Virus record (IMG/VR): IMGVR_UViG_2537562231_000018 | Length of the DNA: 24,218 nucleotides | Strand: one strand, 5' to 3' | Source: a virus | Lineage: Duplodnaviria > Heunggongvirae > Uroviricota > Caudoviricetes | Shown here: positions 1 through 24,218 of the stretch, piece by piece | Layout of the letters: every line of letters starts with the position of its first letter | How positions within the stretch are numbered: position 1 is the first letter of the stretch | Program-made: the position numbers and the translations under genes | The notes under the pieces: generated by a model | What the model was told of the DNA's origin: nothing | The model's input: only the letters and a program-made list of their open reading frames with translations | The model's database searches: none

Positions 1-7427: not shown

Positions 7428-8248
7428 CTATCTGGTCACCTTTTTCAGTTGTTGTTCTGCCCATGCTTCTTCAATATCAAACTGCACCACCAGCGTATCG
7501 TAAAAACGTTTAACTGTTTTTTTCCATGTATCAAGAGATATGGCATCGGTTACATTACATATGGCATTAAATGCCTCCGTTGAAGGTAATCTTTCATAGC
7601 CACGACCACCACAACGCTGGCAGTCTCTGATAACAGGCATACCACGTTTTACCGACTCTTCACGATGAATGGCAACACCGCGCCCACGACAATCTTTACA
7701 GGCGGTGGAAACCTCCCCCTTCCCTCCACACTCCGGACAGGCAACTTTTACCACCTCCCTGACTTTTTCCATTCCTCCCAGTAAGACTGATACACGCCTT
7801 TTGTACACTTTGCCCATACTGGCGGCTTACCATCCGGATACTGAATCTTGTTTGTAAAAATCTCGCTTTCAATAAATTTTTTTCCGTGACAGCATGGGCA
7901 CTGTTTTTTGCTCGCCGCGCTCCGGGCATAATCCTCAAACGCATACGAAGCCATAATGCGCATCACTACCGGTTTTATTTCTGCCGGAAGTTTTCTTAAC
8001 GCTGCCACGCGATCACACCGACTGAGAGCGTATTCTGCCAGCAGTTCTGTTGCCCGCTCCCTGTCATTCATACTGATGCCCATTTTCCCAAGGAACGCAG
8101 AAAACCCCATCTCAGCCCGATTCTGTGTCATGCCCTGCGCTGCCATCACATCAGTGATACTCAGCGCATCTTTTGACGTTGAGGCCGATGCATCCGTCAG
8201 ACCCGGTGATTTTGGGGAATAGTATTTTGGTAAATCTTCCAGTTTCAT
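7428..8248 (-). CDS. Q: antitermination protein Q (lambda Q / QuuQ family), split into two overlapping frames by an apparent 1-bp frameshift
   Basis: ORF 7748..8248 (MKLEDLPKYYSPKSP..TDVMAAQGM..SYAFEDYARSAA..CPCCHGKK) aligns with the lambda Q N-terminus; ORF 7428..7817 (..CKDCRGRGVAIHREESVKRGMPVIRDCQRCGGRGYERLP..TWKKTVKRFYDTLVVQ..VTR) aligns with the lambda Q zinc finger and C-terminus. The frames differ by -1 and would join across the A5 run at about 7766..7770. Confidence 0.75.
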
Positions 8249-8619
8249 TCTTTTGCCTGCCAGCCATGCGTTATTTCGTAAATTTTCACACCAAGCCGTC
8301 CGCCTGGAACAGGCAGACCGCGCACAATATTAATTTCATCAAACTGCTCGTCGTCGATAAGTAGTCCTGCATGCGTCAGCGCATCCAGTAGCGCTTTCAG
8401 AATGTTGTCCAGGTCACGACGGCGCTTATCCGGTGGCTCTGCAATAATTTTTATTGTCAGCCTTCCGGGCAGGCTTAATTTCAACCGCTGCTGGCGAACA
8501 ATAAGCGCTACTGCCCGTCGATAGCGCTTTCCCTCCTCAGATATAAAATATGTGCTGCCACGGCGTCGCCAGTAAGTGTTCACCGTCGGCGGGTAAGGTA
8601 AAACCAAATCTATGAGCAT
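8245..8619 (-). CDS. rusA: Holliday junction resolvase RusA
   Basis: 124 aa; YPPTVNTYWRR..; PDKRRRDLDNILKALLDALTHAGLLIDDEQF matches the RusA catalytic region; ATGA overlap with the Q start. Confidence 0.85.
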   Translation of the reverse strand: MLIDLVLPYPPTVNTYWRRRGSTYFISEEGKRYRRAVALIVRQQRLKLSLPGRLTIKIIAEPPDKRRRDLDNILKALLDALTHAGLLIDDEQFDEINIVRGLPVPGGRLGVKIYEITHGWQAKE

Positions 8620-8631
8620 CAGTCACCTCTT

Positions 8632-9681
8632 TTACCCGAGCACGCCAGTCGCAAAGGCGTGATCAAGAAAACGAAAAATTAACTCAACCTGGGACCCGTA
8701 CTTTTTCTCAAACTCCAGCGGGTCAGCATGAAGTTCGTTGTGGTGCTCCCGGCACAACGGTAGCGTGAAAATATCGTGGGATTTTGTCCCCATTCCGCCC
8801 TGACCATGACCAATCAGGTGATGCGGATCGTCGGCTGGCTTACCACAACACACGCACGGCTGTGTCTTTACCCAGCGCGTGTATTTCTCATTTACCCAAC
8901 GGCGACGTTTAGGCCGCTTCATGAACGATTCAGGAGACTCCGGATCAACGGCTATACTGACCACCGCTTTTTTCTGTGGTGGATTTTGTTGCTGGTGGAC
9001 GTGAAGTGGCAGCGCAATATTTTTTGTGCGCTGCTTCAGTATGCTGGTGGCGGTCTGCGCTCCCGGAATGATGTCACTCTCACGATATACGGAGCGGATT
9101 TTTTCCACCGGTAATCCCAGCGAACGACGCAATACAGACTCAGGAAGCGCATCAGCCACCTGATTGCAGACCGCCCACCAGGATAATTCAGCCAGCGATA
9201 ATTCACGTTCCTGTGCGCCATTCATTGCATGCCGAATGACGTCAATCATCCAGGCAACCAGATTCTGTTGAGCAAGTTGCTCCAGTGAATCAGATGTCTG
9301 CTCCCGCAGGTGGTTGTCGCAGTGCCAGCACAACACCATCGCGCCGGTACCGTAACGGTGAATGACGGTTTCGCTGTGATGATAATCGCCGTGTGGCCAC
9401 TGGCAGGATTTCACGTGACGTAATAACCAGTCAGACAGTACACCAGCGCCACCCGCAGCACGGATCACCCGCTCATCGCTGAAAAATGGCAGTAATGATT
9501 TATCTTCCGCCAGCGGCTGGCGAACGGCAGGTACACCCCCAGACGGCAGAGCACGCATGCTTTTCGGTTCCGGCTCCACCAGCACCCTGCCGCAATGAAA
9601 AACAGGCAGTGATTCGCGTCCGGGCTTAAGGACCACCAGGCCAAGTTCCGGCACCAGAACAGGTCGAAGTAATACCCGCAC
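8632..9681 (-). CDS. DUF968-like phage protein (YdfU-like) with C-terminal HNH-like Cys/His motif
   Basis: 349-aa ORF (GTG start; true start may be internal); C-terminal PCVCCGKPADDPHHLIGHGQGGMGTKSHDIFTLPLCREHHNELH; same position as ydfU next to Q in Qin. Confidence 0.5.
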   Translation of the reverse strand: MRVLLRPVLVPELGLVVLKPGRESLPVFHCGRVLVEPEPKSMRALPSGGVPAVRQPLAEDKSLLPFFSDERVIRAAGGAGVLSDWLLRHVKSCQWPHGDYHHSETVIHRYGTGAMVLCWHCDNHLREQTSDSLEQLAQQNLVAWMIDVIRHAMNGAQERELSLAELSWWAVCNQVADALPESVLRRSLGLPVEKIRSVYRESDIIPGAQTATSILKQRTKNIALPLHVHQQQNPPQKKAVVSIAVDPESPESFMKRPKRRRWVNEKYTRWVKTQPCVCCGKPADDPHHLIGHGQGGMGTKSHDIFTLPLCREHHNELHADPLEFEKKYGSQVELIFRFLDHAFATGVLG

Positions 9682-9682
9682 G

Positions 9683-9973
9683 TTACCTCCAGATACGTTG
9701 CTGGAATGTGCGGGACGGACGCGGTGGATGTTCGGAATAAGGGAGCCTGACAGAGATTATCCAGTGACGATAATCGAGGCTGATGGCTTTCTTAACCTCG
9801 TATCCGCGCCTGCGGTAACACTGAATCAGCCATTCGGCCTGTTCTTCAGTGCATGGGGGATGCTGGTACCAGTCGGTTTTAAATACGTGCGAATGCCGCC
9901 CCCGCTTAATGGCCGGGACGGCTTCAGAATTGTGGGATTTTATACGTTGCGCCATCGGGTTCTCCGGTGACAC
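9683..9973 (-). CDS. hypothetical protein (Rem-like by synteny); likely true start ATG at 9955
   Basis: ORF of 96 aa from GTG; ATG at 9955 has GGAG 7 nt upstream; sits between the DUF968 gene and hok as rem does in Qin. Confidence 0.45.
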   Translation of the reverse strand: MSPENPMAQRIKSHNSEAVPAIKRGRHSHVFKTDWYQHPPCTEEQAEWLIQCYRRRGYEVKKAISLDYRHWIISVRLPYSEHPPRPSRTFQQRIWR

Positions 9974-10023
9974 AGCAGGTGCCAGTTGTTCAGGCTGGCG
10001 TGCGAATTGTAAACCAGAATGTC

Positions 10024-10053
10024 AAGAAAAAACAAAACCCGCAGAAGCGGGTT
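10024..10053 (-). terminator. intrinsic terminator at the 3' end of the hok mRNA
   Basis: Minus-strand RNA AACCCGC-UUCU-GCGGGUU followed by UUGUUUUUUCUU. Confidence 0.5.
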
Positions 10054-10121
10054 AAGTGCGGGTGCGTTGAGGATGCCTGACACATCAGAGGTGGCGAGGG
10101 ATTTCTCCCTCGCCGGGTCTC

Positions 10122-10277
10122 TTACTTCTCAGATTCGTAAGCTGTGAAGACAGCGACCTCCGTCTGGCCGGTTCGGATTCGTACCTCGCAGAGGTCTTTC
10201 CTCGTTACCAGTACCGTTACAACGACGGTAATACAGATGACGATCAGGGCGATTAGCATCGCCTTTTGCTGCTTCAT
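10122..10277 (-). CDS. hok: Hok/Gef-family type I toxin (HokD/RelF-like)
   Basis: MKQQKAMLIALIVICITVVVTVLVTRKDLCEVRIRTGQTEVAVFTAYESEK, 51 aa, near-identical in pattern to E. coli Hok/Gef proteins. The tracker ORF is extended upstream in frame to 10334. Confidence 0.85.
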   Translation of the reverse strand: MKQQKAMLIALIVICITVVVTVLVTRKDLCEVRIRTGQTEVAVFTAYESEK

Positions 10278-10325
10278 AGCCTGCTGCTCCTTGCCTTTCG
10301 GCGCGTAAGAGGCTAATCTAAGTGT

Positions 10326-10398
10326 GCAAGTCATAGATATGGCCTCAGATTAATGTTAAGCGTCCTGCAAGACGCATAATGTTAACTGGGGCTTTTCT
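10326..10398 (+). ncRNA. sok: candidate Sok antisense RNA (position and promoter inferred)
   Basis: Plus-strand promoter TTGCCT (10291..10296) -17 bp- TAATCT (10314..10319) faces away from hok and overlaps the hok leader; downstream hairpin GCGTCCTGCAAGACGC and a T-rich stretch. Exact ends not determinable by eye. Confidence 0.3.
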
Positions 10399-10527
10399 CT
10401 GTCTGCCTTACGTCGGCATGCCCGAGGCAGACAGCCTCAAGCACCCGCAGCAATTCTACTTAACTCTCGCTTTACCGCAAACCGTTTTACCCGATATGGG
10501 AATGCCCATATCGCAATGAATTCAGTT

Positions 10528-10626
10528 TCACATCCGATCCATCAAAAACACAACCAGGCAGTAAACGCCCACAACAGAAATAACGGCCAGCGCGCCTTCC
10601 ATTGCCAGTGAAATATCATCCGACAT
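10528..10626 (-). CDS. hypothetical 32-aa hydrophobic peptide
   Basis: MSDDISLAMEGALAVISVVGVYCLVVFLMDRM with a strong AAGGAGGG SD 4 nt upstream of the ATG. Confidence 0.3.
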   Translation of the reverse strand: MSDDISLAMEGALAVISVVGVYCLVVFLMDRM

Positions 10627-10661
10627 ATTCCCTCCTTTGGTGTTAATCCCGGCGAACGTTT

Positions 10662-10745
10662 TTACCCCCACCGACAAATAACATATACTAAAAAAGCGAT
10701 AGCCATAGCAACGCCTGTAATTGCAAATGCTTCAGGCCAGTTCAT
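10662..10745 (-). CDS. hypothetical 27-aa hydrophobic peptide, ATGA-coupled to the upstream gene
   Basis: MNWPEAFAITGVAMAIAFLVYVICRWG; start overlaps the stop of ORF 10742..11311. Confidence 0.25.
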   Translation of the reverse strand: MNWPEAFAITGVAMAIAFLVYVICRWG

Positions 10746-11311
10746 TGGCGCACCTTCTGCGGCGGTTCAGGTAGAAGCATCCGATTGATTACATCGCATT
10801 CAGGGATGCTGATATCATCACCAAGCCATCCTTGACCTTCAGACCAGCATTGCACGTAATACCCGTATTCTGTGTTCACTACGCACCACTGCCCGTCATC
10901 CGGCATTCGCTCACTACAGCTTATCCAACCATCCGGAGTTACCGGATGGTTGGTTGACGTTTCCGAGATTTCCCGAAAATTATTGGTTGACGAACCCTTA
11001 TGTTCCCGAAAGTTTCCAGCCTGAAGCATGGCGGCGCGGTGACACCAGATAATCCAGCCAAGCGCCATATCCCATGCCATGTATTCTCTATCGCCATTTT
11101 TTGCTCTGCGGCGATCTACAGATTCTCCGAAACGCTTCTCCATAAATAATTCATAGGCTGCTCGTTCATCCGATACTGCTGCCAGTGATGCCAGTGCAAT
11201 CCGTGCCAGCTCTTCCGCTTCTTCTGCTGGAAGCACAACGTTGCTACCAGGTCCGTATGTTTCGCGCCACTGCTTGATTGTCAGTAGTCGCTCTTTGGTA
11301 ATAGTGATCAT
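10742..11311 (-). CDS. phage protein with DUF551-like C-terminal domain
   Basis: 189 aa; C-terminal DGWISCSERMPDDGQWCVVNTEYGYYVQCW resembles the DUF551 signature (WIS..D.LP) as recalled. Confidence 0.5.
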   Translation of the reverse strand: MITITKERLLTIKQWRETYGPGSNVVLPAEEAEELARIALASLAAVSDERAAYELFMEKRFGESVDRRRAKNGDREYMAWDMALGWIIWCHRAAMLQAGNFREHKGSSTNNFREISETSTNHPVTPDGWISCSERMPDDGQWCVVNTEYGYYVQCWSEGQGWLGDDISIPECDVINRMLLPEPPQKVRQ

Positions 11312-11823
11312 GCCGCGTTTCCTTCTTTCTTATTAACAATTACACCGTCATATATTTCATTAAGGTGCCCTCTCAACTCCATGCGCCTTAATGCAGATAA
11401 CATGTAATCGCATTCAACCTGCTTATTTCCGGTAAATGGCTTATCGTCAGGATTACCCCAACAGCAATTACCCTTGGGCCACCCATATACTTTCCGTACT
11501 CTTCCGTTAACAACGTGAAGTAATCCCCAGCCAGGTGGTAAATCCTCAATTGAAATAATTCCCGGCTCACTAATAAAGAATCGCCAGTCCCCCATGCCAA
11601 GAGAGGGATTTTTACGGAAACGCTTTTTTCTATCTGCCAACAAGTCAGCACGAGAACACTTCGCCTCTATCAGGCATGATGCTGAATTTCTGAATCCCAT
11701 AGCATCTGGTTGTTCTCCAGTACTGGTTACAGCAACAAAGCGGTCATGAAAGCAAACCTTGAACCCGTTGCGCTTAAGGAACCTGTAGGCAATCTGACAG
11801 AGTTCGCGGTGTGTTAACGCCAT
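11308..11823 (-). CDS. hypothetical protein with PD-(D/E)xK-like nuclease motif
   Basis: 171 aa; GEQPDAMGF..CLIEAKCS fits a PD..ExK active-site spacing; ATGA-coupled to neighbours in the nin-like block. Confidence 0.4.
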   Translation of the reverse strand: MALTHRELCQIAYRFLKRNGFKVCFHDRFVAVTSTGEQPDAMGFRNSASCLIEAKCSRADLLADRKKRFRKNPSLGMGDWRFFISEPGIISIEDLPPGWGLLHVVNGRVRKVYGWPKGNCCWGNPDDKPFTGNKQVECDYMLSALRRMELRGHLNEIYDGVIVNKKEGNAA

Positions 11824-11824
11824 C

Positions 11825-12184
11825 TCATTCTCCTTTGATGCGAATGTTTACAACCTGACAAGCCTCTTTGAGTACCCAGTCAACAGCATCTTTCCATGCA
11901 CCTGTTTCGACGGGTGGATTCTCACGCTTTACCTGTTCATAAAAGCGCACGGCTTTAACTAGTCCTTCTGATGTCACCGGGGCTGGCGGGGCCGTGAATA
12001 ACGCCTGAATTTCATAGTTCGGTCTGTCGTTACAATCTTCTTTTGTCTGGACATATTTCCAGTCACCAGCCCACTGCTTCCCCTGAAAGTCTGTAACGCC
12101 TTTTTTCACGTAGCGATATCGCCATGCCACTGGTTTTGCCTGCCCTGCCTTTTCATGCCCTTCCTGATAATTAATCTCGCTCAT
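11825..12184 (-). CDS. hypothetical phage protein
   Basis: 119-aa ORF, start overlaps the stop of the upstream small ORF; no recognisable motif. Confidence 0.45.
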   Translation of the reverse strand: MSEINYQEGHEKAGQAKPVAWRYRYVKKGVTDFQGKQWAGDWKYVQTKEDCNDRPNYEIQALFTAPPAPVTSEGLVKAVRFYEQVKRENPPVETGAWKDAVDWVLKEACQVVNIRIKGE

Positions 12185-12357
12185 TCATCGCCCCACTCAT
12201 CACAATATGCTTCGACCGGAGTTTTCCCTGCTTCATAATCATCACGCCATGCTTCAGCATCAGCGGCACTTCCACCGCGTAACTCTGCATAATCCATTAA
12301 CAGTTCATGCCATTCTTCAAAACTGGCGTTATATTTAGTTGAACCAAAATCAGCCAT
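12181..12357 (-). CDS. hypothetical small acidic protein (58 aa)
   Basis: MADFGSTKYNASFEEWHELLMDYAELRGGSAADAEAWRDDYEAGKTPVEAYCDEWGDE; start overlaps the stop of 12350..12532 and stop overlaps the start of 11825..12184. Confidence 0.4.
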   Translation of the reverse strand: MADFGSTKYNASFEEWHELLMDYAELRGGSAADAEAWRDDYEAGKTPVEAYCDEWGDE

Positions 12358-12532
12358 TTTGTCCTTCCTCTTCGTCTTTTATTTCGTGGTATGAGTAATT
12401 GCAGTAGTTAAAGAAAATTTCTTTTGCTTCGTCATGAATTTCATCAGGTGTTGCGTCATCATCTACTTCGAATACATCCTCAAAATCTCCACCAGCTATT
12501 CCCGTTTCAATAATTATTTTGAATTTTCGCAT
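12350..12532 (-). CDS. hypothetical small acidic protein (60 aa); tracker ORF extension to 12631 lies inside the IS and is artefactual
   Basis: MRKFKIIIETGIAGGDFEDVFEVDDDATPDEIHDEAKEIFFNYCNYSYHEIKDEEEGQNG; the IS66 left end sits 16 bp upstream of this ATG. Confidence 0.4.
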   Translation of the reverse strand: MRKFKIIIETGIAGGDFEDVFEVDDDATPDEIHDEAKEIFFNYCNYSYHEIKDEEEGQNG

Positions 12533-12629
12533 TTCACTACCGCCATTTGTAAGCGTCGTCTCAGCACCGTCTGGCAGATCCTGAAATTCCTGAGAGAATA
12601 GTGGACACCAAATATGGTGGACGCTATCC

Positions 12630-13034
12630 ATGAAATCATTAACCGCAGTGCGTAAAAAAAGCCCTAATTATCCCGTTGAGTTCAAAATCAAAATGGTTGA
12701 ACTCTCGCATCGACCAGAGATCTCCGTAGCGCAACTCGCTCGTGAGCATGGGATCAACGATAATTTGCTGTTCAAGTGGCGCCAGTACTGGCGCGAAGGA
12801 AAACTACGTCCTCCTTCAACAACAGAAAACAACGTGCCTGAGCTGCTCCCGATAACACTTGATGCCGAAGATGTTGTCCCTACAACCTCCCCCCGGTCAC
12901 AACCTGTAGCTGCTGCGACACCTGAATCACTCAATATCAGCTGTGAAGTGACGTTCCGGCACGGATCACTCCGTCTGAATGGTGCCATCAGCGAAAATAT
13001 CCTGAACCTGCTGATACGGGAGCTCAAACGTTGA
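12630..13034 (+). CDS. IS66-family accessory protein (orfA/TnpA)
   Basis: 134 aa; EFKIKMVELSHRPEISVAQLAREHGINDNLLFKWRQYW HTH region typical of IS66 orfA. Confidence 0.85.
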   Translation: MKSLTAVRKKSPNYPVEFKIKMVELSHRPEISVAQLAREHGINDNLLFKWRQYWREGKLRPPSTTENNVPELLPITLDAEDVVPTTSPRSQPVAAATPESLNISCEVTFRHGSLRLNGAISENILNLLIRELKR

Positions 13035-13378
13035 TCCCATTACCATCAGGGACAAAGATCTGGCTGGTCGCTGGCATCACCGATATGAGAAACGGCTTCA
13101 ACGGCCTGGCGGCAAAGGTGCAGACGACGCTGAAAGACGATCCGATGTCAGGTCACGTTTTTATCTTCCGTGGGCGTAATGGCAGTCAGGTAAAGCTCCT
13201 CTGGTCTACCGGCGATGGACTGTGTCTGCTGACCAAACGGCTGGAGCGCGGCCGCTTCGCCTGGCCGTCAGCCCGGGATGGCAAAGTGTTCCTCACACCG
13301 GCACAGCTGGCGATGCTGCTGGAAGGTATCGACTGGCGGCAGCCTAAAAGACTGCTTACGTCCCTGACTATGTTGTAA
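13031..13378 (+). CDS. IS66-family orfB (TnpB)
   Basis: 115 aa; KIWLVAGITDMRNGFNGLAAKV..HVFIFRGRNG..KLLWSTGDGLCLLTKRLE, the characteristic IS66 orfB pattern; ATGA overlap with orfA. Confidence 0.85.
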   Translation: MIPLPSGTKIWLVAGITDMRNGFNGLAAKVQTTLKDDPMSGHVFIFRGRNGSQVKLLWSTGDGLCLLTKRLERGRFAWPSARDGKVFLTPAQLAMLLEGIDWRQPKRLLTSLTML

Positions 13379-13426
13379 GCCTCTTTATCCTGGTCGACGC
13401 TGAATGAGCCTGGTAATATACCCGGT

Positions 13427-14965
13427 ATGAGCAGCTCACTTCCTGACGATATCAATGCACTGAAACGTCTCCTTGCCGAACAGGAGGCGCTGAACCGTGC
13501 CCTGCAGGAAAAGCTGAACGAGCGTGAACGCGAAATAGACCATCTGCAGGCACAGCTGGATAAGCTGCGCCGGATGAACTTCGGCAGCCGCTCGGAAAAA
13601 GTCTCCCGTCGTATCGCACAGATGGAAGCTGACCTGAAGGCACTTCAGAAAGAAAGTGATACCCTTACCGGTCGGGTTGACGACCCGGCCGTGCAGCGCC
13701 CGCTGCGTCAAACCCGCACCCGCAAACCGTTCCCCGAATCACTCCCCCGCGATGAAAAACGGCTGCTGCCGGCAGCGTCATGCTGCCCGGAATGTGGAGG
13801 CTCGCTGAGCTATCTGGGTGAGGATGCCGCCGAACAGCTGGAGCTGATGCGCAGCGCCTTCCGGGTTATCCGGACTGTACGTGAAAAGCATGCCTGTACT
13901 CAGTGCGATGCCATCGTGCAGGCCCCCGCGCCTTCACGGCCCATCGAGCGGGGTATCGCAGGACCGGGGCTGCTGGCCCGCGTGCTGATCTCAAAGTATG
14001 CAGAGCACACCCCGCTGTACCGCCAGTCTGAAATGTACGGCCGCCAGGGCGTGGAGCTGAGTCGTTCACTGCTGTCGGGCTGGGTGGATGCATGCTGCCG
14101 GCTACTGTCACCGCTGGAAGAAGCGCTTCAGGACTATGTGCTGACTGACGGTAAGCTCCATGCTGATGACACGCCTGTCCCGGTGCTGTTGCCAGGCAAT
14201 AAGAAAACGAAGACCGGGCGGTTATGGACCTACGTTCGTGACGACCGTAACGCCGGGTCAACGCTGGCGCCGGCGGTGTGGTTCGCTTACAGCCCGGACA
14301 GAAAAGGCATCCATCCGCAGACCCATCTTGCGGGGTTCAGTGGTGTACTGCAGGCGGATGCATACGCCGGGTTCAACGAGCTGTACCGGGATGGCCGGAT
14401 AACGGAAGCCGCTTGTTGGGCTCACGCCCGCCGTAAAATCCACGATGTGCACGTTCGCACCCCGTCAGCCCTGACGGAGGAAGCGCTGAAACGGATCGGC
14501 GAACTGTACGCCATCGAGGCAGAGATAAGGGGAATGACGGCGGAGCAGCGCCTTGCCGAACGTCAGTTGAAAACGAAACCGCTGCTGAAATCCCTGGAAA
14601 GCTGGCTGCGTGAAAAGATGAAAACCCTGTCGCGACACTCAGAACTGGCGAAAGCGTTCGCATACGCCCTGAACCAGTGGCCGGCGCTGACGTACTATGC
14701 AGATGATGGCTGGGCTGAGGCGGACAATAACATCGCTGAAAATGCGTTGCGGATGGTCAGTCTGGGCCGCAAAAACTACCTGTTCTTCGGTTCGGATCAT
14801 GGAGGAGAGCGGGGAGCGCTGCTGTACAGCCTGATCGGGACGTGCAAACTGAACGGAGTGGAGCCAGAAAGCTACCTCCGCTATGTCCTTGACGTCATAG
14901 CCGACTGGCCGATAAACCGGGTCGGCGAACTGCTCCCCTGGCGCGTAGCACTGCCGACTGAATAA
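13427..14965 (+). CDS. IS66-family transposase (orfC/TnpC), intact
   Basis: 512 aa; N-terminal coiled coil, CCPECGG..C.QC zinc motif, [27 protein letters not shown] and downstream catalytic region. Confidence 0.9.
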
Positions 14966-15087
14966 CACATCCCCGTCAATACGGTTCTTGCTGCACGCTT
15001 ACCGCCATTTCGAACGGCCTCCTGATGTTCTGAGGGTGCAGAAATCCCTCCGGTTAAGGATTAAATTTTTAACAGTGCTAAATTTAA

Positions 15088-15444
15088 TTATTCAGTTCTT
15101 GATTTTGCCGCCCTGCGTATCCGCGCTTTCGCGTTACGCTCAATCTGAATTAGCTTTTCTATATTTCTCCGCCTTTCCCGTTCCTCCTGGCGCAAGAGCC
15201 TTACATCATCTGCCAGTCTGGTTTCTCTTTTCGCCACAGAGAGCATCCAGTCAAATGGCTCCACAACTGCACCGCAGATTTTACAGCGGACCTGACGCTC
15301 TTTTTCGTCAACCCGGACAGAGGCGTGATGACAATATGGTCTTTCCGATGGCTCATAAAGAAAATTAACCTGATTACGTGGGTCATCCTCTTTTACCGGA
15401 AATAAAACAATATTACTTAACTCATCTTCTGGTTTTATTTCCAT
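15088..15444 (-). CDS. hypothetical zinc-ribbon protein (start chosen at ATG with AAGGAGAGG SD; tracker GTG start at 15501)
   Basis: 118 aa from MEIKPEDELSNIV..; CHH..CKICG motif; strong SD before the ATG at 15444. Confidence 0.45.
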   Translation of the reverse strand: MEIKPEDELSNIVLFPVKEDDPRNQVNFLYEPSERPYCHHASVRVDEKERQVRCKICGAVVEPFDWMLSVAKRETRLADDVRLLRQEERERRRNIEKLIQIERNAKARIRRAAKSRTE

Positions 15445-15501
15445 GCTCCTCTCCTTTGATGCGAATGCCAGCGGCAATTGAAGCCTGATAGCTAATTTCA
15501 C

Positions 15502-15927
15502 TCACAGCACCACCTCCTGAAAATTCCCCTGATAAAACGCCAGCACGCGCTGCATAACTTCGCTCTTCCGGCACTCGCTACAGATTATGTTCTGACGCCT
15601 GTCATAACGACGTATTTCTCCGTCTGGTAACGACCAGATAAGGTCCGGATCAACCACAGGTGTTTTTTTCTTCAGCTTTGCCCTTGAGAGTTTTTTGCGG
15701 GCGTTTTGCCAGTCCTTACGAGCCTGTTCAGACGGGAATAACCCGTAACCAGAGTTGTATACATCACCACTGGCAACCAGCTCTCTGGCGAGAACGCTCA
15801 TCAGATATCTTGTCGCACCTGTCTTGGCTTCCAGTTGCCGTAACGTCTCGCGCCCACTCCGGCGTACTAGCTCAACAACCTGCCCTTTAATTTTTTCTCG
15901 CTCTTCTTGTGTAAAAACTTTTGCCAC
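15502..15927 (-). CDS. hypothetical early-region protein
   Basis: 141 aa from a GTG start with AGGAGG 5 nt upstream; CSEC motif near the C-terminus. Confidence 0.45.
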   Translation of the reverse strand: MAKVFTQEEREKIKGQVVELVRRSGRETLRQLEAKTGATRYLMSVLARELVASGDVYNSGYGLFPSEQARKDWQNARKKLSRAKLKKKTPVVDPDLIWSLPDGEIRRYDRRQNIICSECRKSEVMQRVLAFYQGNFQEVVL

Positions 15928-15967
15928 AAGCCCTCCTGAAAATTACCTCATGACCTGAAATAAACAC

Positions 15968-17053
15968 TTACCCCCTGAAGCCTGGCGGAATTTCGGTATC
16001 CGGTTCAGAAACATGATTCACACAACGCTGGTTGTTCGTGCCGCTTACCGGGAGCAACCAGGGGTTTTCAAAATTCCGGTCCGGTCCAAAAAACGTCGTC
16101 GCTCGCTGAACAAATTCCGTTCCCGTTTTCCCGGTAGTCGCCAGGTATCTTGCGTAACGCCTCACGCCATCCAGCATGGCCTCTGGTGGCACCCCCTCGC
16201 GTAATCTGGCCTTCCAGGCACTGAAAGCGGATTTCTTCGGGTTTGCTCCGGCACGCAACGGGTATTCCCGCCAGACCTGTTCGAACACATCCGGATAATC
16301 CACTCGTCCCACAGGCTGCCCGGTGTTTTCCGGGACTACCTGATCGGCTTCCCGCTGAATGGCGGAATCGGCTTCAGGCTGCTGCAGTTGGTGTGATTGT
16401 TCCGGCTTTGCGGTCATCGCCTGCTGCACAGCGCCCGAATCGGCTTCCGGTGTCGTGCCTGCTGGTTGACCAGGATTGACGTTCTGAACATCCCCTGCCT
16501 GGTTCGTGGCGATTTTTTCGCCATGAAGCATAGTATTTTTATCCTGCTCCTGTTCTTTCTCCTGTTCCTGTTCTTGGCTTAGAAGCCCCTTTAAAGCCTC
16601 TTCGAAGCCCCTTGCTGAATTCCGGCGATTATTCCGCCTCACATCCAGATGGAAATCCGTTTTATATCTGTCGTAAAAGGCTGACAGAAAGGCGTTTTCA
16701 GGTAATGATGCATACTCATTCCTGACACCTGCACAACGGTTATCTCCAGGCTTCAACGTTTCCCCAACCTGCCAGGCTGCCATTTCATGGACCCAGACCA
16801 TCTCGGCATCATGGTCATAGCTACAAAAACCAGCTTCAACAGCCCTTTTAAGCCCCTTCGAAGCCCCTTCCGGACCAAGCCCGGTTTCATGAGCAAGGTA
16901 CAAAACTGGCAGGTAATACAAACCCAACATATTTGCGTGAGGGGATGTCATCAGGTAAAAAGCAACAACTTGCGCTTCTGCACCCGCCTTTCTAAGTTCT
17001 CTCCCCGTTTCTCCCAGCCAGAATCGCGGGGAAACTTTTGCATAATCACGCAT
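15968..17053 (-). CDS. putative replication initiation / replisome-organiser protein
   Basis: 361 aa from ATG 17053 (GAGGTG SD); tracker TTG start at 17074. Assigned by position downstream of the YdaS/YdaT-like genes and a C-terminal region (DVFEQVWREYP..SAFSAWKARL) reminiscent of phage replication proteins; contains a short QEQEQEKEQEQ low-complexity linker. Confidence 0.45.
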   Translation of the reverse strand: MRDYAKVSPRFWLGETGRELRKAGAEAQVVAFYLMTSPHANMLGLYYLPVLYLAHETGLGPEGASKGLKRAVEAGFCSYDHDAEMVWVHEMAAWQVGETLKPGDNRCAGVRNEYASLPENAFLSAFYDRYKTDFHLDVRRNNRRNSARGFEEALKGLLSQEQEQEKEQEQDKNTMLHGEKIATNQAGDVQNVNPGQPAGTTPEADSGAVQQAMTAKPEQSHQLQQPEADSAIQREADQVVPENTGQPVGRVDYPDVFEQVWREYPLRAGANPKKSAFSAWKARLREGVPPEAMLDGVRRYARYLATTGKTGTEFVQRATTFFGPDRNFENPWLLPVSGTNNQRCVNHVSEPDTEIPPGFRG

Positions 17054-17059
17054 GTTCAC

Positions 17060-17095
17060 CTCGTCTGGAGCCAAACCTTCCTCTGGTTATAATCT
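17060..17095 (+). promoter_or_regulatory. candidate promoter for the plus-strand gene 17133..17528
   Basis: Perfect -10 TATAAT at 17088..17093 with a weak -35 (CTGGAG) 17 bp upstream; followed by a strong SD AGGAGG at 17121..17126. Confidence 0.4.
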
Positions 17096-17132
17096 GTGAT
17101 TCACTAATCAACAGAACCAGAGGAGGTTCGAA

Positions 17133-17528
17133 ATGGATTTTGCAACTATCACAAGTAGCGTTGTGTTGAGTGCGTGTGTTGCTGGCGTGGTTTCGCTGGT
17201 TAATGGTGCCTGGCAACGCAAATCGGAACGAACCATTGAAGCGCAACGCCGGGCTGCTGAAGCCAGAGCAAAAATAAGAGAAATGGCTCTCACCCTCGCA
17301 TTGAAAGAATGGGAGCTCCACCAAACCATATCGAAGGCAAAGGGGTATGGTGTCAGCGGCCCAGAAGTTTACGTCTTTCGATACTTTCGTATGCTCAACC
17401 TGATGGAGGAAGACAAATTCACGATTGAAAATCTCAGACTGATCCAGTACGACTCCATGTGTGCTGTTGCAGCAATTCAGGCAGAGATCGAGCGATATCG
17501 GGAGAAAAACGGCCTCCCGATGCCATAA
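17133..17528 (+). CDS. hypothetical membrane-anchored coiled-coil protein, oriented against the surrounding early operon
   Basis: 131 aa; N-terminal TM helix (ITSSVVLSACVAGVVSLVNGAW) then a charged helical region (RKSERTIEAQRRAAEARAKIREMALTLALKEWELHQ..); own -10 and strong SD. Confidence 0.55.
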   Translation: MDFATITSSVVLSACVAGVVSLVNGAWQRKSERTIEAQRRAAEARAKIREMALTLALKEWELHQTISKAKGYGVSGPEVYVFRYFRMLNLMEEDKFTIENLRLIQYDSMCAVAAIQAEIERYREKNGLPMP

Positions 17529-17532
17529 ACAA

Positions 17533-17754
17533 TCAGCGTTTTTCATCTTTCCAAATCCTCATATCAGGCTTGCGCCCAATGAACCGACGAAGACAATTTA
17601 AAGTCCATCGGGTGAAGTAATCCCTGAAACCAAAGAGATACCAGGTGAACAGATTCACGATAAAATGTCCGGCCAGAGCCCCACCAATACCACAGGCAAG
17701 AACAGTAAAAAAATCAGGTAGATTCACAGCCCCCTCCGTCATTGTTAACGCCAT
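17533..17754 (-). CDS. hypothetical small membrane protein
   Basis: 73 aa with a central hydrophobic segment (FFTVLACGIGGALAGHFIVNLFTWYLFGF); 8 nt downstream of the YdaT-like stop; weak SD. Confidence 0.35.
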   Translation of the reverse strand: MALTMTEGAVNLPDFFTVLACGIGGALAGHFIVNLFTWYLFGFRDYFTRWTLNCLRRFIGRKPDMRIWKDEKR

Positions 17755-17762
17755 CCGTGCTT

Positions 17763-18188
17763 TTAGTGCATCACCACGGCATTTCCTGCAGGGCCACCAC
17801 GGTTCATCTGATTGAAACCGGCAATCGCCACTGCGACAAAATCATCAGCGTCTCTCACCAGTCGTTCCCGCGTCTCCACCAGCTCCCGAAAATAGGCTGA
17901 ACTGTGGCTGCGCATTCGGGCCACCAGCAAAGGTGGCATTGCCTTTTCGATCGCTGGTAACAACGCCTGAATTTTTTCAACAGCATCAGGGGTGTCTTTC
18001 TCTACCCAGCGGAAAATTTTCTGTGTATTGCGAGCCAGGGCTTCCGGATGGCTGTCGTCATACAGTTCAGGAAACGTTATACCCAACTCAAAATAAGCCT
18101 GGGTTATTCCAGCTGCTGGAACTTTTTCGCCATCAGGACGCGCCCAGGCATTCATCGCCATGCGGATGTGTTCATGCTTGATTTTCAT
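17763..18188 (-). CDS. ydaT: YdaT-like protein (CII-position gene of Rac-type immunity regions)
   Basis: 141 aa starting MKIKHEHIRMAMNAWARPDGEKVP, the YdaT-family start as I recall it; directly downstream of and overlapping the YdaS-like gene. Confidence 0.6.
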   Translation of the reverse strand: MKIKHEHIRMAMNAWARPDGEKVPAAGITQAYFELGITFPELYDDSHPEALARNTQKIFRWVEKDTPDAVEKIQALLPAIEKAMPPLLVARMRSHSSAYFRELVETRERLVRDADDFVAVAIAGFNQMNRGGPAGNAVVMH

Positions 18189-18453
18189 GAATCAAGCTCC
18201 TAGAAAGTGGTTGTGTTAACGTTTTGGTATCTTCCAGCTCGGGCCAAATATTCATCCAATCAAAAGGCCTTAGTTGCTGACGTGTAACTTCACCATTACT
18301 GGCTCGCTCAATAAGGACACATAACGATGCCCCTAACACTTGACCTTTACTCAATGCCTTTCTTAGATAACCGATGCTGGTACCACACTCGCATGCAAAC
18401 ATACGCTGTTCATCTGACGAAAGAGAATTGAGAAATATTCTTAATTCTTCCAT
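18172..18453 (-). CDS. ydaS: YdaS-like HTH protein (Cro-position regulator)
   Basis: 93 aa; HTH-like segment QRMFACECGTSIGYLRKALSKGQ; AAGGAG SD; divergent from the repressor across an operator-bearing intergenic region. Confidence 0.6.
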   Translation of the reverse strand: MEELRIFLNSLSSDEQRMFACECGTSIGYLRKALSKGQVLGASLCVLIERASNGEVTRQQLRPFDWMNIWPELEDTKTLTQPLSRSLIHENQA

Positions 18454-18482
18454 AGCTACTCCTTAGTAAACACAGCAAAGAA

Positions 18483-18518
18483 TACCCACAGGTAAACAAA
18501 AGTAAATACCCACAGGTT
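18483..18518. promoter_or_regulatory. OR-like operator pair: TACCCACAGGTA (18483..18494) and TACCCACAGGTT (18507..18518), overlapping divergent promoters
   Basis: Two near-palindromic 12-mers 24 bp apart between the YdaS-like and repressor genes; the same motif recurs twice downstream of the repressor gene. Confidence 0.6.
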
Positions 18519-18553
18519 GTTTACCTTGCAGTAATCGCATCTATTATTTACCT

Positions 18554-18972
18554 ATGGACAAATATGAATTTAGACGACAGCAACTCATCAAAATTCGTGA
18601 TGAGAAATGCGATGGTAAAGCGGTTAACGTGGCCAGAAAGATCGGGCGCGAGCCTTCTTATGTATCAAGAATGTTGTACCCAGAGGGGAAAAAGGGAAAA
18701 AACGGATCGCTGATGATATGGTGGAGATTATCGAAGAGTCCTTTGGGTTACCCCGGGGATGGATGGATGGTATCGTTTCATCATCAACGAACACAGCCTC
18801 CAGTTATGAAACAAGGGTTCTAACGCCACGACAACGTATTTTTTTAGATCTCTTAGACGAACTGCCAGAAAGTGAAGCGGATAACTTATTAAAAACTCTT
18901 GAAGAGAAAAAACAGTATTACAATATGATCTACGAAGAAATCCGTAAAAAGAAAGCACAAAACGCATCATAG
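18554..18972 (+). CDS. RacR/cI-type repressor candidate, split by an apparent frameshift at the A6 run 18697..18702
   Basis: ORF 18554..18823 carries an N-terminal HTH (GKAVNVARKIGREPSYVSRML); ORF 18718..18972 continues in the +2 frame. One extra A in the A6 run would join them into a roughly 140-aa protein. The ATG has no SD and sits 7 nt after a TATTAT -10, so the mRNA would be leaderless like lambda cI. Confidence 0.5.
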
Positions 18973-19015
18973 CTCACCAAACAACTAGTCACCAGTTAAG
19001 ACACCGCAAAAAAGT

Positions 19016-19052
19016 TACCCATGGGTATTTACTTTTTAAATACCTATGGGTA
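19016..19052. promoter_or_regulatory. OL-like operator pair: TACCCATGGGTA (19016..19027) and TACCTATGGGTA (19041..19052)
   Basis: Perfect and near-perfect 12-bp palindromes of the same family as the 18483/18507 sites, 25 bp apart, upstream of the rightward small-gene cluster. Confidence 0.55.
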
Positions 19053-19238
19053 TCCTTCTTTTCATACCAACCCACCCCGCCCCACAGAATGCAGGGCAAT
19101 ACTTCGAGTTACCAGGCAGTGGTCAGGGGTTAAGTAGCCAGCCCGAGGCGTAAGAACATGACGGCAGGGTTCAACTTTAATAACTATGCAGCAGGTTTTT
19201 GTTCCGCTACCCCGGCGTTAAGGGGAAATGAGGTCAGC

Positions 19239-19394
19239 ATGGATACTATCGATCTTGGCAACAACGAATCTCTGGTGTACGGCGTATTTCCAAACCAGGA
19301 CGGCACGTTCACCGCAATGACGTATACCAAAAGCAAAACGTTTAAAACCGAAAATGGTGCCCGTCGCTGGCTGGAAAGAAACTCAGGTGAGTGA
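19239..19394 (+). CDS. hypothetical small protein (51 aa; YdaF/YdaG-like by position)
   Basis: MDTIDLGNNESLVYGVFPNQDGTFTAMTYTKSKTFKTENGARRWLERNSGE with GAGGT SD; tracker ORF extends upstream to 19158. Confidence 0.4.
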   Translation: MDTIDLGNNESLVYGVFPNQDGTFTAMTYTKSKTFKTENGARRWLERNSGE

Positions 19395-19395
19395 T

Positions 19396-19524
19396 ATGGA
19401 TTTCGACACAATCATGGAAAAGGCTTACGAAGAATACTTCGAAGGCCTTGCCGAAGGCGAAGAAGCTCTCAGCTTCAGTGAGTTTAAACAGGCGCTTTCC
19501 AGTTCGGCAAAATCTAACGGCTGA
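19396..19524 (+). CDS. hypothetical small acidic protein (42 aa)
   Basis: MDFDTIMEKAYEEYFEGLAEGEEALSFSEFKQALSSSAKSNG; GGTGA SD; start 1 nt after the previous stop. The overlapping 69-aa GTG ORF 19391..19600 is in another frame and looks non-coding. Confidence 0.35.
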   Translation: MDFDTIMEKAYEEYFEGLAEGEEALSFSEFKQALSSSAKSNG

Positions 19525-19553
19525 TAAGCGAAACAGCACCGCGAGGAATCAGT

Positions 19554-19772
19554 ATGCAGAAACGAGAACCCGTCATCATCGCGCCAGACTATACCGATGA
19601 TGAACTTTATGAGTGGATGCGCCAGAAAATTAATGCAGCGCAGGATCTGAAATGGGCTAATGAAGCCAGGGCTAAGCAGGCTGAAAATCTGTCCGCTCTG
19701 GAGCAGGATATCACCAGGCTGGAAAAAGCAGCGGCATTAAGCATTGCCAGAATGATTACATACCCGCGTTAA
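19554..19772 (+). CDS. hypothetical small protein (72 aa)
   Basis: GAGGAA SD upstream of the ATG; charged helical composition; same size class as Kil-type proteins in Rac but not verified. Confidence 0.4.
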   Translation: MQKREPVIIAPDYTDDELYEWMRQKINAAQDLKWANEARAKQAENLSALEQDITRLEKAAALSIARMITYPR

Positions 19773-20174
19773 TAGCTAACCAACGAAGCTAAGGTTGGTA
19801 ATTAAGGAGTTCTCCACGGGTGAGGTGGAGTGCGTACGCCGGACACGGGTGAGCATCCGGCACTGACAGTTTACTGAAAGGATATTTCCATGAAAAGTCA
19901 GACCATAACGCGAAAGCGCACGGCGAGGTAGCTGGTTCATAGATAACCTGTCGTTAAATTTTCGTCGACCGTGCGCTTCCGGTTGTGGCACTCCGCGAAA
20001 TGGCGCGGCGGTAAGTATGGCGGGGTTATTCCTTCCCCGTTGAGGACATCGGGTTGTCAGGTTGACCATACGCTTAAGTGACAACCCCGCTGCAACGCCC
20101 TCTGTTATCAATTTTCTGGTGACGTTTGGCGGTATCAGTTTTACTCCGTGGCTGCTCTGCCGCCCTTTTTAAAG

Positions 20175-20322
20175 TGAATTTTGTGATGCGGTGAATGCGG
20201 CTCAGCGCACGCGGAACAGTTAAAACCAAAAACAGTGTTATGGGTGGATTCTCTGTATCCGGCGTTAATTGTTAACTGGTTAACGTCACCTGGAGGCACC
20301 AGGCACCGCATCACAAAATTCA
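20175..20322. repeat. 19-bp perfect inverted repeat (TGAATTTTGTGATGCGGTG at 20175..20193; CACCGCATCACAAAATTCA at 20304..20322) enclosing 110 bp
   Basis: Exact reverse-complement arms read directly from the sequence; right arm ends 17 nt upstream of the ATG at 20340; enclosed segment contains two GTTAAC palindromes. Confidence 0.6.
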
Positions 20323-20339
20323 TTGTTGAGGACGCGATA

Positions 20340-20441
20340 ATGGAAACGTTATTACCAAACGTTAATACGTCTGAAGGTTGTTTTGAAATTGGTGTCACTA
20401 TCAGTAACCCTGTATTTACTGAAGATGCCATTAACAAGAGA
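20340..20441 (+). pseudogene. 5' portion (34 codons) of a small gene interrupted by IS66 copy 2; 3' portion at 22982..23068
   Basis: METLLPNVNTSEGCFEIGVTISNPVFTEDAINKR then the IS; joining across the IS and one copy of the target duplication restores a 62-codon ORF whose TGA overlaps the ATG of the downstream gene at 23065. Confidence 0.45.
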
Positions 20442-20526
20442 GTAAGCGTAAACTGACCGCCGTATGTAGCCATCAGACGAGAATTGGTAACTTAGACGCC
20501 CATCTGATATAGACGGACATCTAAGT

Positions 20527-20952
20527 ATGGAATTACAGGACTGGCGAAAAGAACCTCGTAAAAACTATTCGAATGAATTCAAACTTCGTATGGTGGAACT
20601 GGCATCACAACCTGGAGCTTGTGTTGCACAGATTGCACGTGAAAATGGCGTCAATGATAATGTTATTTTCAAATGGCTCAGGCTCTGGCAGAACGAAGGG
20701 CGTGTTTCGCGGCGTCTTCCGGTAACGACCTCTTCTGACACTGGCGTTGAATTATTACCTGTAGAAATAACGCCGGATGAGCAGAAAGAACCTGTGGCGG
20801 CCATTGCGCCGTCTTTATCCACTTCCACTCAGACCAGAGTCAGTGCCAGTTCCTGCAAGGTGGAATTCCGTCACGGTAACATGACGCTGGAAAATCCATC
20901 GCCAGAGCTGCTCACAGTGTTGATCCGTGAACTGACCGGGAGGGGAAGATGA
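20527..20952 (+). CDS. IS66-family accessory protein (orfA), copy 2
   Basis: 141 aa; EFKLRMVELASQPGACVAQIARENGVNDNVIFKWLRLW. Confidence 0.85.
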   Translation: MELQDWRKEPRKNYSNEFKLRMVELASQPGACVAQIARENGVNDNVIFKWLRLWQNEGRVSRRLPVTTSSDTGVELLPVEITPDEQKEPVAAIAPSLSTSTQTRVSASSCKVEFRHGNMTLENPSPELLTVLIRELTGRGR

Positions 20953-21299
20953 TCTCACTCCCATCAGGTACCCGTATCTGGCTCGTTGCCGGCGTTACCG
21001 ATATGCGTAAATCCTTCAACGGACTGGGAGAACAGGTACAACATGTGCTGAATGATAATCCCTTCTCCGGTCACCTGTTTATCTTCCGTGGCCGACGGGG
21101 TGACACCGTCAAAATTCTTTGGGCTGATGCTGATGGTCTGTGCCTGTTCACCAAACGCCTGGAGGAAGGCCAGTTTATCTGGCCTGCGGTACGTGACGGC
21201 AAGGTATCCATTACCCGCTCGCAACTGGCAATGCTCCTCGATAAGCTGGACTGGCGTCAGCCAAAAACTTCCAGCCGTAACTCACTGACAATGTTGTAA
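20949..21299 (+). CDS. IS66-family orfB (TnpB), copy 2
   Basis: 116 aa; RIWLVAGVTDMRKSFNGLGEQV..HLFIFRGRRGDTVKILWADADGLCLFTKRLE. Confidence 0.85.
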   Translation: MISLPSGTRIWLVAGVTDMRKSFNGLGEQVQHVLNDNPFSGHLFIFRGRRGDTVKILWADADGLCLFTKRLEEGQFIWPAVRDGKVSITRSQLAMLLDKLDWRQPKTSSRNSLTML

Positions 21300-21329
21300 A
21301 AAACTCCTGACCGCATTATAAAAACGGTC

Positions 21330-22943
21330 ATGAGTCAGAAATACCTCATTCGCATCGCAGAGCTGGAAAGGTTGCTCTCTGAGCAGGCTGAAGCCCTCCG
21401 TCAGAAAGACCAGCAACTGAGTCTGGTTGAAGAGACGGAAGCCTTCCTGCGCTCTGCACTGACACGTGCCGAAGAAAAGATCGAAGAAGATGAACGGGAA
21501 ATAGAACATCTGCGGGCTCAGATAGAAAAACTGCGCCGGATGCTGTTCGGTACCCGTTCTGAAAAACTGCGTCGTGAAGTTGAACTGGCTGAGGCTCTGC
21601 TGAAACAACGTGAACAGGACAGCGATCGTTAACAGTGGGCGGGAAGACGATCCTCAGGTTCCCCGCCAGTTGCGACAGTCGCGCCATCGTCGTCCGTTAC
21701 CGGCACACCTTCCCCGTGAAATACACCGCCTGGAGCCAGAAGAAAGCTGTTGCCCGGAGTGTGGCGGTGAGCTGGATTATCTGGGGGAAGTCAGCGCAGA
21801 ACAACTGGAACTGGTGAGCAGCGCCCTAAAAGTGATCCGCACAGAACGGGTAAAAAAAGCCTGTACAAAATGTGACTGCATCGTTGAAGCACCGGCACCA
21901 TCCCGCCCGATAGAGCGTGGTATCGCGGGCCCGGATTACTTGCCCGCGTGTTAACGGGAAAATACTGCGAACATCTGCCACTGTATCGTCAGAGTGAAAT
22001 CTTTGCCCGCCAGGGTGTCGAACTGAGCCGGGCCTTACTCTCCAACTGGGTTGACGCGTGCTGCCAGTTAATGACACCGGTGAATGATGCCCTGTACCGT
22101 TATGTAATGAACACCCGCAAGGTTCACACTGATGACACACCGGTAAAGGTACTGGCACCGGGTCAGAAAAAGGCGAAAACAGGGCGTATCTGGACGTATG
22201 TCCGGGATGATCGCAATGTGGGTTCGTCATCTCCTCCAGCGGTCTGGTTCGCGTACTCGCCGAACCGGCAGGGGAAACACCCGGAGCAACACCTCCGCCC
22301 CTTCCGGGGTATCCTGCAGGCGGATGCGTTCACAGGTTACGACAGGTTGTTCAGTGCAGAACGTGAAGGTGGTGCACTGACAGAAGTTGCGTGCTGGGCC
22401 CATGCCCGGCGAAAAATCCACGATGTATACATCAGCAGCAAAAGTGCGACGGCAGAAGAAGCCCTGAAGCGAATCAGTGAACTGTACGCCATCGAGGATG
22501 AAATACGGGGATTACCGGAGTCAGAGCGTCTTGCCGTCAGGCAGCAGCGAAGCAAAGTGTTACTGACGTCGCTGCATGAATGGATGGTGGAGAAGAATGG
22601 TACGCTGTCGAAAAAATCCAGACTGGGCGAAGCGTTCAGCTATGTACTGAATCAGTGGGATGCCCTCTGTTATTACAGTGATGACGGTCTGGCGGAGGCG
22701 GATAATAATGCTGCGGAAAGAGCGCTTCGTGCAGTCTGTCTAGGAAAGAAAAACTTTATGTTCTTTGGCAGCGATCACGGCGGCGAGCGTGGAGCACTGT
22801 TGTACGGGCTGATCGGCACCTGCCGTCTGAACGGTATCGATCCGGAAGCGTATCTGCGCCATATCCTGAGCGTACTGCCGGAATGGCCTTCCAACCGAGT
22901 TGACGAACTCCTGCCATGGAACGTAGTACTCACCAATAAATAA
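21330..22943 (+). pseudogene. IS66-family transposase (orfC) broken into three ORFs by two frameshifts
   Basis: ORFs 21330..21632, 21610..21954 and 21948..22943 together align along the copy-1 TnpC; the second break coincides with a G-run (GGCCCGGATTAC where copy 1 has the equivalent of GGCCCGGGATTAC). Confidence 0.8.
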
Positions 22944-23064
22944 GCGTCAATACGGTGCTCCGTTGACGCTTACACAAGAGAAAACACGAACGGGAGTTAT
23001 TAAATAAAATATGCATTCTTTCAATGCTGGCCCGTTTACGTCCGATACAAAAAGGATGCTGGCA

Positions 23065-23256
23065 ATGAATACAGCATTTGCACTTGTTCTGACAGTTTTT
23101 CTTGTTTCCGGAGAGCCAGTTGATATTGCAGTCAGTGTTCACAGGACAATGCAGGAGTGTATGACTGCAGCAACCGAACAGAAAATTCCCGGTAACTGTT
23201 ACCCGGTCGATAAAGTTATTCACCAGGATAATATCGAAATCCCGGCAGGTCTTTAA
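23065..23256 (+). CDS. hypothetical small secreted protein (63 aa, signal peptide)
   Basis: MNTAFALVLTVFLVSGEPVDIAVSV.. with AAGGA SD; tracker ORF starts further upstream at 23011. Confidence 0.45.
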   Translation: MNTAFALVLTVFLVSGEPVDIAVSVHRTMQECMTAATEQKIPGNCYPVDKVIHQDNIEIPAGL

Positions 23257-23349
23257 AACAGTTCCGTAATAAATATCCGGTTTCATTCTTATATGCCAGC
23301 AATGGCAGGGATTTGTTCATCCTTAAATCTGTCATGAGGTTAAAACAAA

Positions 23350-24218: not shown

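Follow-up and report, generated by a model that had tools for sequence, protein, structure and literature searches.

The window analysed here, a stretch of 24,218 nucleotides, corresponds in full to draft contig ADUM01000122.1 (assembly GCA_000184765.2, E. coli 3431), and it carries on its minus strand a lambda-family Q antiterminator gene (7428..8248) that is broken into two overlapping open reading frames. The first of these (8248..7748, 166 aa, equivalent to EFU95411.1) and the second (7817..7428, 129 aa) share the 70 nt from 7748 to 7817, and their starts are 431 nt apart, that is 2 mod 3, which places them in frames that differ by one. Both were matched by the Pfam family PF03589 "Antitermination protein Q" with E-values of 4e-22 for the N-terminal and 3e-29 for the C-terminal ORF. 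Upstream of Q on the same strand lie a RusA gene (8245..8619) and then a gene for a DUF968 protein (8632..9681). At this position relatives carry one coding sequence (WP_000762896.1 and others), and the locus comprises one gene, which codes for a lambda-family Q antiterminator of the long form, an ordinary and well-known prophage late-gene switch. As a minor observation, the PF03589 model spans only 87 positions and aligns over its full length with each half of Q proteins, lambda Q included (two stretches). The double match is taken as a property of the model and not as an internal duplication.

The frame is broken at an A5 run at 7764-7768 (minus strand GGAATGG-AAAAA-GTC, a T5 run on the plus strand), where the aligned relatives have A6. 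On the minus strand the junction reads ...TGG GAG GAA TGG AAA AAG TCA GGG AGG TGG TAA, and the N-terminal ORF accordingly ends with a five-residue out-of-frame tail, SGRW*. The C-terminal ORF is in the true Q frame only from 7763 downward. It shortens to 114 aa if begun at the internal ATG at 7772-7770, and this 114-aa version is the one that gene callers choose in other assemblies. The gene measures 821 nt in the window versus a continuous coding sequence of 822 nt, encoding exactly 273 aa, in relatives. Unlike the window, the intact alleles WP_000762896.1 and WP_121367634.1 have A6 and this uninterrupted frame, which is present in all close relatives. Alignment to strain D1 revealed exactly two differences, A5 versus A6 and a C>A substitution at 7788 (Pro154Gln). 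When one A was restored, the encoded protein was identical to the RefSeq protein WP_121367634.1, Gln154 included, so the split of the ORFs is no chance pattern. A preliminary description, made from the sequence alone, had proposed a single Q gene divided between two frames with a 70-nt overlap, a -1 difference at the A5 run and an implied length of about 273 aa, all of which the ORF coordinates, the Pfam matches and the coding sequences of the relatives bear out. The substitution at 7788 is a rare real polymorphism. We ruled out that it forms a local cluster of errors together with the deletion, because the A at 7788 is also found in the independent intact allele WP_121367634.1 (GCA_003651345.1).

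The repaired protein aligned with lambda Q in the PDB (7ubm_Q, E 7e-41) in two blocks, residues 1-113 with lambda residues 1-113 and residues 182-273 with lambda residues 116-207, leaving a 68-aa insert (residues 114-181). In lambda Q, residues 1-44 form the N-terminal torus or "nozzle" in the RNA-exit channel, a four-helix body (61-113 and 153-207) contains the helix-turn-helix, and residues 114-152 make up the zinc-ribbon arm (PMC9388147). By these domain limits the insert is placed at the junction of body and arm. As the preliminary description had it, the N-terminal ORF is lambda-Q-like (it holds the torus segment and the first half of the body) and carries a first CxxC motif (CPCC, 7889-7900, minus strand), and the C-terminal ORF supplies a lambda-like zinc finger and tail. 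This second ORF contains the zinc-ribbon arm, the second half of the body and the other three CxxC motifs (7728-7739, 7689-7700, and 7611-7622, minus strand). Two of the four CxxC motifs are added by the insert, and all eight cysteines (117, 120, 171, 174, 184, 187, 210, and 213) are invariant among 49 homologues, down to 55% identity. The lambda-type Cys4 site of the arm is represented by C184, C187, C210, and C213, which would bind zinc as in lambda Q. An intact relative modelled with AlphaFold (mean pLDDT 81.5) matched 7ubn_Q in a Foldseek search (E 2.7e-14, TM 0.73), and its insert was predicted as a long beta-hairpin with strands at 125-136 and 159-170. The model therefore suggests a zinc-ribbon arm enlarged by a 68-aa beta-hairpin that is predicted to be clamped by a second Cys4 site. 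The frame break comes directly behind Lys161, where the second strand of this hairpin begins, and lies between the two CxxC pairs presumed to build the extra zinc site.

Continuous homologues of 260-277 aa were found in E. coli, Salmonella, Klebsiella, Enterobacter, Citrobacter, Serratia, and Pantoea. We also considered two truly separate genes at this position and ruled them out, as every homologue checked was continuous; this reading is also opposed by the location of the break, which interrupts a predicted beta-strand lying between CxxC motifs that pair in one zinc site. The long form is defined by an insert of about 45-70 aa after a ...DY.RSAA motif with two extra conserved CxxC motifs, and the window product has this layout in an alignment that took in YdfT, lambda Q, and Klebsiella and Salmonella homologues. 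The K-12 Qin protein YdfT/QuuQ (b1559, 250 aa) is of the same long form (39% identity, BLASTP E 4e-59) and likewise has an extra CxxC pair (CEHC...CQHC) and a DUF968 gene (ydfU) upstream, in keeping with the QuuQ-like form with an additional CxxC module that had been suggested for this gene. Unlike the window gene, however, YdfT has an insert about 23 aa shorter, lacks a RusA gene between ydfU and ydfT, and is encoded by a continuous ORF. Compared with lambda Q (PDB 4MO1, 7UBJ-7UBN; PF03589) the fold is the same and the Cys4 site of the arm is common to both, whereas the 68-aa insert with its two extra invariant CxxC motifs and predicted long hairpin and the broken reading frame set the window gene apart. 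Every tested feature that defines lambda Q or the long form is present, except for the continuous frame. Searches of the PDB by sequence and by fold gave only lambda Q, and no solved structure of a long-form Q was found. The subfamily itself is of modest interest, being abundant in Enterobacteriaceae and having a second Cys4 site and a beta-hairpin extension of the arm that contacts DNA and sigma.

Resemblance to the cysteine-rich domain of DnaJ (PF00684) was also noted, since Q has four CxxCxGxG-type motifs (CPCCHGKK, CPECGGKG, CKDCRGRG, and CQRCGGRG) and matched the Pfam model with 30.6-37.3 bits, around its 32.7-bit cutoff; a match near the cutoff was also obtained with the C-terminal ORF. 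Unlike DnaJ, Q has neither a J domain nor a client-binding domain, and the module is embedded in the Q body. The likeness is at the level of motifs only, and the fold search gave DnaJA2 at an E-value of about 1.

Directly downstream of the Q stop codon we identified a qut-type late control region on the minus strand. Alignment with lambda pR' and with other long-Q loci revealed a pR'-like promoter (7395..7422) composed of a -35 element TTGATT (7422-7417), a 16-nt spacer that is presumed to be the region of the Q-binding element, and an extended -10 element TGnTAAATT (7400-7395). A generic promoter scan had missed it, with 8 of 12 matches and a score under the threshold. In the initial transcribed region, AACGAT (7383..7388) is a -10-like counterpart of the sigma-dependent pause element of lambda qut, to which a role in pausing can be ascribed by analogy with lambda (PMC9388147), and the longer AACGATGGG (7388-7380) recurs unchanged in lambda and in K-12 Qin. 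It is followed by a tR'-like intrinsic terminator (7323..7347) with a 7-bp G+C stem and T7, which is kept in other long-Q loci and is the putative target of Q readthrough. The window Q thus adjoins a module of TAAATT -10, AACGATGGG pause element and terminator like that of lambda pR'-qut-tR', although the promoter spacer, where the Q-binding element is expected, differs in sequence from that of lambda, and the terminator is reached after a much shorter leader (about 55 nt). Further downstream on the minus strand come a TerB pseudogene, DUF3927, an intact nanS-p (616 aa), holin, lysozyme, Rz, and terminase genes.

By homology with lambda Q, an intact 273-aa Q would bind its site in this pR'-like promoter, load onto RNA polymerase paused at AACGAT, form its N-terminal nozzle in the RNA-exit channel, and carry the polymerase through the terminator at 7347-7323 into nanS-p, holin, lysozyme, Rz, and terminase. 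If the break is real, the 166-aa piece would correspond to the nozzle and half of the body without the second body half (lambda 153-207), and the 114/129-aa piece to the zinc-ribbon arm and the second body half without the nozzle. By the lambda data, neither fragment could work alone. A prophage with such a frameshift could not express its nanS-p, lysis or packaging genes on induction.

The distribution of the two alleles was examined in public genomes. Among 5,426 complete E. coli genomes, a megablast search with positions 7400-8300 gave matches in 2,497; a genome had as many as four copies, always as one "antitermination protein" coding sequence, and the best matches spanned 902 nt versus the 901 nt of the query. 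In strains D1 and O157:H7 SS TX 754-1, for example, the Q coding sequence has 822 nt and encodes 273 aa. No A5 allele was found among the approximately 2,500 copies in the 5,426 complete E. coli genomes. A 72-nt query, which alone was unable to separate A5 from A6, matched 2,504 places, none of them with at least 99% identity. A 49-nt query specific for A5 and designed not to seed on A6 still gave three matches (47 record nt to 46 query bases), of which the one inspected (H83) was an intact 822-nt coding sequence and the other two were judged by their span only.

Among closer relatives, nine other contigs whose RusA protein is identical to that of the window were aligned with it over 3.2-5.4 kb. 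In each of them Q has 273 aa, and the mismatches to the window number 1-29 (1-3 for six contigs). The nearest relative, L044 (GCA_003651345.1), shares the A at 7788 and has A6; it differs by two mismatches and this gap in 4.8 kb (99.94% identity). WP_000762896.1, which differs from the repaired window product only by Pro154, was found on 340 contigs. A6 was present in L028, L030-L039, and L041-L044, and the change from A6 to A5 occurred only in ADUM01000122.1 within this comparison. At the level of protein clusters, full-length Q is represented by clusters of 4,648 and 3,739 member sequences versus 76 truncated members.

Truncations that end in the same WKKSGRW* recur in other public records, and as proof of a real allele they gave mixed results. 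Assemblies of one truncated group, P0002, differ from each other by 4-13 gaps versus 0-14 mismatches in 6.5 kb, almost all in homopolymers; some of the public "truncated Q" records are thus homopolymer-error-rich assemblies in which gaps equal or exceed mismatches. The other group, P0004 (L018-L027, from other strains), is clean. It consists of a distinct long-Q allele, next to an N6/N4 DNA methyltransferase gene, that bears the same A6>A5 change and was assembled identically from at least nine independent read sets. Relative to L020, seven of the nine other read sets had no gaps and 0-1 mismatch, and the remaining two were about 3% divergent. This allele is a probable genuine Q pseudogene that circulates in one lineage. 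The A6 tract is therefore an error hot spot and also a genuine, rare mutational target.

In another reading the split is functional: full-length Q would arise on AAA-AAG by a -1 ribosomal frameshift or by slippage in transcription, or two separate genes would give products that cooperate. We regard this as very improbable. In its favour, if tRNA-Lys slipped by -1 from AAG to AAA at 7768-7763, the wild-type ...EEWKK-VREVV... would be restored, and an ATG at 7772-7770 preceded by GGGAGG could begin a 114-aa C-terminal product. Moreover, A_AA.G is the most shift-prone tetramer in E. coli, but tetramers without a stimulator yield about 0.15% frameshifting versus a background of 0.11% (PMC4066793). 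The zero-frame TGG AAA AAG offers the tetramer only and no X_XXZ_ZZN heptamer, and the predicted RNA fold of 7690-7790 is no more structured than shuffled sequence (z = -0.42). Shine-Dalgarno-like elements stimulate -1 shifts at a spacing of 10-14 nt, whereas the GGGAGG here lies 5 nt from the AAA codon; its distance of 1 nt from the ATG is likewise too short for normal initiation. Nor is the arrangement conserved: homologues in taxa from E. coli to Serratia and Pantoea have an unbroken frame, the sister assemblies of the same prophage have A6, truncated members are few beside the full-length clusters, and the Lys-Lys codons are not kept in other genera. On the grounds of the lone tetramer, the missing stimulatory structure, the spacing and the lack of conservation, a programmed or leaky -1 frameshift was ruled out.

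To place the missing base in context, the window was compared with three sister assemblies that have the same prophage and the same IS66 insertion, are 99.75-99.8% identical to positions 1-18619, and in one case have the prophage on a 5.29-Mb contig. At nine indel events all three sisters share one state and the window has another. These comprise seven single-base deletions (at 7764-8, 4406-8, 2972-4, 2906-7, 2280, 1747-53, and 1455-7), six of them in homopolymers, one single-base insertion (4353), and the loss of a 6-nt repeat unit (3925-31). Private substitutions number about 21, with nine in a patch at 2211-2314, four within 62 nt of the contig end, and nine isolated. The missing A of Q hence belongs to a contig-wide excess of similar private indels, all nine of which lie within 1-7768 and none in 7769-18619.

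These indels frameshift PerC, Rz and a 60-aa ORF in the window only. A T4>T3 change at 1455-1457 (plus strand), private to the window, shifts the frame of the PerC-family gene (minus strand, about 1335-1645) and gives an ORF of 129 aa by the ORF listing (124 aa as called in the assembly) versus 104 aa (WP_001303878.1) in relatives. In the Rz gene (about 2113-2579, minus strand) the private deletion at 2280-2281, inside the nine-substitution patch, shifts Rz into the frame of the embedded Rz1, and the result is called as a 128-aa product with Phage_lysis and Rz1 Pfam matches, compared to a 155-aa Rz in the sister assemblies. The deletion at 2906-7 removes the start region of the conserved 60-aa ORF. 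The YdfR/DUF1327 gene (3648-3986, minus strand) loses in frame, at 3925-3931, one unit of a tandem TTACTG/ACAGTA repeat and encodes 112 instead of 114 aa. Four of the nine indels, at 2972-2974, 1747-1753, 4406-4408, and 4353, are intergenic, and one of these is an A8>A7 change.

The likely cause of the missing A, in our view, is a homopolymer under-call or mis-assembly in this draft contig. The change is a private loss of one base in a homopolymer at which independent assemblies of the same prophage agree on A6, and the nine private indel events compare with nine isolated private substitutions and affect conserved coding sequence. Mutation accumulation in E. coli leads one to expect roughly one indel to ten substitutions under neutral decay. 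A ratio of about 1:1, with indels in conserved coding sequence, is not like natural divergence. A technical error is thus favoured because the base is private, the nearest relative and three sisters are intact, and eight other private indels lie on the same contig. Furthermore, the late region tends to be alike among the lambdoid prophages of one genome, so that paralogous reads could have been mixed in 1-7768. The 2010-era draft of E. coli 3431 may have been made by 454 pyrosequencing; a search for literature on strain 3431 and its sequencing platform found nothing. If the cause is technical, E. coli 3431 itself probably has an intact Q.

Some observations speak against an artefact. The same A6>A5 change is clean in at least nine independent read sets of another lineage, which means that it occurs in nature, and the right-hand 10.8 kb of the 18.6 kb compared is without private indels, so the record is not uniformly poor. 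In addition, several of the private deletions are in short runs of 3-4 bases, which is less typical of consensus errors.

These observations lead to the main rival explanation, in which a real replication-slippage event from A6 to A5 made Q a pseudogene in strain 3431; we consider this rather unlikely. Transcripts from pR' would then stop at the terminator, the late genes would be silent, and a prophage already damaged by insertion sequences would be locked in. Such decay is plausible for a prophage that already has two IS66-family insertions (12.6-15.0 kb, and 20442-22973 in dicB) and a TerB pseudogene, and clean, reproducible A5 alleles exist elsewhere in the P0004 lineage. A loss of function would also agree with the lambda Q domain data, which indicate that both halves are needed (PMC9388147). 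All private indels are in Q or in the Q-dependent late region, as relaxed selection after the loss of Q might predict, but four of the nine fall between genes, where weaker selection on the late genes would make no difference. The indel-to-isolated-substitution ratio of about 1:1 likewise departs from the neutral expectation given above, the nearest relative is intact at 99.94% identity, and A5 was in none of the 5,426 complete E. coli genomes searched.

A broader version of this idea is that the A6 tract in E. coli long-form Q is a recurrent natural off-switch, a one-base contraction of which silences the late operon and locks prophages. On this view the contraction would have arisen several times independently, once in the window, given that A5 is seen on several allelic backgrounds and reproducibly so in one lineage. 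We think this improbable.

With a technical error as the preferred explanation, the organism itself probably does not have the split, and everything at the locus belongs to known kinds. The suggestion that late-gene antitermination would be defective in this prophage is not supported as a trait of the organism, for the missing base is private to the draft record and both the nearest relative and the sister assemblies are intact. The practical consequence is one of annotation, namely that a Q gene found split in a draft should not lead to the prophage being called defective. A loss of Q, if real, would be a common and expected route of prophage domestication.

Further features of the prophage were observed in the remainder of the window. 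The TerB-family gene (6831-7190, minus strand) has an internal stop that is also present in relatives (annotated as a RefSeq pseudogene), which marks it as an inherited defect and not one specific to this record. An IS66-family element of about 12600-15000 lies in the early region of the prophage, with plus-strand ORFs for TnpA, TnpB, and a 512-aa transposase (12630-13034, 13031-13378, and 13427-14965). An identical insertion in L038, L039, L041, and L043 marks a shared prophage lineage. A second IS66-family element (20442-22973) is ISEc23-like, shares 99.5% identity with a copy in strain HCP5S3_I4, and interrupts dicB, whose flanks are at 20340-20441 and 22970-23065; its transposase is spread over three ORFs (+1 at 21631, -1 at 21930). 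A gene for a 139-aa hypothetical protein, possibly a repressor (18554-18969, plus strand), is divergent from regulator and YdaT genes and is apparently frameshifted at 18689 (A6>A5) relative to strain PS1Thumoskin9, the sole reference. Finally, three RNAs scored above the Rfam gathering threshold: the sok antitoxin RNA next to hokD (10272-10446, minus strand), the sRNA STnc100 just upstream of nanS-p (6487-6659, minus strand), and DicF RNA upstream of the interrupted dicB (20114-20165, plus strand).

What the first reader, a model, noticed from the sequence alone, without database searches (positions are those of the whole stretch)
10024..10420. Apparently intact hok/sok type I toxin-antitoxin embedded in the nin-like block
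The Hok ORF is full length with its own terminator, and a plausible antisense promoter (TTGCCT-17-TAATCT) faces across the leader, so the module may be functional rather than a relic. It could stabilise a prophage that carries several broken genes.
Basis: partly seen in the sequence, partly recalled or inferred. Interest (0 to 1): 0.5.

Follow-up and report, generated by a model that had tools for sequence, protein, structure and literature searches.

The report
Intact prophage hok/mok/sok toxin-antitoxin cassette
This is a complete copy of a well-known small "host-killing" toxin gene (hok) with its antisense RNA antidote (sok), found in most E. coli genomes and already tested in a related Shiga-toxin phage, so it is real but ordinary.

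Summary
Window 10028-10481 carries a complete hok/mok/sok type I toxin-antitoxin cassette on the minus strand, with the Sok antisense gene on the plus strand.

Every R1-defined part is present and canonical:
- Hok peptide (Pfam 3.9e-23) and a 70-codon mok.
- Leader structure (Rfam RF01794, 114.8 bits against a cut-off of 59).
- 12-bp 5'-3' tac/fbi pairing, ucb/mok-SD sequestration, the tac/ucb switch and the Sok target hairpin.
- A 3' protective hairpin and a terminator.
- A Sok promoter (TTGCCT-17-TAATCT) and a 71-nt Sok RNA (10326-10396).

The locus belongs to the hokD/hokW clade. It matches 4719 of 5426 complete E. coli genomes and many Stx phages. It is 89% identical to hokW-sokW of phage Sp5, which has been shown to be a working toxin-antitoxin pair that speeds lysis on induction.

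The idea that it stabilises a decaying prophage is untested. It is weakened by a near-identical prophage in which an IS66-adjacent deletion removed the cassette. Verdict: already known, low interest.

The parts
10476..10481 (-). hok promoter -35 (TTTGCG)
   Evidence: Read. Conservation across 103 related loci begins here. TTTGCG occurs in 44 of 103 and TTGGCG in 26 of 103. A weak -35, inferred by position, 17 nt upstream of the -10.
10453..10458 (-). hok promoter -10 (TAGAAT)
   Evidence: Read. TAGAAT occurs in 86 of 103 related loci. It lies 6 nt upstream of the inferred +1.
10028..10446 (-). Full-length hok mRNA, about 417 nt. The 5' end is inferred from the Rfam model start and the R1-type 5' GGCGCUUGAGG; the 3' end is in the terminator T-run.
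   Evidence: Rfam model position 1 aligns to 10446. MFE -175.1 kcal/mol, z=-7.44. Conservation across 103 loci spans about -36 to +413.
10435..10446 (-). tac (translational activator element), 5' GGGUGCUUGAGG
   Evidence: Pairs 12 of 12 with fbi in both the MFE and centroid structures of the full-length mRNA. Pairs with ucb in the truncated or 5'-only fold.
10420..10428 (-). Partner of tac in the metastable 5' hairpin of the nascent transcript (mRNA nt 19-27)
   Evidence: Nine canonical pairs, 5-13 with 19-27, in folds of 3'-shortened RNA. Canonical in 98 or more of 103 loci.
10386..10394 (-). ucb, the anti-SD box (AAGCCCCAG, mRNA nt 53-61)
   Evidence: Pairs with the mok SD region in the full-length fold, 6 of 6 canonical. 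Pairs with tac in the open fold, 7 of 7 canonical.
10309..10346 (-). Sok target hairpin of the open form: mok SD GAGG (10343-10346) paired to dcb (10309-10313), with a 13-nt loop UGACUUGCACACU holding mok codons 1-4
   Evidence: Local fold and the fold of the first 142 nt. Matches the Rfam consensus hairpin.
10122..10334 (-). mok ORF: 70 codons, in frame with hok, 19 codons upstream of the hok ATG
   Evidence: ORF list. Same arrangement as the annotated mokW in VT2-Sakai. In-frame 213-nt mok in 83 of 103 related loci.
10287..10292 (-). hok Shine-Dalgarno (AAGGAG), 9 nt before the ATG
   Evidence: Read. Homology with K-12 hokD begins just upstream of it.
10122..10277 (-). hok CDS, 51 aa: MKQQKAMLIALIVICITVVVTVLVTRKDLCEVRIRTGQTEVAVFTAYESEK
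   Evidence: Pfam HOK_GEF 3.9e-23. NCBIfam Hok-family hit at 51.2 bits, below its 73-bit cut-off. 46 of 51 residues identical to HokW and to K-12 HokD (sequences). The conserved residues listed are all present.
10136..10139 (-). UACG at the Tyr47 codon: TadA A-to-I editing motif (Tyr to Cys recoding)
   Evidence: Read. TACGAA is kept in all common variants. The motif and its role are described in preprint 10.1101/2025.08.07.668861. Editing itself was not tested.
10093..10114 (-). 3' stem-loop of the processed mRNA (GGCGAGGGA-GAAA-UCCCUCGCC), protecting against 3' exonucleases
   Evidence: MFE. Compensatory changes across loci: pair 337-350 is A-U in 36, G-C in 20 and G-U in 46; pairs 339-348 and 340-347 also vary G-C to A-U. 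The R1 counterpart is required for toxicity (PMC9841398).
10060..10072 (-). fbi (fold-back inhibitory element), CCUCAA(C)GCACCC
   Evidence: Pairs with tac, with one bulged C. Identical in hokW, Rac442 hok and K-12 hokD.
10026..10053 (-). Intrinsic terminator of hok mRNA (AACCCGC-UUCU-GCGGGUU followed by a T-run)
   Evidence: Terminator scan; MFE.
10291..10319 (+). Sok promoter: -35 TTGCCT (10291-10296), 17-nt spacer, -10 TAATCT (10314-10319)
   Evidence: Read. Positional homologue of the sokW promoter, whose -10 was mutated experimentally. -35 in 79 of 103 loci, -10 TAATCT in 18 of 103 and TAACCT in 76 of 103, spacer 17 in 103 of 103.
10326..10396 (+). Predicted Sok antisense RNA, 71 nt: 15-nt single-stranded 5' tail (GCAAGUCAUAGAUAU), long hairpin, UUUU
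   Evidence: Ends placed by alignment to the annotated 71-nt sokW (L002 1777-1847). Fold -27.6 kcal/mol, z=-5.10. The tail is complementary to the mok SD-proximal stem, the AUG and the target loop.

Best explanation
Window 10028-10481 is a complete, sequence-intact hok/mok/sok type I toxin-antitoxin cassette of the hokD/hokW clade. It sits as an independently transcribed insert in the nin region of a lambdoid prophage.

The steps below are inferred from plasmid R1 and from hokW-sokW. They were not measured for this copy.
1. A weak constitutive promoter makes a stable hok mRNA of about 417 nt.
2. While the transcript is nascent, its 5' tac element is held in a metastable hairpin.
3. Once full length, tac pairs with the 3' fbi element and the ucb box covers the mok Shine-Dalgarno. 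The mRNA is then neither translated nor bound by Sok.
4. Slow 3' trimming removes fbi. tac switches to ucb, and the mok SD moves into a hairpin with dcb that presents a loop to Sok.
5. A stronger convergent promoter makes the short-lived 71-nt Sok RNA. Its single-stranded 5' tail pairs with that loop and the mok start, which blocks mok translation and triggers duplex cleavage.
6. hok translation is coupled to mok. If Sok supply stops, Mok and Hok are made.
7. Hok inserts in the inner membrane and collapses it. Toxicity may be raised by TadA editing of Tyr47 to Cys.

The demonstrated role of the closest studied relative, hokW-sokW of Sp5, is to advance lysis and raise phage yield on induction. 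Whether this copy has that role, an addiction role, or no role in a decaying prophage is open.
For: Identity and family:
- Pfam HOK_GEF 3.9e-23.
- Rfam RF01794 full-length, 114.8 bits. hokW scores 113.5, an R1-type locus 87.2, and the truncated K-12 hokD gives no hit.
- 89.2% nucleotide identity to VT2-Sakai hokW/mokW/sokW over 84% of the 521-nt query, and 99.4% over all of it to an Stx2a prophage of strain UC4224.

Intactness:
- tac/fbi 12 of 12 pairs in MFE and centroid, z=-7.44.
- ucb/mok-SD 6 of 6, tac/ucb 7 of 7, mok-SD/dcb 5 of 5 and metastable hairpin 9 of 9 canonical pairs, all with the clade consensus bases.
- The first 142 nt alone, and the mRNA cut at nt 366, fold into the open form predicted by R1 and Rfam.
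- The window's minority alleles are compensated (G15-C46 against A15-U46), unpaired (71, 77, 82), or neutral-looking (C161).
- mok is open for all 19 codons before hok, which R1 mutagenesis shows is required.
- The Sok promoter is at least as close to consensus as the tested sokW promoter.

Other support:
- Function of the homologue: HokW is toxic and sokW neutralises it from its own promoter. Sok is lost and Hok is made after mitomycin C (PMC8621323).
- The exact 471-bp locus (10020-10490) is identical in three further independent contigs: two other NCBI assemblies and one ENA metagenome contig.
Against: - No expression, half-life or toxicity data exist for this copy. The transcript ends are inferred by homology.
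- Both promoters are poor consensus matches and were missed by the consensus scan.
- Covariation inside the clade says little about tac, fbi and ucb, because these elements hardly vary.
- Intact-looking chromosomal hokA, hokB and hokC loci were reported inactive in killing assays, so intact sequence does not guarantee activity.
- This Hok variant has five substitutions relative to HokW (I16, V19, V22, T45, A46). They are conservative but untested.
Confidence: 0.85

Rival explanations
1. Prophage addiction. The cassette kills cells that lose the prophage or this DNA segment, so it preserves a decaying prophage by post-segregational killing.
For: - R1 hok/sok is the paradigm of post-segregational killing, and type I systems are cited as helping to maintain prophages.
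- hok genes are about 4-fold enriched in prophages.
- The cassette is intact while neighbouring genes are interrupted: Q, dicB and the exonuclease, plus two IS66 copies, one inserted into dicB.
Against: - L130 has the same backbone with window 9798-12548 deleted, cassette included, in a viable sequenced isolate.
- Chromosomal hokA, hokB and hokC loci failed post-segregational killing and rifampicin activation.
- The hokW study found no growth effect of deleting the locus. It found a lysis-timing role and did not test stabilisation.
- The Q 'break' is a one-base homopolymer difference that may be an assembly error.
Confidence: 0.2
2. Lysis accelerator. As for hokW-sokW in Sp5, Sok disappears on prophage induction and Hok permeabilises the membrane ahead of holin and endolysin, which raises phage release.
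For: - Direct experiments on the closest studied homologue (PMC8621323).
- The identical cassette occurs in relatives with an intact 273-aa Q.
- hok is co-oriented with the early-right genes (replication genes, nin, Q, lysis, all on the minus strand). Read-through on induction would therefore collide with the convergent Sok promoter. This last point is inference.
Against: - In this window Q appears frameshifted, dicB is cut by an IS66 and another IS66 lies in the nin-proximal block. This copy may never be induced productively.
- In Sp5 the cassette lies elsewhere, at the right end of the prophage and opposite in orientation to the neighbouring tail-fibre-side genes. The trigger cannot simply be early-operon read-through.
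- The effect size in Sp5 was only about 2-fold.
Confidence: 0.3
3. Silent passenger. The sequence is intact because it arrived recently or recombines often, but it is not expressed at a level that matters and has no role.
For: - Reported inactivity of intact chromosomal hok loci.
- Very high copy number and mosaic spread, with a median of 2 and up to 10 places per genome, which fits selfish hitch-hiking.
- The cassette can be lost.
Against: - About 100 of 103 sampled loci keep an open 51-codon hok.
- The regulatory elements are near-invariant, while the flanks diverge immediately outside -36 and +413. This argues for selection on the whole module.
- The homologue hokW-sokW is active.
Confidence: 0.15
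4. Anti-phage abortive infection. Shut-off of host transcription by an infecting lytic phage depletes Sok, and Hok kills the cell before the phage matures.
For: R1 hok/sok on a high-copy plasmid reduced T4 plating efficiency and plaque size (cited). Prophages often carry defence genes.
Against: hok is not enriched near defence systems (section heading; discussion). PADLOC was not queried here. The T4 effect was weak and seen only at high copy.
Confidence: 0.1

Closest known systems
hokW-mokW-sokW of Stx2 phage Sp5 / VT2-Sakai (933W L0137, L0144, L0138)
   Same: - 89.2% nucleotide identity over 84% of the 521-nt query, and Hok 46 of 51 aa identical.
- The same 70-codon mok in frame with hok.
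- The same Sok -35 (TTGCCT), 17-nt spacer and 71-nt Sok.
- The same tac, fbi, ucb and dcb sequences, and an equal Rfam score (113.5 against 114.8).
- Shown experimentally to be a toxin/antitoxin pair (PMC8621323).
   Different: - Position: in Sp5 it lies at the right end of the prophage, beyond the large H0150 ORF. Here it lies in the nin region.
- The Sok 5' tail and target loop differ (GUUCAGCAUGG against GCAAGUCAUAG).
- The -10 is TAACCT there and TAATCT here.
- The apical part of the 5' hairpin differs.
- The VT2-Sakai copy lacks the GC-hairpin terminator after fbi.
hokD (relF) of cryptic prophage Qin, E. coli K-12
   Same: - Same neighbourhood on the same strand: Q-like ydfT, ydfU/DUF968, a small gene, then hok.
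- Hok 46 of 51 aa identical.
- hok SD, CDS, 3' hairpin, fbi and terminator all align.
- PGAP labels most close relatives 'hokD'.
   Different: - The K-12 copy is truncated. Homology starts about 10 nt upstream of the hok SD.
- The promoter, tac, ucb, mok start and the whole sok gene are replaced by relBE, and there is no Rfam leader hit.
- The window carries the complete form.
hok/mok/sok of plasmid R1 (parB)
   Same: - The same architecture and predicted folding pathway.
- 5'-3' end pairing, with compensating sequence: GGCGCUU with AAGCGCC in an R1-type locus, against GGGUGCUUGAGG with CCUCAACGCACCC here.
- ucb, mok-SD and dcb, a convergent Sok promoter inside the mok leader, and 19 mok codons before hok.
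   Different: - Plasmid-borne, with a proven post-segregational killing role.
- The Hok peptide is only distantly similar (HokW against R1 Hok is 44% identical, per PMC8621323).
- R1 mok is in a different frame from hok: T315A is a mok stop but Hok Y48N. Here mok is in frame, so Mok is an N-terminally extended Hok.

Membership tests
[quoted passage not shown] | Hok peptide of about 50 aa with an N-terminal hydrophobic helix and the conserved residues M1, C16, T18, L30, C31, E32, E41 (logo numbering) | tested here: met
   Pfam HOK_GEF E=3.9e-23, profile 1-42/42. M1, C15, T17, L29, C30, E31 and E40 are present in the 51-aa product.
[quoted passage not shown] | hok mRNA leader with the family's sequence and secondary structure (tac/ucb stem, 5' hairpin, Sok-complement hairpin, mok-SD/dcb hairpin) | tested here: met
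   cmscan full-length 1-157/157, 114.8 bits against gathering 59, on the hok-sense strand. An independent MFE fold of nt 1-142 gives the same structure.
[quoted passage not shown] | Long-range 5'-3' pairing (tac/fbi) that locks the full-length mRNA | tested here: met
   nt 1-12 pair with nt 375-387 (window 10446-10435 with 10060-10072) in both MFE and centroid, z=-7.44. The same pairing appears in hokW, Rac442 and R1-type loci.
[quoted passage not shown] | Overlapping leader ORF mok with its own SD, open at least up to the hok SD | tested here: met
   GAGG at 10346-10343 and ATG at 10334, with 19 sense codons before the hok ATG and 70 codons in all. The requirement comes from R1 mutagenesis.
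[quoted passage not shown] | Cis-encoded antisense Sok RNA: convergent promoter in the mok leader, single-stranded 5' tail complementary to the mok translation-initiation region, terminator hairpin | tested here: met
   At the sequence level only. The promoter aligns to the experimentally mutated sokW promoter. The 71-nt RNA folds as a 15-nt tail plus hairpin plus UUUU, z=-5.10. The transcript itself was not observed.
[quoted passage not shown] | Stable toxin mRNA with slow 3' processing, unstable Sok, and RNase III cleavage of the duplex | not testable with these tools
   Needs rifampicin-chase Northern blots. The 3' protective hairpin (10093-10114) is present and shows compensatory changes.
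[quoted passage not shown] | Hok is toxic and Sok neutralises it | not testable with these tools
   Shown for hokW-sokW, whose peptide is 90% identical (PMC8621323). 42 of 45 diverse Hok peptides tested were toxic.
hokD in the K-12 sense (relF, Qin) | Hok gene without its own promoter, leader, mok and sok, lying downstream of relBE | tested here: not met
   The window has the full leader and sok. K-12 hokD aligns only from just upstream of the hok SD onward and gives no Rfam hit. NCBIfam gives only a below-cut-off Hok-family hit. The identical protein in UC4224 is named 'Hok/Gef family protein'.

The most novel reading that the evidence does not exclude
The cassette may be one member of a set of mutually orthogonal hok/sok modules.

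The most variable stretch of the whole 417-nt mRNA is the few nucleotides that form the Sok 5' tail and the target loop, which are also mok codons 2-3 (window about 10320-10331). There are 22 different 16-nt tails among 103 loci. Three of four pairs of prophages from the same genome differ there. Everything else in the RNA is near-invariant.

This would let each co-resident prophage keep a private antidote, so each module would report only on its own prophage. In nin-located copies such as this one, co-orientation with the early-right operon could couple Hok release to induction, through collision with the convergent Sok promoter.
Probability: 0.2. Interest if true: 0.45.

Novelty: already known. 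Interest (0 to 1): 0.1.

Why it matters
It matters little as a discovery. The family is in Pfam and Rfam, PGAP annotates it, it occurs in most E. coli genomes and many Stx phages, and a 90%-identical homologue has been dissected experimentally.

It has three uses for annotation.
- It gives exact coordinates for every regulatory element of an intact nin-region copy, the complete counterpart of the truncated K-12 hokD.
- It shows that the Rfam 'sok' model actually matches the hok-sense leader, so the strand of an RF01794 hit is the toxin strand and not the antitoxin strand.
- It provides a natural deletion (L130) that bears on the claim that such cassettes lock prophage DNA in place.

Tried and rejected
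- The consensus promoter scan found neither the hok nor the Sok promoter, since both are weak matches. Promoter calls therefore rest on homology and conservation, not on the scan.
- Covariation within the hokD/hokW clade (103 unique loci from IMG/VR and reference records, selected with an exact 23-mer and so biased toward close relatives) is uninformative for tac, fbi and ucb, which hardly vary. Compensatory changes appear only in the 5' hairpin (15-46) and the 3' hairpin (337-350, 339-348, 340-347).
- The MFE helix pairing the Sok target (nt 115-130) with nt 358-372 in the full-length fold is not conserved across loci (canonical in only 6 to 32 of 103 at several pairs). I do not count it as a feature.
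- MFE folds of the mRNA cut at 356, 361 or 372 gave the metastable 5' hairpin rather than the open tac/ucb form. Only the cut at 366 and the isolated 142-nt leader gave the open form. Thermodynamic folding supports the switch but does not prove it.
- NCBIfam has no HokD-specific model that this peptide passes.
- A literature search for the assembly accession prefix (ADUM) found nothing, so the strain was not named.
- The two tiny hydrophobic ORFs upstream (10528-10626 and 10662-10745) were considered as possible parts of the cassette. I rejected this because conservation across loci begins only at about -36 and neither has a family hit.

Full report
**What is there.**
The minus strand of window 10122-10277 encodes a 51-aa peptide, MKQQKAMLIALIVICITVVVTVLVTRKDLCEVRIRTGQTEVAVFTAYESEK. 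It matches Pfam HOK_GEF over the whole profile (E=3.9e-23). An in-frame ATG at 10334, preceded by GAGG (10346-10343), extends it to a 70-codon ORF.

Rfam family RF01794 ('sok') matches full length at 10446-10272 on the minus strand, with 114.8 bits against a gathering score of 59 and E=8.4e-26. The last consensus bases of that model align to the hok ATG, and its positions 83-88 align to the mok Shine-Dalgarno. The model therefore describes the sense leader of the hok mRNA, not the antisense RNA. It also hits the hok-sense strand in hokW, in Rac442 hok and in an R1-type plasmid locus.

A GC-rich hairpin with a T-run lies at 10053-10026.

**True extent.**
I aligned 103 unique related loci. These comprise the window, the loci fetched earlier that contain the 23-mer, and loci from 120 IMG/VR stretches matched by an exact 23-mer in the hok CDS. 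Conservation starts abruptly near -36 relative to the inferred +1 (10446) and ends in the terminator T-run near +413. The flanks are unrelated.

The cassette is therefore about 10028-10481. It omits the 5' tac element (10435-10446) and the hok promoter (-10 TAGAAT 10453-10458, found in 86 of 103 loci; -35 TTTGCG 10476-10481).

- The 417-nt RNA from 10446 to 10030 folds at -175.1 kcal/mol, z=-7.44, and none of 100 shuffles does as well. Both MFE and centroid pair nt 1-12 with nt 375-387, with one bulged C. This is the tac/fbi end-pairing of R1.
- In that closed form GCC.CAG (nt 55-61, ucb) covers CUG.GGC around the mok SD.
- The first 142 nt alone, and the mRNA cut at nt 366, fold into the open form: tac (1-3, 5-8) with ucb (53-59), the 13-48 hairpin, and a hairpin GAGGC/GCCUC (mok SD/dcb) closing a 13-nt loop. 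This is the structure encoded in the Rfam model.
- Other cut points give the metastable hairpin 5-13 with 19-27, described for nascent R1 hok mRNA (PMC9841398).
- At every one of these pairs the window carries a canonical pair with the clade's majority bases.
- The window's minority alleles look harmless. G15-C46 is compensated against A15-U46. U71, U77 and G82 are unpaired positions. C161 lies just after the hok SD. T at the Sok -10 position 4 gives TAATCT.
- The 3' hairpin that protects the processed mRNA (10093-10114) shows compensatory changes across loci.
- An R1-type locus shows the same end-pairing with different, compensating sequence: GGCGCUU with AAGCGCC.

**Sok.**
The VT2-Sakai GenBank record annotates mokW, hokW and a 71-nt sokW. 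Aligning it to the window places the window's Sok at 10326-10396. The promoter has the same -35, the same 17-nt spacer, and a -10 that differs by one base.

Takada et al. (PMC8621323) mutated this -10 (TAACCT to GAGCCG, deduced from primers YO-421/422). The mutation abolished protection, and sokW supplied in trans restored it.

The predicted window Sok folds as a 15-nt free 5' tail, a long hairpin and UUUU (-27.6 kcal/mol, z=-5.10). The tail is complementary to the mok AUG and the target loop.

**What it is related to.**
- The 521-nt region matches 4719 of 5426 complete E. coli genomes, and 3818 of them cover at least 80% of it. The median is 2 places per genome and the maximum is 10. Hits are usually annotated 'hokD'.
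- The best hit is 99.4% identical, in an Stx2a prophage of strain UC4224, with the same neighbours: Q, RusA, DUF968, a 90-aa gene, Hok, a 34-aa ORF, DUF551.
- 102 phage records match, including Stx-converting phages.
- K-12 hokD (relF) lies in the same neighbourhood of Qin (ydfT, ydfU, rem, hokD). It aligns only from just upstream of the hok SD onward. Its promoter, leader, mok start and sok are replaced by relBE, and it has no Rfam hit.
- The window thus carries the complete form of what K-12 holds as a fragment.
- mok is in frame with hok in 83 of 103 loci and in the annotated mokW. In R1 it is out of frame.

**Origin and state of the prophage.**
The window is the entire contig ADUM01000122.1 of assembly GCA_000184765.2.

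Gene order on the minus strand:
- Nu1 fragment, PerC-like gene, Rz/Rz1, lysozyme, DUF1327, SASA esterase.
- Q, RusA, DUF968, hok/sok, DUF551.
- An intact IS66 element, encoded on the plus strand (left end at 12549, extending to about 15000).
- DUF977, replication genes, YdaT and YdaS.

On the plus strand:
- DUF1391 and DicF.
- A dicB fragment of 34 codons.
- A second IS66 whose transposase is in three pieces.
- An exonuclease with a frame change.

Q is split by the loss of one A in an A-run. Relatives have an intact 273-aa Q and exactly the same 471-bp hok locus. That 'break' may be a homopolymer error in an old draft assembly.

**Function.**
The mechanism given under best explanation is transferred from R1 (summarised in PMC9841398) and from hokW-sokW. 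Only the sequence prerequisites were tested here.

For the biological role, the one direct experiment on this clade shows the following:
- sokW vanishes after mitomycin C, in a RecA-dependent way.
- HokW appears about 1 h before the endolysin.
- Lysis is about 40 min earlier and phage yield about 2-fold higher with the locus.

Stabilisation of a prophage has not been tested. Three points argue against a strong addiction effect:
- Assembly GCA_052185235.1 (L130) has the same backbone at 99.95% identity but lacks window 9798-12548, cassette included. The deletion is flush with the IS66 end at 12549.
- Intact chromosomal hokA, hokB and hokC were reported unable to mediate post-segregational killing.
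- Deleting hokW-sokW had no growth effect.

The near-invariance of the regulatory elements, together with open hok ORFs in about 100 of 103 loci, argues against a dead relic.

**Extra layer.**
The Tyr47 codon reads UAC followed by G (10139-10136). This is the TadA recognition motif, which in hokB, and reportedly in hokC, hokD and hokE, recodes Tyr to Cys and enables a disulfide that raises toxicity. TACGAA is kept in all common variants. Editing was not tested.

**Verdict.**
The object is a textbook, catalogued element, so the finding is already known and of low interest. The only mildly open point is the hypervariable Sok tail and target loop, described under the novel case.

Noticed in passing
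window 10320-10331 (mRNA nt 116-127), and the same columns in L006-L125: The Sok 5' tail, target loop and mok codons 2-3 form the most variable stretch of the otherwise near-invariant 417-nt hok mRNA. There are 22 different 16-nt tails among 103 loci. Three of four pairs of prophage contigs from the same genome differ there. This may be a specificity determinant that prevents cross-protection between co-resident cassettes.
   Followed up: partly
L130 (GCA_052185235.1, JBAGRI010000036.1) against window 9798-12548: A near-identical prophage (99.95%) lacks 2751 bp, including the whole hok/sok cassette. The deletion ends exactly at the left end of the IS66 element (window 12549), so it is an IS-adjacent deletion.
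   Followed up: yes
window 10136-10139 (minus strand): A UACG motif lies at the Hok Tyr47 codon. This is the TadA A-to-I editing site reported for hok genes, and it would recode Tyr47 to Cys. It is conserved in all common variants.
   Followed up: partly
window 7428-8248 (minus strand), near 7768: The Q antiterminator, with two Antiterm domains, is split into 166-aa and 129-aa ORFs by the loss of one A in an A-run (A5 here against A6 in L126, where Q is 273 aa). This is either a real frameshift or a homopolymer error in the draft assembly.
   Followed up: partly
window 12549 to about 15000, and about 20480 to 23000: There are two IS66-family elements. The first is intact (ORFs 12630-13034, 13031-13378, 13427-14965). 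The second has its transposase in three pieces (21330-21632, 21610-21954, 21948-22943) and truncates dicB after codon 34 (20340-20441).
   Followed up: partly
window 20114-20165 (+) and 6487-6659 (-): Rfam reports DicF sRNA (75 bits, full length) just upstream of the truncated dicB. It also reports STnc100 (100.8 bits) between the SASA esterase gene and Q.
   Followed up: no
window 1256-1645 (minus strand): A 129-aa ORF has a PerC transcriptional-activator domain (E=2.3e-31). It resembles the Pch/PerC virulence regulators carried by EPEC and EHEC prophages.
   Followed up: no
window 10528-10626 and 10662-10745 (minus strand): Two tiny hydrophobic ORFs (32 aa MSDDISLAMEGALAVISVVGVYCLVVFLMDRM; 27 aa MNWPEAFAITGVAMAIAFLVYVICRWG) lie between DUF551 and the hok promoter. 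The first is annotated as a hypothetical protein in relatives. Neither has a family hit, and both lie outside the conserved cassette.
   Followed up: partly
window 23350-24217 (+), near 24040: A 3'-5' exonuclease homologue changes reading frame near 24040, relative to the 823-aa UC4224 protein, and runs off the contig end.
   Followed up: no
L002 (VT2-Sakai), downstream of fbi: The experimentally studied hokW copy lacks the GC-hairpin terminator that follows fbi in the window, UC4224, Rac442 and K-12 hokD. Its sequence diverges right after ...CAACGCACCCGCGCTTTACC. Its 3' end formation must differ.
   Followed up: no
Rfam RF01794, at window 10446-10272 and in L002, L003 and L005: The Rfam family named 'sok antitoxin' matches the hok-sense strand in every locus tested. 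The strand of such a hit marks the toxin mRNA leader, not the Sok gene.
   Followed up: yes

What the first reader, a model, noticed from the sequence alone, without database searches (positions are those of the whole stretch)
17060..17528. Reverse-oriented membrane/coiled-coil gene with its own consensus promoter inside the early operon
Every neighbouring early gene (YdaS-like, YdaT-like, replication genes) is on the minus strand. This 131-aa gene is on the plus strand with a perfect TATAAT -10, a strong AGGAGG SD, an N-terminal TM helix and a charged helical tail. That arrangement is typical of lysogen-expressed morons such as superinfection-exclusion or abortive-infection proteins, but the sequence matches no family I can name, which makes it the best candidate here for an undescribed accessory function.
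Basis: partly seen in the sequence, partly recalled or inferred. Interest (0 to 1): 0.6.

Follow-up and report, generated by a model that had tools for sequence, protein, structure and literature searches.

The report
Known prophage anti-phage gene PD-λ-6
The reverse-oriented 131-aa membrane gene is real, but it is not undescribed: it is PD-λ-6, a prophage gene already shown by experiment to protect E. coli against phage lambda, and its mechanism is still unknown.

Summary
All neighbouring early genes are on the minus strand. The protein matches the PADLOC model PD-Lambda-6 over its full length (E=9e-90). PD-λ-6 is a one-gene system selected on λvir and validated by Vassallo et al. 2022 (PMC9519451) from a 912-bp clone with its native promoter. 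The claim that it is undescribed is wrong. No fold, domain or mechanism is known. AlphaFold gives an N-terminal membrane helix and a three-helix body, with no structural match.

New observations:
- In all 22 loci with a ≥83%-identical homologue, the gene sits tail-to-tail (4 nt apart) with a conserved 64-aa membrane ORF (17533-17727, -; dN/dS 0.12).
- That small ORF lies in the phage lytic operon and was inside the published clone.
- The pair moves as a 665-bp module between different prophage positions.
- The same promoter and ribosome-binding cassette drives an unrelated gene (ECs1072 family) in about 450 other E. coli genomes.
- The literature label "lipoprotein" is doubtful.

The most likely mechanism is a post-adsorption block of superinfecting phage at the inner membrane. 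This is inferred, not shown.

The parts
17065..17093 (+). Promoter of PD-λ-6: -35-like CTGGAG (17065-17070), 17-nt spacer, -10 TATAAT (17088-17093).
   Evidence: Read from the sequence. The block is conserved with the module in Trabulsiella, Citrobacter, Salmonella and E. albertii as TTGGTG-17-GATATT/GATACT. The consensus scanner did not call it. Function is inferred from the native-promoter clone in PMC9519451.
17120..17126 (+). Shine-Dalgarno sequence GAGGAGG, 6 nt before the ATG. It lies within a 5-bp hairpin, GAACC(17115-17119)/GGTTC(17125-17129).
   Evidence: AGGAGGTTCGA-ATG is near-invariant across contexts. One search lists the same hairpin on the other strand.
17133..17528 (+). PD-λ-6 coding sequence, 131 aa (RefSeq WP_000344866.1, 'hypothetical protein'). 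It has an N-terminal membrane helix and a body of about 100 aa made of helices.
   Evidence: ORF; PADLOC PD-Lambda-6, E=9.2e-90, positions 1-131 of 131; PHROG 36733; RefSeq accession; AlphaFold; dN/dS 0.04.
17533..17727 (-). Conserved 64-aa small membrane protein gene. It starts at GTG 17727 behind a GGAGG ribosome-binding site (RefSeq WP_135247427.1). It is tail-to-tail with PD-λ-6 and co-oriented with the early lytic operon.
   Evidence: RefSeq annotation; present next to every ≥83%-identical PD-λ-6 homologue, 22 of 22 loci; dN/dS 0.12 against Trabulsiella; start codon aligned across species; one hydrophobic segment and a basic tail.
17066..17730 (.). The mobile two-gene module: promoter, PD-λ-6 and small ORF. 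This is the only stretch shared with the Trabulsiella prophage, where it sits among head genes.
   Evidence: blastn boundaries 17066-17730 against L004, and 17115-17716 against E. albertii L005; Trabulsiella context.
17142..17781 (.). Cargo that differs from the equivalent slot in O157-type prophages. There, an ECs1072-family gene follows the same promoter, ribosome-binding site and ATG.
   Evidence: homology to L002 ends at 17141 and resumes at 17782.
17763..18188 (-). Flanking early gene, YdaT-like.
   Evidence: PF06254, E=7e-10.
15968..17053 (-). Flanking replication gene (DnaD-like helicase loader / replication initiation), divergent from PD-λ-6. RefSeq places its start at 17053.
   Evidence: PHROG 1701, E=1e-144; RefSeq start.

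Best explanation
**Identity.** The gene is PD-λ-6, a single-pass inner-membrane protein carried by lambdoid prophages of Enterobacteriaceae.

**Expression logic.** It has its own σ70-type promoter, which points against the phage's lytic transcription. It is therefore made in the lysogen. It should be silenced by head-on early transcription once the resident phage goes lytic (inferred).

**Activity.** The reference allele lowers plaquing of λvir. The paper reports that no cloned system changed adsorption (published).

**Most likely mechanism (inferred, about 45-50%).** It is a superinfection-exclusion protein.
- It is anchored N-out/C-in by a small-residue-rich helix (residues about 3-27).
- It blocks an early membrane step of an incoming phage, most plausibly passage of the genome across the inner membrane.
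- An induced resident prophage does not need that step, so the carrier phage needs no self-immunity.

**Small ORF.** A conserved 64-aa membrane protein gene lies tail-to-tail with PD-λ-6 in the lytic operon and travels with it. It may be a partner or an antidote. This is unproven.
For: **Identity**
- PADLOC PD-Lambda-6, E=9.2e-90 over positions 1-131 of 131.
- The reference ORF has the same length, and the system is listed as validated (PMC9519451 Tables S1/S2).

**Published activity**
- It was selected on λvir and cloned with its native promoter on a low-copy plasmid. Adsorption was reported unaffected for each system.

**No enzymatic signature**
- Pfam and NCBIfam give no hit.
- The published HHpred run gives only weak matches over the membrane-helix region, residues about 6-40.
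- A 24-member family alignment has no invariant residue.

**Topology**
- An acidic, uncharged-to-negative N-terminus (MDFATITS), a 25-residue hydrophobic helix, then 8 K/R in 24 residues.
- The AlphaFold model has helices 3-70, 77-92 and 98-126.

**Moron logic**
- The gene is antisense to its neighbours in five different prophage positions: after ydaT, after cro or pRha, among head genes, and between terminase and lysis genes.
- The promoter and Shine-Dalgarno sequence are conserved with the module.
- The same promoter cassette drives ECs1072 in O157. A microarray study of the Sakai lysogen lists ECs1072 among significantly changing genes (PMC2241611).

**Prior for exclusion (my own knowledge)**
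- Prophage-encoded small membrane proteins that protect without changing adsorption are mostly DNA-entry blockers. Examples are P22 SieA, P1 Sim, HK97 gp15, T4 Imm and TP-J34 Ltp.
Against: - The step that is blocked has not been measured in any text available here.
- The figure showing whether PD-λ-6 behaves as Abi (Fig. 3a/b of PMC9519451) could not be read.
- 12 of the 21 systems in that screen were Abi-like.
- If the bulk of the protein is cytoplasmic, as the charge distribution suggests, it cannot touch the phage tail tip directly.
- The membrane helix is rich in small residues, like pinholin helices. The published HHpred list includes class II holins at 59-87% probability. This fits a pore-forming Abi effector equally well.
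- The promoter in this window has a weak -35, and the scanner did not call it.
- The exact identity of this allele to RRK48647.1 could not be checked residue by residue.
Confidence: 0.85

Rival explanations
1. Abortive infection. A phage product triggers PD-λ-6 through its cytoplasmic helical domain. The protein then oligomerises through its small-residue membrane helix, depolarises the inner membrane and kills the infected cell before progeny are made. The small lytic-operon membrane protein would spare the resident phage's own lytic growth.
For: - 12 of 21 systems in the source screen were Abi-like.
- The published HHpred run lists class II holin helices for residues 9-40 at 59-87% probability.
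- The membrane helix has A/G/S spacing of the GxxxG kind (SACVAGVVS), conserved in kind across the family.
- A conserved convergent membrane ORF sits in the lytic operon in both the 131-aa clade and the 139-aa clade.
Against: - The protein is tolerated when expressed constitutively.
- It has one membrane helix, whereas class II holins have two (own knowledge), and there is no Pfam holin hit.
- The small ORF also flanks unrelated cargo, so it is not a dedicated antidote.
- Distant family members lack it.
Confidence: 0.3
2. The published phenotype needs the small 64-aa ORF as well, or comes from it instead. On this view PD-λ-6 is really a two-gene convergent system.
For: - The cloned region 425952-426863 extends about 257 bp either side of the ORF. 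That corresponds to window ~16876-17786 and contains the whole small ORF and its ribosome-binding site.
- Co-occurrence is strict in 22 of 22 loci.
- The module boundaries end exactly at the small ORF's start.
- The small ORF is under purifying selection.
Against: - No recognisable promoter for the small ORF lies within the clone; this was judged by eye only.
- The same small ORF occurs without PD-λ-6 next to other cargo, and it is frameshifted in the one copy inspected (L024) of the 251 E. coli genomes that carry it without PD-λ-6.
- Homologues at 20-35% identity have no such neighbour.
Confidence: 0.15
3. PD-λ-6 is a lipoprotein, as later papers call it. The signal peptide would be cut before Cys15, and the helical domain would be periplasmic. 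There it could bind the incoming tail tip or tape-measure protein, or the receptor complex, as Ltp and Llp do.
For: - LSAC at residues 12-15 fits the lipobox pattern.
- Vassallo et al. list 'a lipoprotein' among their features.
- Two later papers attribute that label to PD-Lambda-6.
Against: - There is no K/R in the first 7 residues, and the hydrophobic helix continues 12 residues past the Cys.
- A strongly basic segment follows. The positive-inside rule (own knowledge) argues against exporting it.
- Cys15 is Gly in the 45%-identical clade and is absent from all distant members.
- The top HHpred line in Table S3 is 'LapA_dom; Lipopo', a truncation of 'lipopolysaccharide assembly protein A'. 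That may be the origin of the label (inference).
Confidence: 0.2
4. The gene's main role is regulatory rather than defensive. Its promoter fires head-on into the early operon and dampens leaky replication-gene expression, which stabilises lysogeny.
For: The gene and its promoter lie between ydaT and the replication gene and face the early transcript. The -35 region overlaps the replication gene's ribosome-binding site.
Against: - The protein sequence is under strong purifying selection (dN/dS 0.04).
- The module also sits in late-gene operons.
- The cloned gene protects in trans in a host without that prophage.
Confidence: 0.05

Closest known systems
PD-λ-6 (PD-Lambda-6; Vassallo et al. 2022, Nat Microbiol; PADLOC PDLC04020; reference protein RRK48647.1 from E. 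coli UMB6655)
   Same: Full-length HMM match at 295.6 bits, the same 131-aa length, and the same single-ORF architecture with an N-terminal membrane helix. The gene is carried by lambdoid-type prophages in every locus examined here.
   Different: Nothing detectable. Residue-by-residue identity to the reference protein could not be checked. This report adds the conserved convergent small ORF and the module boundaries, which the paper does not describe.
Prophage superinfection-exclusion membrane proteins: P22 SieA, P1 Sim, HK97 gp15, T4 Imm (own knowledge)
   Same: These are small membrane-anchored proteins expressed from the prophage. They protect against related phages after normal adsorption. 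They are moron-like genes with their own promoters.
   Different: There is no sequence or fold similarity. A DNA-entry block has not been shown for PD-λ-6.
P22/λ SieB with Esc and the antisense sas RNA (own knowledge: Ranade and Poteete 1993)
   Same: A lysogen-expressed membrane-associated Abi protein is switched off for the phage's own lytic growth by transcription from the opposite strand. The layout here would allow this, because the early operon reads antisense through PD-λ-6.
   Different: There is no homology. No antisense regulator or internal start has been shown here. The opposite-strand product here is a separate small membrane protein.
ECs1072 family phage-associated protein (NCBIfam NF033230)
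   Same: It occupies the same slot between ydaT and the replication gene, in the same orientation. It sits behind a 93%-identical promoter, Shine-Dalgarno sequence and ATG cassette.
   Different: It is an unrelated 151-aa protein (BLASTP E=4.4). It has no small ORF downstream, no PADLOC hit, and no known function.
Class II (pin)holins (Pfam Phage_holin_2_x)
   Same: A small-residue-rich membrane helix. The published HHpred probabilities are 59-87% over residues 9-40.
   Different: There is only one predicted membrane helix and no Pfam hit by hmmscan. The roughly 100-aa cytoplasmic helical domain has no counterpart in holins.

Membership tests
PD-λ-6 (PADLOC PDLC04020) | Full-length match to the family HMM | tested here: met
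   E=9.2e-90, 295.6 bits, protein 1-131 against profile 1-131 of 131. Homologues down to 20-30% identity still hit only this model.
PD-λ-6 (PADLOC PDLC04020) | Single ORF of about 131 aa with an N-terminal membrane helix and no recognisable domain | tested here: met
   The published HHpred list shows the same picture.
PD-λ-6 (PADLOC PDLC04020) | Confers resistance to λvir without loss of adsorption | not testable with these tools
   Shown for the reference clone in PMC9519451. This allele has not been assayed.
PD-λ-6 (PADLOC PDLC04020) | Carried by a lambdoid prophage | tested here: met
   The gene has a RacR/YdaS/YdaT-type immunity region, a replication module, lysis genes and terminase around it in complete genomes.
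Bacterial lipoprotein (Sec/SPII substrate) | Lipobox [LVI][ASTVI][GAS]C near the end of a signal peptide | tested here: met
   LSAC at residues 12-15.
Bacterial lipoprotein (Sec/SPII substrate) | Positively charged n-region (K/R in the first ~7 residues) and a non-hydrophobic mature N-terminus | tested here: not met
   The N-terminus is MDFATIT, with no K/R. Hydrophobic VAGVVSLVNGAW follows the Cys. The rule itself is from my own knowledge of the PROSITE PS51257 criteria.
Bacterial lipoprotein (Sec/SPII substrate) | Lipidated Cys conserved among homologues | tested here: not met
   The Cys is replaced by Gly in the 45%-identical clade. There is no Cys at that column in 18 distant members.
Class II holin | Two transmembrane helices and a Pfam Phage_holin_2 match | tested here: not met
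   There is one hydrophobic segment and no Pfam family at E≤0.1. Only weak HHpred probabilities have been published.
Known superinfection-exclusion families (SieA, Sim, Imm, gp15, Cor, Llp, Ltp) | Sequence or fold homology to a characterised member | tested here: not met
   The only family hits at significant E-values are PD-Lambda-6 itself and PHROG 36733 (unknown function); none is to an exclusion protein. There are no structural matches.
Known superinfection-exclusion families (SieA, Sim, Imm, gp15, Cor, Llp, Ltp) | Blocks genome entry of the superinfecting phage | not testable with these tools
   This needs a DNA-injection assay.

The most novel reading that the evidence does not exclude
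PD-λ-6 is not a one-gene system. It is half of a mobile 665-bp convergent module. The defence protein is made in the lysogen. The 64-aa membrane protein on the other strand is made only when the host phage's lytic operon fires, and it neutralises or partners PD-λ-6. This would be a built-in self-immunity switch. More broadly, the small ORF and the shared promoter cassette would mark exchangeable reverse-cargo slots. Their other occupants (ECs1072; the 310+275-aa and 209+158-aa pairs in nin regions) would be undescribed defence genes.
Probability: 0.2. Interest if true: 0.55.

Novelty: already known. Interest (0 to 1): 0.27.

Why it matters
The gene itself is already catalogued, so finding it here adds another carrier prophage and nothing more. 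The remaining value lies in four points.
1. PD-λ-6 has a validated phenotype but no mechanism.
2. The published minimal clone contains a second conserved membrane gene that always accompanies PD-λ-6. The "single-gene" assignment should be re-tested.
3. The "lipoprotein" descriptor that later papers repeat is weakly founded.
4. The conserved promoter cassette and the small ORF mark slots in lambdoid prophages. Those slots hold other unannotated reverse-oriented genes, which are cheap candidates for new defence functions.

Tried and rejected
**Domain and family searches**
- Pfam and NCBIfam gave nothing for the 131-aa protein or for the small ORF.

**Structure and profile searches**
- Foldseek against PDB had a best E-value of 1.5, and against BFVD a best of 0.84.
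- A PDB sequence-profile search had a best E-value of 0.11.
- The afdb50 library was not available.

**Collection searches**
- tblastn against 50,697 sequenced phages gave no match, so the gene is known only from prophages.
- The scan of GTDB species representatives found only Trabulsiella guamensis and E. albertii.
- The broad alignment was too diverse for that scan.

**RNA**
- Rfam on 16500-18700 gave only a chance hit below threshold.

**Antisense ORF**
- A 166-aa antisense ORF (17046-17546, -) spans the whole gene. I rejected it as coding because it is broken into two ORFs in Trabulsiella.

**Terminators**
- Terminator-like hairpins are no more frequent than in shuffled sequence: 4 found against 2.1±1.7 expected.

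**Small ORF as a dedicated partner**
- I first read the small ORF as a dedicated PD-λ-6 partner. I weakened this after finding it next to other cargo and frameshifted in the one nin-region copy inspected, from an EHEC genome.

**Literature**
- A search for the accessions found nothing.
- Only three papers name PD-Lambda-6 in their text, none with mechanistic data.
- The main text of Vassallo et al. never discusses PD-λ-6 individually. Its figures, which hold the phage range and the Abi call, are not readable here.

Full report
**1. Observation**

The window holds an ATG-started ORF at 17133..17528 (+), 131 aa. Its signals read directly from the sequence:
- TATAAT lies at 17088-17093.
- GAGGAGG lies at 17120-17126, 6 nt before the ATG.

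With a 17-nt spacer the -35 hexamer is CTGGAG, only 2 of 6 matches. The consensus scanner did not list the site. "Consensus promoter" overstates the case.

All flanking early genes are on the minus strand:
- a Cro/YdaS-like gene at 18172-18453 and a YdaT-like gene at 17763-18188 (Pfam);
- a replication/helicase-loader-like gene at 15968-17053 (PHROG 1701; RefSeq start);
- a DUF977 gene at 15502-15927.

The protein has one hydrophobic segment, residues about 3-27, followed by a basic stretch. AlphaFold2, run with an 8-sequence alignment, predicts helices at 3-70, 77-92 and 98-126 (pLDDT 83.8, pTM 0.52).

The gene is real. The exact protein is recorded on at least 1000 contigs. dN/dS against the 88%-identical Trabulsiella copy is 0.04.

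**2. Identity**

Pfam and NCBIfam give nothing. PHROGs gives family 36733, of unknown function (E=1e-91). PADLOC gives PD-Lambda-6 (PDLC04020) at E=9.2e-90 over all 131 positions.

PD-λ-6 comes from the functional selection of Vassallo et al. 2022 (PMC9519451). The relevant facts are:
- The source was clone Lambda-64 from E. coli UMB6655, CDS RRK48647.1, ORF 426209-426605.
- The region cloned was 425952-426863, and the system is listed as validated and as "Hypothetical".
- All systems were cloned on a low-copy plasmid under their native promoters.
- The paper reports that each system left adsorption unchanged and reduced plaquing of the selecting phage.
- The authors' HHpred run found only weak matches over the membrane-helix region: LapA_dom at 87.5% and class II holins at 59-87%.
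- There was no match to the defence-island seed clusters of Gao et al..

RefSeq calls the protein WP_000344866.1, "hypothetical protein".

**3. Distribution**

The family is very small.
- A search of 5.8 billion clusters found 8 clusters at 90% identity. They come from E. coli, Salmonella, Citrobacter, Trabulsiella and E. albertii, plus a 45%-identical clade of 139-aa proteins.
- An exhaustive profile search of 1.84 billion representatives found 27 proteins at E≤0.001.
- A profile search of the clustered database found 52 clusters. Most are metagenomic singletons of 110-140 aa with the same layout.
- A 24-member alignment has no invariant column. It shows a small-residue membrane helix, a basic juxtamembrane stretch, an "LAxxEW+xH" helix and a "PxxVYxxxYxxLxxME…LT" helix.
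- That pattern fits a binding or structural protein better than an enzyme.

Only 17 of 5426 complete E. coli genomes carry the gene. No sequenced phage in the INPHARED set carries it. No solved or predicted structure resembles the model.

**4. Anatomy beyond the finding**

*(a) A second gene.* Four nucleotides after the stop codon, on the other strand, lies a 64-aa ORF at 17533-17727. It starts at GTG behind a GGAGG site and is annotated as WP_135247427.1.
- It has one hydrophobic, glycine-rich segment (LACGIGGALAGHF…) and a basic tail.
- It is under purifying selection, with dN/dS 0.12 against Trabulsiella.
- Its start codon aligns across species.
- It is present tail-to-tail in all 22 loci examined that hold a ≥83%-identical PD-λ-6.

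*(b) Module boundaries.* Homology to the Trabulsiella prophage covers only 17066-17730, which is the promoter plus both genes. Homology to E. albertii covers 17115-17716.

*(c) Positions in prophages.* The pair occurs at different places:
- after ydaT in E. coli;
- directly after cro or pRha in Citrobacter, Salmonella and metagenomic contigs;
- among head genes beside the major capsid gene in Trabulsiella.

The 139-aa clade lies between the terminase and lysis genes of an Enterobacter prophage. It also occurs beside BrnTA. In every case PD-λ-6 is antisense to its neighbours. The 139-aa clade also has a convergent small membrane ORF of 46 or 44 aa, with unrelated or barely related sequence.

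*(d) Promoter conservation.* The promoter block travels with the module and is conserved as TTGGTG-17 nt-GATATT, with AGGAGG and a 5-bp hairpin around the Shine-Dalgarno sequence.

*(e) A shared cassette with different cargo.* About 450 other E. coli genomes, mostly O157 and other EHEC, have the same replication-gene start, promoter, Shine-Dalgarno sequence and ATG at 93% identity. Downstream lies an unrelated 151-aa ECs1072-family gene with no small ORF. A microarray study of the O157 Sakai lysogen lists ECs1072 among the genes whose expression changed significantly (PMC2241611). This gives indirect support that the cassette is active in lysogens.

*(f) The small ORF is not exclusive to PD-λ-6.* In 251 E. 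coli genomes a copy at about 84% nucleotide identity lies after ninE. In the three loci inspected it is convergent with other unannotated reverse-oriented cargo: 310+275 aa, or 209+158 aa, with no PADLOC hits for either pair and no Pfam hits for the 310+275-aa pair (the 209+158-aa pair was not scanned against Pfam here; the contig table lists no Pfam family for it). Of those three copies one (L024) is frameshifted in a T-run and two are intact. The small ORF is therefore best described as the conserved right flank of an exchangeable reverse-cargo slot. It is invariably linked to PD-λ-6, but it is not proven to work with it.

**5. Consequence for the published system**

The 912-bp clone spans about 257 bp on each side of the ORF. 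That corresponds to window ~16876-17786 and contains the complete small ORF and its ribosome-binding site. The sub-library mapping used 6-12 kb fragments. The published data available here therefore cannot tell whether PD-λ-6 alone is sufficient.

**6. The "lipoprotein" label**

Vassallo et al. list "a lipoprotein" among the unusual features they found. Two later papers attribute that label to PD-Lambda-6.

In favour of the label, the protein does carry LSAC at residues 12-15, which fits a lipobox.

Against the label:
- There is no K/R in the n-region.
- The hydrophobic helix runs 12 residues past the Cys.
- A strongly basic segment follows.
- The Cys is Gly in the 45% clade and is absent from the distant members.

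The top HHpred line in Table S3 is printed as "LapA_dom; Lipopo". That is the truncated name of the lipopolysaccharide assembly protein A domain, an inner-membrane helix. I infer that this truncation may be the origin of the label. I rate an N-out/C-in membrane anchor at about 70% and a lipoprotein at about 20%.

**7. Mechanism**

Shown, by publication:
- The reference clone protects against λvir.
- The paper reports that no cloned system affected adsorption.
- Expression came from the cloned native sequence.

Shown here:
- The protein is a membrane protein with no enzymatic signature.
- It is always antisense to the phage's lytic operon, with its own conserved promoter.
- It is always linked to a small membrane ORF in that operon.

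Inferred:
- The protein is made in the lysogen. When the resident phage is induced, early (or late) transcription runs head-on through the gene and should silence it.
- The most economical mechanism is superinfection exclusion at an inner-membrane step, probably genome entry. An induced prophage skips that step, so the carrier needs no self-immunity. This is also how most known small prophage membrane proteins with normal adsorption work (P22 SieA, P1 Sim, HK97 gp15, T4 Imm, Ltp; my own knowledge). I put this at about 45-50%.
- The main rival, at about 30%, is abortive infection by membrane permeabilisation through the small-residue helix. In that case the small ORF could act as an antidote.
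- The confidence of 0.85 in the report refers to identity and defence role, not to the mechanism.

**8. Verdict**

The gene is an already known, experimentally validated defence gene, so novelty is "already known" and interest is low. The residual interest lies in three points:
- the unrecognised conserved partner ORF inside the published clone;
- the portable 665-bp module;
- the two slot markers, which point to further uncharacterised reverse-oriented cargo genes.

Noticed in passing
window 17054-17141; L002 4153-4239: The promoter, Shine-Dalgarno sequence and ATG cassette upstream of PD-λ-6 is 93% identical to the one in front of the unrelated ECs1072-family gene (151 aa, unknown function, no PADLOC hit). 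ECs1072 sits in the same ydaT/replication-gene slot in about 450 E. coli genomes, mostly O157 and other EHEC. ECs1072 is therefore a candidate moron or defence gene.
   Followed up: partly
L024 1540-3338 (+), L028 1707-3505 (-), L027 3568-5172 (-): In the nin regions of EHEC prophages, the same small 64-aa ORF is convergent with other reverse-oriented gene pairs of 310+275 aa and 209+158 aa. Neither pair has a PADLOC hit. The 310+275-aa pair also has no Pfam hit; the 209+158-aa pair was not scanned against Pfam here, and the contig table lists no Pfam family for it. These are possible uncharacterised defence cargo.
   Followed up: partly
window 18554-18972 (+): The divergent gene on the repressor side of the immunity region is split into two ORFs of 89 and 84 aa. 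The cause is a 1-nt deletion in an A-run at about 18696, relative to the 99.85%-identical locus L019, where the ORF is intact at 139 aa. This is either a real frameshift in the immunity gene or a homopolymer sequencing error.
   Followed up: partly
window 12630-14965 and 20527 onward (extent beyond 21299 not examined): IS66-family elements (HTH_Tnp_1, TnpB_IS66, and for the left element a 512-aa DDE transposase) are inserted on both sides of the early region. The prophage is therefore IS-ridden and probably defective. The O157 locus L002 also has an ISEc8 next to a truncated DUF977 gene.
   Followed up: no
window 17046-17546 (-): A 166-aa ORF is open antisense across the whole PD-λ-6 gene. It is broken into two ORFs in the Trabulsiella homologue, so it is probably not coding. 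The early transcript must cross about 480 nt of this untranslated antisense stretch to reach the replication gene.
   Followed up: partly
L001 1487-4031 (E. coli PG20180057, same prophage type): In a sister prophage, an ABC-three-component system (a DUF2326 protein, middle component 6 and an ABC-3C protein) lies a few genes downstream of the replication module. This is a second accessory or defence slot in the same phage family. Other sister prophages carry ParDE or HokD there.
   Followed up: no
L005 3278-3873 (E. albertii NBRC 107761): Both PD-λ-6 and the small ORF carry frameshifts in this species-representative genome. The two genes appear to decay together, or the draft assembly has indel errors.
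   Followed up: no

Follow-up and report, generated by a model that had tools for sequence, protein, structure and literature searches.

A probable lambdoid immunity switch with palindromic TACC-N4-GGTA operators in a Qin-like prophage

The region described here, part of a window that comprises the whole stretch of DNA analysed (24,218 nucleotides), very probably holds the immunity (lysis-lysogeny) control of a lambdoid, Qin-like prophage. This lambdoid switch reading is well supported and is built on direct observations, namely the operator-like sites with their enrichment and conserved positions, the joint inheritance of these sites with the repressor DNA-binding domain and with a Cro analogue, and the geometry of the promoters; from these we infer operator binding, activation from the site O2, cooperativity or looping, and the route of induction. 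The design is ordinary and, because it is textbook lambdoid, leaves the understanding of such switches unchanged; a literature search for the operator sequence returned no relevant paper, and we could find no description of that sequence. The analysis provides a concrete operator code and a promoter map for a repressor that RefSeq names "hypothetical protein". The two divergent genes and the sites around them are as follows:

18172-18453, minus strand: Cro analogue of 93 aa, YdaS-like, encoded first in the PR operon
18483-18494: O1 (OR1-like), TACCCACAGGTA, at about -16.5 relative to the predicted start of PR and -65.5 relative to that of PRM
18507-18518: O2 (OR2-like), TACCCACAGGTT, centred at about -41.5 from the predicted PRM start
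18522-18533: O3 (OR3-like), TACCTTGCAGTA, weaker, separated from O2 by 15 bp and lying partly over the PRM -35
18554-18972, plus strand: repressor (CI analogue), frameshifted; the intact form has 139 aa (WP_000362153.1)
19016-19027: OL distal site, TACCCATGGGTA, a perfect palindrome abutting the PL -35
19041-19052: OL proximal site, TACCTATGGGTA, lying over the PL spacer and reaching 2 nt into the -10

The sites share a conserved 12-bp motif, TACC-N4-GGTA, with the palindromic full form TACCYR-YRGGTA, to which the repressor and the YdaS-like Cro would both bind as dimers. The first-pass annotation had described four of them as an OR/OL layout: all four are present where it had placed them, the upstream pair is spaced 24 bp and the downstream pair 25 bp from centre to centre, and one downstream site, at 19016-19027, is the perfect palindrome that it had reported, but the actual total is five, O3 having been overlooked. 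The upstream sites occupy the 100 bp that separate the YdaS-like gene from the repressor ATG (18554), and the downstream pair begins 44 bp past the repressor stop (18972). With one mismatch or none allowed on both strands, the window yields 7 matches to the motif versus 0.75 expected by chance, and none of 100 shuffles reached 7. The exact form is confined to the switch, occurring in the 24 kb only at 18483, 19016 and 19041, and a single one-mismatch match elsewhere, at 18003 within ydaT, is treated as chance, as is a sixth candidate over the start codon (TACCTATGGACA, 18549-18560), which has two core mismatches and lacks conservation among relatives. Both O2 and O3 depart from the core; the right half-site of O2 is degenerate family-wide (GGTT, GGGA or GGCC), and O3 is an exact motif, TACCTTGCGGTA, in the common E. 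coli allele.

The comparison with relatives strongly supports an OR/OL organization. In 43 loci (258 kb) from Enterobacterales, Neisseria, Burkholderiales and Xanthomonadales that encode the same repressor DNA-binding domain, there are 113 exact copies of the motif against about 3.9 expected, with 59 in OR (between the repressor and cro genes), 53 on the downstream side of the repressor gene and one elsewhere, so that 112 of the 113 fall into these two places. The upstream sites recur about 73, 47 and 33 bp before the ATG, and the downstream copies are mostly paired at 25-26 bp; of 45 screened loci, 27 have a downstream pair at 23-27 bp. By a wide margin, most loci repeat the spacings of 25 and 15 bp, and 15 bp separates O2 from O3 in most of the 45 loci in the tabulation. 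TACC and GGTA are constant in these relatives, and the central 4 bp and the flanks vary. In agreement with a sequence distinct from that of lambda, hetero-immune relatives with the same flanking genes (Tritos, K-12 Qin and 2013C-4830) carry no copy of the motif. Homology to phage Tritos restarts directly after the OL pair, which places the pair within the immunity module. This conservation partly reflects shared ancestry, since the loci were collected through repressor homology. The window shuffles and the count over the 43 loci exclude a chance origin of the sites.

The predicted promoters, and a hairpin that the OL pair forms, coincide closely with the operators:

18479-18484, minus strand: predicted PR -10, TATTCT, its first two bases being the last two of O1
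18501-18506, minus strand: predicted PR -35, TTTACT (TTGACT in the common allele)
18520-18547, plus strand: predicted PRM-like promoter, TTTACC-16-TATTAT, start at about 18554, the A of the ATG
19016-19062, plus strand: hairpin of OL1, spacer and OL2, followed by TCCTTCTTTT; 16-bp perfect stem, possible terminator
19028-19056, plus strand: predicted PL (counterpart of the Qin dicBp), TTTACT-17-TATCCT, start at about 19063

All three OR sites overlap or abut the predicted PR and PRM hexamers. O1 would lie over the -10 and the spacer of PR, from which ydaS-ydaT, replication, Q and the lysis genes are predicted to be expressed, and family-wide the proximal operator ends in the TA of the -10. O2, abutting the PR -35, would be placed relative to the repressor promoter as OR2 is when lambda CI activates PRM from it, and the weaker O3, by overlapping the -35 of the repressor promoter, would allow autorepression. 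The predicted hexamers of PR, where the window carries A rather than C at 18504, and those of PL each match the consensus at 8 of 12 positions, under the threshold of the promoter scan, in which the PRM-like promoter was the sole promoter-like match within 18300-19300. The TATTAT of the latter ends 6 nt upstream of the repressor ATG, the start region has no Shine-Dalgarno sequence, and a -10-like hexamer lies 6-7 nt before the ATG in 23 of 33 relatives, a geometry consistent with the earlier remark that the repressor start looks leaderless. The position of the -10 fits such a start, and the repressor mRNA would be leaderless because its predicted first nucleotide is the A of the ATG. In lambda, cI is a textbook case of a leaderless gene (cited in PMC8630535).

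Downstream of the repressor gene, the two OL operators, 25 bp apart, would flank the -35 and lie over the spacer and -10 of a leftward-type early promoter, PL, and would thus control an operon that is not mentioned in the earlier note, in which the overlap of the pair with a predicted promoter is also absent. From PL, the following would be transcribed:

19239-19772, plus strand: homologues of ydfA (DUF1391), ydfB and ydfC, first genes of the PL operon
20114-20165, plus strand: DicF sRNA (Rfam RF00039, 75 bits)
20340-20456, plus strand: dicB remnant, its first 34 codons (METLLPNVNTSEGCFEIGVTISNPVFTEDAINKR) followed by VSVN and a stop, at an IS66-family insertion

The assignment of ydfA is given by Pfam (DUF1391, E 2e-28), and ydfABC are also named in the RefSeq annotation of near-identical loci. 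Relatives have the same cassette of operator, -35, operator and -10 at their PL. The hairpin, which the first-pass annotation had missed, raises the possibility that the pair is primarily, or additionally, an intrinsic terminator of the repressor transcript and that its resemblance to OR is secondary, a reading that deserves some credence but is held here with rather more doubt than belief. It is the only terminator-like match within 18300-19300, no other terminator was found between the stop codon (18972) and 19016, the OL region folds at -25 kcal/mol (z -4.5), and no other of the 27 loci that have an OL pair forms so strong a hairpin (-21.4 kcal/mol, 7 T among the 10 nt that follow); moreover, mEp043 and the loci L021 and L043 have a separate GC-rich terminator upstream of OL. 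Nevertheless, only 5 of the 16 stem pairs are G-C, a C interrupts the T run of the T-rich tail (UCCUUCUUUU), and the OL sites fall exactly on the -35 and -10 hexamers, arranged as at PR. Most relatives keep the sites paired at 25-26 bp, yet with a weak hairpin (-5 to -17 kcal/mol) and a tail that is not T-rich, so the operator role is the conserved one. The two roles are compatible: termination fails as the sole explanation of the pair but is possible as an extra function.

The repressor is assigned by PHROG 5736 (transcriptional regulator, E 6e-70), whereas a Pfam search matched no model even at E 1 and detected no S24 protease domain. Its N-terminal DNA-binding domain (MDKYE...REPSYVSRMLY...LPRGWMD) is common to the CI of phage mEp043. 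The C-terminal part, about 50 residues, is 33% identical to DicA over 46 aa (BLASTP, E 2e-7), and the NCBIfam DicA model PRK09706 matches residues 86-136 at E 1.9e-5, under the family cut-off. In the AlphaFold2 model (pLDDT 84), the C-terminus forms a DicA-like helical hairpin; Foldseek searches with this model returned XRE, C-protein and phage Rep folds, and a PDB sequence search gave nothing significant. The protein consists of an XRE-like helix-turn-helix joined by a flexible linker to a DicA-like helical C-terminus without S24; lacking this protease, it should not self-cleave on SOS induction, and flipping would instead proceed through an antirepressor or Cro bistability. The absence of an autocleavage domain is shared with Gifsy GfoR/GfhR and with Rep-Ant of the Salmonella phage SPC32H (PDB 5d50); no other structure resembles the model as much as the SPC32H Rep, although the similarity is weak (Foldseek E 1.6e-3; about 20% sequence identity). 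Repressors of the DicA class are relieved by small antirepressors (PMC3121763; PMC10448788).

A close parallel in overall organization is the DicA/DicC/dicBp system of the cryptic Qin prophage of E. coli K-12, which likewise has a short repressor (about 135-140 aa) without an S24 protease and with a DicA-like C-terminus, a divergent Cro-like gene, and a downstream operon ydfA-ydfB-ydfC-dicF-dicB with its promoter just after the repressor gene, dicB being truncated in the present copy. In Qin, operators have been reported at both intergenic regions, together with the antirepressor Rem (PMC10448788). The two systems also differ: the N-terminal domains do not align by BLASTP, DicA matches Pfam HTH_3 (E 1e-16) and the present repressor does not, K-12 Qin has no TACC-N4-GGTA, and the Cro here is YdaS-like rather than DicC. 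A Rem-like antirepressor was sought in the window and none was found, so that a rem gene, too, distinguishes Qin from this stretch.

A further relative is phage mEp043, whose CI has a DNA-binding domain 65% identical to that of the present repressor and whose cro product is 73% identical to the YdaS-like Cro. The mEp043 locus agrees in the offsets of its TACC-N4-GGTA operators, of which three belong to OR and a pair spaced by 25 bp to its annotated putative PL, and it has the same leaderless promoter geometry. However, its CI is a protein of 228 aa with a Peptidase_S24 domain and is, for that reason, presumably RecA-cleavable, whereas the repressor here has the DicA-like tail; in addition, its PL drives the N antiterminator and not ydfABC-dicFB. 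Other proteins with the same DNA-binding domain (paralogues) also carry S24. The comparison points to one DNA-binding specificity common to SOS-cleavable and non-cleavable repressors, a result relevant to the cross-immunity of prophages with mEp043 and similar phages.

The YdaS-like protein belongs to PHROG 35 (E 5e-23) and scores 25.8 bits, below the cut-off, against Pfam YdaS_toxin. Its gene, which the first-pass annotation took for the divergent partner in the switch, accompanies the repressor domain and the operators in 30 of the 43 loci, and this association fits that role. The sites are, however, co-conserved with the Cro analogue just as they are with the repressor domain; comparison alone does not tell which of the two proteins is the ligand, and the motif might be bound only by the YdaS-like Cro or a host factor and not by the putative repressor, or be a chance repeat. 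These alternatives are considered very improbable. Chance is ruled out by the counts above, and the motif follows the repressor N-terminal domain through two C-terminal architectures and several bacterial orders. To our knowledge, CI and Cro use the same operators in every characterised lambdoid switch, which counts against binding by YdaS only. The footprints of PaaR2 and YdaS in prophage CP-933P overlap (PMC8630535).

The DNA-binding domain, the YdaS-like Cro and the TACC-N4-GGTA set may together constitute a portable immunity-specificity cassette, uncharacterised and invisible to Pfam, in which the operator code is kept from Neisseria and Burkholderiales to E. coli and the C-terminal sensors are interchangeable (S24 or a DicA-like tail, the latter presumably responsive to antirepressors), with the OL pair of E. 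coli additionally shaped into a terminator of the repressor transcript. This proposal is advanced tentatively, with confidence a little short of even; were it true, different induction signals would act through one and the same DNA code.

The second gene of the PR operon and a site at its border connect the region with CP-933P of O157:H7:

17763-18188, minus strand: YdaT-family CII analogue, encoded second in the rightward PR operon
18178-18195, ydaS/ydaT junction: YdaT OM operator, TTGATTTTCATGAATCAA, a zero-mismatch TTGATT-N6-AATCAA

YdaT is identified by Pfam YdaT_toxin (E 7e-10) and the CII-like PHROG 163, and it closely matches PDB 3c4r and also 8bt1, which is the near-identical YdaT of CP-933P (E 1.9e-79), for which TTGATT-N6-AATCAA has been footprinted (PMC9986795). 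Besides this near-identical YdaT with its exact operator, CP-933P shows the same gene order, with a repressor and then divergent YdaS and YdaT, and an intergenic region of 97 bp versus about 100 bp here; its repressor is leaderless by experiment, and it has an OR plus a PL/OL region (PMC8630535). The differences lie in the immunity specificity and downstream genes. The CP-933P operator is an 18-bp palindrome with the consensus GTTTAGTAA, matches to which are not enriched in the window (5 versus 3.7 expected); in a comparison of the protein starts, PaaR2 begins MQKKE and the present repressor MDKYE; and paaA2-parE2 toxin-antitoxin genes are absent downstream, where ydfABC are found instead. With lambda, the region shares the divergent PR/PRM with three operators, a spacing of about 24 bp between adjacent sites, a site whose centre falls near -42 of the maintenance promoter and a further cluster of operators at PL, past the repressor gene. 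It differs in having 12-bp operators unrelated in sequence to the 17-bp ones of lambda, a distance of 15 bp between O2 and O3, only two OL sites and no S24 domain.

In the present window, the repressor region reads as two overlapping open reading frames, 18554-18823 and 18718-18972, a frameshift that the first-pass annotation overlooked and that alignment to the intact allele traces to a single run of A:

18697-18702, plus strand: A6 run, site of a 1-base deletion (A7 in the intact gene)

The A6 cuts the repressor short after residue 49 of its DNA-binding domain. Because of this frameshift, the switch may not work here and its sites may be unoccupied; and since, in addition, dicB is cut by an insertion sequence, the window probably holds a decayed copy. 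The stronger reading, by which the sites are genuine operators but the switch is a dead relic, its repressor a pseudogene within a decaying cryptic prophage, appears evenly balanced. Besides the truncation inside the DNA-binding domain, it draws on the IS66-family element that interrupts dicB, on a second, unrelated IS66-family element at 12630-14965, and on the change of the PR -35 from TTGACT to TTTACT, which is of the down type relative to every close allele. Nevertheless, the window departs from the nearest allele at three places, and two of these are changes in the length of a homopolymer (18697-18702 and 19008-19013), a pattern typical of sequencing error; very few genomes have A6; and YdaS, YdaT and all five sites are intact. 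Of 5426 complete E. coli genomes, 822 (about 15%) carry the repressor gene; 710 of these 822 have the exact A7 allele, 2 A6 and none A8, figures that leave frequent phase variation at the run unsupported.

None of the complete genomes shares the dicB::IS66 junction of the window or its exact OR allele. The IS66 accessory genes extend from 20527 on, with relatives annotated with TnpA/TnpB, and the two IS66-family elements show no nucleotide similarity to each other, so that a composite transposon was rejected. As a separate observation, the databases contain several frameshifted versions of the repressor protein.

The switch in the window is a well-supported, hetero-immune representative of the lambdoid switches, a well-known class, rather than a new kind of system, and its operator code is newly readable; no paper containing the operator sequences was found in the literature searched. 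The four sites proposed by the first-pass annotation are present exactly, as seen in a motif scan and shuffles, with the O1 and O2 centres 24 bp apart and those of the downstream (OL) pair 25 bp apart, and their OR/OL layout agrees with the motif positions in relatives, although a third OR site (O3) had been overlooked. O1 and O2 sit in the 100-bp gap between the minus-strand cro gene and the plus-strand ORF start at 18554, and the OL pair starts 44 bp past the repressor stop codon (18972).

Genes and operator-like sites of the switch
17763-18188, YdaT-family gene, next after the Cro-like gene, near-identical to CP-933P YdaT
18178-18195, YdaT operator TTGATT-N6-AATCAA, 0 mismatches, across the end of ydaS and the start of ydaT
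18172-18453, minus strand, YdaS-like Cro gene (PHROG 35, E 5e-23; Pfam YdaS_toxin slightly under cut-off)
18483-18494, O1, near-palindromic operator-like site TACCCACAGGTA
18507-18518, O2, near-palindromic operator-like site TACCCACAGGTT
18522-18533, O3, third OR site TACCTTGCAGTA
18554-18972, plus strand, repressor gene (PHROG 5736 'transcriptional regulator', E 6e-70)
19016-19027, distal OL site, perfect palindrome TACCCATGGGTA
19041-19052, proximal OL site, operator-like TACCTATGGGTA

With at most one mismatch, the operator motif gives 7 strand-matches in the window against 0.75 expected, and 7 or more were reached in 0 of 100 shuffles; the exact core, TACC-N4-GGTA, has no copy beyond the switch sites in the whole 24,218 bp, and O3 in the common E. 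coli allele is the exact core TACCTTGCGGTA. Another candidate, 18549-18560 (TACCTATGGACA), lies across the repressor start codon, has two core mismatches and is not kept in relatives; its operator resemblance is probably due to chance.

Scanning one genome per species yielded 44 loci encoding the repressor DNA-binding domain, from Enterobacterales, Neisseria, Burkholderiales, Xanthomonadales and others. Across 43 of these loci (257,747 bp) the exact core occurs 113 times, versus approximately 3.9 expected, with 59 copies at OR, 53 downstream of the repressor and only one elsewhere; TACC and GGTA are fixed, while the sequence around the core varies, as do its four central bases (mostly Y-R-Y-R). 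In the large majority of tabulated loci O1, O2 and O3 lie at about -73, -47/-48 and -33 from the repressor ATG, with O1-O2 and O2-O3 spacings of 25 and 15 bp; the right half of O2 is degenerate in every tabulated case, a second pair of sites, 25-26 bp apart, lies downstream of the repressor operon in most loci, and a homologous divergent Cro gene is found in 30 of the 43 loci. Phage mEp043 carries TACCTGTAGGTA, TACCCATAGGTT and TACCGGCAGGTA upstream of cI, and TACCTATAGGTA and TACCTGTAGGTA, 25 bp apart, where its record annotates a putative PL. No copy of the core exists in Tritos, K-12 Qin or the 2013C-4830 prophage (same YdaT), which have the same flanking genes and another DNA-binding domain, and homology between Tritos and the window restarts directly after the OL pair, indicating that this pair is part of the immunity module. 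These comparisons are strong evidence for TACC-N4-GGTA as the predicted operator of the repressor/Cro pair.

Two variations were observed among the relatives. The first is a split palindrome, TTACCTG-N10-CAGGTAA, seen in mEp043 (L002, 3553-3576) and in the S24-type enterobacterial loci L004, L012, L013, L019 and L022, and absent from the window; it is located upstream of the OL pair by about 20-45 bp and may represent a third OL element whose spacer has been widened. Five Klebsiella loci (L007, L009, L010, L011 and L014) represent a variant OR architecture, in which O2 is missing and 'ttgctatatttt' is found instead; their repressors have a 9-residue N-terminal extension and are therefore probably not leaderless.

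In the E. coli version, the OL pair may also terminate the repressor transcript, since together with the AT-palindromic spacer between them the two sites fold into a perfect 16-bp hairpin, with TCCTTCTTTT after it, the sole terminator-like match in the region scanned; the folding energy of the hairpin region is -25 kcal/mol (z -4.5), the hairpin is the most stable of the family (-21.4 versus -5 to -17 kcal/mol), and the stretch from the repressor stop codon to the pair contains no other terminator, whereas in mEp043 and the related loci L021 and L043 a separate GC-rich terminator precedes OL. However, loci with a weak hairpin keep the paired sites too, and termination therefore cannot replace the operator explanation.

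The predicted promoters place the downstream pair at PL.

Predicted promoters of the switch
18506 to 18479, minus strand, PR, TTTACT-16-TATTCT; O1 over the spacer and -10, O2 adjoining the -35
18520-18547, plus strand, PRM-like, TTTACC-16-TATTAT; sole promoter reported by the scan, its -35 overlapping O3
19028-19056, PL, TTTACT-17-TATCCT; the site at 19041 covering the spacer and -10, that at 19016 adjoining the -35

PR and PL each match the consensus at 8 of 12 positions, slightly under the threshold of the promoter scan, and share a cassette common to the family, in which the distal operator is followed at once by the -35 (TTGACn) and, after about 7 nt, by the proximal operator, whose last TA provides the first two positions of the -10. 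With the end of its -10 6 nt from the ATG, the PRM-like promoter has its predicted transcription start at the A of the start codon; no Shine-Dalgarno sequence precedes this ATG, and a -10-like hexamer sits 6-7 nt ahead of the ATG in 23 of 33 relatives, other offsets being very rare. This conservation supports the leaderless start suggested previously, a situation with experimental precedent in paaR2 and lambda cI (PMC8630535).

The O2 centre is at about -41.5 from the predicted start of the repressor transcript, and the repressor bound there might activate its own promoter. Lambda CI activates PRM from a site at about the same position. Sites 24-25 bp apart may also act cooperatively, and OR and OL, about 530 bp from each other, may interact by looping. 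PL would drive ydfA, ydfB, ydfC, DicF (identified by Rfam) and dicB, and its position upstream of this operon makes it the counterpart of Qin dicBp, which is repressed by DicA and relieved by the Rem antirepressor (PMC10448788); no rem homologue was found within the window.

The intact repressor (139 aa, WP_000362153.1, annotated 'hypothetical protein') matches no Pfam model even at E 1, unlike DicA and Tritos CI, which both match HTH_3. Its N-terminal ~75 residues (MDKYE..RR..L..IRD..GK...AR.I.REPSYVSRMLYPEGK.GKKRIADDM...IE..F.LPRGWMD) are shared, at about 55-83% identity in a homology search, with many Peptidase_S24 proteins of 220-240 aa, including mEp043 cI (65%), and residues ~86-136 resemble the Qin DicA C-terminus (33% identity, E 2e-7; NCBIfam DicA E 1.9e-5) and Tritos CI, whose helix-turn-helix domain differs. 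The AlphaFold2 model (pLDDT 84) places helices at 3-18, 23-30, 34-40 and 54-63, with a disordered linker (73-91) leading to a helical hairpin (92-138); Foldseek retrieved XRE-type folds (C-proteins, HigA, ClgR), the best match (5d50, E 1.6e-3) being Rep of Salmonella phage SPC32H, which is under antirepressor control. The protein is thus a domain mosaic, with an mEp043-type DNA-binding domain, a tail of the DicA type and no autocleavage domain, so that RecA cleavage is not expected. The YdaT-family protein is almost the same as crystallised CP-933P YdaT (PDB 8bt1, E 2e-79), and the exact match at 18178-18195 to the experimentally footprinted operator of the latter indicates that a PRE/YdaT module of the CP-933P type has been combined with another repressor/Cro module. 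Of the closest known systems, Qin DicA/DicC/dicBp shares the repressor tail and downstream operon but differs in DNA-binding domain and operators; CP-933P PaaR2/YdaS/YdaT shares the architecture and YdaT but not the repressor and operators; and mEp043 CI shares the DNA-binding domain and operators, while its own tail is S24.

The OR/OL interpretation thus stands with O3 added, the pair assigned to PL and the repressor recognised as frameshifted in this copy, where it is split into overlapping ORFs (18554-18823, 89 aa; 18718-18972, 84 aa) by a 1-base deletion reducing an A7 run to A6 (18697-18702, by alignment to near-identical E. coli loci). The gene is present in 822 of 5426 complete E. coli genomes, 710 with the exact A7 allele, 2 with A6 and none with A8; the database proteins P0005, P0010, P0016 and P0019 are apparently further frameshift alleles at or near this tract. 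Against the nearest allele (strain SK1144), the window shows only three differences in 640 bp, namely the frameshift, one extra A at 19008-19013 (before OL) and a C-to-A change at 18504, which gives a PR -35 of TTTACT versus TTGACT in the closest alleles. As one of the three is a substitution and the other two alter the length of a homopolymer, either a real pseudogene or a sequencing error may underlie the frameshift. The exact 95-bp OR sequence of the window is in no complete genome; dicB (region 20340-20530) is interrupted after 34 codons by an IS66-family element, with accessory genes from 20527, at a junction shared by no complete E. coli genome; and a second IS66-family element (12630-14965; HTH_Tnp_1, TnpB_IS66, DDE transposase), without nucleotide similarity to the first, occupies the early-right region. 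Together with the frameshift and the -35 change, this fits a decaying cryptic prophage.

Rfam also identified two RNAs in the late and early-right parts of the prophage (10272-10446 and 6487-6659), namely a sok antitoxin RNA, beside a hokD-like region, and the STnc100 sRNA. A plus-strand ORF of 131 aa (17133-17528), opposite in direction to the PR operon and located between ydaT and the replication gene, has a hydrophobic N-terminus and no Pfam match and could be a moron.

What the first reader, a model, noticed from the sequence alone, without database searches (positions are those of the whole stretch)
18554..18972. Repressor candidate split by a single-base frameshift in an A6 run
The N-terminal HTH frame and the C-terminal frame overlap at 18718..18823 and would fuse with one extra A at 18697..18702. 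If genuine, the prophage would lack a full-length repressor (perhaps sustained by the hok addiction module or by being cryptic); if it is a homopolymer sequencing error, the repressor is intact.
Basis: partly seen in the sequence, partly recalled or inferred. Interest (0 to 1): 0.5.

Follow-up and report, generated by a model that had tools for sequence, protein, structure and literature searches.

The report
Prophage repressor gene missing one A
A well-conserved 139-residue prophage immunity repressor gene is split into two reading frames here by one missing A in a run of seven; this is most likely a sequencing error in a draft contig that carries many similar one-base errors, so the finding is ordinary.

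Summary
Window 18554..18972 is one gene split by a missing A (A6 at 18697-18702). E. coli CFT073 carries the identical gene with A7 and an intact 139-aa ORF. The exact A7 probe matches 709 of about 822 complete E. coli genomes that carry the gene; the exact A6 probe matches 2.

The protein sits in the DicA/RacR repressor slot of a Qin/Rac-like lambdoid prophage. On one side are cro-like and cII-like (YdaS/YdaT) genes, on the other ydfABC-dicF-dicB. Its N-terminal DNA-binding domain spans the break and is 64-82% identical to that of S24/LexA-family phage repressors. Its C-terminal helices resemble those of DicA. Four TACCYAYRGGTA palindromes flank the gene and are probable operators.

The window is a whole contig of draft E. 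coli 3431. Sister contigs with the same IS insertion in dicB are 99.9% identical but have A7. The contig carries about 10 further one-base indels absent from its closest relatives, and seven of them break other genes. I rate a homopolymer sequencing error at about 0.7, a real recent mutation at about 0.2 and programmed recoding or phase variation at 0.04 or less. Novelty is low.

The parts
18554..18972 (+). Immunity-repressor gene. It is 139 aa when intact and is frameshifted here after codon 49-50.
   Evidence: Identical to CFT073 WP_000362155.1 except A7 versus A6. Full-length match to phrog_5736, E = 4e-70. Homologues are listed.
18697..18702 (+). A6 run, the site of the one-base deficit. 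It is A7 in the intact allele.
   Evidence: The exact A7 probe matches 709 RefSeq complete genomes and the exact A6 probe matches 2.
18697..18703 (+). A_AAA_AAC heptamer, in register with the N-terminal frame. A -1 slip here would enter the C-terminal frame.
   Evidence: Read from the sequence. The motif is a low-efficiency -1 frameshift site in E. coli and is used by IS elements (PMC4066793). That it acts here is inference only.
18554..18823 (+). N-terminal frame as it stands: 89 aa, made of native residues 1-49, then Asn in place of the invariant Lys50, then out-of-frame residues.
   Evidence: This fragment was seen on only one other contig in the protein collection.
18718..18972 (+). C-terminal frame ORF of 84 aa from an internal ATG. 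Gene callers annotate this piece in A6 assemblies.
18483..18494 (.). Probable operator (OR-like), TACCCACAGGTA.
   Evidence: TACCYAYRGGTA with at most 1 mismatch gives 7 strand matches at 4 sites, all flanking the gene, against 0.32 expected.
18507..18518 (.). Probable operator (OR-like), TACCCACAGGTT, 24 bp from the first.
18549..18560 (.). Degenerate operator-like site (2 mismatches) that overlaps the repressor start codon.
   Evidence: This is weak evidence.
18520..18547 (+). Promoter-like hexamers TTTACC-16-TATTAT. The -10 ends 6 nt before the ATG, which suggests a leaderless mRNA as for lambda cI and paaR2.
   Evidence: a consensus match that is no more than chance gives. The analogy comes from PMC8630535. 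Inference.
19016..19027 (.). Probable operator (OL-like), the perfect palindrome TACCCATGGGTA, upstream of ydfA.
19041..19052 (.). Probable operator (OL-like), TACCTATGGGTA, 25 bp from the previous site.
18172..18453 (-). Divergent cro-like (YdaS-type) regulator, 93 aa.
   Evidence: PF15943 E = 9e-6, below the cut-off; phrog_35 E = 5e-23. RefSeq calls it 'transcriptional regulator'.
17763..18188 (-). cII-like (YdaT-type) regulator, 141 aa.
   Evidence: PF06254 E = 7e-10; phrog_163 'CII-like transcriptional activator' E = 3e-44.
19239..19772 (+). ydfA-ydfB-ydfC homologues, the start of the leftward (dicBF-type) operon that the repressor would control.
   Evidence: DUF1391 E = 5e-28. CFT073 and K-12 annotation.
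20114..20165 (+). DicF sRNA gene, intact.
   Evidence: Rfam RF00039, 75 bits against a gathering score of 48.
20340..20441 (+). dicB 5' part (codons 1-34), cut off by an IS insertion.
   Evidence: Translation compared with K-12 DicB.
20442..22973 (+). ISEc23 (IS66 family) inserted in dicB. It has an 8-bp target duplication, ACAAGAGA, at 20434-20441 and 22974-22981. Its transposase is in three pieces.
22982..23068 (+). dicB 3' remainder.
   Evidence: Read.

Best explanation
Window 18554..18972 is a single gene for the CI-type immunity repressor of a Qin/Rac-like lambdoid prophage. When intact it is a 139-aa protein. It has a five-helix lambda-repressor-like DNA-binding domain (residues 1 to about 75), a disordered linker, and a DicA-like two-helix C-terminal domain that is probably for oligomerisation and lacks any S24 self-cleavage module. 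By analogy with DicA, PaaR2 and lambda CI, it would bind the TACCYAYRGGTA palindromes on both sides of its own gene. That would shut off the divergent cro/cII-like operon and the downstream ydfABC-dicF-dicB operon, and relief would come from an antirepressor or a bistable switch rather than from RecA cleavage. In this contig the gene reads A6 where the normal allele has A7. That cuts the protein in the loop between helix 3 and helix 4. Most likely the missing A is a homopolymer under-call in the draft assembly of E. coli 3431, and the gene is intact in the real strain. Shown: the single-gene identity, the normal allele, the private status of A6 and the excess of indels in the contig. Inferred: the operator assignment, the mode of repression and induction, and the artefact verdict.
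For: The two frames are one gene.
- CFT073 is identical apart from A7 and has an intact 139-aa CDS.
- The KKRIADDM stretch across the break is nearly invariant in 47 homologues.
- The repaired protein matches phrog_5736 full length.

Normal allele.
- The exact A7 probe matches 709 genomes and the exact A6 probe matches 2, out of about 822 complete genomes that carry the gene.

Repressor role.
- RacR occupies the same slot in a collinear prophage, and DicA occupies it in Qin.
- The N-terminal domain is 64-82% identical to that of S24/LexA-family repressors.
- The C-terminus matches DicA at E = 1e-7 and NF007257 positions 81-131.
- The AF2 model has pLDDT 86. Its best PDB match is the Salmonella phage Rep repressor of the Rep-antirepressor complex 5d50.
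- Operator palindromes occur only around the gene: 7 strand matches at 4 sites against 0.32 expected.

Artefact.
- The window is contig ADUM01000122.1 of E. coli 3431.
- Sister contigs with the same dicB::ISEc23 junction are 99.93% and 99.88% identical over 5.7 kb. Their only indel difference from the window is A7, and they have an intact ORF.
- The contig has about 10 further one-base indels absent from its closest relatives. Seven are short homopolymer contractions.
- Together these indels break the PerC-like, lysis, small-ORF, Q, tnpC (twice) and exonuclease genes.
- Window 1300-3100 is 4-5 nt shorter than every listed best RefSeq hit at 99.3% identity.
- Three broken fragments I looked up occur only in this assembly.
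Against: - No reads are available, so the artefact verdict is statistical only.
- A7 tracts are real slippage hot spots (PMC4066793).
- The prophage is visibly decaying: it has two IS66-family insertions, and one is a bona fide transposition into dicB with a target-site duplication. Selection on the repressor could therefore be relaxed.
- A6 also appears in at least 8 other assemblies, on at least 4 SNP haplotypes and in different prophage contexts. One of them, ETEC1703, has intact neighbouring genes.
- The 5.7-kb stretch shared with the sister contigs contains only this one indel. The local error rate there is not obviously high.
- The exact look-ups for broken fragments would also fail if a sister differed by a single substitution.
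- The sequencing platform of this assembly was not verified.
Confidence: 0.7

Rival explanations
1. The A6 is real: a recent A7-to-A6 replication-slippage mutation has turned the repressor of a decaying cryptic prophage into a pseudogene. The strain tolerates this because dicB is already disrupted by ISEc23, because other lytic functions are also broken, or because another prophage supplies the same repressor in trans. An elevated indel rate, for example from a mismatch-repair defect, would explain the other private one-base indels.
For: The homopolymer is a mutational hot spot (PMC4066793). dicB is interrupted by an IS with an 8-bp target duplication, and a second IS66 element lies at about 12549-14999. 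A6 recurs on several haplotypes and in several contexts. All substitutions that separate the window from its sisters are transitions. Some genomes hold two copies of this gene.
Against: The sisters differ by only 3-6 substitutions in 5.7 kb, yet the contig would need about 10 private frameshifting or homopolymer indels in 24 kb. DicF and the cro/cII-like genes are intact. In the studied analogues, loss of the repressor is harmful: dicA deletion was studied in strains lacking dicBF, and DicF and DicB are toxic division inhibitors (PMC10448788). Silencing racR causes growth arrest (abstract listed).
Confidence: 0.22
2. The split is functional. Either the A-run is a phase-variable tract that stochastically switches the repressor off, or the A6 allele is expressed by recoding. 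Recoding could be a -1 ribosomal slip on A_AAA_AAC, giving a full-length K50N protein, or transcriptional slippage that adds an A and restores the wild-type protein.
For: The heptamer is in exactly the right register, and the target frame is the -1 frame. A_AAA_AAC shifts at above 0.1% without a stimulator in E. coli and is used by IS elements. A6 and A8 alleles both occur in public assemblies.
Against: At least 709 of about 822 complete genomes have the fused ORF. The closest sisters have A7. The A-run is not conserved at the DNA level in 38 homologues from other species, where the Lys-Lys pair is coded as AAG AAA, AAA AAG, AGA AAA and so on. The downstream RNA has no significant structure, z = 0.16. 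K50 is invariant, so a K50N product may be impaired. No A8 allele is found among RefSeq complete genomes.
Confidence: 0.04
3. The two frames are two unrelated small genes: an HTH protein of 89 aa and a separate 84-aa protein.
For: Gene callers annotate the 84-aa ORF alone in several assemblies, for example WP_001301414.1.
Against: One conserved domain runs straight across the junction in all homologues, including the 220-240-aa S24 repressors. The out-of-frame tail of the 89-aa ORF has no homologues. I see no clear Shine-Dalgarno sequence before the ATG at 18718.
Confidence: 0.01

Closest known systems
DicA, repressor of the Qin cryptic prophage (E. coli K-12 b1570)
   Same: It occupies the same genomic slot, between a divergent cro-like gene and ydfA-ydfB-ydfC-dicF-dicB. 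It is of similar size (135 versus 139 aa). The C-terminal 46 residues are homologous: 33% identity, E = 1e-7, with the shared LPESE motif. Neither has an S24 peptidase domain. DicA represses dicBp and dicC and is relieved by the antirepressor Rem or by a bistable switch (PMC10448788).
   Different: The N-terminal DNA-binding domains are unrelated at the sequence level. The whole protein scores 23.9 bits against the DicA model, whose cut-off is 101. The operators are therefore expected to differ, which means a different immunity type.
RacR, repressor of the Rac cryptic prophage (b1356)
   Same: It is a positional analogue. In strain HCP5S3_I4, racR sits in exactly this slot of a collinear prophage. 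It is likewise paired with YdaS-type and YdaT-type genes.
   Different: BLASTP finds no detectable sequence similarity, best E = 2.3. RacR is 158 aa.
PaaR2 / YdaS / YdaT immunity region of CP-933P (E. coli O157:H7)
   Same: A CI analogue faces Cro-like YdaS and CII-like YdaT. Operators lie in the roughly 100-bp divergent region, and a second operator set sits at a PL-type promoter on the other side. The repressor mRNA is leaderless (PMC8630535).
   Different: The operator consensus differs: GTTTAGTAA half-sites in CP-933P against TACCYAYRGGTA here. No toxin-antitoxin genes follow the repressor here. I did not compare the sequence with PaaR2.
S24/LexA-family CI repressors of enterobacterial prophages (221-242 aa, PF00717)
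   Same: The N-terminal roughly 75-residue DNA-binding domain is 64-82% identical, and that includes the KKRIADDM stretch that spans the frameshift.
   Different: Those proteins carry a C-terminal S24 self-cleavage domain and so can be induced by the SOS response. The window protein has a DicA-like helical tail instead, so the two differ by a domain swap.
Rep repressor of Salmonella phage, in complex with its antirepressor (PDB 5d50 / 5d4z)
   Same: It is the best structural match to the AF2 model: Foldseek E = 7e-4, probability 1.0. It also has an HTH N-domain plus a helical C-domain, and the entry shows it bound to an antirepressor.
   Different: Identity is only 16-21% and the TM-score is about 0.45. 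The relative orientation of the two domains in the model is not reliable, because the linker (residues 76-87) has pLDDT below 50.
IS1 insA-insB' programmed -1 frameshift
   Same: It uses the same slippery heptamer, A_AAA_AAC, with the downstream ORF in the -1 frame (PMC4066793).
   Different: In IS elements the two-ORF layout is the conserved state. Here it is a rare deviation from a fused ORF.

Membership tests
phrog_5736 / WP_000362155-type prophage transcriptional regulator | Full-length match to the family profile | tested here: met
   The repaired 139-aa protein aligns 1-139 to profile positions 1-133 of 133, E = 4.4e-70. It is identical to CFT073 WP_000362155.1. As it stands in the window, the ORF is broken.
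DicA (NCBIfam NF007257 / PRK09706) | Whole-protein score above the curated cut-off of 101 bits | tested here: not met
   The score is 23.9 bits, and only residues 86-136 match profile positions 81-131. BLASTP similarity is confined to the C-terminal 46 residues.
DicA-type immunity module | Repressor gene between a divergent cro-like gene and the ydfABC-dicF-dicB operon | tested here: met
   Gene order in the window and in CFT073 matches K-12 Qin.
RacR family | Sequence similarity to RacR | tested here: not met
   Best BLASTP E = 2.3.
LexA/S24 self-cleaving CI repressors | C-terminal Peptidase_S24 domain (PF00717) | tested here: not met
   The protein has no Pfam hit. In the alignment it ends where the S24 domain of its relatives begins. 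The N-terminal domain is shared.
Lambda-repressor-like (HTH_XRE) DNA-binding fold | Five-helix bundle with helix 2 and helix 3 forming the HTH | tested here: inconclusive
   The AF2 model has helices at 3-18, 23-30, 34-40 and 54-63 and a short turn at 70-72, with pLDDT above 90. Foldseek hits to C.Esp1396I, HigA and lambda cI N-domains have probability 0.9-1.0 but E = 0.1-0.3. No Pfam HTH model matches.
Immunity repressor with flanking operators (lambda CI logic) | Repeated palindromic sites in the promoter regions on both sides of the gene | tested here: met
   TACCYAYRGGTA occurs at 18483, 18507, 19016 and 19041 and nowhere else in the 24 kb, against 0.32 matches expected. Binding was not tested.
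Programmed -1 ribosomal frameshift gene | Slippery heptamer X_XXY_YYZ in the zero frame, with the downstream ORF in the -1 frame | tested here: met
   A_AAA_AAC lies at 18697-18703 in register, and the C-terminal frame is the -1 frame.
Programmed -1 ribosomal frameshift gene | The two-ORF arrangement is conserved among relatives | tested here: not met
   The fused A7 ORF is present in at least 709 of about 822 genomes and in the closest sisters. The A-run is not conserved in other species.
Programmed -1 ribosomal frameshift gene | Downstream stimulatory RNA structure | tested here: not met
   Window 18690-18810 folds no better than shuffled sequence, z = 0.16.
Phase-variable contingency locus | Homopolymer tract maintained by selection, with frequent on and off length variants | tested here: not met
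   The tract is not conserved in 38 homologues. The exact A6 probe matches 2 RefSeq complete genomes and the A8 probe matches none. Heterogeneity within a strain cannot be tested without reads.

The most novel reading that the evidence does not exclude
The A7 tract inside the repressor gene acts as a stochastic off-switch. Recurrent A7-to-A6 (or A8) slippage, seen on at least 4 haplotypes in unrelated prophage contexts, would inactivate an SOS-insensitive repressor in a subpopulation. Low-level -1 slippage on the resulting A_AAA_AAC heptamer, or transcriptional slippage, would keep enough repressor to make the state survivable. That would be an unrecognised, heritable route to derepressing dicF/dicB-type prophage operons.
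Probability: 0.04. Interest if true: 0.5.

Novelty: already known. Interest (0 to 1): 0.1.

Why it matters
It matters little for biology. The gene is a catalogued, widely distributed prophage repressor, and the break is most likely an assembly error, or at most a trivial recent lesion in a decaying prophage. The practical lesson is for annotation: this contig, and probably the whole E. coli 3431 draft, carries many one-base homopolymer indels, so apparent pseudogenes in it should not be taken at face value. Two side results are modestly useful. First, this repressor type has an N-terminal DNA-binding domain with no Pfam model, shared with S24 self-cleaving repressors, and joined here to a DicA-like tail; this is a clean domain swap between SOS-inducible and SOS-insensitive repressors. 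Second, its probable operators can be read directly from the sequence.

Tried and rejected
- Two separate genes: rejected, because one conserved domain crosses the junction.
- RacR homology: none found.
- Pfam: no hit for the repaired protein.
- PDB sequence search with a profile: nothing significant.
- Downstream frameshift-stimulating RNA structure: none, z = 0.16.
- Conservation of the A-run in other species: absent.
- A8 allele in RefSeq complete genomes: none.
- The window as a whole in RefSeq complete E. coli genomes: best coverage 65%, so the source is not in that set. It was later identified as contig ADUM01000122.1 by exact protein look-up.
- The dicB::IS junction in IMG/VR: no match.
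- Literature on the assembly accession or strain 3431, to learn the sequencing platform: nothing found. My recollection that drafts from about 2010 like this one were pyrosequenced is unverified, and I did not use it as evidence.
- GenBank phage records: none carries the gene at high DNA identity; only the segment upstream of ydfA matches.
- About 110 of the roughly 822 gene-carrying genomes have a substitution or indel in the probe, and I did not resolve their run length.

Full report
**1. The observation**

An ATG at 18554 opens an 89-codon frame that ends at 18823. An ATG at 18718 opens an 84-codon frame that ends at 18972. [quoted passage not shown] The run at 18697-18702 is A6.

I aligned 18540-18990 with the best-matching complete genome, E. 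coli CFT073. Every base is identical except for one extra A in this run. CFT073 therefore has a single 420-nt CDS of 139 aa, WP_000362155.1.

**2. One gene or two**

It is one gene.
- The repaired protein matches PHROG 5736 ('transcriptional regulator') from end to end, E = 4e-70.
- A homology search returned 317 relatives.
- In alignments of 16 and 47 relatives, residues K46, K50, R51, I52, E61, F64, L66, G69, W70 and D72 are invariant. The break at codon 50 lies in the middle of this conserved block.
- The out-of-frame tail of the 89-aa ORF has no relatives.

**3. What the gene is**

*Genomic slot.* The window is the early region of a Qin/Rac-like lambdoid prophage. On the minus strand, reading away from the gene, lie:
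- a cro-like YdaS-type gene (18172-18453);
- a cII-like YdaT-type gene (17763-18188);
- a DnaD-like replication gene and a Ren-like gene;
- further on, hok/sok, DUF968, RusA, the Q antiterminator, the lysis genes and the terminase small subunit.

On the plus strand, downstream of the gene, lie ydfA, ydfB, ydfC, DicF (20114-20165, Rfam 75 bits), dicB, ydfD and an exonuclease. In K-12 Qin this slot holds dicA. In a collinear prophage of strain HCP5S3_I4 it holds racR.

*Domain make-up.*
- The protein has no detectable similarity to RacR.
- Its last 46 residues are homologous to the C-terminus of DicA: 33% identity, E = 1e-7, with the shared LPESE motif. They also match the DicA NCBIfam model at positions 81-131.
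- Its first roughly 75 residues are 64-82% identical to the N-terminal domains of 221-242-aa LexA/S24-family phage repressors from Salmonella, Klebsiella, Pantoea, Edwardsiella and others.
- The protein is thus a domain swap: a DNA-binding head shared with SOS-cleavable repressors, joined to a DicA-type non-cleavable tail.

*Structure model.* An AlphaFold model (pLDDT 86) has helices at 3-18, 23-30, 34-40 and 54-63, a disordered linker at 76-87, and two long C-terminal helices. Its best PDB match is the Rep repressor of a Salmonella temperate phage, solved in complex with its antirepressor (5d50). Generic HTH_XRE proteins follow in the ranking.

*Probable operators.* The 12-bp palindrome TACCYAYRGGTA occurs at 18483 and 18507, between the divergent genes. 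It occurs again at 19016 and 19041, between the repressor gene and ydfA, and nowhere else in the 24 kb. That is 7 strand matches against 0.32 expected. A degenerate copy overlaps the start codon. This OR-plus-OL layout matches what was shown experimentally for PaaR2/YdaS/YdaT in CP-933P (PMC8630535) and for DicA/DicC in Qin (PMC10448788).

*Inferred mechanism.* The protein binds these sites and silences both the cro/cII-like operon and the dicBF-type operon. Relief would come from an antirepressor or by bistable switching, not by RecA-mediated cleavage.

**4. How common A6 is**

I used 71-73-nt probes around the run against the complete RefSeq E. coli genomes.

| Probe | Genomes with an exact match |
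|---|---|
| A6 | 2 of 822 that carry the gene |
| A7 | 709 of 821 |
| A8 | 0 |

The rest differ by a substitution or indel within the probe, and I did not resolve their run length.

The 84-aa fragment is on 61 contigs, and the 89-aa fragment on one.

I fetched ten loci where the 84-aa ORF had been called. Eight have A6. They lie on at least four SNP haplotypes and in different prophage contexts. A few assemblies appear to have A8, judging from ORFs that read through from the +1 frame. Run-length deviations therefore recur. Several of these assemblies also show other broken genes or other homopolymer indels nearby, for example L002, L011 and L012.

In 38 homologues from other species the Lys-Lys pair is coded in many ways. 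An A7 run is present in only six of them, so the tract itself is not under selection.

**5. Real lesion or artefact in this window**

*Source of the window.* Exact look-up of window-specific proteins shows that the window is the entire contig ADUM01000122.1 (24,218 bp) of GCA_000184765.2, Escherichia coli 3431.

*Sister contigs.* The truncated DicB-IS fusion peptide is a marker of this particular prophage. It is also found in other draft assemblies. Their contigs L058 (plus four similar places not shown) and L059 span window 14876-20568.

| Sister contig | Identity to window | Substitutions | Indel differences |
|---|---|---|---|
| L058 | 99.93% | 3 | 1 (the A-run) |
| L059 | 99.88% | 6 | 1 (the A-run) |

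Both sisters have A7 and a called 139-aa gene. Two non-coding run-length differences from CFT073, at 19008 and 20035, are shared with the sisters and so are genuine.

*Other indels in the contig.* Compared with its nearest relatives, the contig carries many other single-base indels.

| Position | Change in window | Location / effect |
|---|---|---|
| 1454 | T4 to T3 | PerC-like gene |
| 1746 | A8 to A7 | not assigned to a gene |
| 2280 | one G lost | lysis gene |
| 2905 | C3 to C2 | small ORF |
| 2971 | T4 to T3 | intergenic |
| 4405 | A4 to A3 | intergenic |
| 7763 | T6 to T5 | splits the Q antiterminator |
| 21631 | one A gained | ISEc23 transposase |
| 21930 | C4 to C3 | ISEc23 transposase (now in three pieces) |
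| 24037 | G2 to G3 | cuts the exonuclease at 251 aa |

Over 1300-3100 the window is 4-5 nt shorter than every listed best RefSeq match, at 99.3% identity. The three broken fragments I looked up (the Q piece, the middle transposase piece and the exonuclease piece) exist only in this assembly.

About ten private one-base indels in 24 kb, breaking eight genes counting the repressor, is far more than expected for a lineage that differs from its sisters by 0.07-0.12% in substitutions. It is the pattern of homopolymer miscalls.

*Functional expectation.* This points the same way. DicF and the cro/cII-like genes are intact here, and in the studied analogues loss of the repressor is harmful (racR silencing abstract listed).

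*Verdict.* I rate an artefact at about 0.7. A real, very recent slippage mutation remains possible at about 0.2. The arguments for it:
- A7 runs are true hot spots (PMC4066793).
- The prophage is visibly decaying. ISEc23 sits in dicB with an 8-bp target duplication, and a second IS66 element lies at about 12549-14999.
- The 5.7 kb shared with the sisters has no other indel.

**6. Recoding**

The A6 allele happens to create A_AAA_AAC in register with the N-terminal frame, and the C-terminal frame is the -1 frame. A -1 slip would therefore give a full-length protein with N in place of the invariant K50. An extra A added by RNA polymerase would give the wild-type protein.

A_AAA_AAC is a low-efficiency motif in E. 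coli, above 0.1% without a stimulator, and is used by IS elements (PMC4066793). No downstream structure stands out, z = 0.16. The two-ORF state is not conserved. If the allele is real it may be slightly leaky, but nothing suggests a programmed event.

**7. Verdict**

The break is most likely a sequencing artefact in a draft contig. The gene is an already catalogued DicA-slot prophage repressor. Interest is low.

Noticed in passing
window 1454, 1746, 2280, 2905, 2971, 4405, 7763, 21631, 21930, 24037: Single-base indels, mostly homopolymer contractions, that the closest relatives lack. Seven of them break the PerC-like, lysis, small-ORF, Q-antiterminator, ISEc23 transposase (two sites) and exonuclease genes. 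The whole contig, and probably the whole assembly, looks prone to indel errors.
   Followed up: partly
window 21631-21930 (inside ISEc23 tnpC): Between the two compensating indels lies a cluster of 8 substitutions, at spacings that are multiples of 3 (21798-21900), relative to other ISEc23 copies. No copy in 5,426 genomes is closer than 99.5%. It looks like a patch from a different IS66 relative, arising by gene conversion or by a chimeric consensus of collapsed IS copies.
   Followed up: partly
window 20434-20441 and 22974-22981: ISEc23 is inserted in dicB after codon 34, with a perfect 8-bp target-site duplication, ACAAGAGA. The same junction is present in several other draft genomes and metagenome scaffolds, so this dicB knock-out lineage is circulating.
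   Followed up: yes
window 18554-18780 (residues 1 to about 75 of the repaired protein): The N-terminal DNA-binding domain has no Pfam model, although it is widespread. It is shared by short DicA-tailed repressors and by 220-240-aa S24/LexA-family repressors across Enterobacterales, and more distantly in Neisseria, Burkholderiales and Xanthomonas.
   Followed up: partly
window 17133-17528 (+): A 131-aa ORF on the opposite strand lies between the cII-like gene and the replication gene. It matches phrog_36733 (unknown function) full length. It is absent from CFT073 at this position but present in the sister contigs, so it may be a moron-type insert.
   Followed up: no
window 12549-14999 (approximate): A second, different IS66-family element with apparently intact tnpA, tnpB and tnpC is inserted in the nin-like region, beside a DUF7167-type gene.
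   Followed up: no
window 6487-6659 (-) and 10272-10446 (-): Rfam finds an STnc100 sRNA (101 bits) downstream of the SASA esterase gene and a sok antisense RNA (115 bits) next to a hokD-like ORF (10122-10334).
   Followed up: no
window 3924: A 6-bp deletion removes one copy of a tandem ACAGTA repeat relative to strain D1. Unlike the one-base indels, this looks like a genuine polymorphism.
   Followed up: no
L002 (NZ_CP116925.1, strain MLI104K2), aligned to window 18839-18840: One of the two RefSeq complete genomes with A6 also has the T7 run inside the same gene shortened to T5, and an annotated frameshifted exonuclease nearby. Its A6 is therefore also suspect as an assembly error.
   Followed up: partly

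Follow-up and report, generated by a model that had tools for sequence, protein, structure and literature searches.

An STnc100-like RNA leader enclosed by the inverted repeat of a prophage dicF-dicB spacer

The structured stretch at positions 19776 to 20339 of the window (the whole 24,218-nt DNA of viral record IMGVR_UViG_2537562231_000018) is, with a probability that we put at about 0.88, the ydfC-dicF-dicB intercistronic RNA of a Qin-like lambdoid prophage (the dicBF operon), processed by nucleases along the lines proposed below. The locus itself is already known, being the well-studied prophage dicBF spacer with its cell-division-inhibiting sRNA, DicF. What had been flagged is a textbook DicF locus, the odd features of which are signals for RNase III, RNase E and transcription termination. 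What is new is confined to one point: ahead of dicB, the inverted repeat of the spacer forms the closing helix of a conserved, pseudoknotted leader RNA.

The dicBF locus of the window

The assignment is carried by an alignment of positions 19554 to 20441 to the ydfC-dicF-dicB segment of the Escherichia coli K-12 Qin prophage, with 98% identity over 892 nt. The spacing is the same as in K-12, with 341 nt from the ydfC stop codon to dicF and 174 nt from the end of dicF to the start of dicB, and the gene order, terminator and stems are likewise shared. The locus sequence was found in 4719 of 5426 complete E. coli genomes, at a median of two copies, and in the matching genomes the flanks are annotated as ydfC and dicB while the spacer itself mostly carries no annotation. 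The flanking genes in the window are as follows.

19554–19772, + strand: ydfC (72 aa), which lies upstream in the dicBF operon; differs from K-12 ydfC at two adjacent bases only, and annotated as ydfC in matching genomes
20340–20441, + strand: first 34 codons of dicB, cut by an insertion; the K-12 alignment stops at 20441
20442–22943, + strand: IS66-family element inside dicB, beginning GTAAGCG, with NCBIfam matches to IS66 TnpA, TnpB and transposase; the extent given runs to the end of its transposase gene
20527–20952, 20949–21299 and 21948–22943, + strand: tnpA, tnpB and transposase gene of the IS66-family element (NCBIfam)

The window differs from K-12 in that dicB is truncated after codon 34 by the IS66-family insertion; both Pfam DicB and NCBIfam CellDivInhibDicB match residues 1 to 34 of their 62-position profiles, over 20340–20441. 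Because dicB is broken, only DicF can still function in the window, and any cis role of the leader is moot there. The original prediction had not recognized the flanking genes as ydfC and an IS-truncated dicB.

The description of the spacer as a structured non-coding stretch was right. Both of its halves fold into structures more stable than dinucleotide shuffles, with z-scores of −5.4 for 20166–20345 and −3.5 for 19773–20170. The spacer had also been said to hold no credible protein gene, and we agree: neither of the open reading frames on the minus strand has a Pfam match. Stop codons or frameshifts disrupt the one at 19776–20111 (−; 111 aa) in 9 of the 17 variants, and the one at 20141–20473 (−) extends into the IS.

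Proposed processing signals in the ydfC-dicF half

The features between ydfC and the end of DicF are listed here.

19890–19931, + strand: 13-codon ORF MKSQTITRKRTAR with its stop (codons 19890–19928, stop 19929–19931); AAGGA lies 8 nt upstream
19904–19987, + strand: long imperfect stem-loop of 22 bp, 19904–19928 with 19963–19987, with a variable apical loop; present in consensus and minimum free energy (MFE) folds
20020–20090, + strand: stable hairpin within the 190-nt precursor, outer arms 20020–20034 and 20076–20090
20114–20166, + strand: DicF sRNA (53 nt) with a Rho-independent terminator (Rfam RF00039)

DicF is identified by the Rfam model RF00039, which matches 20114–20165 (+) over its full length (positions 1–52 of 52) at 75.0 bits, well above the gathering score of 48 (E 3.8e-15). 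The match sits between ydfC (19554–19772) and the N-terminal part of dicB (20340–20441), and the sequence differs from K-12 dicF (b1574) at one position, in the DicF hairpin. Of the options originally offered for the spacer, that of an sRNA locus is therefore the correct one, and the hairpin and T-run noted near 20128–20170 are DicF and its intrinsic terminator. A terminator scan places a G+C-rich site at 20148–20163, followed by CCTTTTT with the T-run at 20166–20170, and the terminal hairpin is part of the Rfam alignment.

In K-12, dicBp, upstream of ydfA, drives the operon, within which no further promoter was found; RNase III makes the 5′-end of a 190-nt DicF species and RNase E that of the 53-nt DicF, whose 3′-end is at the intrinsic terminator (PMC10448788). 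A 72-nt DicF arises from RNase III processing of the full-length read-through mRNA (PMC5069750, PMC9438474). In a table comparing Δrnc with wild-type cells, an rnc-dependent difference in coverage is listed at 1649470, in the dicF-dicB spacer, where it is flagged as known, and a second such position lies in kilR-sieB, at 1418510 (PMC5371410 Table S1). K-12 position 1649470 corresponds approximately to position 20202 of the window. The primary mapping of the DicF cuts is reportedly that of Faubladier et al. in 1990; we placed the cuts from RNA lengths quoted in later papers, and the positions given here may be off by a few nucleotides.

Projected onto the window, these events suggest the following route. 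A single long mRNA would start at the repressor-controlled early promoter upstream of ydfA and then be cut by ribonucleases. RNase III would cut the stem formed by 19904–19928 and 19963–19987 to generate the 5′-end of the 190-nt precursor, and RNase E would cut an AU-rich site just before 20114 to generate the 5′-end of the 53-nt DicF. Most transcripts would terminate at the DicF terminator, in the T-run at 20166–20170. In those that read through, 20166–20193 would pair with 20304–20332 to give a helix, hereafter P0, with a length from 19 to about 28 bp. RNase III would cut the 5′-strand of P0 at about 20185 and, by its usual 2-nt stagger, the 3′-strand at about 20313/20314, yielding the 72-nt DicF, a structured RNA roughly 128 nt long, and a dicB message that begins about 26 nt before its AUG. 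With the exception of P0 formation, each of these steps has been documented experimentally in K-12 by others, and it is their placement on the stems that is ours, as are the cut in the 3′-strand of P0, the release of the 128-nt RNA and any effect on dicB translation.

The arithmetic of the published RNAs fits this placement on the upstream side. Counting 190 nt back from the DicF 3′-end (20166 − 190 + 1) gives 19977, which falls within the 3′-strand of the upstream stem, and the stem at 19904–19987 is a plausible RNase III site at which the 5′-end of the 190-nt precursor would be made, at about 19977. Only 2 of 89 predicted pairs in the ydfC-dicF half have double changes, too little variation for covariation to be assessed, and with almost no sequence variation the support for the upstream stem structure is thermodynamic. 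The hairpin at 20020–20090 is likewise nearly invariant across relatives. Its core pairs GGGTTGTCA with TGACAACCC (20051–20059 with 20079–20087) over 9 bp; the hairpin earlier proposed at about 20050–20088 is thus real, although the 10 bp written for it were one too many.

The 13-codon ORF had been offered as the leader of a possible attenuator, in which its translation would govern the hairpins and thereby read-through into dicF and dicB. The ORF and its Shine-Dalgarno sequence are present, one base away from the coordinates first given (19889–19930), and the ATG, the plausible AAGGA at a spacing of 8 nt and the downstream hairpins and terminator speak for such a device. Against this, 10 of 13 related loci, K-12 among them, have CTG in place of the ATG, which just 3 retain, and this argues that the ORF is not a conserved leader peptide; the ATG, which creates the ORF, is another difference between the window and K-12. 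The ORF contains no run of regulatory codons. It also runs with its 3′-half into the long stem, of which it supplies the 5′-strand; an RNase III cut there would account for the 190-nt DicF already known. A relative, L023, deletes the segment with the 3′-end of the ORF and the stem. We consider attenuation by a leader peptide extremely unlikely, and since the features of the spacer are explained by DicF processing, we have dropped it together with the idea of an invertible switch, to which we return below.

The inverted repeat and the domain it encloses

Downstream of DicF, the window contains a perfect 19-nt inverted repeat, TGAATTTTGTGATGCGGTG and CACCGCATCACAAAATTCA, at 20175–20193 and 20304–20322. 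It encloses 110 nt, and its right arm ends 17 nt before the ATG at 20340, all of which agrees with the first description. Chance is not a sensible explanation for the repeat, as about 1.6e5 position pairs in the 564-nt stretch multiplied by 4^-19 give an expectation of about 6e-7. The elements of this half, all on the transcribed strand, are listed here.

20166–20193, + strand: 5′-strand of P0; perfect arm 20175–20193, with a predicted extension at 20166–20174 that includes the terminator U-run
20304–20332, + strand: 3′-strand of P0; perfect arm 20304–20322, with a predicted extension to 20332
20178–20319, + strand: STnc100-like structured leader core; Rfam STnc100 match below cut-off, 103 bits with our own model R1
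20197–20212, + strand: P1 of the leader core
20217–20223 and 20272–20278, + strand: pseudoknot strands a and a′
20263–20268 and 20280–20285, + strand: strands b and b′
20286–20290, + strand: conserved UCACC
20289–20303, + strand: P4 hairpin with loop AGGCA

The published 72-nt DicF ties the repeat to RNA processing. Its 3′-end (20114 + 72 − 1) is at 20185, position 11 of the 19-nt left arm, and because this end falls inside the arm we take the inverted repeat to be the double-stranded RNA substrate of the RNase III cut, which would lie at about 20185 in P0. An RNase III site would be expected to offer about two turns of nearly uninterrupted double-stranded RNA, and P0 provides 19 perfect bp and about 28 bp in the MFE fold (20166–20193 with 20304–20332). 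In that fold the U-run of the terminator pairs with the dicB Shine-Dalgarno sequence, GAGGA at 20328–20332. This pairing consists of weak A-U and G·U pairs, and its detail varies between dicB and kilR leaders. On the predicted structure, P0 may restrict the entry of ribosomes at dicB until cleavage or melting opens the helix.

The substitutions in the arms indicate on which molecule the repeat acts. K-12 has one substitution per arm relative to the window, C>T at 20189 and C>T at 20307, at positions that are not pairing partners. Each change converts a G-C pair to G·U in the transcript of the + strand and would leave an A·C mismatch in the other strand or in a DNA palindrome, so that the K-12 repeat differs from the perfect repeat of the window by two G·U pairs. 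The 18 different arm pairs collected from relatives preserve a helix of 20 to 30 bp, with compensatory double changes such as U-A to G-C in L048, and A-U to G-C and U-A to C-G in L054. By this pattern of substitution, the inverted repeat acts as an RNA helix and not as a DNA element.

The alternative, a 110-bp DNA element acting through the repeats at its ends, whether as an invertible switch, a MITE-like element or an operator pair, draws on the perfection of the 19-bp repeats and on the presence of copies in Rac, P7, D6 and a plasmid, where they stand apart from dicF and dicB. Several observations make it a reading of close to negligible probability. A single orientation is present among about 4630 genomes: a synthetic query for the inverted junction, joining the 3′-half of DicF to the inverted inner segment, found no inverted copy in the roughly 4630 E. 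coli genomes that carry the locus, partial matches to it being explained by the palindromic arms. The suggestion of an invertible segment, for which both orientations were to be sought, fails on this point. As the original prediction had noted, no recombinase is adjacent, the neighbors being ydfC, dicB and the IS66-family element, and there is no target-site duplication (flanks TTTTTAAAG and TTGTTGAGG). Every copy has the same placement, 17 to 25 nt ahead of an ORF within an early operon of a phage, and those of P7 and D6 have a closing stem of only 8 to 9 bp. An operator pair is contradicted by the arms themselves, since their changes preserve pairing in the + strand RNA, including G·U on one strand only, and not DNA symmetry; the interior of the segment, moreover, contains covarying RNA helices and a pseudoknot. 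A MITE was rejected in view of synteny, the lack of a target duplication and the RNA-type substitutions.

With the repeat read as the RNA helix P0, the enclosed 110 nt are, as judged from sequence comparison, a divergent, unannotated and pseudoknotted relative of STnc100. At a permissive Rfam threshold, the STnc100 model (RF02076) matches 20163–20372 over its full length (1–206) at 37.7 bits (E 1.5e-6), which is below its gathering threshold of 47. The same window holds a canonical STnc100 copy at 6487–6659 (−), between the genes for the Q antiterminator and a sialate esterase, the customary position of STnc100/PasD; it scores 100.8 bits. We gathered relatives by scanning viral contigs for a motif and genomes for a pattern, and aligned 26 canonical STnc100 and 8 dicB-type sequences (alignment A2). 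The two types share P0, P1, P4 and the b hairpin, with pairing in 95.2% of cells, as against 35 to 44% in slid controls, and a covariation score of 0.518, as against 0.03 to 0.13; none of 500 shuffles reached the observed score. A second, model-based alignment of mostly dicB-type sequences (A4), from Escherichia, Shigella, Citrobacter, Enterobacter, Lelliottia, Klebsiella, Pantoea and Arsenophonus, gives 97.5% paired cells compared with 25 to 47% when slid, double changes at 19 of 24 pairs and, again, no shuffle of 500 that reaches the observed values, although the model fitting flatters these numbers somewhat. Covariation had been proposed as a check on the original prediction, and in the dicF-dicB half it reveals strongly covarying helices within the enclosed domain.

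The pseudoknot is of the H-type and is missing from the Rfam STnc100 model as displayed. It arises by pairing between the bases directly 3′ of P1, CAGUUAA (20217–20223), and the b-hairpin loop, UUAACUG (20272–20278). The strands vary by lineage and include AAACUGAC/GUCAGUUU, ACAGUCA/UGACUGU and GGUUAU/AUAACC. The duplex energy is −7.9 kcal/mol for strands taken within sequences and −5.3 kcal/mol for strands taken across sequences, a difference that none of 5000 permutations reproduced.

The dicB-type domain has in common with STnc100/EcOnc27/PasD the closing stem (…GGUG/CACC…), the junction AAU, the P1 hairpin, the b hairpin, the pseudoknot and the invariant 3′ part, UCACC-CCNGG-AGGCA-CCNGG-CACC. 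The two types differ in P1, which is CCCCC…GGGG in STnc100 and GCGGC…GCACGC in the dicB type, in the closing stem, which is 7 to 9 bp in the former and 19 to 30 bp in the latter, and in score, the dicB-type domain of the window reaching 37.7 bits, below the 47-bit threshold, and the canonical copy there 100.8. STnc100 (also known as EcOnc27) and its relative PasD, prophage sRNAs that occupy the interval from Q or stx2B to the sialate esterase gene, occur commonly in Shiga-toxin phages and have been reported to be Hfq-associated; no function for them was found in the literature examined. Nor did we find there a link between the dicF-dicB or kilS-kilR spacers and STnc100, which is not proof of novelty. 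DicF and dicB go unmentioned in Zhu et al. (2026), and the structure of the dicF-dicB spacer is not taken up by Ragunathan et al. (2023).

Gene context and possible role of the leader

The two types of copy are followed by different sequence. An intrinsic terminator lies within 110 nt of 58 of 81 canonical STnc100 copies and of none of the 31 dicB-type copies. The terminators after the canonical copies fit the detection of EcOnc27 and PasD as Hfq-associated sRNAs. In 28 of the 31 dicB-type copies there is instead a Shine-Dalgarno sequence and an ORF that starts 32 to 44 nt past the conserved motif; these ORFs encode DicB, KilR, the P7 and D6 protein that resembles TerB/TciA, and two further proteins.

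This context bears on whether the STnc100-like domain might be a separate, trans-acting, Hfq-dependent sRNA and not a cis leader or processing module. Such a role would accord with the architecture that the domain shares with STnc100, given the reported Hfq association of STnc100/EcOnc27 and PasD, and with the RNase III cuts in P0, which would free an RNA of about 128 nt. We nevertheless think it unlikely, because the dicB-type copies have no intrinsic terminator and 28 of 31 run into a Shine-Dalgarno sequence and ORF, and because the scan gave no promoter-like site on the + strand and no internal promoter was found in K-12 (PMC10448788).

A cis-acting antiterminator RNA of the HK022 put type, directed at terminators further down the early operon, is also conceivable in view of the long phage operons in which the element lies, the terminators that follow many canonical STnc100 copies, and a highly conserved fold with invariant unpaired bases, as would be expected of an RNA that binds a macromolecule. 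HK022, however, contains no match anywhere to STnc100 at a permissive Rfam threshold or to model R1. The element lies downstream of the DicF terminator and thus cannot aid read-through of it, and canonical STnc100 transcripts appear to end at the next terminator, EcOnc27 and PasD having been detected as sRNAs. We regard put-type antitermination as very unlikely.

The arrangement recurs in the Rac prophage of K-12, where kilS, an annotated 98-nt sRNA with a DicF-like terminator, is followed by the leader (86 bits) and then by kilR. The 5′-end of KilS lies within the 3′-strand of a stem equivalent to that upstream of dicF. Because the kilS-kilR layout (b4833, b1352) matches that of dicF-dicB, a module consisting of a stem, an sRNA, a pseudoknotted leader and a small division-inhibitor gene is common to Qin-type and Rac-type prophages. 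The two loci share the order of the module, the long closing helix and a gene for an FtsZ-directed toxin about 20 nt further on, and they differ in the seed region of the sRNA (KilS, 98 nt), in a one-base bulge in the closing helix of Rac and in the ORF, which is KilR. In P7 and D6, the leader match is in the ban operon, upstream of tciA/terB, and has a closing stem of just 8 to 9 bp. An analogy with the P1/P7 c4-icd system, prompted by these matches, was set aside given that the match is in the ban operon and that Rfam C4 has no match in the window. In another relative, L004, a feature annotated as “tRNA-OTHER” precedes the leader, in the slot held by dicF in the window; a tRNA-like element was considered, and ARAGORN finds none in the window or in L004.

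Intercistronic RNase III sites are known from phage early operons, including the early mRNAs of T7 and the N leader of lambda. The dicBF helix resembles these sites as a long helix in a polycistronic early transcript, at which an RNase III cut separates functional RNAs and sets the 5′-end of the downstream mRNA near its ribosome-binding site. It departs from them in closing a 110-nt conserved pseudoknotted domain, where the T7 and lambda N sites have a simple internal loop, and in that one of its products is a regulatory sRNA with an extended 3′-tail.

In the proposed route, the excised pseudoknotted domain, related to STnc100 and PasD, would be a leader that stands before small, mostly toxic early genes, namely dicB, kilR and tciA. 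We tentatively suggest that this leader is a distinct, unannotated subfamily of the STnc100/PasD fold that serves as a cis-acting cassette before toxic early genes in temperate phages of the Enterobacterales, an extension that we hold to be possible rather than probable. The cassette would usually stand just after a stable small RNA (DicF, KilS or a tRNA), and its closing helix would link what happens to the 3′-end of that RNA with the stability of the toxin mRNA, its 5′-end and its accessibility to ribosomes. The invariant unpaired UCACC and a loop containing GGAGG would bind a partner, for example the 30S subunit, Hfq or a nuclease. Because the dicF-dicB and kilS-kilR spacers of K-12 both carry an STnc100-related domain, they offer a tractable system in which to study the fold. 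The arrangement suggests that phages keep DicB and KilR under post-transcriptional control tied to the small RNA upstream.

Modules equivalent to dicF-leader-dicB

In the Rac prophage of K-12 (L128, NC_000913.3; 2756-3003, minus strand), the kilS sRNA is followed by an STnc100-like leader and kilR, an arrangement that is the same module as dicF-leader-dicB and that recurs in two further comparison sequences, L002 and L003. The terminator hairpin of KilS resembles that of DicF, whereas its 5′ region does not, and the annotated KilS 5′ end falls in the 3′ strand of the stem equivalent to the putative RNase III stem upstream of dicF. Beside the Rac kilS-kilR module, Table S1 of PMC5371410 gives 1418510 as an rnc-dependent position.

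The slot held by dicF or kilS can also be held by other genes. Phage D6 carries a tRNA-Ser directly upstream of the leader, and in the prophage L004 the slot holds a tRNA-like gene (Rfam tRNA, 44 bits; annotated as tRNA-OTHER), for which ARAGORN made no call; isrK and a C4 antisense RNA are also present in L004, further downstream.

L004, 3214-3288 and 4412-4600: stretches with these RNA features

In the part of viral contig L023 that is homologous to window 19916-20000, the segment between two direct repeats (window positions below) is gone; this deletion takes out the putative RNase III stem ahead of DicF and leaves DicF in place.

19909-19925: direct repeat CGCGAAAGCGCACGGCG
19994-20010: direct repeat CGCGAAATGGCGCGGCG

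The leader 3′ part and its complementarity to DicF

The 3′ part of the leader (20286-20303) is invariant in all family members, reading UCACC-(U/G)GGAGGCACC, and includes a Shine-Dalgarno-like GGAGG that extends over both stem and loop of hairpin P4. Its UCACCU is identical to a portion of the 16S rRNA 3′ tail. In the leader, AACGUCACCUGGAG (20282-20295) is complementary to nucleotides 1-14 of DicF (20114-20127), which form part of the sRNA's 5′ single-stranded region, through 9 perfect pairs, a U·U mismatch and 4 more pairs. Within 1 kb, a 9-mer match does not exceed the chance level, and the target is partly family-invariant. The complementarity could nonetheless let DicF base-pair, in cis or in trans, with the leader of dicB.

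Condition of the surrounding prophage

An IS66-family element is inserted in dicB after codon 34, and the split of its transposase region into three consecutive ORFs suggests that this region is frameshifted. Upstream of the dicBF operon, the immunity region may be divergent or damaged; the match to the repressor DicA is weak (25 bits versus a cut-off of 101) and covers its C-terminal part only. The window also encodes a hok/sok-type antitoxin RNA like those near relBE-hokD in Qin-like prophages.

20442-22943, plus strand: IS66-family element, through the end of the last transposase ORF
21330-21632, 21610-21954, 21948-22943: transposase ORFs
18718-18972, plus strand: weak DicA match
10272-10446, minus strand: antitoxin RNA, matching Rfam sok at 114.8 bits

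Two forms of the fold and multiple copies

A canonical STnc100 copy, scoring 101 bits at 6515-6638 with our own family model, lies between a Q antiterminator gene and a sialate esterase gene, and the canonical and dicB-type forms of the fold are therefore both present in one window.

6487-6659, minus strand: canonical STnc100 copy (Rfam, 100.8 bits)
7428-7817, minus strand: Q antiterminator gene
4499-6349, minus strand: DUF1737/SASA sialate esterase gene

Some viral contigs (L014, L039) hold two to three copies of the STnc100-like family within 1 kb. In the same region of phage D6 (L006), the family model has two extra weak hits (877-990 and 3672-3800; 37 and 29 bits), which suggest that a genome can carry several diverged copies.

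Follow-up and report, generated by a model that had tools for sequence, protein, structure and literature searches.

A copy of the insertion sequence ISEc23 has almost certainly transposed into dicB at codon 34/35, duplicating the target sequence ACAAGAGA. The event is best read as an ordinary IS inactivation of a toxic gene carried by a Qin/Rac-like lambdoid E. coli prophage. The window analyzed here is a stretch of 24,218 nt (IMG/VR record IMGVR_UViG_2537562231_000018), and the genes and the element described below all lie on its plus strand. What remains of DicB is a 38-aa stub; ydfD now lies 2.5 kb away from the rest of the dicBF operon, and its start no longer overlaps the dicB stop. Neither the DicF sRNA gene nor the ydfD ORF is damaged. 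No evidence contradicting this structural reading of the insertion was met. As a toxic prophage gene silenced by a common insertion sequence, the case carries little weight on its own.

The inserted element and the alleles of its target site

The element, a member of the IS66 family, spans positions 20442–22973, a length of 2,532 bp, and reads in the direction of the dicBF operon. Along that whole length it matches, at 99.5% identity, the NZ_OZ039398.1 copy that carries the annotation "IS66-like element ISEc23 family"; annotated ISEc23 copies on E. coli chromosomes and many on plasmids share 99.3–99.5% nucleotide identity with it, and an ISEc43-annotated copy shares 93%. Its left end reads GTAAGCGTAAAC... 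and its right end ...GTTGACGCTTAC; the terminal inverted repeats are imperfect, begin GTAAGCG, and match each other at 19 of their first 24 nt. An identical direct repeat of 8 bp, ACAAGAGA, flanks the element on the left (20434–20441) and on the right (22974–22981). The chance of an exact 8-mer at both boundaries is about 1 in 65,536, and duplications of 8 bp are also found at most of the other ISEc23 copies examined. The boundaries, the flanking repeat, and the 99.5% identity to ISEc23 bear out the initial annotation, which had assigned the element to the IS66 family and recognized its target duplication.

Within the element, tnpA (20527–20952), encoding the helix-turn-helix IS66 accessory protein, is intact at 141 aa and matches Pfam HTH_Tnp_1 and NCBIfam IS66 TnpA, and tnpB (IS66 Orf2; 20949–21299) is intact at 116 aa and matches Pfam TnpB_IS66 at 125 bits and NCBIfam IS66_TnpB. 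The DDE transposase gene tnpC (21330–22943; 537 aa when intact) is split by two frameshifts. Pfam domains follow one another along the IS as HTH_Tnp_1, TnpB_IS66, LZ_Tnp_IS66, zf-IS66, DDE_Tnp_IS66, and DDE_Tnp_IS66_C, and the NCBIfam matches comprise IS66 TnpA, TnpB, and transposase. The copy therefore resembles the known ISEc23 in its tnpA-tnpB-tnpC order, its 8-bp duplication, and its GTAAGCG... terminal repeats. It differs from ISEc23 in the two single-base tnpC frameshifts and in a tnpC patch of ~100 bp (21798–21900) with eight synonymous third-codon-position substitutions that match ISEc43-like copies.

The uninterrupted allele, which the initial annotation had suggested seeking in other genomes, exists. 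A complete E. coli genome, NZ_CP141736.1, has an uninterrupted locus that matches the 431-nt restored junction at 100% identity, and a restored version of 961 nt matches plasmid-collection records annotated with dicB, DUF1482, and exonuclease genes at 98.0% over 959 nt. An uninterrupted dicB-ydfD copy is present in 4,046 of the 5,426 complete E. coli genomes. Searches with the two actual IS junctions found this insertion in 0 of these 5,426 genomes. The junction of the window recurs in at least six further public records, assemblies or metagenomes (GCA_003651425.1, GCA_001285465.1, GCA_905133375.1, GCA_000703585.1, and two ENA metagenomes), with left flanks 99.6–100% identical to the window, and gene calls on at least 10 further public contigs include the 38-aa dicB-IS fusion ORF. 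Since independent assemblies share the junction, the dicB::ISEc23 allele is inherited. A search of viral contigs for dicB/ISEc23 junctions in either orientation found none, and in a collection of species-representative genomes the left end of the IS matched just two irrelevant contigs.

The interrupted gene and the dicBF operon

The 5' fragment of dicB (codons 1–34; 20340–20441) reads on into the IS and yields the 38-aa product METLL...INKR+VSVN*, that is, 34 native residues followed by VSVN. The 3' fragment (codons 35–62 and the TGA stop; 22982–23068) is annotated as a dicB fragment in an equivalent locus. In silico excision, in which 20340–20441 is joined to 22982–23068, gives a 62-codon ORF, METLL...GCWQ*, that matches the DicB models of Pfam (PF05358; 127.4 bits, cut-off 27, positions 1–62 of 62) and NCBIfam (NF049927; 132.7 bits, cut-off 100). 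Judged from these matches the restored ORF is full-length DicB, and, as dicB does, it follows ydfABC and dicF and overlaps ydfD.

The adjoining ydfD (23065–23256) is intact, with 63 codons and a 63-aa product that bears the RefSeq name "lysis protein YdfD" and matches Pfam PF07358 (DUF1482) at 92 bits (cut-off 25; positions 4–61) and phrog_1092 at 126 bits. The TGA of restored dicB (23066–23068) overlaps the ATG of ydfD (23065–23067) in a 4-nt ATGA, and the reference loci show the identical overlap; the 3' fragment of dicB still contains a Shine-Dalgarno-like AGGA located 8 nt before the ydfD start. Excision thus recovers the split 62-codon gene, overlapping the 63-codon gene that follows, as it was initially described. 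The accompanying label of a two-gene module of unknown function needs correction to the well-studied pair dicB (PF05358, NF049927) and ydfD (DUF1482), both of which have been experimentally characterized (PMC6832061, PMC8835842, PMC4967827). The 63-aa ORF had been read as a secreted protein, and in the literature YdfD is described as a lysis protein that binds IspG (PMC8835842). The module was also drawn too narrowly, as the two genes are part of the longer dicBF operon, ydfABC-dicF-dicB-ydfD-ydfE.

In the window this operon comprises ydfA (19158–19394; a gene call with Pfam DUF1391), ydfB (19396–19524) and ydfC (19554–19772), the latter two named from the annotation of syntenic loci, and the DicF sRNA gene (20114–20165). 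DicF is intact, matching Rfam RF00039 at 75 bits (gathering score 48) over model positions 1–52 of 52, with a terminator-like hairpin at 20148–20163. A plasmid leading-region single-strand promoter (Frpo/ssi), considered for ~19980–20340, was rejected when a similarity search led to the dicBF operon of lambdoid prophages and Rfam placed DicF there. Downstream lies a ydfE-like prophage exonuclease gene (23350–24218; YdfE_N/YdfE_C; phrog_2082 exonuclease; 823 aa in references), which is frameshifted by a GG to GGG change at 24037 and continues past the end of the window. Annotated syntenic loci show the order ydfA-ydfB-ydfC-dicB-DUF1482-exonuclease.

The structure of the dicBF operon and its repression by DicA have been described (PMC10448788), and the window has the same gene order and content as the operon in the Qin cryptic prophage of E. 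coli K-12 (ydfABC-dicF-dicB-ydfDE). The element that carries dicB here is a Qin/Rac-like lambdoid prophage of E. coli. It differs from Qin in its interrupted dicB, and in an immunity region that is Rac-like, with YdaS/YdaT homologues and a 139-aa regulator that has no HTH_3 Pfam match in place of dicA/dicC. It is also far more complete, with Nu1, lysis genes, Q, and RusA.

In K-12, DicB is a MinC-dependent inhibitor of cell division that also inhibits ManYZ, through which it acts in phage exclusion by blocking phage entry (PMC6832061, PMC4967827). DicB variants lacking 12, 16, or 20 C-terminal residues (deltaC12, deltaC16, and deltaC20) allow colony growth, whereas the full-length protein does not (PMC4967827). 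Because deletions of just 12–20 C-terminal residues already lose activity, the 38-aa stub would have lost the lethal division-inhibiting activity of DicB, and exclusion of lambda-like phages via ManYZ is probably lost too. The lineage is thus predicted to lack both the filamentation and the phage resistance that depend on DicB, the latter directed at lambda-like phages entering via ManYZ. Polarity probably weakens ydfD expression driven by the operon promoter. No predicted terminator of note was found inside the IS, and therefore read-through to ydfD is possible. The K-12 YdfD lysis protein binds the MEP-pathway enzyme IspG, which it is reported to inhibit, and its lysis is prevented by co-expressed DicB, encoded in the same operon by a partly overlapping gene (PMC8835842). 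The lineage would therefore carry a lysis gene without its usual directly upstream dicB, whose co-expressed product prevents that lysis.

Transposase lesions and the mobility of the copy

Relative to intact ISEc23, tnpC has an additional A at 21631, where a TAA stop results, and lacks a C at 21929 (CCCC to CCC). The 537-codon transposase ORF accordingly lies in three pieces (21330–21632, 21610–21954, and 21948–22943), and the claim that the reading frame is broken twice is confirmed. The further step taken in the initial annotation, that this copy is probably immobile, is less secure. Should both tnpC frameshifts prove genuine, this IS copy would be non-autonomous at best. Both ends of the IS are intact, and the lesions are single-base changes private to one draft assembly that carries several further private frameshifts; if the lesions are sequencing errors, the IS would be fully functional.

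The evidence is about evenly balanced on whether the frameshifts in tnpC, the repressor-like gene, the exonuclease gene, Q, and Rz are errors of draft sequencing or assembly, with an IS that is really intact and mobile. All of these frameshifts are single-base indels and most alter the length of a base run (C4 to C3 at 21929, G2 to G3 at 24037, A7 to A6 at 18696, and T6 to T5 at 7763), but the A inserted at 21631 lies outside any long homopolymer. Among indexed public gene calls, the doubly frameshifted middle tnpC ORF and the Q fragments occur in this draft assembly only. Two lineage mates (L010 and L011) have the repressor gene with its A7 run intact, yet the A6 variant is also present in one independent run, ERR4562137, and real frameshifts do build up in cryptic prophages. 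A metagenome scaffold with the same left junction (L012) encodes an intact 537-aa TnpC; this scaffold could represent several IS copies collapsed into one consensus, and on the right its flank is unlike that of the window.

Repeated disruption of dicB

A single genome among the 5,426 complete ones, E. coli isolate 30348_2#256 (NZ_OZ039398.1), carries ISEc23 at the dicB site of the window, in the opposite orientation; the orientation seen in the window occurs in 0 of them. The insertion in this isolate is at the identical nucleotide position after codon 34, has an 8-bp duplication, and splits dicB into two fragments annotated as pseudogenes in RefSeq. It differs from the window in the orientation of the IS, in its dicB allele (MKTLL...), in its duplication (ACAAAAGA), and in its intact tnpC, and it is therefore an independent insertion event. 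Other disruptions of dicB include IS1 ends after codon 25/26 in two loci, an IS21-family element after codon 27, an ISEc23-type end sequence after codon 38 (P0015), and several frameshift alleles. Two further matches that end near the site (H192 and H193) looked at first like insertions and are in fact intact dicB alleles whose 3' half is divergent. We only tentatively suggest that dicB is a recurrent, convergent target of IS inactivation in E. coli prophages, whether from selection that disarms the DicB toxin with DicF and ydfD kept, from a structural hotspot, or from both. If a census supports it, the repeated hits could illustrate, on a small scale, how insertion sequences drive the domestication of prophages.

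It is conceivable, though rather doubtful, that the insertion was selected and not just tolerated, with a derepressed operon making dicB toxic and IS knock-outs being repeatedly favored in a convergent "domestication" of prophages. The independent disruptions present in public data are in line with this: the insertions and frameshifts listed above, together with the reversed ISEc23 copy that occupies the very site used in the window, in another dicB allele. No consensus emerged from ISEc23 target duplications sampled without bias, so no obvious motif explains the re-use of the exact site. On the other hand, selection alone leaves that exact-nucleotide re-use unexplained; 4,046 of the 5,426 complete genomes retain an uninterrupted dicB-ydfD pair, and just one has ISEc23 at the same site. 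With billions of sequences in the protein database, some disrupted alleles would be expected for any prophage gene, and the tally of disruptions given here covers dicB alone.

An equally unlikely alternative is that the position in dicB is a local hotspot for ISEc23 through DNA structure or AT-rich composition and not through a motif, in which case the same-site pair would have no selective meaning. One nucleotide position has been used twice, in opposite orientations and in alleles ~4% diverged, and a third ISEc23-type insertion lies ~12 nt away (P0015). Immediately to the left of the duplication, some other copies have flanks similar to ...GCCAT(T/C)A, but those copies were chosen by similarity to the query, and the 11 target duplications of the unbiased sample share no sequence. 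IS1 and the IS21-family element fall within the same ~40-bp stretch, which argues for a regional property or for selection, and not for ISEc23 specifically. A target consensus for ISEc23 was itself discarded, as the likeness among the first four flanks came from similarity-ranked matches and was gone in the unbiased sample. Loss of the repressor through the frameshift at 18696 was considered as a first step that then selected for the dicB knock-out, and was rejected: the repressor gene is intact in lineage mates that share this dicB::ISEc23 junction, and the 18696 frameshift, if real, therefore came later than the insertion.

An ISEc23 copy within the dicBF operon of a lambdoid prophage

The IS element lies at 20442-22973 (2,532 bp), beginning with GTAAGCGTAAACTGACC and ending with GGTGCTCCGTTGACGCTTAC. 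Its ends form imperfect inverted repeats in which 19 of the first 24 nt match, and the 8-bp sequence ACAAGAGA borders it on either side as an exact direct repeat, at 20434-20441 and 22974-22981. The genes are ordered tnpA (20527-20952, HTH_Tnp_1), tnpB (20949-21299, TnpB_IS66), and a transposase gene split among three ORFs at 21330-21632 (LZ_Tnp_IS66), 21610-21954 (zf-IS66), and 21948-22943 (DDE_Tnp_IS66 and DDE_Tnp_IS66_C). The element shares 99.5% identity over its whole length with a copy annotated as "IS66-like element ISEc23 family" and 99.3-99.5% with many plasmid copies, and is therefore ISEc23.

When the IS is taken out in silico together with one of the two direct repeats, joining 20340-20441 to 22982-23068, a 62-codon ORF is restored (METLLPNVNTSEGCFEIGVTISNPVFTEDAINKRKHERELLNKICILSMLARLRPIQKGCWQ). 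The TGA that ends it overlaps the start ATG of the next ORF, which has 63 codons and lies at 23065-23256. The initial annotation was accurate in every structural detail, including the duplication, the restored 62-codon ORF, and the stop/start overlap. Its description of the two genes as a module of unknown function must be replaced, as Pfam, NCBIfam, RefSeq, and Rfam place them as dicB and ydfD in the known dicBF operon. The restored ORF is a full-length DicB: it covers positions 1-62 of 62 in Pfam PF05358 (127 bits) and scores 132.7 bits (cut-off 100) with the NCBIfam model "cell division inhibition protein DicB." The 63-codon ORF is a DUF1482 gene (92 bits) with the RefSeq name "lysis protein YdfD." The DicF sRNA, at 20114-20165, scores 75 bits in Rfam (gathering score 48), and its 3' end carries a terminator-like hairpin. 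Upstream of dicB are a DUF1391 gene (ydfA), ydfB, and ydfC, and downstream is a large prophage exonuclease gene. The same operon is present in the Qin prophage of E. coli K-12, where ydfABC-dicF-dicB-ydfDE is under DicA repression (PMC10448788); the interrupted locus is dicBF. A plasmid leading-region element was also considered for the region upstream of dicB and was ruled out by similarity search, which returned records annotated with dicB, DUF1482, and exonuclease; the 961-nt restored version is 98.0% identical to such records over 959 nt.

Outside this operon, the window consists of a lambdoid prophage. It carries packaging and lysis genes (Nu1, PerC, Rz/Rz1, and lysozyme), a SASA-family esterase, the Q antiterminator and RusA for late-gene control and recombination, DUF968, hok/sok, and DUF977, and an immunity region with YdaT and YdaS homologues and a regulator in the CI position. 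Two further RNAs lie on the minus strand: a sok antitoxin RNA of a hokD-type locus (10272-10446, Rfam 114.8 bits) and the sRNA STnc100 (6487-6659, Rfam 100.8 bits). A second IS66-family element at 12549-15002 (2,454 bp) has intact tnpA, tnpB, and tnpC (134, 115, and 512 aa) and an 8-bp duplication, CGCCATTT, on both sides. Where the two elements align, its identity to ISEc23 is about 71-76%, and it adjoins a DUF7167 gene or sits in the start of that gene.

Inheritance and consequences of the interrupted allele

The uninterrupted allele exists, and the reading of an insertion therefore stands: E. coli 2023CK-01509 (NZ_CP141736.1) carries the restored 431-nt dicB-ydfD sequence, uninterrupted, with 100% identity, and among 5,426 complete E. 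coli genomes 4,046 have an uninterrupted copy (at least 80% of the 431 nt covered). None of these 5,426 genomes has the dicB::ISEc23 junction of the window, which is the entire contig ADUM01000122.1 of assembly GCA_000184765.2. The junction creates a 38-aa fusion ORF (DicB residues 1-34 followed by VSVN), and public gene calls show this ORF in at least 10 other contigs. Four additional NCBI assemblies and two ENA metagenomes supply these contigs, whose left flanks are 99.6-100% identical to the window. This recurrence shows that the allele is real, not an assembly artefact, and that it is inherited in a lineage or in a circulating prophage. One ENA metagenome scaffold (L012, ERZ28565922, 3192-3807) shares the left junction, and the sequence to the right of its IS is unlike the window and lacks the target duplication; the scaffold is either an assembly chimera joined through the repeat or the product of a rearrangement between IS copies. 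The finding is real, structurally well described, and ordinary: insertion of a common IS has inactivated a well-studied toxin gene of the prophage within a known operon.

The IS cuts DicB after residue 34. Full-length DicB does not permit colony growth, whereas C-terminal deletions of 12, 16, or 20 residues do, as does a construct with the first 26 residues alone (PMC4967827); on this basis, DicB shortened by 28 residues should no longer impose its lethal block on division. DicB also protects against lambda and phage 434 via ManYZ, dependent on its interaction with MinC (PMC6832061), and this protection is presumably lost as well. DicF is intact, and so is the ydfD ORF, which keeps an AGGA motif of its own 8 nt upstream. 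The stop/start overlap is gone, and 2.5 kb now separate ydfD from the upstream part of the operon; a pattern scan found no strong terminator inside the IS. Overexpressed YdfD causes lysis that co-expressed DicB prevents (PMC8835842), and ydfD is left here without this upstream partner.

Frameshifts in the transposase and elsewhere

Relative to intact ISEc23, the transposase gene is indeed broken in two places: an additional A at 21631 changes TAC to TAA, and the CCCC run at 21929 is one C short. Between them, eight substitutions relative to consensus ISEc23 cluster at 21798-21900. Each falls at a third codon position, and seven of the eight match ISEc43-like copies (loci L004, L028, and L032); this stretch is a natural recombinant patch bracketed by the two frameshifts. 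Other private single-base frameshifts of the assembly affect the Q antiterminator gene (T6 to T5 at 7763, splitting it into two ORFs), Rz (a missing G at 2280 that fuses it to Rz1), the exonuclease gene (GG to GGG at 24037, truncating the ORF at 251 aa), and the gene for the regulator in the CI/DicA position (18554-18972, 139 aa; phrog_5736, transcriptional regulator), in which A7 has become A6 in the A-run at 18696-18701.

The changes point either to decay of the prophage or to base-run sequencing errors of the draft, and the two are about equally likely. Errors would fit the doubly frameshifted middle transposase ORF and the T5 Q variant, both unique to this assembly among indexed public assemblies, as well as the A7 regulator gene in the lineage mates L010 and L011 and the intact 537-aa transposase in L012. 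Error alone, however, sits poorly with the A6 regulator ORF, which is also present in one independent run (ERR4562137). If real, the regulator frameshift at 18696 would be later than the dicB insertion, because lineage mates carry the insertion with an intact regulator gene; one may speculate that the dicB knock-out could make a later loss of repression more tolerable. The earlier suggestion that this ISEc23 copy is probably immobile is weakened accordingly: the frameshifts are present in the sequence but may be errors, and in either case the copy retains intact ends, through which it could in principle be mobilised in trans by other copies of ISEc23. Contigs of several unrelated draft assemblies (L017-L020) end exactly 301 nt into tnpC, at locus position 10301, which equals window position 21630 and coincides with the extra-A site; this end point may mark where differences between co-resident IS66-type copies begin.

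Repeated disruption of dicB

Repeated same-site targeting of dicB is the one unexpected observation and the sole lead of note. In E. coli isolate 30348_2#256 (NZ_OZ039398.1; L001, 5303-7834), ISEc23 occupies exactly the same dicB position as in the window (20441/20442), but in the opposite orientation, with the duplication ACAAAAGA, an intact transposase gene, and a dicB allele (MKTLL...) about 4% diverged. This insertion is an independent event, since an in-place flip of the IS is an implausible recombination outcome. Public protein and contig data hold further disruptions: IS1 ends (GGTAATGCTGCCAACTTACTGAT...) after codon 25/26 (L052 and L053), an IS21-family element with istA/istB after codon 27 (L051), the right end of an ISEc23-type element, translated in a different frame, after codon 38 (protein entry P0015), and several frameshift alleles (P0001-P0003, P0030, P0075, and P0093). 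Together, the insertions indicate that dicB has been hit repeatedly within about 40 bp, which could mean that selection acts against this toxic gene, that the site is a locally preferred target, or simply that a very large number of genomes has been sequenced. Among 11 other ISEc23 target duplications, sampled without bias, no target consensus emerged, and the resemblance among the first four flanks viewed, absent from that sample, was a selection effect. Two other loci (L046 and L047, dicB at 4055-4243 in each) have an intact dicB that resembles the window allele up to about codon 35 and diverges beyond it, and a mosaic boundary between dicB alleles therefore falls approximately at the IS insertion site.
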